Of a stretch of DNA of 55,675 bases, positions 1-55,675 are shown piece after piece. Numbering within the stretch: position 1 is the stretch's first letter; the number at the start of each line of letters is the position of its first letter. The notes under the pieces were generated by a model. The model made no database searches and was not told the origin of the DNA. It worked only from the letters and a program-made list of their open reading frames with translations. Both the position numbers and the translations under genes were made by a program. This stretch comes from an uncultured Azospirillum sp. (lineage in GTDB: Bacteria; Pseudomonadota; Alphaproteobacteria; Rickettsiales; UBA3002): positions 3,503 through 59,177 of the forward strand of contig CAZZCK010000003.1 of the NCBI GenBank assembly GCA_964652475.1, given 5' to 3'.

Positions 1-93
1 CAGTTCATGATCGAGGATGTGGGCAAAGTGAGTGGTTAGAATCGTGATCCGTTGGTCCTTCGTGCTCAAGCCGAAGGGGACATGATTACCCAT
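1..93 (-). CDS. 5' end of an unidentified CDS running off the left edge (MGNHVPFGLSTKDQRITILTTHFAHILDHEL...)
   Basis: Hand translation of the minus strand from ATG (93-91) stays open to position 1. No family recognised. Confidence 0.3.
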   Translation of the reverse strand, partial: MGNHVPFGLSTKDQRITILTTHFAHILDHEL

Positions 94-299
94 GGCAGCT
101 CTGACCTTTGCTCATGGCACTTGGCTACATCGATGGGGTATGCGTGTCCCCTGTGATCTGTGTCTCCTACCTCAAATCACCGACCAACGGATCATCGGAC
201 TATTACCCGACTTCCCTCTTTTACCGCACGCATAACCCGTCTATAACCACGCGCATGACGTATGACACATCCGTACCCAGGCTCACGATTCCCGCCACC

Positions 300-1277
300 A
301 TGCGGGCCATGGCGATTGCGCAGAAACAGCTGGTGGGCACCAGCCTTGCCACCCCGCGCCCGAGGGCGGGTGAGCTCTTGATTCGTGTGGCCTATGCCGG
401 TGTCAACCGCGCGGATATAATGCAGATCGACGGCCATTACCCGCCCCCGATCGGCGCTACCCCTTTGCCGGGCCTCGAGGTTTCGGGTTGGGTTGTGGCG
501 CTGGGCGAAGGGGTAAGTGGTGTTGCGGTGGGCGATGAAGTTTGCGCCCTGCTCAGCGGTGGCGGCTATGCCGAGTTTGCCGTCGCCTCGGCAGGACAAG
601 TGCTTCAACTCCCCAAAGGAATCGGCCTGAAAGCCGCTGCGAGTTTACCCGAAGCTGCGGCAACGGGCATGATGGCATTGGTCGAGGAAGGCCGGCTTAG
701 CACGGGTGAGCGGGTGCTGATCCATGGTGGCGCATCCGGTGTGGGCATCCTCATGACGCAGATCGCAACATACCTCGGCGGGGAGGTGTTTGCGACCGTA
801 AATGGTGCACAAAAAGCTGAATTTATTAAGCAATTCAACATCACCCCGATCGATTGCCGCCTCGCACCGTTTGGTGAACAACTCATGGCGCGTACCCAAA
901 ATGAGGGGGTCGACCTGATCATCGACACACTTGGCGGGCCGCAATTAGCCAATCATTTAAGGCTGTTACGCCCCGGTGGGCGGCTCATTAGCCTGGCGAT
1001 GCTCGAGGGCAGCGAAATCGCCGATGGCACGAAAATGACGCGGCTGGTGCTGAATGGCCTGACCTGGCGGGGGGCCACGCTTCGCAGCCGTAGTGACGAT
1101 AAAAAAGCGGCCCTGATGAAAAAAACTTACGAAAAACTATGGCCGGCGCTCGAAAAAGGCGCCATAAAACCGCATATTGATGGCGTTTTTACCCTCAATG
1201 ACGCGAAAAAAGCGCTGAATCGCATGCAAGAACGCTTGCATATGGGCAAGATTCTACTAGAAGTAGCGCCGAAATAA
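300..1277 (+). CDS. NADPH:quinone oxidoreductase / zeta-crystallin-like medium-chain dehydrogenase
   Basis: MDR-like sequence (AYAGVNRADIMQIDGHYPPP, HGGASGVG nucleotide-binding motif). Start moved from 108 to the in-frame ATG at 300 (MRAMAIAQK) because the 64-aa extension has no MDR-like sequence. Confidence 0.85.
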   Translation: MRAMAIAQKQLVGTSLATPRPRAGELLIRVAYAGVNRADIMQIDGHYPPPIGATPLPGLEVSGWVVALGEGVSGVAVGDEVCALLSGGGYAEFAVASAGQVLQLPKGIGLKAAASLPEAAATGMMALVEEGRLSTGERVLIHGGASGVGILMTQIATYLGGEVFATVNGAQKAEFIKQFNITPIDCRLAPFGEQLMARTQNEGVDLIIDTLGGPQLANHLRLLRPGGRLISLAMLEGSEIADGTKMTRLVLNGLTWRGATLRSRSDDKKAALMKKTYEKLWPALEKGAIKPHIDGVFTLNDAKKALNRMQERLHMGKILLEVAPK

Positions 1278-1345
1278 GGTTCTGGGTTCTAGGTTCTGGG
1301 TGCTAGTTAAATTCTGCTTTCACCACCACCCAGCACCTAGCACCT
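1278..1345. repeat. Heptamer-periodic inverted repeat: (GGTTCTR)x4 at 1278-1305 facing CAGCACC/TAGCACC units at 1327-1345
   Basis: Read directly. ctaggttctgggtg (1289-1302) pairs with cacccagcacctag (1327-1340) at 13 of 14 positions, with a 24-nt loop. No T-run follows. Confidence 0.7.
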
Positions 1346-1366
1346 TAAAATTACGGAGTTTATGAT

Positions 1367-1945
1367 ATGGCCACGCCACTCATGCCCAAAGCCACCGCTG
1401 TCTGGCTTGTTGAAAACACCACGCTCACCTTTGAGCAGGTCGCCGATTTTTGCGGCATGCACCCGCTTGAGATTCAAGGCATCGCCGATGGCGAAGTGGC
1501 GACCGGTATCATGGGCCAAAACCCGATTGAAGCGGGCGAGCTTGAGGCCGCCGAAATCGAGAAGGCCACGGCGGATGAAGGCTATCGCATGGTGATGGCG
1601 AGCCACGCCATCGCCCATATGAAAATGGCTGGCAGCAAGAAGAAAGGCGCGCGTTACACCCCCGTCGCCCGCCGCCAGGATAAGCCCGAGGCGATTGCCT
1701 ATATCCTCAAAAACCACCCCTATATTCCGGATTCGCAAATCATCAAATTGATTGGTACGACGAAAAAAACCATCGAGTCGATCAAGGAGCGCACGCACTG
1801 GAATATTGCCAATATCAAGCCCAAAGACCCGGTGTTGCTTGGCCTATGCATGCAAACCAGCCTCGATGCGGTGGCGAGTAAATTCCGCCCCGCCGGTGCC
1901 GCCATCGCCGCTGCCGAGGACGATTCCGACTCCAGCGCAGCGTAA
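1367..1945 (+). CDS. DUF1013-family protein (TrcR-like alphaproteobacterial cell-cycle regulator family)
   Basis: N-terminus MPKATAVWLVENTTLTFEQVADFCGMHPLEIQGIADGE and overall size match my recollection of the DUF1013 family. Confidence 0.75.
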   Translation: MATPLMPKATAVWLVENTTLTFEQVADFCGMHPLEIQGIADGEVATGIMGQNPIEAGELEAAEIEKATADEGYRMVMASHAIAHMKMAGSKKKGARYTPVARRQDKPEAIAYILKNHPYIPDSQIIKLIGTTKKTIESIKERTHWNIANIKPKDPVLLGLCMQTSLDAVASKFRPAGAAIAAAEDDSDSSAA

Positions 1946-1954
1946 GCACGCGCC

Positions 1955-3421
1955 ATGAGCAGCGCCACCGACCTCACCCGCGTGCTTGATCGTCTGGTCG
2001 ACATACGGGTATTGTGCATTGGCGACATCATGCTCGACCGTTTCATCTATGGCTCGGTGGCGCGAATCTCGCCCGAGGCACCGATTCCGATTTTCACCGC
2101 CGTGCGCGAAGAGCGTATGCTGGGTGGTGCGGGCAATGTGGTACGTAATTTACTGTCGCTTGGTGCATCCGCCTCGTTTGCGGCCGTCATTGGTGATGAT
2201 GCGGTCGGCACCCAGCTGACCACGCTGGTGGGTGTGGAATCGCAGCTTGTGCCTTACCTTCTGACCGAACGTGGGCGCATCAGTACCAAAAAAACCCGCT
2301 ATGTCGCAAACTCGCAGCAACTTTTGCGTTCGGATAGCGAAACCAGCGCTGCCATCCACGACGATACTGCGACTAAGATCCTCGCACTGATGCTGCCCGA
2401 ACTCGCCAAGCATGACGCGGTGATTCTCTCGGATTATGGCAAGGGCGTGCTCACCCCTGCCATGTGCCGCGCGATCATTGATGCGGCGAATGCTGCCGCT
2501 ATCCCCGTATTTGTCGACCCCAAAGCCCGTGACGTTTCTATCTATGCGGGGGCAACCGTACTCAGCCCCAACGTCAAGGAGCTGGCGCTTGCCGCCGGTG
2601 TTGATGGCTTCGCAAATGATGATGCACTGGTGGCTGCTGCAAGCGCCCTCGCGCGCACCCACCGCTTTACCTATGTGCTCACCACCCGTGGTGAGCGGGG
2701 GATGACATTGGTCGATGCGAACGGTCTCATCGCCCATGTCGATGCGACAGCCAGCGAAGTGTTCGATGTTTCGGGTGCGGGGGATACGGTGATTGCGACC
2801 TTGGCTGCGACCCATGCCGCAGGTGCGACCATGGCGCAAGCCACCGAACTGGCGAACCTCGCCGGCGGCATTGTCGTCAGCCGTTTGGGCACGGCAGTGG
2901 TGCATCGCAGCGATCTCATCGCCGCGACCTACACCCAACGCGCGGTCGCGCTTCAGCAGAAAATTCTGCCACGTGATACGGCGCAGGCGATGGTCATGAG
3001 CTGGCAACGCGAGGGCTTGCGCGTTGGCTTCACCAATGGCTGTTTCGATATCATGCATGCCGGGCATATCAGCCTGTTGATGGATGCGCGCGCCGAGTGC
3101 GACAAACTCATCGTCGCGTTGAATACGGATGATTCGGTGCGCCGCTTGAAAGGCGCGACCCGGCCCGTGAATGCCGAGATAGACCGCGCCCAGGTGCTTG
3201 CTGCCCTTGGCTGTGTCGATGCTGTGGTGCTGTTCGATGAGGATACGCCGCTTACACTTCTTGAGCATCTCAGGCCCAATGTGCTGATGAAAGGCGCCGA
3301 TTACACCAAGGAGCAGGTGGTGGGCTGGCAGCTGGTGGAATCCTATGGCGGGTGCGTAAAACTGTTGGCCCTCAAGGATGGCTACAGCACCACCGGCATC
3401 ATCGCACGCATGCAGGCGTGA
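1955..3421 (+). CDS. hldE: Bifunctional D-beta-D-heptose 7-phosphate kinase / D-beta-D-heptose 1-phosphate adenylyltransferase
   Basis: 488 aa. N-terminal ribokinase-like half (DVSGAGDT) and C-terminal cytidylyltransferase half (GFTNGCFDIMHAGH). Confidence 0.93.
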   Translation: MSSATDLTRVLDRLVDIRVLCIGDIMLDRFIYGSVARISPEAPIPIFTAVREERMLGGAGNVVRNLLSLGASASFAAVIGDDAVGTQLTTLVGVESQLVPYLLTERGRISTKKTRYVANSQQLLRSDSETSAAIHDDTATKILALMLPELAKHDAVILSDYGKGVLTPAMCRAIIDAANAAAIPVFVDPKARDVSIYAGATVLSPNVKELALAAGVDGFANDDALVAAASALARTHRFTYVLTTRGERGMTLVDANGLIAHVDATASEVFDVSGAGDTVIATLAATHAAGATMAQATELANLAGGIVVSRLGTAVVHRSDLIAATYTQRAVALQQKILPRDTAQAMVMSWQREGLRVGFTNGCFDIMHAGHISLLMDARAECDKLIVALNTDDSVRRLKGATRPVNAEIDRAQVLAALGCVDAVVLFDEDTPLTLLEHLRPNVLMKGADYTKEQVVGWQLVESYGGCVKLLALKDGYSTTGIIARMQA

Positions 3422-3459
3422 GCACGATCTTGTGCCCAACGCATTTTCTATTATAACGA

Positions 3460-3487
3460 GGCACTAAGCACTACCAACCAGGCACCA
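3460..3487. repeat. Four heptamer units GGCACTA AGCACTA CCAACCA GGCACCA ending 4 nt before the ilvD ATG
   Basis: Read directly. GCAC-core units resemble the AGCACCT AGCACCT units at 1332-1345. Confidence 0.6.
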
Positions 3488-3491
3488 TTCT

Positions 3492-5213
3492 ATGACCAAA
3501 ACCTACGGTAAATCGAAACTTGTTTCTCGCCATGTCACCGAGGGCCATGCCCGCGCACCCCACCGCAGCTACCTCTATGCGATGGGGCTGGGTGAAGCGC
3601 AGATCAATGCGCCGTTGGTCGGGGTCGCCACCACCTGGAACGAAGCCGCACCCTGCAACATTACGTTGGCACGCCAAGCCCAAGTCGTGAAGAAGGGGGT
3701 GAGTGCTGCCGGTGGCACACCCCGTGAGTTCACGACCATCACCGTGACCGACGGCATCGCCATGGGCCACCAAGGCATGAAGTCAAGCCTCGTCAGCCGC
3801 GAAGTGATCGCCGATTCGGTCGAGCTCACCATGCGCGGCCATTGCTACGATGCGATGGTGGGCCTCGCGGGTTGCGACAAATCGCTGCCTGGCCTGATGA
3901 TGTCGATGGTACGCCTCAATGTGCCCAGCGTGTTCATCTATGGCGGATCGATTTTGCCCGGTAAATATAACGGGCGCGACGTGACGGTGGTCGATGTGTT
4001 TGAGGGCGTGGGGCAGGTGGATGCCGGGAAAATGACCCTGGCCGAACTCAAAAAGCTCGAGCAAGTGGCCTGCCCCTCGGGCGGCTCCTGCGGCGGGCAA
4101 TTCACCGCTAACACCATGGCCTGCGTCAGCGAGGCGATTGGCTTGGCGCTGCCCGGTTCGGCGGGTGCACCAGCCCCCTATGAATCGCGCGATCGCTTCG
4201 CCTTTGATTCGGGTGCGGCGGTGATGAGCCTCATCAAACACAAAATCCGCCCGCGCGATATTGTCACGCGCAAGGCGCTTGAAAATGCGGCAGCGGTGGT
4301 TGCGGCCACCGGGGGCTCGACCAATGCGGCGCTGCATTTGCCAGCACTTGCCCACGAAGCGGGGATCGATTTTGACATGCATGCCGTCGGCAAAATTTTC
4401 AAACGCACGCCCTATATCGCCGACCTCATGCCCGGAGGCAAATACACCGCCTATGATCTCTATGGCGTCGGTGGGGTCGAGGTGGTGATGAAAACCCTGC
4501 TCGATGGCGGTTTTTTGCATGGTGACTGCATGACCGTGACCGGCAAAACCATTGCCCAGAATTTGAAGCCGGTGAAATTCCCGCGCGAGCAAAACGTGGT
4601 CTATCATTATAGCAAACCGATTCGCCGTGAAGGTGGCGTTGTCACCCTCAAAGGCAACCTCGCACCCGAGGGCGCGATCGTCAAAGTGGCGGGCTTGAAG
4701 AGCCTCACATTCACGGGCCCCGCGCGCTGTTTTGATTGCGAGGAGGATGCTTTCGCCGCCGTGAAAGCCAAAAAATATAAAGCGGGGGATGTGATCGTCA
4801 TCCGCTACGAAGGGCCCAAAGGTGGCCCTGGCATGCGCGAAATGCTGAGTACCACCGCCGCACTTTACGGCCAGGGAGTGGGCGATAAAGTAGCGCTGAT
4901 TACGGATGGGCGTTTTTCGGGTGGCACGCGTGGTTTCTGCATCGGCCATGTCGGCCCCGAGGCGGCGGTCGGTGGCCCGATTGCCCTGCTCAAGGATGGT
5001 GATGTGATTACCATTGATGCGACCAAAGGCACTATTTCCGTGGCGCTTACCGCGAAGGAACTAGAGGCCCGTCGCGCCAAGTGGAAACCACGCGCGACCG
5101 ATTATAACTCCGGCGCGCTGTGGAAATACGCGCAAACCGTCGGTAGCGCCGAGCATGGCGCGGTGACGCACCCCGGTGCGGCAGCGGAAACCCATGTGTT
5201 CGCGGATATCTGA
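3492..5213 (+). CDS. ilvD: Dihydroxy-acid dehydratase
   Basis: 573 aa. IlvD/Edd signatures ([22 protein letters not shown]). Confidence 0.95.
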
Positions 5214-5307
5214 CTGGACATACCAGCGAAAGCTGGCATCCAGCGCTGTGTATTGTACTGGATATCGGCTTTCGCAACTATCACACATAGTGTAATCACG
5301 AGGAACG

Positions 5308-5961
5308 ATGACACACGATAGCACACTACTTCCCGCGACACTTGCGCAAGGCTACGCCAAGTTCCGCCAGTTCAAATATGCGCGGCATGCCCAACGCTAT
5401 ATGCGCCTGGCGGTCGAAAGCCAAAAACCGCACACGATGGTGATTGCCTGTTGCGACTCACGCGCGGCGCCGGAAACGATTTTTGATGCGTCGGCAGGCG
5501 AACTGTTCGTGGTGCGCAATGTGGCCAATCTGGTGCCGCCCTATGCGCCGGATGGCGAGCGGCATTCGACATCGGCTGCACTCGAATTTGCGGTGCATGG
5601 CTTGGGTGTAAAACACATCGTCGTCATGGGTCATGGCCGCTGTGGTGGCATTGCGGCGGTGGTTGAAGGGGTCGACCCTTTAAGCAAGTCCGACTTCATC
5701 GGCAAATGGATGGCCGATGTAGTGGATGTCGCAGCGAGTGTGCCATGCCCCGAAGGTTGCAGTGCGCATCAACATGCCACCATGGTCGAGCGCGCGAGCA
5801 TTGTGCATTCACTCGAGAATCTCGACAGCTTTCCCTGGATTGCGCGGCTGGTGGCGAGCGGTGAGCTGACCCTGCACGGCGCTTGGTTCGATGTCGCGCT
5901 CGGTGAGCTATCGATCTACGATACCGTCACCCAATCCTGGCAAAAACTGGCCGAGGAATAG
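5308..5961 (+). CDS. Beta-class carbonic anhydrase
   Basis: Zn-ligand motifs CCDSR and HGRCGG. 217 aa. Confidence 0.9.
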   Translation: MTHDSTLLPATLAQGYAKFRQFKYARHAQRYMRLAVESQKPHTMVIACCDSRAAPETIFDASAGELFVVRNVANLVPPYAPDGERHSTSAALEFAVHGLGVKHIVVMGHGRCGGIAAVVEGVDPLSKSDFIGKWMADVVDVAASVPCPEGCSAHQHATMVERASIVHSLENLDSFPWIARLVASGELTLHGAWFDVALGELSIYDTVTQSWQKLAEE

Positions 5962-5968
5962 GGCTTAG

Positions 5969-7324
5969 TTACGCCGCGTGTGACTTGCCGGCGATGAGTA
6001 ACTTTTCGGCACTGGCCAGATTGCTTAGTGCGGTTTTTAGCGATGCTTCGGCGACACAAAACGACAGGCGCATATGCCAGTCATCGCCCGCATTTGGTGA
6101 ATCGGGCGCATAGAATGGCCCGCCCGGTACGCCGCACACGCCGGCCACATTGACCAGATAGCGCATCATCATAGCGGGCGAATCGATGGTATAAGCCGCA
6201 CCGGTTTCCGAGGCACTTGCGGGCACGGTTGTACCGCTCAGTTTGGCGAAATTCACCCAGCCATAAATCGTCCCGCGCGGTGCCGCCATACTGGCATAGT
6301 TCAGCCCAGCGATGCCCTCGATCAGGAGTGCGCGTTTTTGCAGTAAGGTTGCGACCGTGCGGGTGATGAAATCATCGCCATACAGCAGTGCCGCTTGCGC
6401 CTTGAGCTGATCCTCAACGCCCATGCCGCCGCCTTTATTCTCGTTCCAGCGTTTGAGGGAATTCACCATGCCCGCATGCTTCGAGATCACCATGCCGACG
6501 CGCAAGCCCGCTAAGCCATACTCCTTCGAGACGGTACGAAAACAGGCCAGGCGACCGGCGGTGAATAAGGATTTCTCTGCCTCACCACGGTGAAGCACGG
6601 TGGTGATGTTATACGCTGCTTCATCGAACACCAGCTTGCCGTAGGGGTCGTCGCTCAGCACCACGGTGGTTTTGGTCAAGCGCGCGACGGTCGCAAAAAA
6701 AGCCTCGCGTTCCGCATGTGTATAGTTCGCCCCGGTCGGGTTGCATGGCGCGTTGATGAGGATAGCCGCCGGTTCGGGGTAGGTGGCAAGCGCTTCGGCG
6801 AGTTGCGCTGCGCGCAATAATCCGTCGCCGGTTGCGATCTCGACCAGCACCACCCCGGCGGGGAACATGTCGTAATTCGTTGGCCAACAGGGGGCGGCGA
6901 ACAGCACCACGTCACCGGGTTTGAACACGGCGAGTGCGCCGTTGAGCGCGCCTTTTCCGCCGGTGCCGATGCAGATATCGGCGGCGGTTGCCACCATGCC
7001 GGTGTCGCGGCTGAAACAGTGTGCCGCCGTTGCGCGTAACGAGGGCAGGCCCGTGGTTTCAGAATAGGCGTAGCGTTTGGCCTCCTCGCGCAGGCTTGAA
7101 AATTTGGCGTCGTTCGCGTGTTCGGGTGTTGTGGCATCTGCATAAAGTGTCTTCACCCAGCCCTCGACTTCCTCGTGCGCCGGCTTGGGGAAGAGGTCGC
7201 CGATGGTGACAATCTCGACCGCTTTGCCGCGAGCTTTTGCGGCATCTGCCATCGCCGCGGCGTTCATGGTCGGCGAGTCGCGCATCACGTCGCGCGCAAT
7301 AAAACGATGCATCGGGCTAGTCAT
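5969..7324 (-). CDS. Class I/II pyridoxal-phosphate-dependent aminotransferase
   Basis: PLP-lysine region SKEYGLAGLRVG and NPTG motif. AAGGA lies 7 nt upstream of ATG 7324. Confidence 0.85.
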   Translation of the reverse strand: MTSPMHRFIARDVMRDSPTMNAAAMADAAKARGKAVEIVTIGDLFPKPAHEEVEGWVKTLYADATTPEHANDAKFSSLREEAKRYAYSETTGLPSLRATAAHCFSRDTGMVATAADICIGTGGKGALNGALAVFKPGDVVLFAAPCWPTNYDMFPAGVVLVEIATGDGLLRAAQLAEALATYPEPAAILINAPCNPTGANYTHAEREAFFATVARLTKTTVVLSDDPYGKLVFDEAAYNITTVLHRGEAEKSLFTAGRLACFRTVSKEYGLAGLRVGMVISKHAGMVNSLKRWNENKGGGMGVEDQLKAQAALLYGDDFITRTVATLLQKRALLIEGIAGLNYASMAAPRGTIYGWVNFAKLSGTTVPASASETGAAYTIDSPAMMMRYLVNVAGVCGVPGGPFYAPDSPNAGDDWHMRLSFCVAEASLKTALSNLASAEKLLIAGKSHAA

Positions 7325-7333
7325 AATGGTTCC

Positions 7334-8206
7334 TTATTTCGGCAAGGTGGCGGAAGATGGGGCACGGTGTCGGTTCATGAAATCGACCATATCTTCGCGC
7401 AAGGGGGTGATGCCGCGAAAGCCGCGCGCGGTCGAGAGAATAATATCGACATGGTCGGCGCCGTCATAGCGTTTCAGCTCGACCGGTGAGCCGTTCGCCT
7501 CAAGCTTCTTGGTGACGTTGACCGAGTTTTTAACTCCGACCACATCGTCGTCATTGCCGGTGGCTAAAAACATCGGCGCATAGCGGCCGGTGATAAAATT
7601 GATCGGCTGCGTATCCGCGTCCTTCACTCTACTAAAGACACCGATTACATCCGCATCGGTGAAGGGTAGAAAATCATACGGACCGGCGATACCCAGCGTG
7701 CCTCGAATCCATTCGCGCTTACCCCCTGCAGCCTTGAGAAACTCGGGGTGTACGCTCAGCATCACCGCATTATACGCCCCGGCGGAGTGACCACTGACGA
7801 AGATGTTATTCACGTCGCCGCCATGCTTGGCAATATGGTCATGCACCCAGACAAAGGCACGGGCGGTATCGTGCATAAATTCGGGGTAATAAATCTGTGG
7901 GTACAGCCGGTAATCGGCAATCACCGTCACGTAGCCCTTGCTGGCGAAGGCCTCGCCGACGAATTTATAATCGGATTTATCGCCCATTTTCCAGCTACCG
8001 CCGTAGTAAAATACCAGCACATCGCGTGGGGTGGTGATGCCATCGGGGATGTAGATATCCAGCGTCTGGCGTGGGTCGTCGCCATAGGCCACATCGCTTA
8101 CCACACGATAGCCGCTGCTTGGCACCGAAGCGTTGAGCAGTGCCGTGCAGGCGCAGGTGAAGAGTAGGCTAGTGGCACTGAGAATGGCGCGCAAACGAGG
8201 CATCAT
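7334..8206 (-). CDS. Secreted/lipoprotein alpha/beta-hydrolase (esterase/lipase-like)
   Basis: Signal/lipobox-like N-terminus (LLFTCAC), nucleophile elbow GHSAGA, HGG-like YYGGSW. Confidence 0.85.
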   Translation of the reverse strand: MMPRLRAILSATSLLFTCACTALLNASVPSSGYRVVSDVAYGDDPRQTLDIYIPDGITTPRDVLVFYYGGSWKMGDKSDYKFVGEAFASKGYVTVIADYRLYPQIYYPEFMHDTARAFVWVHDHIAKHGGDVNNIFVSGHSAGAYNAVMLSVHPEFLKAAGGKREWIRGTLGIAGPYDFLPFTDADVIGVFSRVKDADTQPINFITGRYAPMFLATGNDDDVVGVKNSVNVTKKLEANGSPVELKRYDGADHVDIILSTARGFRGITPLREDMVDFMNRHRAPSSATLPK

Positions 8207-8416
8207 GCTGAGGTACTTTCATGGGTGGATCATGGCCGAAAAATAATCAAGGAATCAGCGCTTGGCAACGAGAAAGCGCCGTGAACCCCTAACATTGCGT
8301 ATAAGTAATTTCGTTTTTGCTTTTCCCTGCTCTATAGCTGGCTTATAGACAAGCGCGCGCTTGCGCGCGTACGTTGTTCAGTCATCCTCCTCTAACGCTT
8401 ACGGAAACATCACCAC

Positions 8417-9673
8417 ATGGCATCGATCGCAATTATCGGCAGTGGCATTTCGGGCATGGGCACCGCTCACCTGCTGCATAAAAACCATACCATCACGCTG
8501 TACGAGAAAAACGCCATCACCGGCGGCCATACCCGAACCAAAACGGTCGATTACGACGGGGTGTCGATCCCGGTTGATACGGGTTTTATTGTCTATAATG
8601 AGCGCAATTACCCAAACTTAATCGGCCTGTTTGCCGAGCTTCATGTGCCCACCCACGAAAGCAACATGACCTTTGCCGCCACCATCAATCGCGGCGCGTT
8701 CGAATGGTGCGCGCGTGATCTCAATGGTATGTTCGGCCAGCGGCGTAACCTGCTCAGCCCAGCGTTTTATCGCATGCTGCGCGACGTGATCCGCTTCAAC
8801 CGATCTGCTCGCGCGATGGTTGATGATGTGCCGGATATCACGCTGGGTGCGCTGGTTGCGTCGCTGGGCTTGAGTGAGGCGTTTTTGCGCAATTACCTGT
8901 TGCCGATGGGCGGCGCGATTTGGAGCTGCCCGACGGCGACCATGCTCGAATTTCCGGCGCGCAGCTTCATCCGCTTTTTTGAAAATCACGGGCTGCTGGC
9001 CTTCTCCGGTCAGCCGCAATGGCGCACGGTCACCGGTGGCTCGCAGGAATATATGCGTCGCTTGATCGCGCCGTTTCAGCACCATATCCGCACCGATTGC
9101 GCGGTGGTCGCGGTGCGCCGCGAAAGCGACGGCGTCTATGTGCGCGATGTGCGCGGCGAAGAAATTCGCTACGACCGCGTAGTATTCGCGAGCCACGCCG
9201 ACGAAACACTGGCGATGTTGAGCGATGCGAGCGACGATGAGCGCCGCATTCTTGGCGCCTTCACCTACCAGACCAATCATGCCTACCTGCATCGCGATAC
9301 GCGTGTGATGCCCAAGCGCAAACGCTGTTGGGCGAGTTGGGTCTATCATGCCGATACGCTGGGTGACACGCCGCATATCGCCGTCACCTATTGGATGAAT
9401 TTGCTGCAAGGCATCGACCATCAAAAGCCGCTCTTTGTAACCTTGAATCCGCTGCATGAGATTCCCAAGGATAAGCTGTTTGATCATCATGTCTTCACCC
9501 ATCCGGTGTTCACGCGTGAGGCGATGGCGGCACAAGCGCAGCTGCCCAGTCTGCAAGGTGCGCAGCAATGCTGGTTTGCCGGTGCCTACACCCGCTATGG
9601 TTTCCACGAGGACGGCTTGACGAGTGCGGTCAATGTCGCCCGATCGATGGGAGAAACCATCCCGTGGGCTTAA
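8417..9673 (+). CDS. NAD(P)/FAD-dependent oxidoreductase (amine-oxidase-like), first gene of the oxidoreductase-DUF1365-Cfa cluster
   Basis: Rossmann motif IAIIGSGISGMG at the N-terminus. Conserved neighbourhood with the two downstream genes. Confidence 0.85.
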   Translation: MASIAIIGSGISGMGTAHLLHKNHTITLYEKNAITGGHTRTKTVDYDGVSIPVDTGFIVYNERNYPNLIGLFAELHVPTHESNMTFAATINRGAFEWCARDLNGMFGQRRNLLSPAFYRMLRDVIRFNRSARAMVDDVPDITLGALVASLGLSEAFLRNYLLPMGGAIWSCPTATMLEFPARSFIRFFENHGLLAFSGQPQWRTVTGGSQEYMRRLIAPFQHHIRTDCAVVAVRRESDGVYVRDVRGEEIRYDRVVFASHADETLAMLSDASDDERRILGAFTYQTNHAYLHRDTRVMPKRKRCWASWVYHADTLGDTPHIAVTYWMNLLQGIDHQKPLFVTLNPLHEIPKDKLFDHHVFTHPVFTREAMAAQAQLPSLQGAQQCWFAGAYTRYGFHEDGLTSAVNVARSMGETIPWA

Positions 9674-10428
9674 GTCATGCATTGTTTGTTGCACGGGTGA
9701 GCCATGCTCGCGTAAGGCCAAAAAAAAACGCGTTCAGCTACCATGTCTATTACCTGTGCCTGCCGCTTGCGGCGCTTGAATGGCTAAAAAAACTGCACCT
9801 CTTATCGCTCGAGCGCATGAATCTGTTCAGCCTCAAAGCGCGTGACCACGGGATTGCCGCGGGCGAATGGCGCAACTGGATTCGTGATCTGTTGGCCACC
9901 TGGAACATCACCCATGCCGATGGTGACGTGGTGCTGATGACCATGCCACGGGTGCTGGGTTATGCCTTTAACCCGGTCAGTTTCTGGTTTTGTTTGAGCA
10001 AAAATGGCGAACTCGCCTGCGTCGTTTCCGAGGTGCATAACACCTTTGGCGAGCGGCATTGCTATCTCTCCTACCATGCGGATGGGCGCATGATCGGTGC
10101 CGATGACTGGCTGACCTCGAACAAGGTATTCCATGTCTCGCCGTTTATTCCGATCGAGGGGCATTACGAGTTTCGCTTCGCGTATGGTGAGGAAAAAATC
10201 GGCATCTGGATCAACCATCACGATGCCGATGGTTTGCTGCTCACCACCGCGATGACGGGCAAACGCCAGTCACTCACCGACCGCGCGCTGATCTATCACT
10301 TTATCCGTTATCCACTGGTGACGCTAAAAGTGATTGGCTTAATCCATTTTCAGGCGATAAAACTGCTCCGTAAGGGCATTGTCTACCACCGCAAACCGGC
10401 TCCACCCACTACCGAGGTTACAAGATGA
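9664..10428 (+). CDS. DUF1365-family protein
   Basis: SHALFVARVSHARVRPKKNAFSYHVYYLCLPL matches the typical DUF1365 N-terminus. Start placed at GTG 9664, overlapping the upstream stop. The 9568 start in the ORF track runs inside the previous gene. Confidence 0.75.
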   Translation: MGLSHALFVARVSHARVRPKKNAFSYHVYYLCLPLAALEWLKKLHLLSLERMNLFSLKARDHGIAAGEWRNWIRDLLATWNITHADGDVVLMTMPRVLGYAFNPVSFWFCLSKNGELACVVSEVHNTFGERHCYLSYHADGRMIGADDWLTSNKVFHVSPFIPIEGHYEFRFAYGEEKIGIWINHHDADGLLLTTAMTGKRQSLTDRALIYHFIRYPLVTLKVIGLIHFQAIKLLRKGIVYHRKPAPPTTEVTR

Positions 10429-11591
10429 GTTTTCTACCGACCAACTTTATCAAAAACCGGCTGATGAAAGGCTTTGCGAGTATCGAATTCGGTACGCTCC
10501 ACTTTACCACGCCCGAGGGTGAAACCCATACGTACCAAGGTGCGCAAGCCGGGCCCGAGGCAACCTTTGTGCTCCATCACTGGGGGGTGGTCAAAAGCCT
10601 CATCACCCGCGGCGATATTGGCCTCGGCGAAGAATATATCGATAAGCGCTGGGAGACCGATAATATCGAGCACCTTGTCGCGCTGTTTTTGCTGAACATG
10701 GAGCAGCTCGAGCATTTCGCGCATGGCAACTGGTTTAACCGCCGCATCTTTGCGATCTATAACTACATCGTGCGCCGCAATAGCCGCAAAGGCAGCCGCA
10801 GCAACATCAAAGCCCATTACGATGTGGGCAATGATTTTTACCAGCTCTGGCTCGATGAGACCATGACCTATTCCTCGGCGCTGTATGACGGTGCGGCGGA
10901 TCTGGCCACCGCCCAGCGCAATAAATACCGCCGCATTTTGGGTAAGCTCGATACCACGAAGGCCGATATTCTCGAGATTGGCTGCGGCTGGGGTGGCTTT
11001 GCCGAAGAGGCCGCAAACGCCGGTCACCACACCACCGGCATCACCGTTTCGCCGTCGCAGCATGCCTTTGCCAAGGCCCGCGTTGGTAAGGGTGCCGACA
11101 TTAAACTCCAAGATTACCGCGATACCAAGGGCGCCTTCGACATGATCGTCTCGATCGAGATGTTCGAGGCCGTCGGTCAGCGCTATTGGCCGGATTATTT
11201 TAATGCCATCCGCAAAAACCTTAAACATGGCGGCCGCGCCGTGATCCAGACCATCACCGTGCGCGACGAGAATTTCGAAGACTACCGCAAATGCAGCGAC
11301 TTCATCCGCCATTACGTCTTTCCGGGCGGCATGCTGCCCTCGATTGCTACCTTCCGCGCCGAAGCGGCCAAGGCCGGGCTCGTTGTGCGCGAGGTTTATC
11401 AGTTCGGTCAGGATTATGCCCGCACGCTGCGCGAGTGGCTCCATCGGTTTGATGCCAAGCGCGAGGCGATTTTAGGCATGGGTTATAGCGAGGAATTCAT
11501 CCGTAACTGGCGCTTCTACCTTGCCATTTGCGCCTCGGCCTTTTCGATTGGTCGCACCAACGTGGTGCAGATCGAACTCGCCCACGCGTAA
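10425..11591 (+). CDS. Cyclopropane-fatty-acyl-phospholipid-synthase-like SAM-dependent methyltransferase
   Basis: CMAS-family sequence with SAM motif ILEIGCGWGG. 4-nt overlap with the DUF1365 gene. Confidence 0.9.
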   Translation: MSFLPTNFIKNRLMKGFASIEFGTLHFTTPEGETHTYQGAQAGPEATFVLHHWGVVKSLITRGDIGLGEEYIDKRWETDNIEHLVALFLLNMEQLEHFAHGNWFNRRIFAIYNYIVRRNSRKGSRSNIKAHYDVGNDFYQLWLDETMTYSSALYDGAADLATAQRNKYRRILGKLDTTKADILEIGCGWGGFAEEAANAGHHTTGITVSPSQHAFAKARVGKGADIKLQDYRDTKGAFDMIVSIEMFEAVGQRYWPDYFNAIRKNLKHGGRAVIQTITVRDENFEDYRKCSDFIRHYVFPGGMLPSIATFRAEAAKAGLVVREVYQFGQDYARTLREWLHRFDAKREAILGMGYSEEFIRNWRFYLAICASAFSIGRTNVVQIELAHA

Positions 11592-11743
11592 GCTAGCGGG
11601 TTGGGTCTGCGCGTTCATCGCCCAGCTGTATCGCGAATGCTGCACGCATCAGGCCCGCATTGCGCAGTTCTTCACAGCGCTCGAAAAATCCTTGCGTGAG
11701 GGGGGATGGGTAGCGTAACGTATTGCTTATTCATGGAGCATGC

Positions 11744-12340
11744 ATGGCCGAGCCCGCGAAAGAAGCCGACCAGTCGATGGAGGACATCCTCCAATCGATC
11801 AAGCGCATCATCGCCGATGAGGGCGAGCCCGCGCCCGTGATTCCAGGGTCCGACGTGCTCGAGCTGACCGAACTGCTGGCCGAGGATGCCGCCGTGCCCG
11901 TGGTTGCTGCCGAGCCTGAAAAAGCCGGGCAGGACGCGATCGACGCCCTGTTTGCCGAGCCAACACCACCACCCGCACCCGTGGTTGAAACACCCAGCGC
12001 GCAGGATAATATCGACGCGTTGTTTGCCGCACCCGCCACGCCGGAGCCGATCGCGGCTGAGCCTGAGCCGGTGAGGGCGGCGCCAACCCCGCCAGTATCG
12101 GAACCGCTGATGTCGGACACGACGCTTGCTGCATCCGTCGCCGCGCTGAACGCCCTCGCCCACCGGCCCGAGCCGACCCATACCGTGCTGCCCGGCGCTG
12201 CATTTCGCTCGGGCGCGACAGTGGAGGATCTAGTGCGCGAGTCGCTCAAGCCTATGCTCAAAGAATGGCTCGACGGTAATTTACCCGCCCTGGTGCAAAG
12301 CCTGGTCGAAAAAGAAATCCGCCGCTTGAGTGGGAATTAG
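11744..12340 (+). CDS. DUF2497 / PopZ-like pole-organising protein
   Basis: N-terminal MEDILQSIKRIIADE and C-terminal LVRESLKPMLKEWLDGNLPALVQSLVEKEIRRL flank a Pro/Ala/Glu-rich spacer. Start moved to ATG 11744. Confidence 0.75.
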   Translation: MAEPAKEADQSMEDILQSIKRIIADEGEPAPVIPGSDVLELTELLAEDAAVPVVAAEPEKAGQDAIDALFAEPTPPPAPVVETPSAQDNIDALFAAPATPEPIAAEPEPVRAAPTPPVSEPLMSDTTLAASVAALNALAHRPEPTHTVLPGAAFRSGATVEDLVRESLKPMLKEWLDGNLPALVQSLVEKEIRRLSGN

Positions 12341-12365
12341 GGGTTCGCTGAATTCCGTTTAGCGT

Positions 12366-12965
12366 TTATGTGCCCACTCCGGGCGGACCTTCGGCGCGTG
12401 GGGTAGAACGTCCGATGGGGTTATGCTTGGCTCGAAAGCTGCCATCAGGCCTATTGCTTCCTACAACACCGGTTTTCCCAACGCCGCCACGCACGATACC
12501 ATCTTGGCCTAACTTGCTGCTGAGTGATAGGATTGCGTTTACGTCAAAACGTGAAGCGCCATTGACATTAACCGAATTTGAAAGGCCGAAGTTATCTTGC
12601 AGTGCCGTAACAAGATCGCTATCGATTGTCTGAAAGCCAATAAGATGTGGTTTCTGATCAAGTGAGAAAAGTGGAAATATCTTGCCAGATGCCTTGGGCA
12701 GACCGCAAGTTTCTCCAAGTGCCCTATTCAGTAATTTCAGCTGATCTAGATCTGGTTTGCGGATGGGAGCATAGATACCAGGAATGTTATTCCCAAGATT
12801 AAGATGCACGATTGCTGACAGTGGTTGGGCAGTCGCTCTTGCATAAAGCAGTTTGTTTGACGCTTCTTCACTTATAGTCCCCCCCGTAGCTTTAACTAGC
12901 GCTCTAAGAGCCGTAAGCGACGGTGTGCCTTCTGGGGACGCATCAGAATCAGTAACTTCACCCAT
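12366..12965 (-). CDS. Hypothetical protein (ORFan, AT-richer than surroundings)
   Basis: 199-aa ORF with no motif I recognise. The only long ORF in a visibly lower-GC stretch. Confidence 0.5.
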   Translation of the reverse strand: MGEVTDSDASPEGTPSLTALRALVKATGGTISEEASNKLLYARATAQPLSAIVHLNLGNNIPGIYAPIRKPDLDQLKLLNRALGETCGLPKASGKIFPLFSLDQKPHLIGFQTIDSDLVTALQDNFGLSNSVNVNGASRFDVNAILSLSSKLGQDGIVRGGVGKTGVVGSNRPDGSFRAKHNPIGRSTPRAEGPPGVGT

Positions 12966-13130
12966 AATTTAAACCTTTCTTGAATTAGAACAGTTCACAA
13001 ACCTACCATAAATACGCCGCAACAGTATGAAGCTTTGATGACAATTCATGTCGGGTTGCCGCGGTAAGGCCTTCATATTAAGGAAAAGCGCCGGGAATGA
13101 CAAAAACCAGAGGGTTGCCGGTGTGTATGC

Positions 13131-13829
13131 CTAATACCCACGCAACTCGGTGCGGGCGGCAGCGAGTTCGGCCTTAAATTCGGGATGGTCGCGCATGACA
13201 TCATAGATGCTGGCGGCAAGGCGCTTGCCGGCGAGCACGTCGCTTGGGTAATGCACCCCACCATCGACCCGGTGCTGGCCGATGGCCATCGCCCGCGCGA
13301 AAAGGGCGGTGCGTTGCTGTGGGAATAGCTCGCTCAGCACATGTGCCCAGATATGGTTGGTGGTACTATGGCCGCTGGGGTAGCTCGGGCGGGTGATGGG
13401 CTTGACCAAGAGCGTCACCCGATCGTCCGTCAGCCAGGGGCGGGTGCGGCCCCAATAATCCTGCGTCGCATCGCCGATGCGCCAGGCGTCCGACGCGCTA
13501 TGGCGCAGCAGGGTAAACAGCGCCGGGTGGGTCGCTTCGCTGTAATGATCGCCAAGTACGGGGGTGATCATCATCGACGGAGTGATATGGTCCTCGGCCA
13601 TGATGCGCGTTTTATCGGCATCGCTCAGCTGTGCCTGACGGGCGAGAATATTGGCGATTTCCTTTTTCTGCGCCAGCGAGCCATCCGCGATCGGCTCGCC
13701 CAATGCGCAAGGGCATATTTCCTCAACGCTTACGAACTGGGGCGGGTAGGGGTATTTGTCGGTGACGCTAGCACAGCTGCCCAGCACCAGTAGCAGTGGC
13801 ACAAGGACGGCATGGCGGACGAAATGCAT
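13131..13829 (-). CDS. Class A (PAP2-family) acid phosphatase, lipoprotein
   Basis: PAP2 tripartite motif (GRTRPW ... YPSGHS ... HRVDGGVHYPSD). Lipobox LVLGSC. Confidence 0.9.
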   Translation of the reverse strand: MHFVRHAVLVPLLLVLGSCASVTDKYPYPPQFVSVEEICPCALGEPIADGSLAQKKEIANILARQAQLSDADKTRIMAEDHITPSMMITPVLGDHYSEATHPALFTLLRHSASDAWRIGDATQDYWGRTRPWLTDDRVTLLVKPITRPSYPSGHSTTNHIWAHVLSELFPQQRTALFARAMAIGQHRVDGGVHYPSDVLAGKRLAASIYDVMRDHPEFKAELAAARTELRGY

Positions 13830-13857
13830 CGAGAAACTCCGTTATTGAACGAGGACA

Positions 13858-14784
13858 CTACGCGTTGATGCTGGCCATTTCCGAACGGCGCAGGTTCATG
13901 TAAACCAGAATCGTCGAGGAGACATAAATCGAGGAATAGGTGCCGACAATCACGCCAAAAATCATCGCCGCTGAGAAACCAAACAGCACATCGCCACCAA
14001 AGATCACAAGCCCGGTGAGAGCGGCCAGCACCGTGCCGCCGGTGAGGAAGGTGCGCGCCAGCGTTTCGTTACAGGCCAGGTTGATGACCTCGGGGATGGG
14101 CTTGACCTTGAACTTGCGCAAATCCTCGCGCACGCGGTCATAGATCACGACGGAATCGTTGATCGAATAGCCGATCACGGTGAGCAGGGCCGCCACCGAC
14201 GTGAGGTTGAACTCGATTTGGGTGACGGAATAAAAACCGACAACGAGAATCGCATCGTGCAGCAGGGCCAAAATACCGCCGACCCCATATTGCCATTCGA
14301 AGCGAAACCACAAATAAAGCGCCATGGCGAGCATGGCAAAGGTGAGGGCCATGAAGCTGCCGCGAATCAGTTCGCCGCCCACTTGCGGGCCAACATAATC
14401 GGTGCGTAAATAATCAATCGGCGCGCCGTAGCCCGCATCAAGCGTGGCGCGCACGGCTTGCGCCACTTCGTTTTGCTTAGCGTCACCCTCGGGCTTCAGG
14501 CGAATCATCACCTCGCGCCCATCCGTGCCGACGGATTGCAGGCTTGCGTTTTTGTTGGTCGATGCATCAAGCAGCGCGCGCATTTTGCTGATATCGGCCA
14601 CCTGTTCGGTGCGCACTTCCATCACCACACCACCGGAAAAATCGATGCCGAAATTAAGGCCGTTTACCATGAGCGAGATAGCGGTTGCGATGATGCCGAT
14701 GATGGTAATGGCAAAGCCCACCTTGCGGTAGCCGACAAAATCGAACTGCGGCACGGTACGAAACATTTGAAAGGGAAAGCGCAT
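13858..14784 (-). CDS. secF: Protein translocase subunit SecF
   Basis: 308 aa with typical SecF sequence and six-TM layout (GIDFSGG, INDSVVIYDRVRE). Confidence 0.92.
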   Translation of the reverse strand: MRFPFQMFRTVPQFDFVGYRKVGFAITIIGIIATAISLMVNGLNFGIDFSGGVVMEVRTEQVADISKMRALLDASTNKNASLQSVGTDGREVMIRLKPEGDAKQNEVAQAVRATLDAGYGAPIDYLRTDYVGPQVGGELIRGSFMALTFAMLAMALYLWFRFEWQYGVGGILALLHDAILVVGFYSVTQIEFNLTSVAALLTVIGYSINDSVVIYDRVREDLRKFKVKPIPEVINLACNETLARTFLTGGTVLAALTGLVIFGGDVLFGFSAAMIFGVIVGTYSSIYVSSTILVYMNLRRSEMASINA

Positions 14785-14793
14785 AGGAGGCCA

Positions 14794-14891
14794 GGGTTTA
14801 GGGGTTAGGGGGCAAGGTAGGGATTAGGGATTGGGGATTAGTAAAAATAGAGATTGGCGTGACTAAACCCTATCCCCTAACCCCTAAACCC
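14794..14891. repeat. Telomere-like G-tract heptamer repeats forming a long hairpin (perfect 18-bp inverted repeat)
   Basis: gggtttaggggttagggg (14794-14811) is the exact reverse complement of cccctaacccctaaaccc (14874-14891). The interior carries gggatta gggattg gggatta. The right arm abuts the transporter stop codon. Confidence 0.85.
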
Positions 14892-16144
14892 TAACTATAA
14901 TACACTTCTTTGTTATGGGTGCCTTCGGTCGCATCGACAATCAGCGTGATCGCGCAATCGCCGGTGATATTAATGGTTGTGCGCAGCATATCGAGCACAC
15001 GATCAACGCCGAGCAATAAGCCAATGCCCTCAATCGGCAAGCCGACCGAATGCAGCACCATGCCCATAAAAATAATCGAGCCAGAAGGGATGCCTGCCGC
15101 ACCGATCGAGCCCAGTGTGCAGGTGAGCAGTAGTACACCGTAATCGAGCATGGTGAGCTCGATGCCAAAGAATTGGGCAAAAAACAGGGCGCAGATGCCA
15201 AGGTAAATCGCCGTGCCATCCATGTTGATGCAAGCGCCCAGCGGTAACAAAAACTGGGTCGATTGCGCGCTCACGCCAAGCTTGGTTTCCGATTCCCGCA
15301 TCGCCGTAGTGAGGGTTGCTTTCGAGCTACTGGTCGAAAAGGCCATAAGCTGGGTCGCCACCAGCTTGCGGTAAAACACCAGCGGGTTGAGATGAGCGAT
15401 CACCCCGATCAGCACACCGAACAGCACGTATTGGAACGCGCAGGCCGCAATCACTGCGGCGCACAGCTTGGCCAGAATTTTGATGATTTCAACCCCCTGC
15501 GTGCCGACCGACCAGGCCATAAAGCCAAACACCGCCATGGGGGCGAGGCGCACAATATACTCGATCATTTTGAAAACAATCTGGCCGAAATCAAAAATCA
15601 CCTGACGGGGGCGGGCGGCTTTTTCGCCCATCATGTTCATGGTGATGCCAAACAGCACCGAGAACACCACCACCTGCAGCAGGTTGGCTTCGGCGAACGA
15701 GGCAAAGACGTTGGTCGAAATCAGGTTGAGCAGGAAGTCTTTCACCGTCGGCGGTGGGGCCTCCGCCGCGGCGGGCAGGCCACTGGCAAATTCGTTGATG
15801 TTGACATGCAGTCCAAGCCCCGGCTCGAACAAGGTGCCAGCGGTCAGGCCGATGATGACCGCAAACACGGCCGTAAACAAATACGCGCCAACCCCTTTCA
15901 TGCCCACGCGCTTGAAGTTTGCGCCATCGCCCATGCTGGTCATGCCCGAAACGAGGGCGAGGAAAATCAGCGGCACCACCACCATTTTGATGAGGTTGAT
16001 GAAAATCGTGCCGAGGATTTTGAACCCCGCCGCATCTTCCTTCAGCACAAAGCCAGTGATAATGCCCAAAATCAGGCATAAAATCACCTGCTGCCACATT
16101 TTGAGGCCAAAAATCGTAAATTCTTTAACGTCTGCGCCAGCCAT
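14891..16144 (-). CDS. Dicarboxylate/amino-acid:cation symporter (DAACS / SDF family)
   Basis: 417 aa. SSSKATL and NMDGTA family motifs. Confidence 0.9.
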   Translation of the reverse strand: MAGADVKEFTIFGLKMWQQVILCLILGIITGFVLKEDAAGFKILGTIFINLIKMVVVPLIFLALVSGMTSMGDGANFKRVGMKGVGAYLFTAVFAVIIGLTAGTLFEPGLGLHVNINEFASGLPAAAEAPPPTVKDFLLNLISTNVFASFAEANLLQVVVFSVLFGITMNMMGEKAARPRQVIFDFGQIVFKMIEYIVRLAPMAVFGFMAWSVGTQGVEIIKILAKLCAAVIAACAFQYVLFGVLIGVIAHLNPLVFYRKLVATQLMAFSTSSSKATLTTAMRESETKLGVSAQSTQFLLPLGACINMDGTAIYLGICALFFAQFFGIELTMLDYGVLLLTCTLGSIGAAGIPSGSIIFMGMVLHSVGLPIEGIGLLLGVDRVLDMLRTTINITGDCAITLIVDATEGTHNKEVYYS

Positions 16145-16258
16145 GGAATTTACCTCATGCGTTACCCGCTAGGGGCTAAAACGGCCGCCACCCTAGCAGC
16201 GCCCACGCGCTTTGCTAGCAATTTTTATAGGTGGGTGTGCAGTGCAGCATTTGAGCTT

Positions 16259-16522
16259 TTAGCGTTTGCTCTTCTGGGCAATATACTCGCGCAAGGCGGC
16301 ATTGATCGCGGTCTGGTATTTCGGCGAGTTGGCCTTGAACCAGGCGAGAATATCGGCATCAAAGCGGATGGTCGCCGATTGTTTGATGGGGCGATAGAAC
16401 ATGCCCTGTACGGCTCCATCCCAGTTCAGCCGTTCAGGAATATCCTCGAGGTTGATGTCCTCGTCGGTCATGGCCTTGAGACGAGCGATGCGTGACTTTT
16501 TTTCAGCGTTTGCGTTTTTCAT
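16259..16522 (-). CDS. brnA: BrnA-family antitoxin
   Basis: DEDINLEDIPERLNW...FYRPIKQSATIRFDADILAWFKANSPKYQTAINAALREY matches the BrnA pattern. Start set at MKNANAEKK (16522), a 20-nt overlap with brnT. Confidence 0.85.
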   Translation of the reverse strand: MKNANAEKKSRIARLKAMTDEDINLEDIPERLNWDGAVQGMFYRPIKQSATIRFDADILAWFKANSPKYQTAINAALREYIAQKSKR

Positions 16523-16790
16523 AAATTCTCCGTTCCTGTTTGGTTGCCCGGCGCGCCGAGATAATGCGTACCACTTCCTCATTATCATCGGTGACATGCG
16601 TATGCACGACTAGCAGCAACACAATGGCCTTGGTCATTCCCAGTGCTTGTAGCCGTTCTTCCTGTGTACAGCGCTCATCAATCGTCGATAGGTAGAACGG
16701 ATCACAGAATACCTCGCGCGCCATGGCAAAATCGACATCATGCTTAGCGATGTTGGATTGATTCTTGCGCTCGTCCCACTCAAATTTCAC
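16503..16790 (-). CDS. brnT: BrnT-family (DUF497) ribonuclease toxin
   Basis: MKFEWDERKNQSNIAKHDVDF...RIISARRATKQERRIYE is typical of BrnT/DUF497. Confidence 0.88.
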   Translation of the reverse strand: MKFEWDERKNQSNIAKHDVDFAMAREVFCDPFYLSTIDERCTQEERLQALGMTKAIVLLLVVHTHVTDDNEEVVRIISARRATKQERRIYEKRKR

Positions 16791-16803
16791 GACACCTCGC
16801 CAG

Positions 16804-16837
16804 TAATTACAATAATGTAACTACAAATTTGTAATTA
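16804..16837. promoter_or_regulatory. Inverted repeat TAATTACAA-N16-TTGTAATTA just upstream of brnT: candidate autoregulatory operator/promoter
   Basis: Read directly in the AT-rich leader 14-47 nt upstream of the brnT ATG. Type II TA operons are usually autorepressed at such palindromes. Confidence 0.45.
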
Positions 16838-17010
16838 TGTCAAGTGATGCATGAGAGATTGGGGGTATCGATCAGGCTTATTTCCTCATTTTTCTTAAAA
16901 AACCCGCCAGATTCATCAAATTTTAAGCATTTATTAATGGAAAATTAACGGGGGGGTACTCTGCAGAGACTACTAATCTGGCAATTAACCCTAAAAAATG
17001 GAGAATTTTT

Positions 17011-17319
17011 ATGACAAAGCCTAGAAATCCACAGGACAATGCACAGGCCGAGGCGGATAGGCTTATTCGTGGTATGGATGCTGCTGACGGCACACTTGAT
17101 CGCAAAATTCATAAAAAGTCCGCACTTAAATTTATTAGCGACGAAACAGACAGTATTTTAGACAACTACCTAGATAAAGGTGACGTAAAAGATGTGGGTA
17201 AGGTCGTAGACAGCCTCAAGGTAGCTGCGGCCCTACAAACGTGGTTGGAAGATCCTAAAACTCCGAACGTTGTGGAAACGAAAAATGCACCCAGAAATGC
17301 ACCCAGGACTATACGTTAA
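17011..17319 (+). CDS. Hypothetical small protein (102 aa, charged, no TM)
   Basis: GGAGA lies 8 nt upstream of the ATG. AT-rich islet. No family recognised. Confidence 0.5.
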   Translation: MTKPRNPQDNAQAEADRLIRGMDAADGTLDRKIHKKSALKFISDETDSILDNYLDKGDVKDVGKVVDSLKVAAALQTWLEDPKTPNVVETKNAPRNAPRTIR

Positions 17320-17370
17320 TAAACCCAAACGAAACGTATAGTCGAAATCTTACAATTTTGTCATTCCTAC

Positions 17371-17418
17371 GAAGGCGAGAATCGCTTTTATTTCTTGAAG
17401 TGGATTCCCGCCTTTTTC
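17371..17418. terminator. Hairpin plus T-run between convergent genes (gaaggcgagaatc ... ggattcccgcctt tttt)
   Basis: 13-nt arms with one mismatch (17371-17383 / 17402-17414), followed by TTTTT on the plus strand. It ends just before the stop of the minus-strand DHS-like gene. Confidence 0.5.
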
Positions 17419-18513
17419 TTACGCAAACATCTTCGCGAATTCGCGCTTGGCGCGGTTCTTCCAATGGCCACGGTGATAGGCGTCCGAGCACATCAGTGGC
17501 ATGACGGAACCTGCCTCGGCGAACACCATTTGCTCAAGCGCAGTATCGACCTTGCCCCAGCTGCAGGCTTCTTTCAGGGTGCTGCTGCTGCATGCGCCGT
17601 CGCGCACATCGGCGATCGTCACCTGCACGGCATATTTATGCATCGCCACATCGTCATGGCCGAGGATTTCGGCACAGACCACGGTGTCTTGGGTGAAGTT
17701 CTTCGGCACGCCGCCACCGACCATGAGCAGGCCCGTGGTGCCGGCTTTGATTTTAATGTCCGTCAGTTCGCGGAAATCGGCGATGGCATCGAGCATCATG
17801 TGCTTTTTGGGGTTATCGACCTGGTGCTTCACGAGGCCAAACCCGGCCGAGGAATCGACGAACGCAGGGCAGAAAATCGGCACGTTATGCTCGTAGGCGA
17901 GCTGCACGAGGGAATCTTTTTTCTTGGCGTTGCCGTTGGCCAGCCACTTGCCCATCTCGCGGATGAACTCGCGGCTGCTGTAACCGCGTGGCTCAAGCGA
18001 GTTGGCGATCTCAAGAATCGTATGGTCGCAGGCTTGCAGCTCTTCTTCATCGATATACGTGTCGTAGATACGGTCGATATAGAGGTCGCGCAGGTATTTG
18101 TCGTCCTGCCCTGAAGCCGAACCTTGGTAATGTTTGAAGCCCAGCGCTTCGAAGAAATCCATATCGACGATGCTGGCACCCGTGGCCACAATCGCATCCA
18201 CCATGTTGAAGCGGATGAGGTCAGCGTAGAGCTTCATGCAGCCGCCAGCCGAAGTGCTACCCGCGAGGGTGAGGATGACAGAGCAGTCTTTATCGGCCAG
18301 CATTTGGTTATAAATGCTCGTGGCGCGCGCAAGGTCGCGGCTGGTGAAGCTCATGTTGGTCATGCCGTCGATGATCGGGCGGGCATCGAAGCTGGTGAAA
18401 TCGATATGCTCAACGGTTTTGCCGAGCAGTTCAGCTTTGGCGTTCGATTTGCTTTTGGTTTTCGTGGCAGCGGTCATGCGGTTCTCCAAATCAATAAACG
18501 AGATTCTATTCAT
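17419..18513 (-). CDS. Deoxyhypusine synthase family protein (bacterial DHS-like)
   Basis: Family-typical LAGSTSAGGC...VATGASIVDMDFFEALG sequence. The start may instead be MTAATK at 18477. Confidence 0.85.
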   Translation of the reverse strand: MNRISFIDLENRMTAATKTKSKSNAKAELLGKTVEHIDFTSFDARPIIDGMTNMSFTSRDLARATSIYNQMLADKDCSVILTLAGSTSAGGCMKLYADLIRFNMVDAIVATGASIVDMDFFEALGFKHYQGSASGQDDKYLRDLYIDRIYDTYIDEEELQACDHTILEIANSLEPRGYSSREFIREMGKWLANGNAKKKDSLVQLAYEHNVPIFCPAFVDSSAGFGLVKHQVDNPKKHMMLDAIADFRELTDIKIKAGTTGLLMVGGGVPKNFTQDTVVCAEILGHDDVAMHKYAVQVTIADVRDGACSSSTLKEACSWGKVDTALEQMVFAEAGSVMPLMCSDAYHRGHWKNRAKREFAKMFA

Positions 18514-18699
18514 GCGATCATGGCGAGCGTTTAGCCAACCAATCCCACTTTGCCAAGCAAAGAAAATAGCGACGACGCATGGGTGCGCGCTATGACCGAA
18601 TCACGAGGCAGCGCTTGCCATGCGCGCGCGGCTTTGCTAGTTTGCCTAAAAAATAGGCAGCGCTTGGGGTGCTGCCATGTAAAGAAAAGCGAGGCAGCG

Positions 18700-20268
18700 A
18701 TGAATGTTTCCCTCCAATCGAACCCAAAAACCGTCCTGCTTGCCGACGACGATGCGGCGATCCTGACGGTGCTCAGCCGTGCCATGAAGCAAGCCGGTTA
18801 CACCGTGATGGCGAGCGATACCATTTCCGACATTGATGCCTGGGTGGCGCAAGGCCTGGGCGACGCCGTGGTGACGGATGTTACCATGCCGCGTGGTAAT
18901 GGGCTCGACGGCCTCGCCCGCTGGCGGATGAAACGCCCCGAGATGCCGGTGATCGTGATGAGTGCGCATAACACGCTGCTCAATGCCGCCAAGGCGCAGG
19001 AGCTGGGCGCGGTGACGTTTTTGCCCAAGCCGTTTGATCTTGAGGTGCTCATGGGGGCACTTGAGCGAGTCGTCAGTCATCCGTCCTTAGGTGTTAGTAA
19101 CCATCCTCACGACTCACGACTCACGACTGACGACTCAGAGGGCATGGTGCGTATCAGCGACGACCTCGTGTTAGTCGGCAAATCAGCGGCCATGAAACAG
19201 GTATTCGCCACCCTCGCCAAGCTGATCGGGAATGATCTGACTGTGCTCATCCGTGGCGAAAGTGGTACGGGCAAGGAGCGCGTGGCCCAGGCGTTGCATG
19301 CCTTATCGCGCCGCAAAGCCAAGCCGTTTGTGGCCCTCAATATGGCCGCCATCCCGCGTGAGCTGATTGAGTCGGCCCTGTTTGGTCACGAGAAAGGTGC
19401 CTTCACCGGCGCGCACAGTAAACAGATCGGCGCTTTCGAGCAAGCGATGGGCGGCACGCTGTTTCTCGATGAAATTGGCGATATGCCGATGGAGGCGCAG
19501 ACACGCCTGTTGCGCGTGCTGCAGGAGCAACAGGTGACCCCCATCGGCGCCACGAAAGCGATTCCGACCGATGTGCGGGTGATCGCCGCCACCCACCGCG
19601 ATCTGGCGGCGCTGGTCGCGCGTGGTGACTTCCGCGAAGATCTCTATTTCCGGCTGCATGTGGTGCCGCTGGCCTTGCCTGCACTACGCGCGCATGTCGA
19701 GGATATCCCGCTGCTGGTCGATTATTTTATGGGCCTTGCCAGCCGCCGCGGTTTGCGCGCCAAAACGCTCGATCAGGCGGCAATGGCCGAGCTCATGGCT
19801 CATTCATGGCCGGGCAATGTGCGCGAGCTGGAGCATCTCATCTATCGTCTGTGCGCGCTCGTCAGCCATGAGCGGGTGACCGGCGACGATGTGCTCGCCG
19901 TGCTTGCCCCGAGCCCACCGCTCGCGCTGGCGGTGGCGGATGGGCGGCCAAGCGAAGGGCTAACCCTGCACCGTACCAATGCGAGCGTGACCAGCGAGCG
20001 CAATCTTGGTACCGTGATCGAGGCATGGCTTGCCACCCAGATCGACGGCTACTTCGCCGCTTATGGCGATGCCTTACCACCGCCAGGCCTTTACGACCGG
20101 CTGCTGATGCGCCTCGAGAAACCCTTGATTACCGCAACGCTTCGCGCGACGGCGGGTAACCAGATCAAGGCCGCTGAGATACTCGGCATCAACCGCAACA
20201 CGCTGCGCAAAAAAATGCGTCTGCTTGCGATCAGCGCCAAATCACTGATGCTGAAAGACGCGGCGTGA
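18700..20268 (+). CDS. ntrC: Sigma-54-dependent response regulator NtrC (nitrogen regulation protein NR(I))
   Basis: NtrC-type receiver (VVTDVTMP, VIVMSAHNT, LPKPFDL), AAA+ with GESGTGKE and GAFTGA, C-terminal Fis-type HTH (GNQIKAAEILGINRNTLRKKM). Start moved to MNVSLQ at ATG 18700. Confidence 0.9.
   Translation: MNVSLQSNPKTVLLADDDAAILTVLSRAMKQAGYTVMASDTISDIDAWVAQGLGDAVVTDVTMPRGNGLDGLARWRMKRPEMPVIVMSAHNTLLNAAKAQELGAVTFLPKPFDLEVLMGALERVVSHPSLGVSNHPHDSRLTTDDSEGMVRISDDLVLVGKSAAMKQVFATLAKLIGNDLTVLIRGESGTGKERVAQALHALSRRKAKPFVALNMAAIPRELIESALFGHEKGAFTGAHSKQIGAFEQAMGGTLFLDEIGDMPMEAQTRLLRVLQEQQVTPIGATKAIPTDVRVIAATHRDLAALVARGDFREDLYFRLHVVPLALPALRAHVEDIPLLVDYFMGLASRRGLRAKTLDQAAMAELMAHSWPGNVRELEHLIYRLCALVSHERVTGDDVLAVLAPSPPLALAVADGRPSEGLTLHRTNASVTSERNLGTVIEAWLATQIDGYFAAYGDALPPPGLYDRLLMRLEKPLITATLRATAGNQIKAAEILGINRNTLRKKMRLLAISAKSLMLKDAA
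19087..19135. repeat. Heptamer repeats inside the ntrC linker: TTAGGTG TTAGTAA then (CACGACT)x3 + GACGACT
   Basis: Read directly. Encodes LGVSNHPHDSRLTTDDS between the receiver and AAA+ domains. Confidence 0.75.
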
Positions 20269-22448
20269 TCACGATGGTCGATCATCCAGCCACTCCCGCA
20301 CGCTCCTTCATGAAGGAGGCCCGCGCCCATTACCGTATGCCCGCCGGCAAGTGGCTGGGGGGAATTTTGCTGCTGCTGTTTTTTGGCTTAGTGGCGCTGG
20401 TGCTGAAAGCCGATCAGGCGTATTTCGGCAGTGTCTCGCCCAAACGCACGGTGCTGCTCGTGTTGCTCGACCTCACCGCCATGCTGATCCTGATGGTCAC
20501 CATCGTCCAATACCGCGCCCGGCGGCTCTGGAGCCGTGCCCATGACGGGGTACTTGGCACCCGGCTGCAATCGCGCATTATCGTCATGTTTACCGCGATC
20601 GCGATTATCCCCACCGTGATTGTTGCAAGCTTCTCGATCTTGTTTTTCAATGTCGGTATCAAATCCTGGTTCGATCATCAGGTCAGCGGCGCGCTTGAAG
20701 GCTCGGTCGAAGTCGCTACCGCCTATGTCGAGGAGCGAAAAGAAGCGATCCGCACCGACGCGCTCGCCGTGGGCGCGGCGATTCAGGCTAACCAGATCGA
20801 GGCCTTCGCTAACCCACTCAACCTGACACAATTTCTCACCACCCAAATCAACGCGCGTAACTTATCCGAGGCGATTGTGTTCGATCGGCAGCGCGTTCTG
20901 GCGCGTACGGCCCTCAGCTTCTCGCTCATTTTCGAGCAGTTCCCGGAGGAAGTATTAGCGCGCGCCGATAGCGGCCAAGTGGCGGTATTCAGCGACAATC
21001 AGGATAAAATTGTTGGCGTAGTGCGCATCAGCCCGGTCTACGGTCACTATTTAATGGTGTCGCGCGTGGTGGCGCCCAATGTTGTGGCGCATATGCAAAC
21101 GGCACGCAGCACGGTCAGCGAATATCATCGGTTACAAACCGATTTGGCGACCTTGCAGCAGCAGTTCTTTGTCGTCTTCATCCTGATTGCATTGTTGATT
21201 TTGCTCACCGCCTTATGGGCCGGGATTTTGCTTGCCGTGCGCCTGATCGAGCCATTGCGCGCGCTAATGGCGGCGACCGAACATGTGCGCGGGGGTGACT
21301 ATGCCGTGCGTGTCCCCGAAGGCCGCAGCGACGACGAGATCGCCAATCTGGGCCGCACCTTCAACCGTATGACCGGCCAGCTCGAATCCACCCGCCGCGA
21401 TTTGATCGAGGCCAACCGCCTGGCGGATGAACGCCGCCGCTTTACCGAAGCGGTGCTGCTTGGGGTCTCCGCCGGGGTGATCGCGCTCGATCTCAACCAT
21501 CGGGTCAACCTGCATAACCGCACCGCGCTCGAGCTATTGGGGCATGCCACCAGCATCAACGGTACCGAAATTGCGCGCGTTCTGCCCGGGGTCGAGCCAT
21601 TATTGCGCGAGGCCGAGGCCCGGCCCGAGCGCGTGGTCAGCGGCCAGCTCGTGGTCGATGTGGGCGAAAAGCGCGTCACCTTGCATGTGCAGGTCACGGC
21701 CGAACGCTTCGCCGAGGTGATCGAAAAATACATCGTCACCTTCGATGATATCACCGCCCTGGTGTCGGCCCAGCGCACTGCCGCTTGGGCGGATGTGGCG
21801 CGGCGCATTGCCCATGAAATTAAAAACCCGCTGACGCCGATCACCCTCTCGGCCGAGCGCTTACGCAAAAAATTCCGCGACGCCATAGGTGCGCAAGAGC
21901 AAGAAAGTTTCGATAAATACCTCGATACCATCGCCCGGCATACCCGCGATATTGGCCATATGGTCGAGGAGTTTGTCGCCTATGCGCGCCTACCCAGTTC
22001 GGTATTTCGCACGGCCGATCTGGTGTTGGTGGTGCGCAAAACCATCTTTTCCGCGCAGACATCCTATCCGCAGGTGCGTTTCTCAAGCCAGATCAGTGCG
22101 CCAACATTGGCTTTCCTTTGCGACGAGGCGCAGCTTGGCCAGGCCTTGCTTAACCTGCTGAAAAATGCTGCCGAGGCCTTGGAAAACGCCCCCGAGAAAC
22201 AGGTGACCGTGACACTCGATGCGACCGCAAGCGCCATCACCCTCACTGTCGAGGATACCGGGCCGGGCTTTCCAGCCGACCAGATGGCACGCCTGACCGA
22301 GCCGTATGTCACCACCCGCGCCAAAGGTACCGGGCTTGGCCTGGCCATCGTCAAGCGCAGCGTCGAGGAGCATAAAGGCACGCTGACCCTGAGCAACGCC
22401 GAGCATGGTGGCGCGCGGGTGACCATCCAGTTTCCGCTTGTGGCCTAG
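20265..22448 (+). CDS. ntrY: NtrY-type membrane sensor histidine kinase (TM-HAMP-PAS-HisKA-HATPase)
   Basis: N-terminal TM segments, H-box AHEIKNPLTPI, G-boxes DTGPGF / GTGLGL. GTG 20265 overlaps the ntrC TGA (GTGA). An alternative ATG is at 20274. Confidence 0.88.
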   Translation: MITMVDHPATPARSFMKEARAHYRMPAGKWLGGILLLLFFGLVALVLKADQAYFGSVSPKRTVLLVLLDLTAMLILMVTIVQYRARRLWSRAHDGVLGTRLQSRIIVMFTAIAIIPTVIVASFSILFFNVGIKSWFDHQVSGALEGSVEVATAYVEERKEAIRTDALAVGAAIQANQIEAFANPLNLTQFLTTQINARNLSEAIVFDRQRVLARTALSFSLIFEQFPEEVLARADSGQVAVFSDNQDKIVGVVRISPVYGHYLMVSRVVAPNVVAHMQTARSTVSEYHRLQTDLATLQQQFFVVFILIALLILLTALWAGILLAVRLIEPLRALMAATEHVRGGDYAVRVPEGRSDDEIANLGRTFNRMTGQLESTRRDLIEANRLADERRRFTEAVLLGVSAGVIALDLNHRVNLHNRTALELLGHATSINGTEIARVLPGVEPLLREAEARPERVVSGQLVVDVGEKRVTLHVQVTAERFAEVIEKYIVTFDDITALVSAQRTAAWADVARRIAHEIKNPLTPITLSAERLRKKFRDAIGAQEQESFDKYLDTIARHTRDIGHMVEEFVAYARLPSSVFRTADLVLVVRKTIFSAQTSYPQVRFSSQISAPTLAFLCDEAQLGQALLNLLKNAAEALENAPEKQVTVTLDATASAITLTVEDTGPGFPADQMARLTEPYVTTRAKGTGLGLAIVKRSVEEHKGTLTLSNAEHGGARVTIQFPLVA

Positions 22449-22477
22449 CGGTGGTAGGAGCCGTGCTCGAAAATCCC

Positions 22478-22506
22478 TTGACTTGCCCGCCCGCGCATGC
22501 TGTATC
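22478..22506 (+). promoter_or_regulatory. Possible sigma-70 promoter of tRNA-Glu (TTGACT-17 nt-TGTATC)
   Basis: Good -35 hexamer at 22478-22483, 17-nt spacer and a weak -10, about 35 nt upstream of the tRNA. Confidence 0.3.
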
Positions 22507-22540
22507 AGCCCCCTGTTTTGGCGGCGCATGCGCCATCCAT

Positions 22541-22615
22541 GGCCCCTTCGTCTAGTGGTTAGGACGCCTCCCTTTCACGGAGGTAGCACGAGTTCGAATC
22601 TCGTAGGGGTCACCA
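22541..22615 (+). tRNA. tRNA-Glu (anticodon UUC)
   Basis: GGCCCCTTCGTCTAGTGGTTAGGAC...CCCTTTCACGGAGG...GTTCGAATCTCGTAGGGGTCACCA folds as a cloverleaf. Anticodon loop CTTTCAC and encoded CCA. Confidence 0.93.
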
Positions 22616-23537
22616 TTTCTTCAAAATGAAGAAAATCGCTTAATATCCATTATAATTCAGCATTCTAATTAGTTCGCAAGCCGAGCCTATTGGCGCGGTT
22701 CTTTTCTTTAATTTTCTCGGTTAACTTGCCCATAGTGCTGTCTTCAAAGCTAGTGACTACTGCATGAAAACCTTTGGGGTGCATTCTTACTCCAGCCGGT
22801 AGAGATGTATGAGCTTGGCCGACTTTTATAATAACCTCAAAACCAGCCATAATTATTGAATAGCATTTTAGTCCCCCGCGTTTTGTTTTTCGTGGGTACA
22901 AAATAGATTTCTCATATCCCATGCCAACTTTGGGCGGTTCCCATGTTGCCAGCATTATTTGATACAGGTCTTCATCGGCAATTCTTTTGCTCAATATCAT
23001 GCCTTTTATTGAGTCTTCATACTTACCCAACTGAATAGTAGAAAATTGAGAAAGACTACTGATAGAGGCACGCCATAGAACAGAGAGCAGAAATATTTTC
23101 AGCTTCGCATAATCTATTTGAGCAATGGGGATGTGCGCGACTTCTCGCCCAGAAGATGCTATGCCTCGTTTAATTTGCTTTTGGAAATCTTGAGCGAAAA
23201 ATTCTTTTGCATACCTATCATATGGCCCGAGCCTCTTATTGTCGCAATCGCTGCACAGTATATTGGGATCTTTATATCCATCTTGAACCTTCTGCGATTT
23301 TGTGCCTCCGGCAATTTGAAAGAGATGGTTTTCCTCTTTGATATATTCAATCGCCCACTTGGGGATGATATGGGCTTTAATCAGTTTTTTAGGCTGGTCA
23401 CAAAGCTTACAAATTTGTATCACGCGATCCTCACTAAATATGGCTTTAAGCCTATAACTTGTAGCTGCGATTGTCGATTGGTGCGTATCTCCTCTAACCT
23501 CTTAATTAGTTCGCGTTCGGTCGCGTAGGGGTCACCA
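22616..23537. mobile_element. Integrase-less 0.9-kb islet inserted at the 3' end of tRNA-Glu, bounded by a repeat of the tRNA 3' end
   Basis: cgtaggggtcacca (22602-22615) recurs exactly at 23524-23537, preceded by a degenerate T-arm copy (agttcgcgttcgg). A second 12-bp direct repeat taattagttcgc sits at 22666-22677 and 23503-23514. The interior is AT-rich. Confidence 0.55.
22665..23423 (-). CDS. Hypothetical protein with N-terminal CxxC...H...CxxC(D/N) His-Me/HNH-like motif
   Basis: CKLCDQPKKLIKAHIIPKW ... NILCSDCDNKRLG resembles HNH_5-type zinc-finger nucleases. The C-terminal ~170 aa are unrecognised. Confidence 0.55.
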   Translation of the reverse strand: MIQICKLCDQPKKLIKAHIIPKWAIEYIKEENHLFQIAGGTKSQKVQDGYKDPNILCSDCDNKRLGPYDRYAKEFFAQDFQKQIKRGIASSGREVAHIPIAQIDYAKLKIFLLSVLWRASISSLSQFSTIQLGKYEDSIKGMILSKRIADEDLYQIMLATWEPPKVGMGYEKSILYPRKTKRGGLKCYSIIMAGFEVIIKVGQAHTSLPAGVRMHPKGFHAVVTSFEDSTMGKLTEKIKEKNRANRLGLRTN

Positions 23538-23643
23538 AACTAAAAACCTCCCGCAAGCGGTCACCTTCTACCAGCCTCACCGCTTGCCTCACTTGCGCTT
23601 ATCCCGAAAACCCATTACATGCGAAGCAAAGCAGGGGGGATAT

Positions 23644-23979
23644 ATGCGTGAGCGGCTGATTGCAAAGGTAACGCAGGGCATGTCGCGGCTGATCGGTGAG
23701 GAGCACCGCCGCAAAGCCCAGGCCGCGGCGGCGGATGTTCATGCCGCGTTTACCGAGCATCCGCGCCTGACGGGCGAGACCTATCTCGAGCATTTATGGT
23801 TCACCCTCACCATGTCGGCGCGCTTTATTTACGTGACCATCGTGCTCACCATCCATGGCCTGTTTCCCTTCCTGCTCACCCGCGCCGCCAGCCGCCAGAT
23901 CGAGGTGGTGTATGCGATCATGAAAACCCGCATCCCCAAAGCGCGGCGCGACGCGATCGACCTCGATTACAGCGTCTAG
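23644..23979 (+). CDS. Small membrane protein, DUF6356-like
   Basis: FTEHPRLTGETYLEHLWFTLTMSARF...HGLFPFLLTRAASRQI matches my recollection of DUF6356. Start moved to ATG 23644. Confidence 0.55.
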   Translation: MRERLIAKVTQGMSRLIGEEHRRKAQAAAADVHAAFTEHPRLTGETYLEHLWFTLTMSARFIYVTIVLTIHGLFPFLLTRAASRQIEVVYAIMKTRIPKARRDAIDLDYSV

Positions 23980-23982
23980 CGC

Positions 23983-25308
23983 ATGCAGCATATTGGCATC
24001 GTCGGTTTTGGTTTTGCAGGCCTCATGGTGGCGGCTAACCTGGTGCGTCGCGCGTCGGAGCCGATGACGCTCTACGTCATCGATGAACGGTTGGAGGGGC
24101 TTGGCGTGGCCTACAGTACCCGCAACCCCGAGCATTTGCTCAATGTGGTGGCCGGGCGCATGAGCGCCTTTGCCGATGCGCCGGATGATTTTATCAAATG
24201 GCTAGCGGGTGCGGATGCGGCGCGTGCCAAGCAAACGCTTGGGCTCGGTGCGGTACGTTATAGCGCCGAGGATTTCGTGCCACGCGCGCTGTATGGGGCG
24301 TATCTGCAATCGATCTGGCGTGAAACGCAGGAACTGGCGGCGCAAAAAAAACTCGTGATTAAACTGGTGCCAAGTACAGCGGTGGCGCTCGAGCCATCAC
24401 CACTCGCGGCGCTCACCGCGCGTGGGGATGCGATTGCGCTTGATCGCATCGTGCTCGCGACCGGCAACGAAAATAAGCCATTGCCTCTGCCGCCGGGTGC
24501 GCCGATTATTCAAGACCCCTGGGCGGATGGGGCGATGGATGGCGTGAGCGCGCTTACTGTCCCGGTGGTTTTAATCGGCACCGGTTTAACGTCGGTGGAT
24601 ACGCTGCTGTCGCTGCGCCGCCACGGCTATGTGGGCGAAATTATTGCGGGGTCGTTGCGCGGGTTATGGCCGCAAGTGCATGCGGATATCCGCAGCATGT
24701 TTGCATTCGATACCGAGCAATTATTCGCGCAAAAAACCCTGCGCGAGCTACTGCGCTTTGTGCGCCGCATGATCGCTAAGCACCAGGCCGATGGCGGCGA
24801 TTGGCGGGCCGTGATCGATGCGTTGCGCCCGCATAGTCAGGCGCTGTGGGTGCGCGCCGGCACCGCCGATCAGCGACGCTTTCTGCGCCATGTCATGACC
24901 TATTGGAGCACGCATCGCCACCGGATGGCCCCCGAGATTGCCACGCGTATTGAGGCGGAAATTGCTGCAGGTACGTTGCGCAGCATTTCACGTGGCGCGT
25001 TGCAGCAATTTTTGCAGCACGGCGCAGCGTCACGCATTTATAATTGCACCGGGCCGCAGCTTAACCTGCAACAATCGCGTGATCCGCTATGGCGGCAGAT
25101 GCTCGCCGAAAGCATGGTCGAGCCGCACGTGACTTGTATCGGGATTGCGGCCGATACGCATTATCGGCCCTGGGGAAATTTGTACACCAACCTTTATGCA
25201 ATTGGCAGTATGATGACTGGCCAATGGTTGGAATCCACTGCCGTGCCGGAGCTAAGGGCGCAGGCAGCGCGCATTGCTGAGAGCCTGCTTCAGCCCGCAC
25301 GGCCTTGA
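23983..25308 (+). CDS. FAD/NAD(P)-binding domain protein (PF13454-like)
   Basis: N-terminal dinucleotide-binding motif IGIVGFGFAG and a second GTGLTSVD motif. 441 aa. Confidence 0.75.
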   Translation: MQHIGIVGFGFAGLMVAANLVRRASEPMTLYVIDERLEGLGVAYSTRNPEHLLNVVAGRMSAFADAPDDFIKWLAGADAARAKQTLGLGAVRYSAEDFVPRALYGAYLQSIWRETQELAAQKKLVIKLVPSTAVALEPSPLAALTARGDAIALDRIVLATGNENKPLPLPPGAPIIQDPWADGAMDGVSALTVPVVLIGTGLTSVDTLLSLRRHGYVGEIIAGSLRGLWPQVHADIRSMFAFDTEQLFAQKTLRELLRFVRRMIAKHQADGGDWRAVIDALRPHSQALWVRAGTADQRRFLRHVMTYWSTHRHRMAPEIATRIEAEIAAGTLRSISRGALQQFLQHGAASRIYNCTGPQLNLQQSRDPLWRQMLAESMVEPHVTCIGIAADTHYRPWGNLYTNLYAIGSMMTGQWLESTAVPELRAQAARIAESLLQPARP

Positions 25309-25526
25309 TAGGCAAAGCGTGGACGGGTCACCCCATTTATCACTACTTGCTCCTCGAACATCGCGCGTGGACGGACCCAGAATCTGCCATCCGGATTGTC
25401 GTAGAGGCACTCGTAATGCACCAGCTCTTCGAGCGTTTCGCTATGGCGCACCACGCCCAGCACGCGGTAGGGCTTGCCTTTGTAATGTTCGTAAAGCCCA
25501 CCAATGACCAGGGATGAATCTTGCAT
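25290..25526 (-). CDS. DUF1653 domain protein
   Basis: GGLYEHYKGKPYRVLGVVRHSETLEELVHYECLY...FWVRPRAMF is the DUF1653 pattern. Start uncertain (25526 or 25565). Confidence 0.8.
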   Translation of the reverse strand: MQDSSLVIGGLYEHYKGKPYRVLGVVRHSETLEELVHYECLYDNPDGRFWVRPRAMFEEQVVINGVTRPRFAYQGRAG

Positions 25527-25588
25527 ATTACGTTCCAATCGAGCGCAGTAGCGCGAGTCAGCCATGAGCCCACGAAGTAGCGCGCAAA

Positions 25589-25606
25589 GTTGGTCAGTAG
25601 ACCAAC
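25589..25606. terminator. Short palindromic hairpin gttggtc-agta-gaccaac downstream of typA
   Basis: 7-bp stem read directly. Only a 3-T run follows on the minus strand, so this is a weak terminator candidate. Confidence 0.25.
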
Positions 25607-25622
25607 CTGGAGCAAACCAATA

Positions 25623-27443
25623 CTAAGCGCTTTTCGCCTTTTCCATGCGCTTGCGTAAATTGGGGTCGAGGAATCGTTTGCGCAGGCGGATATTTTTCGG
25701 CGTCACCTCGATCAGCTCGTCTTCTTCGATATAGGCGATCGCCTGTTCGAGGGTGGGAATGCGCGGCGGGGTGAGCCGCACGGCTTCGTCCTTCGATGTG
25801 GTACGAATGTTGGTGAGCTGCTTGGCTTTCAGCGCGTTGACTTCCAAATCGTTATCGCGGCTATGCTGGCCGATAATCATACCTTCATAGATGCGCACAC
25901 CGGCCGGGATAATCAAAAAGCCGCGCTCCTCAAGGCCCCAGAGTGCGTATTCCACCGCGACTCCGGTGGCGTTTGAAATCAGCACACCGTTGCGGCGGCC
26001 GGCGATATCGCCCTTATAGGGGCCATAGCCGGTGAAGATGCGGCTGAGCACGCCCGAACCACGGGTATCGGTCATGAATTCACCCTGATAGCCGATCATC
26101 CCGCGTGAGGGCATGACAAATTTCATGCGCAATTTACCGCCGCTTGACGGCCGCATTTCGGTCATATTGCCCTTACGCATCGAAAGTTTTTCAACGACAA
26201 TACCTGAAAATGCCTCATCCACATCGACTTGTACTTCTTCCATGGGTTCTTCGCGGTTGCCGGATTCATCCTCACGAAACAGCACGCGCGGGCGGCTTAC
26301 TGAAAGCTCGAAGCCTTCGCGGCGCATGGTTTCAATGAGCACGCCGAGCTGCAATTCACCACGGCCACCGACTTCAAATGCATCGGCGGTTTCGGTTTCC
26401 TTCACGCGAATGGCGACGTTCGATTCCGCCTCTTTGAAGAGGCGATCGCGGATCATGCGGCTCGTCACTTTGCTGCCTTCGGTGCCGGCCAGCGGCGAAT
26501 CATTGACACCGATGGTGATCGCCATGGTCGGCGGATCAATGGGGATCGCGCGCAGCGGGGATTGTAGCTCGATCGCCCCCACGGTATCGGCCACCGTGGT
26601 CTCGCTCAAGCCCGCGATGGAGACGATCGAGCCGGCGGGCGCTTCGCTCACCGGGTTGCGCTCGATGCCATCGAAGGACAGTAATTTCGTGATGCGGCCT
26701 TGCTCGATCACGCTGCCATCGAGGCGAATACCTTTGACCGGCATGCCGACGCGTGCGGTGCCCGACTCGATTTTTCCGGTGAGCACGCGGCCGAGGAAAT
26801 TATCGGACTCAATCAGGGTGACGAGAAACGCGAAGGTCGCGTCGGTATCCACGTCCGGCTCCTCGACATAGCGCACGACCTCGTCCATAATCACGTGCAA
26901 ATTCTCGCGCGGATCGTTCAGGTCCTTCACCGCCCAGCCATTGCGGCCCGAGGCGTAGATGACGGGGAAATCGAGTTGCGCGTCGTTCGCATCAAGCGCC
27001 ACGAACAAATCAAACACTTCGTTGAGCACTTCATCGACGCGCGCATCCGGGCGGTCAACCTTGTTGATGACGACAATCGGGCGCAGGCCCAGGGCGAGTG
27101 CTTTCATCAGCACGAATTTGGTTTGCGGCATCGGGCCTTCGGCGGCATCGACCAACACCAGCACACCATCGACCATGCCCAAAATACGCTCCACCTCACC
27201 GCCAAAATCGGCGTGGCCCGGCGTATCAATGATGTTAATGCGGGTGTTTTTCCACTGAATACTCGTGCATTTGGCGAGAATGGTAATGCCGCGCTCTTTC
27301 TCAAGGTCGTTGCTATCCATCACCCGCTCTTCGACGCGCTGATTGTCGCGGAAGGTGCCGGCCTGACGCAGCATCACGTCGATGAGGGTGGTTTTGCCGT
27401 GATCCACGTGGGCGATGATAGCGATGTTGCGAAGCTCGGTCAT
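25623..27443 (-). CDS. typA: Translational GTPase TypA/BipA
   Basis: 606 aa. G-motifs AHVDHGKTT, DTPGHADF, NKVD. EF-G-like domain order. Confidence 0.95.
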   Translation of the reverse strand: MTELRNIAIIAHVDHGKTTLIDVMLRQAGTFRDNQRVEERVMDSNDLEKERGITILAKCTSIQWKNTRINIIDTPGHADFGGEVERILGMVDGVLVLVDAAEGPMPQTKFVLMKALALGLRPIVVINKVDRPDARVDEVLNEVFDLFVALDANDAQLDFPVIYASGRNGWAVKDLNDPRENLHVIMDEVVRYVEEPDVDTDATFAFLVTLIESDNFLGRVLTGKIESGTARVGMPVKGIRLDGSVIEQGRITKLLSFDGIERNPVSEAPAGSIVSIAGLSETTVADTVGAIELQSPLRAIPIDPPTMAITIGVNDSPLAGTEGSKVTSRMIRDRLFKEAESNVAIRVKETETADAFEVGGRGELQLGVLIETMRREGFELSVSRPRVLFREDESGNREEPMEEVQVDVDEAFSGIVVEKLSMRKGNMTEMRPSSGGKLRMKFVMPSRGMIGYQGEFMTDTRGSGVLSRIFTGYGPYKGDIAGRRNGVLISNATGVAVEYALWGLEERGFLIIPAGVRIYEGMIIGQHSRDNDLEVNALKAKQLTNIRTTSKDEAVRLTPPRIPTLEQAIAYIEEDELIEVTPKNIRLRKRFLDPNLRKRMEKAKSA

Positions 27444-27454
27444 AAATAATTCAG

Positions 27455-27470
27455 TAGGTTAGAGGTTCTG
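27455..27470. repeat. Two heptamer units TAGGTTA GAGGTTC(TG) 12 nt upstream of the typA start
   Basis: Read directly. Same GGTT-type unit as 1278-1305. Confidence 0.45.
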
Positions 27471-27666
27471 CGGCAGGCGTCATCCGCCCATGGTGCGCCG
27501 CAATAGATGAAATTCGTGCACTTGGCTAGTCTTTTGTACGAATTTTGGGCCTGTGTGCGCATATTCATCGCGCAGCGGCGATGTGGGGGATCGACGCCAC
27601 CTAAAATCTTGGTAATTTTGTGCGCAAGCATGCTTCAAAGCTTGACGTGAAGGGCCTGATCGCGCT

Positions 27667-28905
27667 TTGATGCGGCGCAATAACAATAAGATGAGATGCG
27701 TGATGGTGATCGAGCATAAAAAGCGCCGGTTGCGGTTGAAATGGCTGCTACTCGCCGCGTTGATTGTCGCGACGATCTATTACGGGCCGGGGATTTTTGC
27801 GAGCGGTAAAAAACCCGATGGCCAAGCTGCAAGCGCTGGTCAGACGGCCCCCGCCGCGGTGGTGAGTATCGCCACCGTCATCCAAAAACCGGTGATCGAA
27901 TGGAGCGAATTCTCCGGCATTTTTGAGGCGGTGCGCGCGGCAGAAATCCGCCCCGAGGTGAGTGGAAAAATCACCGCCATTCATTTTGCCGATGGCGAGC
28001 AGGTGAAGAAAGGCGACCTGCTTTTTGGCATCGATTCGCGCCCATTTGAAGCGGCGTTGACCAGTGCTAAGGGAAATTTTACTCAAGCCAACGCTGCCTA
28101 TGTCCGGGCACAAACACTCATCAAGAGTAAAGCCATTTCGCGCGCCGAGTTCGAACAAACCCAAAGTGCCTATGAGCAAGCGCTGGGCGCGTTGCAAACC
28201 GCACAGGTGAACCTTGGCTACACGCGCATCAGTGCTCCCATTTCGGGTAAAATCAGTCGTGCGGAAATCACCGAAGGCAACCTGGTCGAAACCGGTGGCG
28301 CTGCCGCACCGCTGCTTGCCAGCATTGTCAGCGTTTCCCCTATCTATGCGAGCTTTGATATCGACGAGCAAACCTATTTGAACACCATCCAGGGGGTGGC
28401 GCCGGCGAAGCTCAAAACCATTCCGGTCGAGGTGGGGCTTGGCAATCAGCAAGCAACGTCACTTGCGGCGCGCATTCATTCGTTCGACAACCAGATCACC
28501 CCGGGCAGCGGCACCATTCGCGTGCGTGCGATTCTCGAGAATGCGGATGCGACATTGCTGCCGGGCCTGTTTGCCCGCGTGCGCATCGGTAAGCCGGATC
28601 AGGCCGAGGCGGTGCTCGTCAACCCGGTGGCGATCAGCACCGACCAGAGCAAGAAATTTGTGTTTGTGGTGGGCGAAGGTAACAAGGCCGAGTATCGCGA
28701 AGTGACGCTCGGTAAACTGGCGGATGGCTTGCAGATAATTACGCAAGGCTTGAAGGCGGATGAGCAGATCATTGTGAATGGCTTACAGCGTGTGCATCCC
28801 GGCGCGGCAATTCAAGGCACCGTGGTCGATATGCAAACATTAGCACCGCTCAACCCAACGTCTGCCACGGATGCTACGCCGGCAGCCGCCCCGAAAGCGC
28901 CGTAG
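27667..28905 (+). CDS. RND efflux periplasmic adaptor (membrane fusion protein)
   Basis: N-terminal TM anchor, MFP lipoyl/beta-barrel sequence (GYTRISAPISGKISRAEITEGNLV). The start may be a downstream Met. Confidence 0.88.
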   Translation: MMRRNNNKMRCVMVIEHKKRRLRLKWLLLAALIVATIYYGPGIFASGKKPDGQAASAGQTAPAAVVSIATVIQKPVIEWSEFSGIFEAVRAAEIRPEVSGKITAIHFADGEQVKKGDLLFGIDSRPFEAALTSAKGNFTQANAAYVRAQTLIKSKAISRAEFEQTQSAYEQALGALQTAQVNLGYTRISAPISGKISRAEITEGNLVETGGAAAPLLASIVSVSPIYASFDIDEQTYLNTIQGVAPAKLKTIPVEVGLGNQQATSLAARIHSFDNQITPGSGTIRVRAILENADATLLPGLFARVRIGKPDQAEAVLVNPVAISTDQSKKFVFVVGEGNKAEYREVTLGKLADGLQIITQGLKADEQIIVNGLQRVHPGAAIQGTVVDMQTLAPLNPTSATDATPAAAPKAP

Positions 28906-28906
28906 C

Positions 28907-31900
28907 ATGGCGGGGCTCGAACTGTCGCATCGCTTTATCGACCGGCCGATTTTAGCGAGCGTTCTCTCGTTTTTCATTTTTATTGCCGGCAGCATTGCGG
29001 TGTTTGTCCTACCGGTTTCGGAATATCCCGAAGTGGTGCCGCCGCAAGTGGTGGTGCGCGCGGTCTATCCGGGTGCGAACCCAAAAGTGATTGCCGATAC
29101 GGTTGCAGCGCCGCTTGAAGAGCAGATCAATGGCGTTGAGAACATGCTCTACATGGATAGCCAGGCGACGACCGACGGTGTGGTGCAAATCAATGTCACG
29201 TTTGCGCTCGGGACCGACCCGGATTTGGCGCAGCAACTGGTGCAAAATCGCGTTGCCCAGGCGACCCCGCGGCTGCCGGATGTGGTGCGCCAGCTCGGTG
29301 TGACGACGGTAAAAAGCTCGCCGAATTTTATCATGGTGGTGCATCTCATTTCGCCCAATAACCGCTACGATATTACCTACCTGCGCAATTACGGAACCAT
29401 CAACGTCAAGGACCAAATCGCGCGTATTGCCGGCATTGGTCAGGTCGAGGTGTTCGGTGGCGGGGATTACGCGATGCGGGTCTGGCTCGATGCGAGCAAA
29501 ATGGCGGCGCGCAATTTAAGTGCCTCGGATGTGACGAATGCGATCCGCGAACAGAACATCCAGATCGCGGCGGGCACCATCGGCGCGCAACCGAATGATG
29601 GCACGGTTGCCTTCGAGCTGCCGGTGAATGTGCAAGGGCGCCTAAAATCCGTTGCGGAATTTGAGGATATCATCCTCAAAGCCGATAGCAAAGGCGCGGT
29701 GATGCGGCTGAAGGACGTAGCGCGGGTCGAGCTGGGGGCGGATAATTATGCGCTGCGCTCGCTGCTCAATAACAAGCCGGCGGTTGGTCTTGGTATTTTT
29801 CAATCACCCGGCAGCAACGCGCTCGAGCTTGCCGCCAATGTCCGTGCCACTATGGAGCGGCTCAAGGCCGATTTCCCCGAGGACGTAACCTACGATATTG
29901 TCTACGACCCCACCCGCTTTGTCGAGCAATCGATCGATGCGGTGATCCATACGTTGATCGAAGCGCTGCTTCTGGTCGTGCTTGTGGTGATCGTGTTTTT
30001 GCAAACCTGGCGGGCCTCGATCATTCCGCTGTTGGCGGTGCCGATCTCAATCGTCGGCACCTTTGCGGTGATGCATCTGTTCGGCTTTTCGATCAACGCG
30101 CTGAGCCTGTTTGGCCTGGTGCTCGCGATCGGGATCGTGGTCGATGATGCGATTGTGGTCGTCGAAAATGTCGAGCGCAATATTGGCCGCGGTCTCACCC
30201 CGCGTGAGGCAACCTATCAGGCCATGCGCGAAGTCTCAGGGCCGATTATTGCGATCGCGCTGGTGCTATGCGCGGTGTTTATTCCCATCGCGTTTATCAG
30301 CGGGCTGACTGGGCAGTTTTACAAACAATTCGCCCTCACCATCGCCATCTCGACGGTGATTTCGGCGTTTAATTCGCTCACCCTTTCGCCCGCACTGGCG
30401 GCGATTTTGCTTAAACCCCATGGTGCACCGAAGGATAAACTCACCCGTGGGATCGAAACAATATTTGGCTTTATTTTTGCGCATGCGCGCTTTGTATTTA
30501 TTGCCGCTGCCATCTATATTGCCGGCACAATTCTGGGCCTGGTGCTGCTGAAGCTGTTCCCGCCGGCGATGCATGGCCCGCCACCCAAGGGAGTGATTTT
30601 CTGGTTCATCGGCACCACGGTGCTGGCGGGCGCGGCGCTGGCGATTGCAGTACTGCTGATGCTGCGCAGCCTGGTATTACGACGTGGCAGAAATGCGCCG
30701 CAAGGCTTCGCGTTATTCAATCAATTCTTTGCCAAATTATCGGATCGTTATCGCGACGTGGTCGCGGGCACGTTCCACAAAAAATTCCGCTTGGGGATTC
30801 TCTATGTGGTGCTGCTCGCCCTCACGATCGTTGGCTTTAACATTGTGCGCCCTGGCTATGTGCCCGGGCAGGATAAGCAATATCTCGTCGGCTTTGCGCA
30901 ATTGCCGCCGGGCTCCTCGCTCGATCGCGCCGAAGCGGTGATTCGCCAAATGTCCGAGATCGCGCTCAAGCAGCCGGGCGTGCAAAGCTCGGTCGCGTTT
31001 CCGGGTTTATCAATCGCGGGGTTCAGCACCAGCAGCAGTGCGGGCATTGTGTTCGTGAGCCTAGAACCGTTTGAGAAACGCCGCTCGCCGGAGCTTTCGG
31101 CCGGTGCGATCACCGGGGCGCTTAATCAGAAATTCGCCAGCATCGAAGGTGCCTTTATGGCGATTTTCCCGCCACCTCCGGTGCAGGGCTTGGGTACCAT
31201 TGGCGGCTTCAAACTACAGATTCAGGATCGCAGCGATCAGGGCTACGATGCGCTGGCCGGTGTGGTTGGGCAGGTGATGGGCAAGGCCTATCAGAACCCG
31301 GCGCTCGCACAAGTTTTCAGTTCGTTTCAAATCAATGTGCCGCAGCTCAATGTCGATATTAATCGCGTGCGCGCCAAACAATCGGGCATCGCTCTTGCCG
31401 ATTTGTTCGATACGCTGCAAATCTATCTGGGTTCGTTTTACATCAACGATGTGAATCTATTTGGCCGTACTTACCGCGTCTATGCATCGGCGGATGCAGC
31501 GTTTCGGGATAATCAAGCCGATATTGCGCAACTGAAAGTGCGCAACGCGAGCGGGCAAATGGTGCCGCTGGGGGCCCTTGCCACGGTGAGCGAAACCTAC
31601 GGGCCCGATCGCGCGACGCGCTACAATGCCTTCCGCTCGGCCGATATTAACGGCGATGCCGGGGTTGGGTTTTCCTCCGGCCAAGCGCAAGCGGCGATGG
31701 TAAAAATCCTCGATGAAACCTTGCCCAAAGGCATGACCTACGAATGGACCGATCTCACCTATCAGCAGATTCTTGCAGGCAATACGGCGCTGTTTGTCTT
31801 TCCGTTATGCGTGCTGTTTGTGTTCTTGGTGCTCGCCGCGCAATACGAGAGCCTCAGTCTGCCATTGGCGGTGATCCTGATTGTGCCGCTATGTTTATTC

Positions 31901-32317
31901 GGCGCAATCTGGGGCGTGTGGTTGAGCGGGCATGAGAATAATATTTTTACCCAGATCGGATTTATCGTGCTGGTGGGCCTCGCCTGTAAAAACGCGATCC
32001 TGATCGTCGAATTCGCGCGTGAGCTTGAGCATCAGGGCATGAGCATTGTGGAGGCGGCGCTTGAGGCGAGCCATCTGCGCCTCAGGCCGATTTTGATGAC
32101 GAGCATCGCCTTCATCATGGGCGTGATTCCGCTCGTCATCGCGAAGGGGGCAGGGGCCGAAATGCGCCAGGATATGGGCATCGCCGTCTTCTCGGGTATG
32201 ATTGGGGTGACCGCCTTTGGCCTCATCCTGACGCCTATGTTTTATGTGATCGTGCGTAAAGCGACAGTATATTTCTTCCCGCCGAAAGTACCGCCGGTGG
32301 AGGTGCCGCATGCGTAG
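28907..32317 (+). CDS. RND (HAE1-type) efflux permease with an ~84-aa extra hydrophobic insertion
   Basis: AcrB-like sequence throughout (FIDRPILA, VVDDAIVVVEN). Start set at MAGLELSHRFIDRP (ATG 28907). Confidence 0.92.
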   Translation: MAGLELSHRFIDRPILASVLSFFIFIAGSIAVFVLPVSEYPEVVPPQVVVRAVYPGANPKVIADTVAAPLEEQINGVENMLYMDSQATTDGVVQINVTFALGTDPDLAQQLVQNRVAQATPRLPDVVRQLGVTTVKSSPNFIMVVHLISPNNRYDITYLRNYGTINVKDQIARIAGIGQVEVFGGGDYAMRVWLDASKMAARNLSASDVTNAIREQNIQIAAGTIGAQPNDGTVAFELPVNVQGRLKSVAEFEDIILKADSKGAVMRLKDVARVELGADNYALRSLLNNKPAVGLGIFQSPGSNALELAANVRATMERLKADFPEDVTYDIVYDPTRFVEQSIDAVIHTLIEALLLVVLVVIVFLQTWRASIIPLLAVPISIVGTFAVMHLFGFSINALSLFGLVLAIGIVVDDAIVVVENVERNIGRGLTPREATYQAMREVSGPIIAIALVLCAVFIPIAFISGLTGQFYKQFALTIAISTVISAFNSLTLSPALAAILLKPHGAPKDKLTRGIETIFGFIFAHARFVFIAAAIYIAGTILGLVLLKLFPPAMHGPPPKGVIFWFIGTTVLAGAALAIAVLLMLRSLVLRRGRNAPQGFALFNQFFAKLSDRYRDVVAGTFHKKFRLGILYVVLLALTIVGFNIVRPGYVPGQDKQYLVGFAQLPPGSSLDRAEAVIRQMSEIALKQPGVQSSVAFPGLSIAGFSTSSSAGIVFVSLEPFEKRRSPELSAGAITGALNQKFASIEGAFMAIFPPPPVQGLGTIGGFKLQIQDRSDQGYDALAGVVGQVMGKAYQNPALAQVFSSFQINVPQLNVDINRVRAKQSGIALADLFDTLQIYLGSFYINDVNLFGRTYRVYASADAAFRDNQADIAQLKVRNASGQMVPLGALATVSETYGPDRATRYNAFRSADINGDAGVGFSSGQAQAAMVKILDETLPKGMTYEWTDLTYQQILAGNTALFVFPLCVLFVFLVLAAQYESLSLPLAVILIVPLCLFGAIWGVWLSGHENNIFTQIGFIVLVGLACKNAILIVEFARELEHQGMSIVEAALEASHLRLRPILMTSIAFIMGVIPLVIAKGAGAEMRQDMGIAVFSGMIGVTAFGLILTPMFYVIVRKATVYFFPPKVPPVEVPHA

Positions 32318-33833
32318 ATGGTGGTTAAGTAGTGCGATGATACTGCTCACGGCCTGTGATCTCGCGCCGGAATATCAACTGCCTGAAATCACCCTTCCGG
32401 CGATGTTCAAAGAAGATGCGAGTGAAGCAGCGGCGGATGTTGCCCCCGCGACCGATGGGGCCTGGAAACGCGTCGATGATACCGCAAAAATCGAGGAGTT
32501 CGCCTGGTGGCGGATGTTCAACGATACCCAGCTTGATCAGCTGATGGAACAGGCGATGAAGGATAACCCGTCGCTTGCGGTCGCGATTGAGCGGGTGAAT
32601 GCCGCGCGGGCGGTGACGGATACGGCCTTTGCTGCATTGCTGCCGAGCGTTGGGGTTGGCTTTGGCCCCGAGCGGCGGCTCTCACCATCAGCGCAAATTA
32701 ACTCGAACCTGCCACCCAACGCGCAAATCGACACCAAGCCCTTCACCCTCTACACGGTGCAAGGTAGCATCAGTTACGACCTCGACCTCTTTGGCCAAAA
32801 CCGTGGCCGCGTGCGCGCCGCGAAGGCAGAGGCCGCTGGGGAACTCAACAATTACCGCGCCGTGCGCCTGAGTTTGCAAGCCGAGATCGCGCAAGCTTAC
32901 TATCGCATCATGGCGCTGCGGGCGGAGGATCGGATTGTCAGCCAAACCCTGGCTGCGCGCGAACAAACCCTGAAGTTCATTCAGCAAAAACATGCCGCCG
33001 GCGCGGTCGATGCGTTAGTGCTATCGCAAACGCAGGTGGATGTCGCTACCGCAAAAGCCGAGAGCGCCACGGTCGCGCAAGCGCTCAGTGTTGCAGAGCA
33101 TGGGCTTGCTGTATTGCTCGGTAAGCTGCCGTCTGAACTCACCCTCGCCACCGCGGAGATTAAAGCCGAACCGCCGACAATTCCAGCCGGGATTCCGTCA
33201 TCGCTACTCGAACGGCGGCCGGATATTCAGCAAGCCGTGACCTTGATCGCGGCGGCGAACGAGCGTATCGGCGTCGCGCGTGGTGGCTATTTTCCCGATA
33301 TTTCTCTCTCGGCGACGGGCGGCTTTGTCTCGGGCAGCTTGAGCAATCTTTTCAACTGGTCGAACCGCACCTGGGCGATTGGGCCACTTGCGGGCACGAT
33401 TCTCACCCAACCGATTTTTGAGGGCGGTAAAATTGCTGCGGCGCGTGCGCAAACGCAGGCCGATTATCAGGCGGCGGTGGCGACCTATCGCGCATCCGTG
33501 CTCACTGCCTTTCGCGAGGTCGAGGATCAGCTCAGTGGGGTGCGTAATGTGAGCGCGCAGTCGCGTGCGACGGCGGATGCGCTCGGTGCCGCCAGCCGTG
33601 CCCATGCGGTCGCCCGCGCGCGTTTCGATAGTGGCTATAGCAGCCGCTTGGAATATCTCGAGGCGGATCGCCAGTTGCTTGCGGCCAAACGCGCCCAAGT
33701 GCAAGCCCGCGGTCAGCAATTCATCACCACGATCCAACTGGTGAAAGCGCTCGGCGGCAGTTGGCAAACGTCGCCAAGCCCCAAAAAAACGGGTGAGGCC
33801 GCGCCAGCAGCACCACCCGAAAAATCAAATTAG
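32310..33833 (+). CDS. RND efflux outer-membrane lipoprotein (NodT/OprM family)
   Basis: Lipobox LLTAC and OMF repeats (RPDIQQA, FPDISLSA). 8-nt overlap with the pump gene. Confidence 0.9.
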   Translation: MRRWWLSSAMILLTACDLAPEYQLPEITLPAMFKEDASEAAADVAPATDGAWKRVDDTAKIEEFAWWRMFNDTQLDQLMEQAMKDNPSLAVAIERVNAARAVTDTAFAALLPSVGVGFGPERRLSPSAQINSNLPPNAQIDTKPFTLYTVQGSISYDLDLFGQNRGRVRAAKAEAAGELNNYRAVRLSLQAEIAQAYYRIMALRAEDRIVSQTLAAREQTLKFIQQKHAAGAVDALVLSQTQVDVATAKAESATVAQALSVAEHGLAVLLGKLPSELTLATAEIKAEPPTIPAGIPSSLLERRPDIQQAVTLIAAANERIGVARGGYFPDISLSATGGFVSGSLSNLFNWSNRTWAIGPLAGTILTQPIFEGGKIAAARAQTQADYQAAVATYRASVLTAFREVEDQLSGVRNVSAQSRATADALGAASRAHAVARARFDSGYSSRLEYLEADRQLLAAKRAQVQARGQQFITTIQLVKALGGSWQTSPSPKKTGEAAPAAPPEKSN

Positions 33834-35102
33834 TTACCCGCTTTTCGCGTCGGCATGAATCACCAGTCGGCGCAATTCGCCGCAGCGCCAACGGGTGATG
33901 GCAACAACCAGTAGCGTCATCCCCCCGCCAAAAATAATCGACGGCACCAGGCCCATGACGCTCGCCGCGACACCGGATTCAAACGCCCCGATTTCGTTGC
34001 TCGATATAATAAACATCCCGTTGAGCGACGAGACTCTGCCACGCATCGCGTCGGGGATCGTCAGCTGCATGATCGTGCTGCGCATGACCATGCTCACGCT
34101 ATCGAACGCGCCGGCGATGGCAAGAAACGTGGCCGCGGCAAAAAAATCCGTGCTTAAGCCAAAGCAAATCATCGCCACCCCAAAGCCGGTGATGACCAAA
34201 AGCAGGCGTGACCCGCGCAGCGTCTTCATGGGGTGCAGAGCAAAATACAGGGCAGTGATGATCGAGCCAATCGCCGGTGCCGCGCGCAATAAGCCGAGCC
34301 CCTCCGCCTCAAGATGCAGTACCTGATCGGCGAATACGGGCAGCACCGCAATCGCACCGCCAAAGAGTACCGCGAACATATCAAGCGTCATGATCGGCAG
34401 CAGCACGCGATTATGAATCACAAAGCGCCACCCCGCAGCAATACTTTTGAGTGCCGGTTCACCGTTATGGGTGTTTTTGAATTGGCGGTGCGGGCTGCTG
34501 ATACTGCTGATCGCGACCAGGCCAATCAATAAAAACGTGACGGGAATGCACCAGGCGATGCTGGCACCATAGCCACCATAGATCAGCCCAGCCGTGGCAG
34601 GGCCGCTGATTGCAGCCAGCTGAAAGCCGCTTGAAAGCCAGGCGGTGGCGGCGGGAATATCATGCCGCGGCACAATGCGCGATAATAGCGTAAACGAGGA
34701 GGGCATGAGGAAGCTACGCGTCAGGCCCGAGAGAAAAACCGCGGTAAATAGGGCGATGAGAATCACCCGATCCGGCGCGTGAATGAATCCTCCGGCAATT
34801 ACAAGCAGCAAAAATGAAATCGTCGCCAGTGCCATCAGGCAGTTGCGCGAAACGCGGTGCGGGCGGCTTTTATCGACAATATGGCCAGCAAAGAGGGCAA
34901 ACACAATTGCAGGCACCGCTTCTGCCAGCCCAACCAAACCAAGCATCAACGGGCTTTTGGTTAAGCTATAGACCTGCCAGCCGACAATCACCGCCTGCGC
35001 TTGCAGGGCAAAAATAGCGGCGACCCGTGTTGCCAGTAAGCGGCGAAAATCACGGTTGCGTAAGACATCGTACGAAAGGGCCATGGTGGGCTTATAACGC
35101 AA
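33834..35102 (-). CDS. MFS transporter (EntS/MFS_3-like)
   Basis: About 12 predicted TM segments and N-terminal VLRNRDFRRLL typical of this MFS subfamily. The start may be 35084. Confidence 0.85.
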   Translation of the reverse strand: MRYKPTMALSYDVLRNRDFRRLLATRVAAIFALQAQAVIVGWQVYSLTKSPLMLGLVGLAEAVPAIVFALFAGHIVDKSRPHRVSRNCLMALATISFLLLVIAGGFIHAPDRVILIALFTAVFLSGLTRSFLMPSSFTLLSRIVPRHDIPAATAWLSSGFQLAAISGPATAGLIYGGYGASIAWCIPVTFLLIGLVAISSISSPHRQFKNTHNGEPALKSIAAGWRFVIHNRVLLPIMTLDMFAVLFGGAIAVLPVFADQVLHLEAEGLGLLRAAPAIGSIITALYFALHPMKTLRGSRLLLVITGFGVAMICFGLSTDFFAAATFLAIAGAFDSVSMVMRSTIMQLTIPDAMRGRVSSLNGMFIISSNEIGAFESGVAASVMGLVPSIIFGGGMTLLVVAITRWRCGELRRLVIHADAKSG

Positions 35103-35222
35103 CCGGCGTCAAAGGCAAATAGACTCAAAGCATGACGCGGCGGGTCATGGCATCCGCGAATATTTGACTTCCCGTCGGGCCTATGTTTTGGTGGCCCCGA
35201 TTGAACTATCCGAGGGTTACTC

Positions 35223-36713
35223 ATGGCATCGCAATTAGCTCCTGCTTCTCAAGAAACCGGTCATTCACCAATCAAAACGCTCGGCGCACTGCTCGGGTTT
35301 GTAATTGCTGGCATCATGCTCACGCTGCCTGCACCCGAAGGACTAAGCGCCGACGGTTGGAAGGTGCTGGCCATCATGGCGCTGATGGTAATCTGGTGGT
35401 GCACCGAAGCCGTGCCGGTTGCGGCTACGGCCCTGATTCCGATTGTAGCCATTCCGTTGCTTGGTCTAGGCAATGTCGATGAGGCGGCGCAGGGCTTCAC
35501 TAACGAAGCGGTATTCCTGCCGCTCGGCGGATTTATTCTTGGCATTGCGATTCAGCGCTGGAACCTGCATGCGCGCATCGCCCTTGCCACCGTGCGTTTG
35601 GTGGGTACTTCGCCGATACGGGTGGTGGGGGGCTTTATGCTAGCCACCGCGCTGGTCTCGATGTGGATCAGCAATACGGCGACGGCGGTGATGATGCTGC
35701 CGATCGCGTTGTCGGTCGCCCATTTTTTAATGCGTGAGGGTCAAGGTAGCGAGCAAGATAAAAAACATTTCGGCATCTGCCTGATGATTGGTATTGCCTA
35801 TGCGGCGAGCATGGGGGGCATGATGACGCTGGTCGGCACCGGCACCAATGTGCTGTATAAAGGTTTTGTTGAGCAGCAGCTTGGAGTAACCATCGGCTTT
35901 GGGCAATGGATGCTGATCGGCGTGCCGATTGGCCTCACCATGTTGCTTGCCATCTGGATTGGGATGACACGCTTTATTTTTCCGACCCATCTCAAACAGC
36001 ATGATGCCATTGATGGCCTGATCGATAGTCAGGTGCGCGCGCTTGGCCCGATGCGTGCGCCTGAAAAACGCACCGCGGCTATTTTTCTGATCACTGCTTG
36101 TTTATGGATTTTTGGCGATACATTAAACTCTGTACTGTCGCCGCTGAAACTCAACGATGCCTCCGTTGCCATTGCCGCGGCGATTGCGCTGTTCCTCTTG
36201 CCTTCGGGTGAGGCAAAGGGCGAGAAATTGCTGCAGTGGCAAGACGCCAAGGAAGTGCCATGGGGCATTTTGATTTTGCTTGCCGGGGGCCTCTCCATCG
36301 CCGGGTTTATCGAAAGCTCGGGCCTTGCGCAGTGGCTTGGCAATCATGCCGCGGCGCTCGGCGATGTTCCGGTCTGGCTGCTGATTATTCTCGCCACCGC
36401 GACGATTATTATTGTCACCGAGTTGATGAGCAATGTCGCTACCCTCACCGCCAGCTTGCCGATCTTTGCCGCGACCGCCACCGGGCTTGGCACCGACCCA
36501 CTGGCCTTTACCATTCCGCTCGCGTTTGCGGCGTCGTGCGCCTTCATGCTGCCGATTTCGACGCCACCTAATGCGATTGTGTTCGGTTCGGGCTTGCTGC
36601 GCATTTCTGAGATGGCGCGCGCCGGGGTTATTTTCAACGTCGTGTCGCTGGTGGTGATTACGCTCCTGTGCGCATGGCTGGTGCCGCTGGTGTTTGCGCC
36701 CGTTGCTCCCTAA
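35223..36713 (+). CDS. DASS/SLC13-family anion:sodium symporter
   Basis: Duplicated hairpin motifs SNTATAVMMLPI and SNVATLTASLPI. 496 aa polytopic protein. Confidence 0.88.
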   Translation: MASQLAPASQETGHSPIKTLGALLGFVIAGIMLTLPAPEGLSADGWKVLAIMALMVIWWCTEAVPVAATALIPIVAIPLLGLGNVDEAAQGFTNEAVFLPLGGFILGIAIQRWNLHARIALATVRLVGTSPIRVVGGFMLATALVSMWISNTATAVMMLPIALSVAHFLMREGQGSEQDKKHFGICLMIGIAYAASMGGMMTLVGTGTNVLYKGFVEQQLGVTIGFGQWMLIGVPIGLTMLLAIWIGMTRFIFPTHLKQHDAIDGLIDSQVRALGPMRAPEKRTAAIFLITACLWIFGDTLNSVLSPLKLNDASVAIAAAIALFLLPSGEAKGEKLLQWQDAKEVPWGILILLAGGLSIAGFIESSGLAQWLGNHAAALGDVPVWLLIILATATIIIVTELMSNVATLTASLPIFAATATGLGTDPLAFTIPLAFAASCAFMLPISTPPNAIVFGSGLLRISEMARAGVIFNVVSLVVITLLCAWLVPLVFAPVAP

Positions 36714-38079
36714 GGGCTGCGGTGCGCGCGCCGTGAATGGCGGGGTCGGAGGGTGCCTCGCTTGTCGGTGGCAGTGGTCTGTCGGCGGTGCGAAGCTCGC
36801 GCTGCAAATGTTCATACACCTCGCCAAAGCTTAAGCCGTCATCCTTGATCGCGTGCTGATAGAGCGCGCTCAGTTTCGCTAAGGCGACATCGCGCTCTTC
36901 GGGCGGGATATGGTTAAGCGCCAAGGCTGCATGATGCTCGAGCTCATCCCAATCGACGGTTTTCGTCGAGAACGGCGCAAAGACTTTGGTCACAAATCCG
37001 GTCGCAAAGGCACAGACGGCAACAAAGCGCATCGGGCTTAAAATACGGATATCCGAAGGCCGGATCCCTTTCCAATTCTTCCACTGCATCACCTCGCTGA
37101 AGGGGCGATAATGCTTCTTGACCGAAGCGATCCCGATGCGGTCGAAATCGGCTTTGACCTCAGCAAAGCTACCGGTATGGATCTGTTTGAGATGCACCGA
37201 ATTGAGCATGTTGAAGGCCTGGCCGGTCCATTCCATGATGCCCGAGAGAATATTGCTGTTCTCGCGCAGTTTGGTCAGGCGTGACTTTTCCGATTCCGGC
37301 GTATCCTCGTCCTTATCGATCCCCGCGAAGGTCACAATTTTCGAGGACCATTGCAGATGCCCCATCGTCCGGTCGACCCAGTTATTGCCGCGCGTGCCGA
37401 GAAAAATCTGCGAGCCAAACTTCATCCCGTCGCTGATGATCATGTTATTGGCATTAACAAAGCGATTGAGCTTGCTTGCCTCACTCAAGGCTTTCGCTGG
37501 CGCTTTCACCTCGGCTTCGGTGGGCGCTAGGTAATCGGATTGCTCGCGTGTCAGCAGCAAATCGGCCTGATGGCGCAGCCGTTCGGTTTTGGCGCGATCG
37601 GTGCGTTGCTGCGTGCCATAGCCAACGGTAATCAGGTTCGAGGCCATGCTGATCGCCGAGGATTGGTTCAGCACCGGATTTTTTTCGCGGTATCCGGCAA
37701 ATTGCTGCATGATCTGGCCGAAGGTGCCGAAAATTCCCCGCCAGCGATTAAGGTCGCTTAGCCCCTGCGGCGCTTGTTTTGGCTGCGAGCTATCGGCCTC
37801 AAACCCGCCGCCCAGTGCGGTGGCAAGGGCTTGAATATCGGGGGCCTTATCGGGTGCAAAGCGATAGATGCGGGTGTGGTTTTTCTCGTGCGTCACATCG
37901 CATAAAAGCTTCGCATGCTGCGCGGCGAGGGTGGTATCGGCGGTTGAATCCGCGCCGTTTTGCATTTCAAGCACGCACAATACACCCTCACTGTCGCGCA
38001 GCATTTCAATGCGCGAGATGGGGGCATTCGCATGGCGATGTTTCAGGCGATTCACGCAACTCCTGGTCAAAGCACTCAA
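36658..38079 (-). CDS. Hypothetical protein (473 aa ORFan)
   Basis: Long uninterrupted ORF with no recognised motif. Its 3' end overlaps the convergent DASS gene by 56 nt. Confidence 0.55.
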   Translation of the reverse strand: MSALTRSCVNRLKHRHANAPISRIEMLRDSEGVLCVLEMQNGADSTADTTLAAQHAKLLCDVTHEKNHTRIYRFAPDKAPDIQALATALGGGFEADSSQPKQAPQGLSDLNRWRGIFGTFGQIMQQFAGYREKNPVLNQSSAISMASNLITVGYGTQQRTDRAKTERLRHQADLLLTREQSDYLAPTEAEVKAPAKALSEASKLNRFVNANNMIISDGMKFGSQIFLGTRGNNWVDRTMGHLQWSSKIVTFAGIDKDEDTPESEKSRLTKLRENSNILSGIMEWTGQAFNMLNSVHLKQIHTGSFAEVKADFDRIGIASVKKHYRPFSEVMQWKNWKGIRPSDIRILSPMRFVAVCAFATGFVTKVFAPFSTKTVDWDELEHHAALALNHIPPEERDVALAKLSALYQHAIKDDGLSFGEVYEHLQRELRTADRPLPPTSEAPSDPAIHGARTAALREQRAQTPAAPAMRTGA

Positions 38080-38370
38080 AAAAGCCGAGTGTCTCAGCCT
38101 TCAGGGTAGCAAAAATTGCCCCCAACCGCACCCGGGGATATGTGAAGTTTTTGTGACAAGAGCCATGCAATCTAGCCGCTTAACGCCTTAACAATCCTTA
38201 GGGTTATGGCCTTAAGCGACCCCATAACCAAGAAAATCAGCCAAATATTGATTCCGGCGGTGGTAAAAAATTGCGTCCCAATAGCAATCCCAAGTTGCAA
38301 GTCGTATATCGCATATCTATTATGCATGTCCGTGGTGTGTAACTCTAGCTATCGAGTATTTGAGAAAAAA

Positions 38371-38742
38371 ATGGATTTATTGAATGCGTGTATCGGCCAA
38401 CGACTTAGAAACTCTAGGCTGGCGGCCGGATTAACTCAATCGGATCTGGGTTCGATCGTGGATGTTTCATTTCAACAAGTACAAAAATACGAGCGTGGGT
38501 TGAATCGTGTTAGTGCGGTCGATCTTTATCATTTTGCGAAAGCACTCGACGTTCCGATCGCCTATTTTTTTGAAGATATGGATGCTTCATCCAACGCAAA
38601 GGCGCCCACCCTCGAGGTGGAAATGCTCAGCTTAACGGACCCCACCCTTATGAAAATGCTGCGGATATTCGTGGCGATTGAAGACCCCAAAATTAAAGAA
38701 AGCATTTTTAAGTTATTGAAATCAATAGATAAAAATAGATAA
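38371..38742 (+). CDS. XRE-family helix-turn-helix transcriptional regulator
   Basis: IGQRLRNSRLAAGLTQSDLGSIVDVSFQQVQKYERGLNRVS is a classic Cro/C1 HTH. Start moved to ATG 38371. Confidence 0.85.
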   Translation: MDLLNACIGQRLRNSRLAAGLTQSDLGSIVDVSFQQVQKYERGLNRVSAVDLYHFAKALDVPIAYFFEDMDASSNAKAPTLEVEMLSLTDPTLMKMLRIFVAIEDPKIKESIFKLLKSIDKNR

Positions 38743-38769
38743 GCGTTTTAGGCATTCAGGAGGCGGTGC

Positions 38770-39489
38770 ATGGACTTCTTAGCGTTTATCGAGAAAACGA
38801 ACGCCGCCCAGGACAAAGAAGAAGCGTTCGAAGCCTATCTTGGCGCACTGAAAACTTTTGGCTTAGACCGGGTTGTCTACAGCTACATGACCGACCACCC
38901 GCTGCTCGATAAAGGCACGCAGCACGGGGTCATTCGCAATTACCCGGATGAATGGATGAAGTACTATATCGAGAAGGGCTACACCGAGCACGATCCGGTT
39001 TATCAGGGCGCGCTGAAGTCGCCACGGCCTTTTGCCTGGAGCCAGATTGAAGAAAGGGAGCTCTCGTCGAAGCAACAATTGGTGATGAATCAGGCAAAGG
39101 AATCTGGTCTGCTGGATGGCATGGCGATGTCAATCCGTGGCACGATGGGAGAGTGTGTCGGGGTAGGGATCGCAAGCAGCACGGGTGGCGTGCGATACGA
39201 CAATAATCAGCTTTCACTTCTCTATGCGCTGACCAATCAGTTTCATCTGGTGCATACAGACTTTATGCTGCGCGAGACACTGCCCGCCGGCATTCAATTC
39301 ACCGAACGCGAACGCGAAATATTGCTGTGGGCGGCACGCGGAAAGAGCAATGCCGTGATTGCCGATATCCTCAGTATCACCGCGCACACGGTCGATTTCC
39401 ACCTGAGAAATATTTTCAAGAAGCTCGGGGTGAATACCAAAATACTCGCAACCCTAAAGGCCATTCGTCTGGGTCTTATCTGCCCCTAA
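38770..39489 (+). CDS. LuxR-family acyl-homoserine-lactone-responsive transcriptional regulator
   Basis: Autoinducer-binding signature residues (EWMKYY...HDPV...FAWS...G) plus C-terminal LuxR HTH (LTEREREILLWAARGKSNAVIADIL...TVDFHLRNIFKKLGV). Confidence 0.9.
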   Translation: MDFLAFIEKTNAAQDKEEAFEAYLGALKTFGLDRVVYSYMTDHPLLDKGTQHGVIRNYPDEWMKYYIEKGYTEHDPVYQGALKSPRPFAWSQIEERELSSKQQLVMNQAKESGLLDGMAMSIRGTMGECVGVGIASSTGGVRYDNNQLSLLYALTNQFHLVHTDFMLRETLPAGIQFTEREREILLWAARGKSNAVIADILSITAHTVDFHLRNIFKKLGVNTKILATLKAIRLGLICP

Positions 39490-40487
39490 CCCGGTGCCAG
39501 CAAATCGGCAAGGCGTGAAATATTCTTCACCATGGTGGTGAGGAATCGGGACGCTTCAGCGCCATTGACAAGGCGGTGATCAAAACTTAGCACCAGCGAT
39601 GCCGGATTAAGCGACGTAGCGCAGGAGCTTGGCAGCATGGGACTGCCGATGAATAATGTCGCAACCGATGGGTACACCACCACCGGAATGGCACGCCCGA
39701 TGCCATAGCTCGAAAGATCGGAGACAGCTACCGAGTGGTACTCGGTGATCGTATCGCGCATTTTTTGTGAGGAAGAAACTTGGAAGCGGCATAGATCAAT
39801 AAAATCATCAAGCGAAGCAGTGCAATCAACCGTAACGGTGGCAGTCCTGAGCTCGTTATTACCGCAATCAACCGCAATCCCGAGCTTACAGTCGTTGTGG
39901 GTCACATAGCGTTCATTATCGAGGATGCGCGAACGAAACGGTGGGTGATTCGACATGGCGTGTGCCGTCGCCCAACTGATAATTTCAACCGACTTGGCAA
40001 CCCGTAGCCCCTTCGATCGCATCGCGCGGCGTATGGTGTGAATGAGGCGCCAGTCGATCTGAACCTCGATCGATGCCGGCACCACCTGTTTTGCCGAATG
40101 CTCAAAGCTACGTATGAGCCGCTGTTGCATGGGCGAGAAAAACTGTTCATGCGCATTCGCCGTTGCCCGGTTTGGATGTGCAGGCACACGGATAGCAGGT
40201 GCAGACAATGAGCTGCCGACACTCACCGTAAAGTCCGCCTGCTCCGGTGAGGTGTCGATGACGACAAGCTCGCTGCCAACCGAAACTTCTTCGCAAGCGT
40301 TATACTTGTATTCTTTAATGATGCCGCTGACGGGGGATTCTATTTCCATCACCGCCTTGTCAGTCTCAAGGGTCAGCAGCGGCTCGTCGCGCATCACCCG
40401 ATCCCCGACTTTCTTGAGGTAATTGGCGACTTTCAGGGTGCGAATTCCTTCGCCAAGTTCTGGTGCGATCATCGAATAACTCTGCAT
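39486..40487 (-). CDS. Lipoyl-domain E2 acyltransferase of a 2-oxoacid dehydrogenase complex (no E3-binding domain)
   Basis: Lipoyl-lysine motif LETDKAVMEIESP. C-terminal 2-oxoacid_dh catalytic domain ending SFDHRLVNGAEASRFL. The ATG abuts the E1 stop. Confidence 0.85.
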   Translation of the reverse strand: MQSYSMIAPELGEGIRTLKVANYLKKVGDRVMRDEPLLTLETDKAVMEIESPVSGIIKEYKYNACEEVSVGSELVVIDTSPEQADFTVSVGSSLSAPAIRVPAHPNRATANAHEQFFSPMQQRLIRSFEHSAKQVVPASIEVQIDWRLIHTIRRAMRSKGLRVAKSVEIISWATAHAMSNHPPFRSRILDNERYVTHNDCKLGIAVDCGNNELRTATVTVDCTASLDDFIDLCRFQVSSSQKMRDTITEYHSVAVSDLSSYGIGRAIPVVVYPSVATLFIGSPMLPSSCATSLNPASLVLSFDHRLVNGAEASRFLTTMVKNISRLADLLAPG

Positions 40488-42488
40488 TTACTTCCCCACC
40501 GTTTGGGTGATCGCTTGCACGATACTATGCACCTGTGGCATCAGTGCTTCTGCGGTTTCGTTGTGGAAGGGCACCCATCCATCCTGTCGGCTCAGCAGGT
40601 GTGGGTGGGCAGTAAGGGCTGCCCATACACGCGCATCAACGATGCAGTGGCTAATAAGCGCCTGGCCAAGCGAGCAGGATTCGCTATCCTCCTGGACGAC
40701 CATGAAGCGGCCCGTTTTGATGATCGATTTGCGTACTTCTTCCATCTCCGAGAAGCGAATGGCGCGCAAATCAATTAACTCAACCGTGATCCCCCGCGCC
40801 GCTACCTGATCGGCGGCCAGCTCCGAAAGTTCTACACCGTTGCCCCAGGTAAGCAGGGTGATATCCTTACCGGGACGCGTGATGATCGGTTGTTCGGCAT
40901 ATAGCGGAATCACCGGCGCAGACTCAATCTTCACTTTTCTGAAAAATTGGCGTTTCGGTAAAAGTAACAGCACGGGATCCTCCCCATAGGCTGCGGTGAG
41001 TAGCTGTGATGCAGCATCCTGAGGGCTACTTGGAATGATCACCTTCAGGCCAGGCACATGGCCGAACCATGCCTCGTTACTTTGTGTATGCCAGGGGCCG
41101 CCGCCCGCAACATAGCCGCCATACGGTGCCATGATAATCATCGGGCATTGTTGCTTATTATCGGTGCGCCAGCGCAATGTAGCAATCTGATTAACCAACT
41201 GATTAAAGGCGGGGCCGACAAAGTCGATGAACTGTAATTCTATAATAGGAAACAGACCAGACAAAGCGAGACCGGAAGCGGTGCCTGCAATCGTGGCCTC
41301 TGCCAGTGGCGAATTGAAGACGCGGTGTGGGAATTGACTCGACATACCCCGCGTTAAACCGAACACCCCGCCTTTGGGATCCTCGATATCTTCGCCGAAG
41401 ATCACCACATCGTCGCGGGCGGCAAGTAACTGGCCTAGCGTGTGGTTAATCGCCTCTGCCATGGTCCAGCATTCCTTATCCGGTGCCAAGGCAGGGTAGG
41501 TGGGGGTATGCGTTTGGCCGAGCAGATGGGCGCTGACACTGGCGATGGTTGGGTCTTCAGCGGTGACCGCCCAGTCATACATCTGACGAACTTCGTTGGC
41601 GGCGCGTTCCTTCAAACTTGCAATGCGCGGTGGGGTGAGCATACCCCGCTCTAACAGCCGCTTCTCCAATCCTTGAATGGGGTCGCAATGCGCCGCGCAG
41701 GATTCGAGATCTTCGGCGCTGCGATACATACGCTGATCATCGGCCGAAGTGTGTGACATCAGCCGGGCACAATGCATCCACAGGATCCTCGGCCCTTTGC
41801 CCTGACGACACTCCTCCGCCAGCTGTTGTGCCTGTTCGAATACCTCTTGCACTTCCCACCCCATCACCTCAGTGGTGATGGCCTGGTTGAGCAAGCCCAT
41901 ATCGAGCGGTGTATTTCCCTTCGTGCACGTGCTGATGCCATACTTGTTATCCTCGATCACAAAAAGCACCGGCAGCTGCTTTTGTGTGGCAAAGGCCACC
42001 GCTTCATAAAACTCACCTTGGCGTGTGGCGGCATCGCCGATGCAGCATAGCACTACCTTGCTTTCGCCGCGGATTGTAATGCCCCATGCATGACCGACAG
42101 CGGGCAGGCATTGCATACCTGTCGGCGATGCGCACGACATGACATGCTGATCCGGCGCAAAGAAATGGCTGGCCATCTGGCGGCCGCCGCTGCTGGAATG
42201 CTTTTTCCCGAAATAATCAAGGGCAATCGTATCAAGCGGCGTCCCGCGCGCCAAAAGAAACGCGCGGTCGCGGTAATAGCAGTAGGCCGGGTCATCCGCG
42301 CGCAAGGCCGCGGCCACGGCAGCCATCGCCTCATGACCGGCGCTTGGAAGCTGGAATTTCCCCATGCCTTGCCGAAAGAGGATGCTTTCCCGCCGGTCTG
42401 CCTCGCGCGATACCAGCATGGTATGGTAGGCCTGCAGCATATCCAAAGCGGGCGGCGCGGCTTCATAGATCTGATGCTGTCGTTGCAT
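40488..42488 (-). CDS. Fused E1 alpha-beta thiamine-diphosphate-dependent 2-oxoacid dehydrogenase component
   Basis: N-terminal half has TPP motif GDAATRQGEFYEAVAFATQKQLPVLFVIEDNKY. C-terminal half is E1-beta/transketolase-like (VVIFGEDIEDPKGGVFGLTRG, NSPLAEATIAGTASGLALSG). 666 aa. Confidence 0.88.
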   Translation of the reverse strand: MQRQHQIYEAAPPALDMLQAYHTMLVSREADRRESILFRQGMGKFQLPSAGHEAMAAVAAALRADDPAYCYYRDRAFLLARGTPLDTIALDYFGKKHSSSGGRQMASHFFAPDQHVMSCASPTGMQCLPAVGHAWGITIRGESKVVLCCIGDAATRQGEFYEAVAFATQKQLPVLFVIEDNKYGISTCTKGNTPLDMGLLNQAITTEVMGWEVQEVFEQAQQLAEECRQGKGPRILWMHCARLMSHTSADDQRMYRSAEDLESCAAHCDPIQGLEKRLLERGMLTPPRIASLKERAANEVRQMYDWAVTAEDPTIASVSAHLLGQTHTPTYPALAPDKECWTMAEAINHTLGQLLAARDDVVIFGEDIEDPKGGVFGLTRGMSSQFPHRVFNSPLAEATIAGTASGLALSGLFPIIELQFIDFVGPAFNQLVNQIATLRWRTDNKQQCPMIIMAPYGGYVAGGGPWHTQSNEAWFGHVPGLKVIIPSSPQDAASQLLTAAYGEDPVLLLLPKRQFFRKVKIESAPVIPLYAEQPIITRPGKDITLLTWGNGVELSELAADQVAARGITVELIDLRAIRFSEMEEVRKSIIKTGRFMVVQEDSESCSLGQALISHCIVDARVWAALTAHPHLLSRQDGWVPFHNETAEALMPQVHSIVQAITQTVGK

Positions 42489-42506
42489 GAAATTACATCC
42501 GTAACA

Positions 42507-42848
42507 CTAGTTAATCGTGAAGCTTCTCACAGGCTTATACGCCAGTTGTAATTCTTCGATTTTCTTAATGATATCCTTACGGATCGAGTCGTTATCGACC
42601 GAGGCGAATTTGGCCAGAAACTCAATCGCCAGCATCAGGCTCTGATCGCCAAGCAGCCTGAGGCCTTGCCCGACATGCTGCTCATCGGCTTGGTTTTCGA
42701 TCCAATACAAAATATCGGAAGAGGCATTCTTGATGAGGCCCGATACGATCGACAGGTTCGAGGACTCGGCCTCATTGGCAAGATAGCTCAATCCTGCAAG
42801 GATCTGTTTGATAGCGTCTTCCTGACGTGTTGAAATACTGTTCTGCAT
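42507..42848 (-). CDS. Hypothetical 113-aa protein between luxI homologue and E1
   Basis: ORF fills the gap exactly (11 nt after the luxI stop, 18 nt before the E1 start). No family recognised. Confidence 0.55.
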   Translation of the reverse strand: MQNSISTRQEDAIKQILAGLSYLANEAESSNLSIVSGLIKNASSDILYWIENQADEQHVGQGLRLLGDQSLMLAIEFLAKFASVDNDSIRKDIIKKIEELQLAYKPVRSFTIN

Positions 42849-42859
42849 AACCTCTCGTG

Positions 42860-43504
42860 TTAGGCAACGGCTGCAACGCCGTCGCTGATGTAAACGCTGT
42901 ACCCATCGAGCACATTGCCCGTAATGCCTGAATGCGCGCGCACGGATGCAAGAATCTCTTCGGAAATGACCATCTCGCCGGCGACTACACGCTCGTTCTT
43001 ACGCAGTTCCTCAACCGGCCCGATAAAGCGGATCGGCCAACCCGCGTTAATGAACACGGCGCGCCAGATGGGCGGCGGCATCACTCCGATGAAGGCGTGG
43101 ATGTTGTTCTCCAGGCCATATTCGAGGAACGCATGAATAAGCTCCGCATGGATGCGTTTTCGCATTTCAATGGGCAGCGATTTATCGATACAGAAGCGCG
43201 AGGCTTCCCAGATATCGCTGCATTTCGGCAGGTCGATCGTCGTCACCAGATGCGGCCAGATCTCCTCGAGCATGTAGGGGCGCGAGGTCGGGACAATACG
43301 CGTGGTGCCGCGCACAATACCCTTGTAGTCGCGCCAGGCGAAGTAGACCGTAGCGGGTGTGTCGTAAGTATCCCATTCCATATTCTTGAAGATGGGGACT
43401 TCGTAGCTTTGGCGCTCGACGAACGACTTATACCGAAGCCGATACATCGACGGTATGATATCGCCAAAGAAATGCGCACTTTCCAGCGATGTGACAGTAA
43501 TCAT
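42860..43504 (-). CDS. LuxI-family acyl-homoserine-lactone synthase
   Basis: Aligns by eye to LasI-type blocks: RLRYKSFVERQSYEV...MEWDTYD...GTTRIVPTSRPYMLEEIWPHL...IWEASRFCI. Start set at MITVTS (ATG 43504). Confidence 0.88.
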   Translation of the reverse strand: MITVTSLESAHFFGDIIPSMYRLRYKSFVERQSYEVPIFKNMEWDTYDTPATVYFAWRDYKGIVRGTTRIVPTSRPYMLEEIWPHLVTTIDLPKCSDIWEASRFCIDKSLPIEMRKRIHAELIHAFLEYGLENNIHAFIGVMPPPIWRAVFINAGWPIRFIGPVEELRKNERVVAGEMVISEEILASVRAHSGITGNVLDGYSVYISDGVAAVA

Positions 43505-43555
43505 AGAGCCCCCATGACGTGTGGGTGCATCATGCAAAAAAGCTCTCGGGCGCGT

Positions 43556-43590
43556 AACCTACGCACCTACGTAGGGGCGGTTCGTACAGG
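43556..43590. promoter_or_regulatory. Candidate lux-box-like operator region upstream of the luxI homologue
   Basis: Perfect 10-bp palindrome CCTACGTAGG (43566-43575) flanked by AACCTACG (43556-43563) and CGTACAGG (43583-43590), 52-86 nt upstream of the ATG. Confidence 0.35.
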
Positions 43591-43649
43591 AGAATTCGGT
43601 AGTTTCAACCCATGGCGGCGAATGACACCCCATTCTTTTGTGTACAGCT

Positions 43650-43678
43650 AAATTTATAAGTTTGTTTCCAAATTTATA
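43650..43678. promoter_or_regulatory. Direct repeats AAATTTATA (x2, 20-bp register) upstream of the cI-like repressor gene
   Basis: 43650-43658 and 43670-43678 read directly, 41-69 nt upstream of ATG 43719. Candidate operator and/or promoter elements. Confidence 0.3.
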
Positions 43679-43718
43679 CACGCATCTTCTGCCTGTTTCG
43701 CGCTATAGTGCCCGCATT

Positions 43719-44309
43719 ATGGGGAATAATTTACGCAAACTGCGCGAAGAGCGGGGCCTTACCTTACGAGATATGGCGGATAAAACTGGCTACTCGTTTT
43801 CGCAGATCCAGAAGCTTGAAATGGGTGATCGTCGCCTGAGCTTTGTCTGGAAGCAGCGCTTAGCCACGGTGCTCGAATGCCACCCGGACGACCTGGATAG
43901 CGAAGATGCCGGCATTCATGTGCCGATTGTGGGCGTACTCGGGGCCGGTGCAAAAGTAAAGCTGGCGCAGCCTTCCGGTAAGGGGGGCGGGCTATCCGAA
44001 CCGGCGGCGCCGTCTGGCTTCAACCCCAAGAAAACCGTGGCGATTGAGGTGAAGGGCGACGCATTGGCCCCCCTGATTTGCAATGGATTTCGCCTCTATT
44101 ACGAAGACAAAATTTACGGCGTGCCGGAAGAATTTCTCGGGAAGATTTGTGTCGTTGAAGTAGAGAGCGGGCAGGTTTATGTCAAAATTCTGCGCAAAGG
44201 TAGTAAGCTTGGCTACTACCATCTCGAGAATGTAAACCCGAACGACCCACCGCTTCTCGATGTCCGCATCAAATGGTCGGCGAAGGTGCGCTTCTGGGAG
44301 CAGCCGTAA
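43719..44309 (+). CDS. cI/LexA-like repressor (XRE HTH + S24-peptidase-like domain lacking the Ser nucleophile)
   Basis: HTH LRKLREERGLTLRDMADKTGYSFSQIQKLEMG. The C-terminal domain has VKGDALAP where S24 proteins have GDSMxP. Start moved to ATG 43719. Confidence 0.8.
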   Translation: MGNNLRKLREERGLTLRDMADKTGYSFSQIQKLEMGDRRLSFVWKQRLATVLECHPDDLDSEDAGIHVPIVGVLGAGAKVKLAQPSGKGGGLSEPAAPSGFNPKKTVAIEVKGDALAPLICNGFRLYYEDKIYGVPEEFLGKICVVEVESGQVYVKILRKGSKLGYYHLENVNPNDPPLLDVRIKWSAKVRFWEQP

Positions 44310-44422
44310 GCACCGGTTAGTAGAAATTCCGGTACGTATTGTTCTGCATTTACCCTACCCCACCAGAAATTTGTATACAAATGTGTACTTTTTAGCTATG
44401 TCTCGATTACACAGACCGAGAT

Positions 44423-44785
44423 GTGGTGATGAAAGATACAGCGATCCATGTTCTTGACCGCCTGGCAAATGGCGTGCACCCCATGACGGGTGAGATCTTC
44501 GCGGCCGATTCGCCGTATAACGATCCCACCGTCATCCGTAGCTTGTTTTTTGCCCTTCAGCATTTGCAACATGCTACGCTTGATAAGCGGCGGAAGCATC
44601 ATGAGCGGGCATGGACGCTGGATCAGCAGCAGTTCGTCGCCGATGCGTATCGTGAGGGCGCTTCACTGATCTATATCGGAAAAACACTGAAACGCAGCCG
44701 CAGCTCTATCCGTTCGGAGTTGGTGCGCCAAGGCTTGTTAGCGCAAGCAACGTATGGGGATAGCGATGACCAGGAAATCCTATAA
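44423..44785 (+). CDS. Hypothetical protein (120 aa)
   Basis: ORF with plausible coding sequence. The basic C-terminal part (KTLKRSRSSIRSELVRQGL) may be a small DNA-binding helix region. Not assigned to a family. Confidence 0.5.
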   Translation: MVMKDTAIHVLDRLANGVHPMTGEIFAADSPYNDPTVIRSLFFALQHLQHATLDKRRKHHERAWTLDQQQFVADAYREGASLIYIGKTLKRSRSSIRSELVRQGLLAQATYGDSDDQEIL

Positions 44786-44798
44786 ACCGATCATTCGC

Positions 44799-46178
44799 CT
44801 AATCCTGATCGGGTTTATAGGCCATGAAGCGCTGCATCTCGGCTTTGATGTGGTGGCGTAGCAGATAAAGCGCAATAATATTCGGTAGCGCCATACCCAG
44901 GATAAATAAATCCGATAAATCGAGCACCGTGCTGAAGGTGCTGATGCCACCGATGAAGCAGGCGAGCGTGTAGATGATGTAGTAGACCTTAATGCCGCGG
45001 CGGCCAAACAGGTGGCACCAGGCAATTTCGCCATAATAGCTCCAGCCAATGGTCGTGCCATAGGCAAAGAGTAGCACGGTGACCGCGAGCATGATCGTAA
45101 ACCACGGGCTGACCGTGGCGAATGCCTTCGCGGCGATGAGCACGCCATCATCAACCCCGGCGTTGAGATGGGCGCTCGTTACCACTACCAACAGGCCAGT
45201 CAGCAAGGCGATGAATGCAGCAAACAACGGTTCGAGCAGCGCCAATGCACCCTCTTGCGCGGGCATGGGCACTTTGGCCGCGGCATGGGCAATGGGGGCG
45301 GAGCCAAGCCCTGCCTCGTTGGCAAATAATGCGCGCTTAAATGCCAGTGCCAAGAGGGCAATCATGCCGCCTTGTGTCGCGTTTGCGGTGAATGCCTCAT
45401 GAAAAATCGACGCAATTGCTGAAGGTAGCGCCTCGCTGTTGGCGGCAATAATAACGAGTGCGCAGATGAGGTAAACAATACCTTTGAGTGGCGCCACCGC
45501 CTCGGCCACTTTGGCGATGCGGCGGATAGAGCCAAACAGCACTAGCCCCACCAATGTCGCAAAGGCACCCGCGGCTAACCACGGTTTATCGGCCAGGAAG
45601 GAAATTTCATGGGTTAGGATTTTCACCGTCTGGTTCGATTGGAACATGTTGCCACCGCCCAGTGCCCCACCGAGACATAACACTGCAAACAGCCCCGCAA
45701 GCATGCGCCCTGCCCAGGCGTGGCCAAGCTCTGTCAAGCCATCCCGTAGGTATTGGATCGGGCCGCCATAGACCTTGCCATCGGCATCGACTTTGCGATA
45801 GCGCACCGACAACGTCACTTCCGCGAACTTGCTGGCCATGCCGAAGAAGCCCATCACCATAATCCAAAAAATTACTCCCGGCCCGCCAATGGCGACGGCG
45901 ACGGATACCCCGGCAATGGAGCCAAGCCCCACGGTTGCTGAAATGGCTGAAAGCAGGGCTTGTAGCGAGCTGATTTCACCCGCCTCGCGGCTTGAGTGTT
46001 TACCCGCAGCAAGTGCCAATGCGCGGGGCAAAAGCCGCAGATTAACGCCGTTCAGGTAGATCGTAAAAAACAGCGCCGCCGCCACCAGCCACAGCACAAT
46101 GAAAGGAAACCCGCCAATAGTGAAGAATAGCACGCTCGCCAGCGTGGCACTCAGCGACGACAAAGCCTGTTCAATCAT
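44799..46178 (-). CDS. Alanine/glycine:cation symporter (AGCS family)
   Basis: 459 aa polytopic protein. Family block GGPGVIFWIMVMGFFGMASKFAE. Confidence 0.9.
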   Translation of the reverse strand: MIEQALSSLSATLASVLFFTIGGFPFIVLWLVAAALFFTIYLNGVNLRLLPRALALAAGKHSSREAGEISSLQALLSAISATVGLGSIAGVSVAVAIGGPGVIFWIMVMGFFGMASKFAEVTLSVRYRKVDADGKVYGGPIQYLRDGLTELGHAWAGRMLAGLFAVLCLGGALGGGNMFQSNQTVKILTHEISFLADKPWLAAGAFATLVGLVLFGSIRRIAKVAEAVAPLKGIVYLICALVIIAANSEALPSAIASIFHEAFTANATQGGMIALLALAFKRALFANEAGLGSAPIAHAAAKVPMPAQEGALALLEPLFAAFIALLTGLLVVVTSAHLNAGVDDGVLIAAKAFATVSPWFTIMLAVTVLLFAYGTTIGWSYYGEIAWCHLFGRRGIKVYYIIYTLACFIGGISTFSTVLDLSDLFILGMALPNIIALYLLRHHIKAEMQRFMAYKPDQD

Positions 46179-46258
46179 AGCGTTACCCTTCGGATGATGG
46201 ATCCTACGTTTTTAACGGGCTGTCATCGGTTTGTCACATAGTTCTGATAGGATGGAAA

Positions 46259-47401
46259 ATGGAGACCTGTGTTTTGAGAGAAAACAATACATTACAAGAG
46301 ACTAAACAGCATGAGCGCGAGCGTCAGCCACCGACCCTGAAACTGGCGGGGGCGGGCTATTCGCTGGGCGATCTGATGATGATGGTAGCCGGCATTGCCC
46401 GCCATGGCAGTGAGCGCGCCCTGGGTACGATTAGTGGCGGCGCGTTATGGCTCGCCGGTGGCCTTGCGGCGGCGCGCTATGGCAACCCCAGTACCGAGAA
46501 AAAACTCGCGATTCATGCATCGAAGCTGCAGGAATATTTGCAGCAACGTGGCATCAGCATTCCCGAGGATGCGCGCGCGAAATCCGATCTCTTGCAGCAT
46601 CGCAGCTTGTGGCAGAAGGTTGAGGAATATTGCTACGAGCACCCTTCCGAATTGTTGAACGCCGCCTACAGCATTGGTGCGGGCATGCTGCTGGCCGATG
46701 GGGTCAAAGAAGTGAAGCGCGGTACGGCGACGCTGTTGCCCAAAACGCTTAACCTCAAGGGCATCGAAGGCATGTCGAGTAAGCTCTGGATCGGCCTTGT
46801 GGTGATCACCGGTGCCTTGATTGGCTTGCTGGTGAAAGAAGACCCCAAAGCCAAAGAACATGCAAAAGAAGAGGGGGTCGCGGCAAAACTCTGGGCGCAG
46901 GTGAAGGAAAAGCCGCTGCGTATTTCCGGCGCGCTGTACACCGTCAATAATGCATTTCTTGGCTTGCAAGCCTGGCAGGATTACCAAAAACGCAATACCG
47001 TCTATGCGGGTAAGCAATTCAAGCCGCATTACGCATCGACGGTGCAATTAGCCTCGTATCTCATGTCGAACTTTATGCTGATGCAATCGCACCGTGACCA
47101 AATGGCGGGGGATACATTATCTGCCGAAGCACTCGAACGGCTGGAAAATGCCGCAACGCGCATTATTGCGGCGCAGCCAGCGCAGGTGCGTGAGCCATTG
47201 CTCGAGGATATTGCTCACCAGCTTGCGTCACAAAAAGGCATGGGTGTCGATGCCCATACGCTCAAAGCACAATTGAAACAAAAGCTCGCGGCCGTCGAGC
47301 ATCATCCGGTGCAGCAAGCGCCGCGCCCAAGCTTTACTGAAACCCTGCATGCTGCGCGCGAAGCGGCATCCATAACCGCGGATACACATCGCGTCCTCTA
47401 G
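46259..47401 (+). CDS. Hypothetical membrane-associated protein (380 aa ORFan)
   Basis: AGGA lies 7-8 nt upstream of the ATG. Several hydrophobic segments (LMMMVAGIA, LWIGLVVITGALIGLLV). No recognised family. Confidence 0.55.
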   Translation: METCVLRENNTLQETKQHERERQPPTLKLAGAGYSLGDLMMMVAGIARHGSERALGTISGGALWLAGGLAAARYGNPSTEKKLAIHASKLQEYLQQRGISIPEDARAKSDLLQHRSLWQKVEEYCYEHPSELLNAAYSIGAGMLLADGVKEVKRGTATLLPKTLNLKGIEGMSSKLWIGLVVITGALIGLLVKEDPKAKEHAKEEGVAAKLWAQVKEKPLRISGALYTVNNAFLGLQAWQDYQKRNTVYAGKQFKPHYASTVQLASYLMSNFMLMQSHRDQMAGDTLSAEALERLENAATRIIAAQPAQVREPLLEDIAHQLASQKGMGVDAHTLKAQLKQKLAAVEHHPVQQAPRPSFTETLHAAREAASITADTHRVL

Positions 47402-47438
47402 CCTTGCTCGCCATACGCATTGCGCTATACTGCGCATC

Positions 47439-50400
47439 ATGCATTCGAGTGACCCCCAACTTATAGCCATCAGCCAGCACGCCTTCGATGAGGAATGCGA
47501 GGTCGTCCGCGCGCAGGTGGCGGCCCTTGCGCACATGGCGGCACTCGAGCCGGAAATACTGGCGCAAGCCGAGTCGTGGGTGAAGCATATTCGCGCGCAA
47601 GGCCCCGGGCATGGGATGGAAGCGTTCCTGCAAACCTATGGCCTCGACACGCGTGAAGGGGTGGCACTCATGTGCCTTGCCGAAGCGCTCCTGCGCATTC
47701 CGGATAGTGTGACGGCCAATCGCCTCATCCACGATACGTTTGTGGGCAAGGATTGGCGGCAGCATCTTGCGGGCAACGAGTCATGGCAGGTGGCCGTATC
47801 AAGCTGGGGGTTGCTGCTCACCGGCAAGGTGATGGATGTGAGCGATGACGCGCACGGCCTGGGTGGCAAGCTGCGCCAGATGGTAGCACGCATGGGCGAG
47901 CCCGTGGTGCGCGAGGCGCTCAAGCAGGCCATGCGGGTGATTGGTGGCCAGTTTGTGCTCGGTGAAACGATTGCGGATGGGTTGCGCCATGCGGCACCCT
48001 GGGCCAGCAAAGGGTTTCGTTTTTCGTTCGATATTTTGGGCGAGGGCGCGCGCAGCGAAGCGCAGGCACAGGCGTATCTTTCAGCCTATCGCCATGCGAT
48101 TGCGCAAGTCGGCGCGAGTGCTAACGGCCAGTCGCTTTTTGCGGCACCCAGTATTTCGGTTAAGCTTTCGGCGCTACACCCGCGCTATAGCCTCAGTCAG
48201 CGCGAACGGGTAATGTTTGAGTTGCTACCGCGCTTGAAGGAAATTCTGCTGCTCGCCAAGGCGCAGGGTATCACCGTTTCGATCGATGCCGAAGAGGCGA
48301 ACCGGCTGGATATTGGCCTTGAGGTATTTACGGCGATGATGCACGACCCGGATTTTGCGGGGTGGGATGGGATTGGCTATGTGCTGCAAGCCTACCAGAA
48401 ACGCGCACCGTATGTGATCGATTACTTGAGCCAACTCGCGGCCGCGCAGCAGCGCAAAATTCCGCTGCGTTTGGTGAAAGGTGCCTATTGGGATTCGGAA
48501 ATCAAACACGCGCAAGTGATGGGTCTGCCAGGCTATCCCGTGTTTACCCGTAAGGAGCATACCGATCTTTCCTATCTTGCCTGCGCCGATCGTTTACTGC
48601 AGCGCGCAGCGCATTTTTATCCGCAATTCGCGACGCATAACGCGCGCACCATTGCGAGCATTCAGGTGTTAGCCGAGCAGTATCAATTACCGAGCGACGC
48701 CTATGAATTCCAGCGTTTGCACGGTATGGGCGAGGCATTGCACGCACAAGTGCTCACCACCCATGCCTCACGGATTTATGCGCCCATTGGCGAGCATAAA
48801 GACCTGCTCGCTTACCTCATTCGTCGTTTGCTCGAGAATGGTGCCAATAGCTCCTTCGTGCATTTGTTGATGGATGAGGACGTGCCGCTTTCCGAGCTAC
48901 TCGCAAACCCTATCGCCGTCAGTGAGCAAGGGCTAAGCCGCCCCCTTGCTTTGCCGTTGCCACACGCGCTTTATGGTGACCGCGTGAATTCGACCGGAAT
49001 CGATTTGGGCTACCGGTTCATGCGTCAGCAAATAGAGGCATGCTTGGCGGCGCGCGTGCCGCTTGCAGCAGCGCCAGCCGACCATACGCCCACTGACATA
49101 GACGCCATGGTTGCGCGCGGCATCGTGGCCTTTGTTGCCTGGGGGAATAGGACGGTTGAGGCGCGCGCTACTATTCTAGAAGAAATTGCGGCGCGTTTTG
49201 ATGCAAGCCGTGATGAATTGCTGCGCCTACTGGTGCAAGAGGCCGGAAAAACCGTACCCGATGCGATCGCCGAAATACGCGAGGCAATTGATTTTTGCCG
49301 CTATTATGCCATAGAGGCGCGGCGCGTGATGCAGGTAGAAACCTTGCGCGGCCCAACGGGCGAGAGCAACCAGCTGCATCTTACCCCGCGCGGGGTGTTT
49401 GGCTGCATCAGCCCCTGGAATTTTCCGTTGGCGATTTTTACCGGCCAGGTGGTTGCCGCCTTGGTGACCGGTAATGGCGTGATTGCCAAACCAGCCGAAC
49501 AAACACCACGCATCGCGGCCTATGCCACCGCGCTGATGCATAGAGCAGGGGTTCCGACAGATGTGCTGCAACTGGCGTTTGGTGCCGGAGAAATCGTGGG
49601 TGCGGCGATCACCGCACATCCGCAGATGGCGGGCATTGTCTTCACCGGCTCGGTCGCGGTGGCGCAGATGATCAACCGCACGCTCGCTCAGCGCAGCGGG
49701 CCGATCGTGCCACTGATTGCGGAAACCGGTGGTCTCAATTGCATGGTGATCGATAGCTCGGCATTGCTTGAAGCTGCGGTCGATGATGTGGTGCAATCGG
49801 CCTTTGGTAGTGCGGGGCAGCGCTGCTCGGCCTTGCGCGTGCTTTATATACAAGAAGAAATCGCCGATGATTTTATTGCGCTGCTGCGTGGGGCAATCGC
49901 GGAGCTAACACTCGGCGACCCCGCGCATATCGACACCGATATTGGCCCCGTGATTGATCGAGATGCGAAACAAATGCTGCACGACCATATTGCACAAATG
50001 GCGGCGCATGCTGCAGCAATTACTGCAGCATCCGGCGCTATGGAAGGTTTATTGGTCAGCCCTCATGTGTTCGAGATTCCAAGCATGGCAGCATTATCGC
50101 ACGAGGTGTTTGGTCCGGTGCTGCATCTTATTCGCTTCAAGGCAGATGCCATGCCGCAGGTGGTGGATGCAATCAACAATACAGGGTATGGATTAACGTT
50201 TGGCATGCATAGCCGCATCGAGCGCAACATTCAGTTTTTTCTGCGCAGCATTCGCGTGGGTAATAGCTACATCAACCGCAGCATGATCGGTGCGGTGGTT
50301 GGCGTACAACCGTTCGGCGGCGAGGGGCTTTCGGGCACGGGACCCAAAGCGGGCGGGCCGCATTACCTCACCAAATTCCTTACCGAGCGCGCCGTGACCA

Positions 50401-50453
50401 TCAACGTAGCGGCGATTGGTGGCAATGTGGCACTCTTGAGTGGCAGCATATAG
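47439..50453 (+). CDS. putA: Bifunctional proline dehydrogenase / L-glutamate-gamma-semialdehyde dehydrogenase
   Basis: 1004 aa. PRODH barrel followed by ALDH domain (FTGS, ETGGLN, catalytic GQRCSA). No N-terminal RHH DNA-binding domain. Confidence 0.93.
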
Positions 50454-50490
50454 AAATTGTCTTAAAGCTGGCTATGTGTCATCGCTGGCG

Positions 50491-51564
50491 TCAGCAGCGT
50501 TGGCTTTTTAATTCACTATCGCCGCTACTGATCAACGCATTGGCAATTTTTTTCAAAGGCAATTGTAAGGTCACTGCGCCCAGCGCCATGGCTTCTTTGG
50601 GCATACCATAAATCACGCTGGTGGATTGATTCTGTCCGATCGTCAACGCTTCGTGCTGACGCATGGCCAGAAGTCCTGCCGCACCGTCACGGCCCATGCC
50701 GGTAAGGATCACGCCAATGGCGGGTTTTCCGACAGTTTCGGCCACGGAGCGAAACAACAGATCGACCGAGGGTTTATGGCCTGAAACCTTTTCACCGTCG
50801 GTAAGCAGGCAGTGCAGTTTGCGATCGATACGATGCACCATGAGATGACGACTGCCCGGAGCAACATACGCATGGCCTGGCAGAATGGGCATATCGTTTT
50901 CTGCCTGGCAGACACGGATGGGGCCAAGGCTATCAAGCCGCGCGGCGAAGGAAGCGGTGAACATGGCCGGCATATGCTGCGTGATGACAATCGGTGGCAT
51001 GTCAGAAGGCAGTTCGGAGAAAATATGGCATAGGGTTTCCACCCCGCCAGTCGATGCACCGATCGCAATAATTTGCGTGCTCGATGTATTGGCACGAGCG
51101 GCAGTGTAGGTGGGGGCGGGTAATTGATGCTCGCCGTCTAAGGATGCGCGACGCTGTGGGTTGGCCCGTGCCGCCACACGAATTTTTTCGGCGAGCTCGG
51201 CGATGAAATCGGCGCGCACATCCCGTAATTTATTGGCAAACGGTTTGCCGATATAATCGACCGCCCCAAGCTCGAGCGCCCGCAAGGTGGGCGCGGCACC
51301 TTCATGCGTCAGCCGCGAGATCATGATCACCGGCATCGGGCGCAAGGTCATAATTTTTTCTAGAAATTCGAGCCCGTTCATGCCCGGCATATCGATATCG
51401 AGCGTCAGTACGTCCGGGTTATATTGTTTGATTTTATCGCGTGCTTCAAACGGGTCGGCTGCCGTCGCCACGACCTGAATATCGGACAGCTCATTGAGCG
51501 ATTCGCTAATGATACGACGAATCACGGAGGAGTCGTCCACGACGAGTACTGTTATCACACGCAT
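50491..51564 (-). CDS. cheB: Chemotaxis response regulator protein-glutamate methylesterase CheB
   Basis: Receiver (VLVVDDSSVIRR...LTLDIDMP) plus methylesterase (IAIGASTGG, GMGRDGA). An alternative upstream ATG is at 51579. Confidence 0.92.
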   Translation of the reverse strand: MRVITVLVVDDSSVIRRIISESLNELSDIQVVATAADPFEARDKIKQYNPDVLTLDIDMPGMNGLEFLEKIMTLRPMPVIMISRLTHEGAAPTLRALELGAVDYIGKPFANKLRDVRADFIAELAEKIRVAARANPQRRASLDGEHQLPAPTYTAARANTSSTQIIAIGASTGGVETLCHIFSELPSDMPPIVITQHMPAMFTASFAARLDSLGPIRVCQAENDMPILPGHAYVAPGSRHLMVHRIDRKLHCLLTDGEKVSGHKPSVDLLFRSVAETVGKPAIGVILTGMGRDGAAGLLAMRQHEALTIGQNQSTSVIYGMPKEAMALGAVTLQLPLKKIANALISSGDSELKSQRC

Positions 51565-51750
51565 GAGTCTATGTGGCATAATCCACGGATATTATCAACA
51601 ATTTTAAGTTGAGCATTGTTGAATAGTTCAAACTATCGTAATAAAACCACAACGCGAGTAATTATTCGGTCATAGTAGAAATATTGCAATTAAATGAGTG
51701 ACAGATTAATAAATTTTCATCTACAGGTTGTTTTTATAAGGTGGGGCGGC

Positions 51751-51769
51751 TATCAACTTCAAGTTGATA
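51751..51769. promoter_or_regulatory. 19-bp palindrome TATCAACTTCAAGTTGATA upstream of cheY
   Basis: Perfect 9-bp arms around a central C, 34 nt upstream of the cheY ATG in an AT-rich 223-bp divergent intergenic region. Confidence 0.4.
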
Positions 51770-51802
51770 TTTGGATGAATCATCAGAAGTGACGGATCTC
51801 TT

Positions 51803-52174
51803 ATGAGTAAGCGCATTTTAGCAGTCGATGATTCAGCAACCATGCGTGAAATGATTGCGTTTACGTTACATCATGCTGGGTACGACGTGACGAAAGCCGA
51901 GAATGGGCAAGCCGCTCTCGACGTGCTGGCTACTTCCGCGCAGTTCGATTTAATTATCACCGATATTAACATGCCGCAGATGGATGGCTATGGCTTGCTC
52001 GAGCGCGTACGCAGTAGCGCGCTGCCGTATAGCAAAGTTCCGGTGCTGATCCTCACCACCGAAGTGAGCCAGGAGCGTAAAGAGCGCGGTAAGGCGCTGG
52101 GCGCAACCGGGTGGATCAGCAAGCCATTTAGTCCACAAAAGCTGACCGAAATTGTTGCCAAAGTGTGCGGGTGA
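51803..52174 (+). CDS. cheY: Chemotaxis response regulator CheY
   Basis: 123-aa single receiver domain (ILAVDDSATMREM, DLIITDINMPQMDG, KPF). Confidence 0.9.
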   Translation: MSKRILAVDDSATMREMIAFTLHHAGYDVTKAENGQAALDVLATSAQFDLIITDINMPQMDGYGLLERVRSSALPYSKVPVLILTTEVSQERKERGKALGATGWISKPFSPQKLTEIVAKVCG

Positions 52175-52183
52175 GGCCCTGTC

Positions 52184-53842
52184 ATGGAGTCAATGGATGA
52201 TATTCGCGACCTGTTCTTCACCGAGTGTGCAGAGCTGCTCGCGGATATGGAATCGCGGCTTTTGACACTGGATCCCGCGGTCGCCGATAATGAACAATTA
52301 GGTGCGATTTTTCGTGCGGCGCACTCGATCAAAGGGGGTGCGGGCGCTTTTGGCTTGATGGTGATTGCAAGCCTGACGCATGCCCAGGAAGCACTGTTGG
52401 ATCGGATGCGTGAAGGTGCCCTGAGTCCGACGCGCGAGGTCGTGGATGCATTGCTGGTTTCCACCGATATGGTCACCAAAATGCTCGCGGCGGAAAAAAC
52501 AGGCGCACCGCTGCCCGAGGATTTTTCGTCGTCGATGGTGGCCAAGTTGAAGCAGCTCGCCGGCAACAGTAATAGCGATGCGCCGCCTCCACCGATCATG
52601 CCATCGACGGTGGCTACACCCGAAGGTGCTACGGCCAAAGCTTCGGCGCCGGTCAGTTCCATTCGGGTCGACTTAGAGAAAATAGACCGTCTGGTGAATA
52701 TGATTGGTGAACTTGTCATCACCGAAGCGATGCTGCGTGCACAGGCGCGCGATTTACCAAACGATCGATTTGCAGGGCTTCTGCGCGGGATCGACGAGCT
52801 TTCGCACCACACGCGTGAGCTACAAGAAGCAGTGATGGCGGTGCGCATGCAGCCAGTGAAATCCATCTTCTCGCGGATGCCGCGCATTGTGCGCGATGCC
52901 GCAGCTCAGCTTGGTAAGGATATTCAGCTGGTGATGTCGGGTGAACAAACGGAAGTCGATAAAACCGTCATCGAATCGTTGGCGGATCCGCTCACTCATA
53001 TGATCCGCAACTCCGTGGATCATGGGATCGAGACCCCCGATCAACGGGTGTGGAACGATAAGGCAGCGCAAGGCACCATCCATCTTTCGGCGTTTCATCG
53101 CTCGGGGCGCATCATCATCGAAATTTCCGACGATGGCGCAGGTATCAACCGTGCGCGCGTGCTTGCGAAAGCGCGTGAGAAAAACTTGGTCGCTGCCGAT
53201 GCCGTACTCAGCGACGAAGAAATCGACCACTTAATCTTCCTGCCCGGATTTTCAACCGCCGAGACGGTCACTAATCTCTCTGGTCGCGGGGTGGGGATGG
53301 ATGTAGTGCGCCGCAATATCGAGGGTTTGGGCGGCACGGTTCGCCTACAGAACATGCCGGAAAAAGGCTCTATCTTTACGGTGTCGTTACCGCTGACGCT
53401 AGCCATTCTTGATGGGATGATTGTGCGTGTTGGCCAGGAAAATTACATCATCCCGATCACCAGCATCATTGAGACATTGCGGCCAAAGCTTGTCGAAATG
53501 CACGCGGTAGAAGGCCGTAGCGATGTCATCAATGTGCGTGGCGAGTTTGTGCCGCTGCTCTACTTGCACCGAGTATTCAACATCTCAGGTGCCACCGCAC
53601 GCGCCGATCAGGCCTTGGTCGTGCTGGTCGAGCATGGTGCGGGCAAAGTCGGTATGGTGGTGGATGAGCTGATCGGCCAGCAGCAAATCGTCATCAAATC
53701 CATCGAGGCGAATACGGATCCGATTCCGGGCATCTCTGGGGCTACCATTCTTGGTGACGGCAAAGTGTCACTGATTCTTGAGATTAACGATATTTGCAAA
53801 TTGGCCGAGCATCAGCCGATGCCATTCGCGTTGGCAGCGTGA
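52184..53842 (+). CDS. cheA: Chemotaxis histidine kinase CheA (short form without a recognisable P2 domain)
   Basis: Hpt AAHSIKGGAG, dimerisation/HATPase (DDGAGI, GRGVGMDVV), C-terminal CheW-like domain. Confidence 0.92.
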   Translation: MESMDDIRDLFFTECAELLADMESRLLTLDPAVADNEQLGAIFRAAHSIKGGAGAFGLMVIASLTHAQEALLDRMREGALSPTREVVDALLVSTDMVTKMLAAEKTGAPLPEDFSSSMVAKLKQLAGNSNSDAPPPPIMPSTVATPEGATAKASAPVSSIRVDLEKIDRLVNMIGELVITEAMLRAQARDLPNDRFAGLLRGIDELSHHTRELQEAVMAVRMQPVKSIFSRMPRIVRDAAAQLGKDIQLVMSGEQTEVDKTVIESLADPLTHMIRNSVDHGIETPDQRVWNDKAAQGTIHLSAFHRSGRIIIEISDDGAGINRARVLAKAREKNLVAADAVLSDEEIDHLIFLPGFSTAETVTNLSGRGVGMDVVRRNIEGLGGTVRLQNMPEKGSIFTVSLPLTLAILDGMIVRVGQENYIIPITSIIETLRPKLVEMHAVEGRSDVINVRGEFVPLLYLHRVFNISGATARADQALVVLVEHGAGKVGMVVDELIGQQQIVIKSIEANTDPIPGISGATILGDGKVSLILEINDICKLAEHQPMPFALAA

Positions 53843-53851
53843 GGAGCAATC

Positions 53852-54331
53852 ATGAGTGAGGCAGCACCAATGATCGCCCAGCAATACCTCACCTTCACGG
53901 TGATGGGTGAGGAGTATGGCGTCGATATCATGACCGTGCGCGAGATTAAAGGGTGGACGGAATCGACACGGCTACCGAATGCACCCGAATGCCAGCGCGG
54001 CGTGATGAATTTGCGTGGCACCATCATTCCGATCTTTGATTTGCGCGCGCGCTTTGGCCATGGCCTCACCGAGGCAGATGCGAAGCATGTGGTGATTATC
54101 TTGGCGGTAGGCAGTCGCATTATCGGCGTTTTGGTCGATGCGGTATCGGACATCCTGACCGTCAGCAGCGACGATGTAAAACCAGCCCCCGCGATGCAGT
54201 CAGGCGAGCAGGGCGATTACATCAGCGGCCTAATTTCACTCGAGGAGCGCATGGTGGTGCTGCTCGATATTGAACCGCTTTTTAACCAGGAACTGAAAGT
54301 AACCAGCGATGCCACGGCGGATGCCGCGTAA
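53852..54331 (+). CDS. cheW: Chemotaxis coupling protein CheW
   Basis: 159 aa with typical CheW sequence (YLTFTVMGEEYGVDIMTVREI, GVMNLRGTIIPIFDLR). Confidence 0.92.
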   Translation: MSEAAPMIAQQYLTFTVMGEEYGVDIMTVREIKGWTESTRLPNAPECQRGVMNLRGTIIPIFDLRARFGHGLTEADAKHVVIILAVGSRIIGVLVDAVSDILTVSSDDVKPAPAMQSGEQGDYISGLISLEERMVVLLDIEPLFNQELKVTSDATADAA

Positions 54332-54358
54332 CGAACATTCTTAGAAGGGGATTGCTTC

Positions 54359-55675
54359 ATGCCAAAATTTAACATTACGACCAAAATTTCTTTGCTGTTG
54401 ATGGGTTTTGGCTTGGTGCCGCTCATGCTGGTCATGCCAGTGATGCTCGACAAACTGAGTAATACAAAAGAAGCATCACTGGTCGCCATGGAGACGACGG
54501 CTGCCGATACGGGCGAGATCATTGATCGGATGATGTTTGAGCGTTACGGCGATGTGCAGGCATTTGTCAGCAACCTTGCCAGCCGCGACACCAAATACTG
54601 GTACTCGAACGATAAACAGGCGCCCCTCGTGCAGTCGATGGACAGCTACATGAAGAATTACGGCACCTATAAATTGATGATGCTGGTCGATAGGGATGGA
54701 CGTGTGGCGGGGGTCAACTCGGTCAACGCCAAGGGTGAGGCGATCGATACCGAAGCGCTGTATGGCGAGAATTTTAAGGAAGCGAGCTGGTTCAAAAAAG
54801 CCATGGCCGGAGAATTTTTGAAGTCCGATAGTCTCACCGGCACCGTGGTCGAAGAGGCGCAATATGTGCCGGTAGTGGCACAGGTTTATCCGCAAGAGGA
54901 TGGGTTTACCATCCCGTTCGCGGCCCCTGCCTACGATATAAACGGCCAAAAAATCGGTGTTTGGGTGAATTTTGCCGATTTCGGGATTATCGAGAATATC
55001 ATCAAAAGCGTCTATCAGGAAAAAGCAAAAGATTCGCCGACCCTCGCCATTGCGATGGTCGATGCCAAGGGTAGAGTATTGGCGCAATACGACCCCACGC
55101 TGGATGGCAATACCGAGTTTGTGCGCGACACCAAAATCATCGGCAAACAGAATGTGGATGAAGCAAACTTCCCCGTGCGCCAAAGCGATTTAGCACAAGA
55201 CGCTGGCCGCCTGGTTCGACTGCATATCGAATCTGGCGAAGAAGACGCGGTGGGCTGGAGAAAAACCGATGGTGCGATGGGCTATCCGGGTATGGGCTGG
55301 TCTATCTTTGTGCACCAACCGGCGCATGATGTGTTTGCCAGTATCATCAGCATGCAGCGCTTGATATTCGTCTTATCGCTTGCAGCTGTCGCACTATTAC
55401 TGCTGATTGGGGTGCTGATTGGTCGGCGTGTTGCCAAGCCGCTACGGCAAGCAAAAGAGGTGGCGACCGAACTTGCTAAAGGAAATTACGGTGTTGAAGT
55501 CAATGCCAATCATCGGACCGATGAAATCGGTATGCTGTTGACGAGCATCAACGAAGTACGAAAAACCATTGCGAATTATTCTGGTCAAATCGCCGCGATC
55601 AGTAGATCACAGGCGGTGATCGAATTTACGCTCGACGGCACCATTACCCACGCCAACGAGAATTTTCTCAAAACG
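54359..55675 (+). CDS. Methyl-accepting chemotaxis protein, 5' part only (runs off the window)
   Basis: Hand translation from ATG 54359 is open for 439 codons to the window end. Order is TM, ~270-aa periplasmic region, second TM, HAMP (RRVAKPLRQAKEVATELAKGNYGV...DEIGML), then the start of a PAS (QAVIEFTLDGTITHANENFL). Absent from the ORF track because it has no stop. Confidence 0.85.
   Translation, partial: MPKFNITTKISLLLMGFGLVPLMLVMPVMLDKLSNTKEASLVAMETTAADTGEIIDRMMFERYGDVQAFVSNLASRDTKYWYSNDKQAPLVQSMDSYMKNYGTYKLMMLVDRDGRVAGVNSVNAKGEAIDTEALYGENFKEASWFKKAMAGEFLKSDSLTGTVVEEAQYVPVVAQVYPQEDGFTIPFAAPAYDINGQKIGVWVNFADFGIIENIIKSVYQEKAKDSPTLAIAMVDAKGRVLAQYDPTLDGNTEFVRDTKIIGKQNVDEANFPVRQSDLAQDAGRLVRLHIESGEEDAVGWRKTDGAMGYPGMGWSIFVHQPAHDVFASIISMQRLIFVLSLAAVALLLLIGVLIGRRVAKPLRQAKEVATELAKGNYGVEVNANHRTDEIGMLLTSINEVRKTIANYSGQIAAISRSQAVIEFTLDGTITHANENFLKT

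Follow-up and report, generated by a model that had tools for sequence, protein, structure and literature searches.

A conserved luxI operon encoding a fused E1 and a short lipoyl-E2 that may supply the acyl precursor of its own homoserine-lactone signal

Why would the gene for an acyl-homoserine lactone (AHL) synthase share an operon with genes for the E1 and E2 components of a 2-oxoacid dehydrogenase complex? To our knowledge, all AHL synthases characterised so far depend on general metabolism for their acyl donor, which comes from fatty-acid synthesis, from the catabolism of amino acids or from imported aromatic acids; in the CoA-dependent systems that we know of, the acyl-CoA derives from general catabolism or exogenous aromatic acids, and the synthase operon contains no E1/E2 genes. 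We analysed such a shared operon in a 55,675-nucleotide stretch of DNA from an uncultured Azospirillum sp., here called the window. The first-pass annotation knew of no described quorum-sensing locus with this architecture, and our literature search likewise found no publication on a luxI-E1/E2 locus. The best explanation, to which we assign a probability of about 0.5, is that E1/E2 supplies the acyl precursor to the synthase encoded in the same AHL quorum-sensing operon; the bacteria that carry it probably produce an unusual building block for a homoserine-lactone (HSL) signal themselves. If true, this would be the first built-in precursor supply for an AHL, and signal output would be tied to amino-acid and 2-oxoacid pools. 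The locus further suggests that acyl-HSL structures as yet unrecognised exist in a little-studied, mostly metagenomic clade of Rhodospirillales-like Alphaproteobacteria. The core system of this LuxI clade is also present in culturable Magnetospirillum, Caenispirillum and Insolitispirillum relatives, and the four-gene cassette is compact enough for direct expression and assay.

The operon begins with luxI (42860..43504, minus strand), an AHL synthase homologue of 214 aa with an ATG start; a longer TTG start is possible at 43537, yet all homologues start at the MI(I/T) of this ATG. Downstream on the same strand lie an ORF for a helical protein of 113 aa (42507..42848), the gene for a thiamine-diphosphate 2-oxoacid dehydrogenase with E1 alpha and beta fused (40488..42488, 666 aa) and the gene for a short lipoyl-E2 with lipoyl and acyltransferase catalytic domains (39486..40487). 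The gaps between them are 11, 18 and 0 nt, with the E1/E2 junction reading GGGGAAG-TAA-ATG. The head-to-tail arrangement of four minus-strand ORFs given in the first-pass annotation thus proved exact in its coordinates and gaps, and so, to the base, did the reported overlap of the E2 stop with that of the convergent luxR: the CTAA at 39486-39489 contains the TAA of luxR and, on the opposite strand, the TAG of E2. Upstream of luxI, a lux-box-like palindrome, CCTACGTAGGTGCGTAGG, followed by TTACG, occupies 43558..43575 (minus strand), its center about 62 nt from the ATG. The luxI gene, the 113-aa ORF, E1 and E2 form one tightly packed unit behind this palindrome. The operon interior contains 4 promoter-like and 8 terminator-like consensus sites, against 6.1 and 5.8 expected from shuffling, and therefore provides no sequence argument for internal transcription signals. 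Within about 10 kb of the locus, the window contains no gene for an E3, PhyH or other helper.

The plus strand carries the regulators. The luxR gene (38770..39489) encodes an autoinducer-binding transcription factor with Autoind_bind (E = 6e-26) and GerE (E = 1e-16) domains, and its translation contains the pocket segments YPDEWMKYY...HDP, FAW and DG, which we mapped by eye to W57, Y61, D70, P71, W85 and G113 in TraR numbering; luxR adjoins luxI in almost all related loci. Upstream of luxR, at 38206..38742, is a gene for an XRE-family HTH regulator (HTH_3, E = 1e-9). The protein probably begins at the Met at 38371 and would then have 123 aa; XRE homologues next to luxR, 108-128 aa in length, are found in L001, L004, L086, L087, L088 and many other loci. 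Beside the XRE gene, the window, L001 and L088 have giant or otherwise uncharacterised ORFs that are mutually unrelated. Palindromes of 16-20 nt followed by (G)TTACA were found at -55 to -77 in L001, L002, L006, L008, L086, L087, L088, L091, L095, L010 and L011, so placed that the position upstream of luxI is conserved while the arm sequences vary between loci. The palindrome in the window is probably the LuxR binding site of the operon promoter, a prediction from the sequence.

The gene-neighbourhood search proposed in the first-pass annotation, for luxI homologues beside E1/E2 genes, recovered the order luxR-luxI-small ORF-E1ab-E2 in no fewer than 13 further independent loci, with LuxI proteins 43-60% identical to that of the window. 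The module is carried by L001, L002, L006, L008, L017, L086, L087, L088 and L170, and the start of E1 is visible in four further loci on contigs that end early (L091, L101, L138 and L159). Stop and start codons often overlap in these loci, or the genes abut. By contrast, neither E1 nor E2 was found within 10 kb of luxI at any of 31 ordinary LuxI loci (L055-L085). The luxI-E1/E2 arrangement is more than chance, because it recurs in loci of unrelated genomic context and is absent from the 31 ordinary LuxI loci. These data support a four-gene module that is conserved and co-inherited in at least 14 loci under a lux-box-like site. In related loci, E2 is followed by an ORF of 164-186 aa, which the window lacks and for which Pfam gave no significant match.

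E1/E2 is found in only about 10% of the members of this LuxI clade: 8 out of 63 distinct clade loci having at least 3 kb downstream, plus the 4 early-ending contigs. Sister synthases that are 48-53% identical to the window LuxI lack the pair (L004, L009-L011, L092 and L096), the genes downstream of them being unrelated to E1/E2 (RmuC, response regulators, H+-PPase), and L094 and L095 have lost E1/E2 with luxI intact. Across the clade loci without E1/E2 we found no substitute acyl-supply enzyme; the downstream genes encode RmuC, response regulators, PPK2, H+-PPase and ADH. E1/E2 is an add-on to this LuxI clade, which evidently can function without it, and therefore its role is more likely to increase or redirect the supply of acyl groups than to perform an essential step. 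PhyH homologues flank 18 out of 63 loci of the clade, and in L086 PhyH and E1/E2 occur together.

In the LuxI tree and in the E1 tree alike, linked genes group apart from relatives that are not linked. The E1/E2-linked LuxI proteins form one tight subclade and a second, basal subclade, and the E1 tree shows the same split. In the upper portion of the E1 tree, 14 E1 proteins had an inspectable locus, and all 14 are LuxI-linked; the Methylobacterium and Armatimonadota-type relatives group separately.

The E1 combines E1_dh, Transket_pyr and Transketolase_C domains in its single chain. Its nearest solved structures are the branched-chain E1 of Thermus and P. putida and the PDH E1 of Geobacillus, with branched-chain and PDH E1 scoring similarly against it. 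The thiamine-diphosphate/Mg motif (GDAATRQGEF...EDNKYGIS) is conserved across 121 family members, in which GDA...EDN(K/G)YGIS and the other core motifs are intact. The E2 has Biotin_lipoyl (E = 4e-17) and 2-oxoacid_dh (E = 2e-20) domains with a linker of about 35 aa between them, and neither Pfam nor NCBIfam gave an E3_binding match for a peripheral subunit-binding domain (PSBD), which its homologues lack as well. Its lipoyl Lys (ETxKA; LETDKAV in the window, K44) is invariant in 10 out of 10 aligned homologues, all of which also have the catalytic motifs SD(M/L)S, containing the serine (VSDLS in the window), and FDHxxxNG (FDHRLVNG in the window). The Asn that replaces Asp of the E2 motif DHRxxDG also occurs in Azotobacter E2p. 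No E3 gene was present in the window locus or in nine complete homologous loci.

We therefore asked what kind of complex this is. Like the bkd complexes of P. putida, Thermus and human, the pair has an E1 nearest to branched-chain E1 alpha/beta and an E2 with lipoyl Lys, catalytic His and Ser. Unlike them, it has E1 alpha and beta fused, no BkdR-type regulator, and its genes lie inside a luxI operon. A conventional bkd, pdh or acetoin catabolic cluster has separate E1 alpha and beta, an E2 with PSBD or of the AcoC hydrolase type, and an E3; the fused E1, the E2 without PSBD and the lack of E3 in any locus support, at the sequence level, the view that E1/E2 is something else. The closest parallels are biosynthetic. 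In Methylobacterium sp. Leaf87 (L089), a homologous E1ab-E2 pair heads a fatty-acid/polyketide-like FabD/KS/KR/dehydratase/ACP cluster, and in L171 another E1ab, accompanied by a lone lipoyl protein, KASIII and an acyl-CoA ligase, is found 5 kb from a distant LuxI that belongs to this clade. The E1ab proteins of these loci are 46-48% identical to that of the window; the Methylobacterium E2 is 32% identical over its full length and has the same FDHxxxNG. Both pairs stand at the head of a predicted pathway that would need an acyl starter. This placement fits, by analogy, a starter-unit role, and fused E1/short E2 pairs appear to act as a family of starter-unit suppliers. Unlike L089 and L171, with their KS, KR, dehydratase and ACP or their KASIII and ligase, the window has LuxI as its only downstream consumer candidate.

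The synthase itself matches PF00765 over residues 18-184 (E = 1.4e-23), and a profile of its clade matches LasI, BjaI, TofI, MesI, RpaI and EsaI, with LasI and BjaI scoring equally. It retains nine out of ten conserved catalytic or SAM-site residues (R24, F28, E43, D45, D48, R69, E100, S102 and R103); Trp34 is replaced by Tyr, a conservative aromatic change shared by 55 out of 102 clade members. It belongs to the acyl-HSL synthase family and is predicted to make an acyl-HSL from SAM and an acyl thioester. The helix residues H119, G120 and L123 occur in each of the two E1/E2-linked subclades, and the sister group lacking E1/E2 has other residues there, although the H-G motif is also found in L127 and L032, neither of which has E1/E2.

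Whether this synthase would use acyl-CoA or acyl-ACP was judged from its fold, its phylogeny and its ACP-binding helix. The AF2 model (pLDDT 84.5) has a GNAT-like AHL-synthase fold, and Foldseek gave TM scores of 0.78-0.83 to MesI, BjaI and RpaI and of 0.65-0.77 to TofI, LasI and EsaI. The top seven matches were MesI, BjaI and RpaI, by a small margin, and the rmsd was 2.1 Å to BjaI versus 3.1-3.5 Å to ACP-type enzymes. The modelled fold thus leans slightly toward CoA-type synthases. In the region aligned with the acyl pocket, the window has G-V-M...W, BjaI A-I-M...W-W and LasI T-V-T, so that, by alignment only, the window LuxI shares Met and Trp with CoA-dependent synthases, which are also the best structural matches of its predicted model. 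Known CoA-utilising synthases form a phylogenetic group, and their ACP-binding helix (LasI 146-173) has no conserved basic residues, notably at position 9 (PMC4234381). The first-pass annotation had called for a phylogeny against such enzymes, and the result went against a CoA-type placement: in a rough neighbour-joining tree with partial reference sequences, BjaI, RpaI and MesI grouped together and the window clade, which also differs from them by Tyr for Trp34, fell outside. In the helix, positions 5 and 9 are 100% basic in the outgroup; in the LuxI clade they are basic in 9% and 50%, respectively (Asn at position 9 in the window), and position 4 is basic in 69% of the clade and in 100% of the E1/E2-linked loci.

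In the mechanism we propose, signal-bound LuxR would activate the operon promoter, and E1, by homology nearest the branched-chain type, would decarboxylate an amino-acid-derived 2-oxoacid. The lipoyl arm of E2 would receive the acyl group, and the E2 catalytic domain would transfer it to a pantetheine thiol, most simply that of CoA. LuxI could then couple the acyl thioester with S-adenosylmethionine, yielding a short or unusual acyl-HSL, while a housekeeping E3 would reoxidise the lipoyl arm. A LuxR-driven operon holding both the synthase and E1/E2 would thus place signal synthesis and precursor supply in one positive-feedback loop. Precedents exist for parts of this scheme. BjaI/BjaR of Bradyrhizobium makes isovaleryl-HSL from isovaleryl-CoA and, like BjaI, RpaI, BraI and MesI, the window LuxI may use a short or unusual acyl thioester from amino-acid metabolism. 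The esg locus of Myxococcus xanthus encodes a branched-chain E1 needed for E-signal; there, as for branched DSF-family signals, branched-chain 2-oxoacid dehydrogenase activity is the source of the signal carbon skeleton. Unlike the window genes, esg encodes a housekeeping-type E1 alpha/beta that feeds fatty-acid synthesis for a non-AHL signal and is not in a synthase operon. The claim of the first-pass annotation that E1/E2 manufactures the acyl donor is accordingly strengthened in part, by the conserved module, the non-catabolic pair and its biosynthetic relatives; for acyl-CoA as the donor, the LuxI clade falls outside the known CoA clade and only the fold comparison leans that way. Carriage by about one-tenth of the clade, the sister synthases without E1/E2 and the loss in L094/L095 weaken the acyl-donor claim.

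The same sister LuxIs and the same losses would fit E1/E2 as cargo, that is, a metabolic output under quorum-sensing control (such as density-dependent 2-oxoacid oxidation) that does not feed the synthase, as would the unrelated genes that follow luxI and the small ORF in most clade members. In Sphingomonadaceae, the LuxI gene novI adjoins phyH, a gene for an acyl-CoA-type tailoring enzyme whose role is unproven, and this linkage has been interpreted simply as a quorum-sensing-regulated operon member (PMC3704786); unlike the pair studied here, however, PhyH is a dioxygenase and not a dehydrogenase complex, and the window has no phyH. Co-divergence with the synthase over two subclades (43-60% identity) and the kept translational coupling are not expected of cargo, a pair lacking PSBD and E3 does not resemble a complex for bulk catabolism, and its relatives lie in biosynthetic clusters. 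We consider cargo possible but unlikely. Less probable again is that E1/E2 clears by-product 2-oxoacids of signal turnover or methionine salvage (2-oxobutyrate, 2-oxo-4-methylthiobutyrate), or that E1 forms an acyloin-type product unrelated to AHL. Only general chemistry speaks for this: LuxI releases methylthioadenosine, and branched-chain-type E1s accept 2-oxoacids such as these two. Yet no methionine-salvage, lactonase or acylase gene accompanies the module in any locus, and the conserved lipoyl-E2 favors acyl transfer over acyloin release, which leaves such a function highly improbable.

The acyl group might also bypass CoA, with E2 loading holo-ACP or LuxI taking the acyl group directly from the S-acyl-dihydrolipoyl arm. 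E2-type loading of holo-ACP has a precedent in quinocarcin biosynthesis, in which QncL loads QncM. Because the E2 has no E1/E3-docking domain and no E3 is encoded, the pair may not cycle as a dehydrogenase complex, and one or two basic residues remain in the LuxI helix corresponding to the ACP-binding helix of other synthases. In L171, the fused E1ab is accompanied by a lipoyl protein of only 95 aa, with no E2 catalytic domain, beside KASIII and a thioesterase and near the same-clade LuxI; a lipoyl arm serving non-E2 enzymes is therefore plausible in this family. However, the catalytic Ser and His of E2 are strictly conserved in all LuxI-linked loci, implying a free-thiol acceptor and not direct hand-off, the operon encodes no carrier protein, and the fold comparison leans to CoA-type synthases. 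Such a bypass seems to us rather improbable. LuxI substrates normally carry the acyl group on a pantetheine arm, and we give only a very slight chance to the E2 lipoyl domain being the acyl carrier for LuxI, by direct transfer from S-acyl-dihydrolipoyl-lysine, or to E2 loading a non-CoA carrier; were it true, oxidation of an amino-acid-derived 2-oxoacid would be stoichiometrically coupled to a new class of HSL signal, outside the CoA pool.

Our analysis also defines a clade-wide, previously unannotated small protein partner of LuxI. An iterated profile detected, in nearly every clade locus and irrespective of E1/E2, a homologue of the 113-aa ORF that is 60-120 aa long and begins 0-100 nt downstream of the luxI stop. 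The ORF is thus the most conserved partner of this LuxI clade, independent of E1/E2, and probably has a regulatory or accessory role. It had no match in Pfam or NCBIfam and no sequence match in the PDB, and a word-based search returned only the query itself. We rejected it as a carrier protein, suggested by an ACP-like LGDQSL stretch, since first 5 and then 71 homologues showed no conserved Ser. We also rejected similarity to TraM or to another known fold: single-sequence AF2 modelled the protein with low confidence as a four-helix bundle, for which Foldseek returned no significant match. One apparent match, the 1416-aa protein P0147, was a spurious repeat match. Among 1.84 billion representatives, the ORF has 24 relatives.

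The window operon comprises four genes arranged head-to-tail on the minus strand, as the first-pass annotation had described; the ORF list reproduced the coordinates and the intergenic gaps of 11, 18 and 0 nt exactly. By Pfam/NCBIfam, these genes encode a LuxI synthase (42860-43504; Autoind_synth), a 113-aa product with no match in either database (42507-42848), a fused E1 alpha-beta protein of 666 aa (E1ab; 40488-42488) with E1_dh, Transket_pyr and Transketolase_C in a single chain, and a 333-aa E2 (39486-40487) with Biotin_lipoyl and 2-oxoacid_dh domains. The sequence across the E1/E2 junction is GGGGAAG TAA ATG. The stop codons of E2 and of the convergent luxR gene on the opposite strand (Autoind_bind and GerE in Pfam/NCBIfam) both lie inside CTAA at 39486-39489, which bears out the overlap noted at first pass. 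Within the operon, the frequency of promoter-like and terminator-like consensus sites did not exceed that of shuffled sequence.

Close relatives of the window synthase are few: a word-indexed set of 5.8 billion proteins yielded 15 matches, at 48-60% identity. Among the neighbourhoods of three of these relatives, two had the order luxR-luxI-~110 aa-E1ab-E2, in unrelated contexts, and in the remaining one a transposase came after luxR-luxI-103 aa. When 185,579 species genomes were scanned by pattern, they revealed a well-delimited LuxI clade of ~49 loci (33-59% identity) in Rhodospirillales-like MAGs, Magnetospirillum, Caenispirillum, Insolitispirillum and Micavibrio; outside the clade, in ordinary Rhodobacterales-type LuxI proteins, identity falls to 32% or less. 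A metagenome scan added ~70 further clade loci. Using tblastn with the window proteins, we detected E1ab-E2 immediately 3' of luxI and the small ORF in nine homologous loci (L001, L002, L006, L008, L017, L086, L087, L088 and L170) and the start of E1 in four truncated contigs (L091, L101, L138 and L159), so that the gene order first noticed in the window is found beside luxI elsewhere. The same search placed E1 or E2 within 10 kb of LuxI in 0 of 31 outgroup loci (L055-L085). Gene overlaps were frequent in the homologous loci: in L001, E1 and E2 share 8 nt, and in L087, the small ORF and E1 share 17 nt. The module was present in 8 of the 63 distinct clade loci having at least 3 kb downstream; three of these eight had been retrieved via E1 matches, and allowing for that bias puts its share at roughly one in ten. 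We found no description of a luxI-E1/E2 locus in the full-text literature, an absence that is not proof because subscription journals lay outside the coverage. Every component belongs to a known kind; the novelty lies in how they are combined and in the conservation of that combination.

The fused E1 family is very large, with 6,842 matches at E ≤1e-10 and 45-52% identity across phyla. We built a neighbour-joining E1 tree from the best 120 of these matches plus locus-derived sequences; both this tree and the LuxI tree are distance-based and unbootstrapped. In the upper ~48 leaves of the E1 tree, every E1 with an inspectable neighbourhood (14 out of 14) was linked to a LuxI gene, and relatives from Methylobacterium, Armatimonadota, Fimbriimonadales and similar hosts formed a separate large group. 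The LuxI tree divided the linked synthases into a tight subclade (window, L086, L088, L002, L006, L087, L001, L091 and L008), within which L094/L095 were nested, and another, at the base, made up of L017, L101 and L170. This two-way split recurred in the E1 tree, which is the pattern that a jointly inherited module would leave.

The window LuxI retains R24, F28, E43, D45, D48, R69, E100, S102 and R103. Residue 34, a Trp usually described as invariant in LuxI proteins (PMC3704786), is Tyr in the window (codon ~43403-43405) and likewise in 55 of 102 clade members. E1 retains the cofactor motif and other family motifs, and the lipoylated Lys, catalytic Ser and FDHxxxNG His motif of E2 were kept in 10 out of 10 homologues at an overall identity of only ~32%. 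We did not find a peripheral subunit-binding domain in the window E2, nor an E3 gene in any module locus inspected or within 10 kb to the left or right of the window operon, where the genes encode transporters, PutA and chemotaxis proteins. Because E2 lacks that domain and no locus encodes E3, the window E1/E2 does not belong among conventional bkd, pdh or acetoin operons.

Relatives of E1/E2 also occur in other contexts. In Methylobacterium sp. Leaf87 (L089:2320-10862), a homologous E1ab and a short E2 (32% identity across the full length of the window E2) stand at the head of a biosynthetic-type cluster encoding a methyltransferase, a FabD-like acyltransferase, a FabA/ApeI-like dehydratase, a ketosynthase, a ketoreductase and an ACP, a putative fatty-acid or polyketide-like pathway. 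In GCA_020357715.1 (L171:1-13995), E1ab precedes genes for a 95-aa lipoyl protein that stands alone, without the E2 catalytic domain, and for a 4HBT thioesterase, surrounded by P450, radical-SAM, KASIII, acyl-CoA-ligase, PaaA/C and MaoC genes; a luxR-luxI pair lies 5 kb from this cluster, its LuxI being a distant member of the same clade (35% identity). An Armatimonadota-type contig carries E1ab alone amid housekeeping genes. Judging from these neighbourhoods, the E1ab/short E2 family appears to have been recruited repeatedly as a supplier heading biosynthetic pathways, and such contexts are the best independent support for precursor supply.

In almost all clade loci (for example, L001:8636-8971, L004:3986-4297 and L124:1465-1800), an iterated profile located a small-ORF homologue of 60-120 aa that begins no more than ~100 nt past the end of luxI, irrespective of E1/E2 downstream. 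These ORFs share the core LxYLxxEA...A..I..A. A set of 1.84 billion representatives contained just 24 relatives, and the window ORF gave no match in Pfam, NCBIfam, PDB sequences or a fold search; the ORFs are a previously unannotated family of small helical proteins, which we regard as a probable accessory or regulatory partner of the clade LuxI. A carrier-protein role was ruled out, as Ser and Cys are not conserved. Most linked loci have another ORF, of 164-186 aa and without a Pfam match, 3' of E2 (L001:12003-12545, L087:10018-10539, L088:10020-10580 and L002:12327-12821); it is absent from the window. In L094/L095, this post-E2 ORF directly follows the small ORF (~400 nt after luxI in L095), with luxI kept and E1/E2 gone, an arrangement that suggests a clean deletion of E1-E2.

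The evidence on the acyl carrier was mixed. LasI is an ACP-type and BjaI a CoA-type synthase, and the clade profile scored equally against both (E ~2e-27). In the distance-based, unbootstrapped LuxI tree, the window clade stood apart from BjaI, RpaI and MesI. The best fold matches to an AF2 model of the window LuxI (pLDDT 84.5) were the three CoA-dependent structures, MesI, BjaI and RpaI (E 1e-16 to 6e-15; BjaI rmsd 2.1 A), followed at a small margin by TofI, LasI and EsaI (E 2e-14 to 4e-11; rmsd 3.1-4.8 A), and the pocket-aligned residues, G-V-M...W, were nearer to A-I-M...W-W of BjaI than to T-V-T of LasI. The archetype of the PhyH family acts on acyl-CoA, and PhyH-family Fe/2OG dioxygenase genes (40-66% mutual identity) directly follow luxI or directly precede luxR in 18 of 63 clade loci, among them L018, L035, L037, L040-L043, L046, L048-L051, L102, L125, L128 and L086 (5707-6609), the last of which has PhyH and E1/E2 together. 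In the ACP-binding-helix motif used to test LuxI substrate type (Christensen et al., PMC4234381), the clade mostly lacks the basic residue at position 5 and commonly has one at position 4; position 9 is basic in half of the clade and Asn in the window. A luxI-phyH linkage has already been recorded in Novosphingobium, without an assigned function (PMC3704786). Taken together, these observations point only tentatively toward a CoA-type donor.

The first-pass annotation had proposed that E1/E2 makes the acyl donor for the LuxI of the same operon. We favour a softer form, with a probability of about 0.5, as the most economical: E1/E2 would add to the acyl supply of the synthase or divert it, and the synthase could take acyl groups from cellular pools as well. 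In favour of precursor supply, the module is inherited together with the synthase and its genes are translationally coupled; the catalytic residues are intact, the architecture is stripped down, relatives lie in biosynthetic contexts, and in the pocket helix H119, G120 and L123 are common to both linked LuxI subclades and different in the unlinked sister group. An obligatory role is disfavoured because nine in ten clade members have no module, close sisters (L004, L009-L011, L092 and L096) precede unrelated genes, L094/L095 lost E1/E2 and kept luxI with the post-E2 ORF, and the H-G motif occurs without E1/E2 in L127 and L032.

The scarcity of the module in the clade and the persistence of luxI in L094/L095 would also suit E1/E2 being cargo under quorum-sensing control; set beside the features favouring supply, we consider this unlikely. 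An acyl hand-off by a route other than CoA, to be weighed with the tilt of the synthase toward CoA, is more doubtful still, and a role of E1/E2 in by-product handling or in a second molecule seems the most improbable.

Some 62 nt before the luxI start codon, positions 43558-43575 form the palindrome CCTACGTAGGTGCGTAGG, with TTACG after it. Palindromes of 16-20 nt, each followed by (G)TTACA, occur between -55 and -77 relative to luxI in L001, L002, L006, L008, L086-L088, L091, L095, L010 and L011. Their position is conserved (at least ten related loci) and their arm sequences vary by locus, the pattern expected of candidate LuxR boxes; the arm variation would fit co-varying box specificities. 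The window LuxR has canonical domains and pocket residues. An XRE-family regulator gene adjoins luxR throughout the clade; compared with most loci, the window XRE-luxR pair is inverted, and luxR is therefore convergent with the operon. The ORF-finder start of the window XRE gene (38206-38742), which lies upstream of luxR, is probably too early: its homologues have 108-128 aa, and a start at the internal Met at 38371 would yield a product of 123 aa. Flanking the locus (43638-44785 and 36658-38079) are genes for a CI/LexA-like XRE-S24 repressor, an HTH_38 protein and a 473-aa ORF without homologues. GC content is ~0.50 at 37-40 kb of the window and 0.57-0.59 around it, and integrases, transposases or toxin-antitoxin genes lie beside the homologous loci L002, L004 and L170. 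Taken together, the flanking regulators, the GC dip and the mobile-type neighbours of homologues suggest a mobile island.
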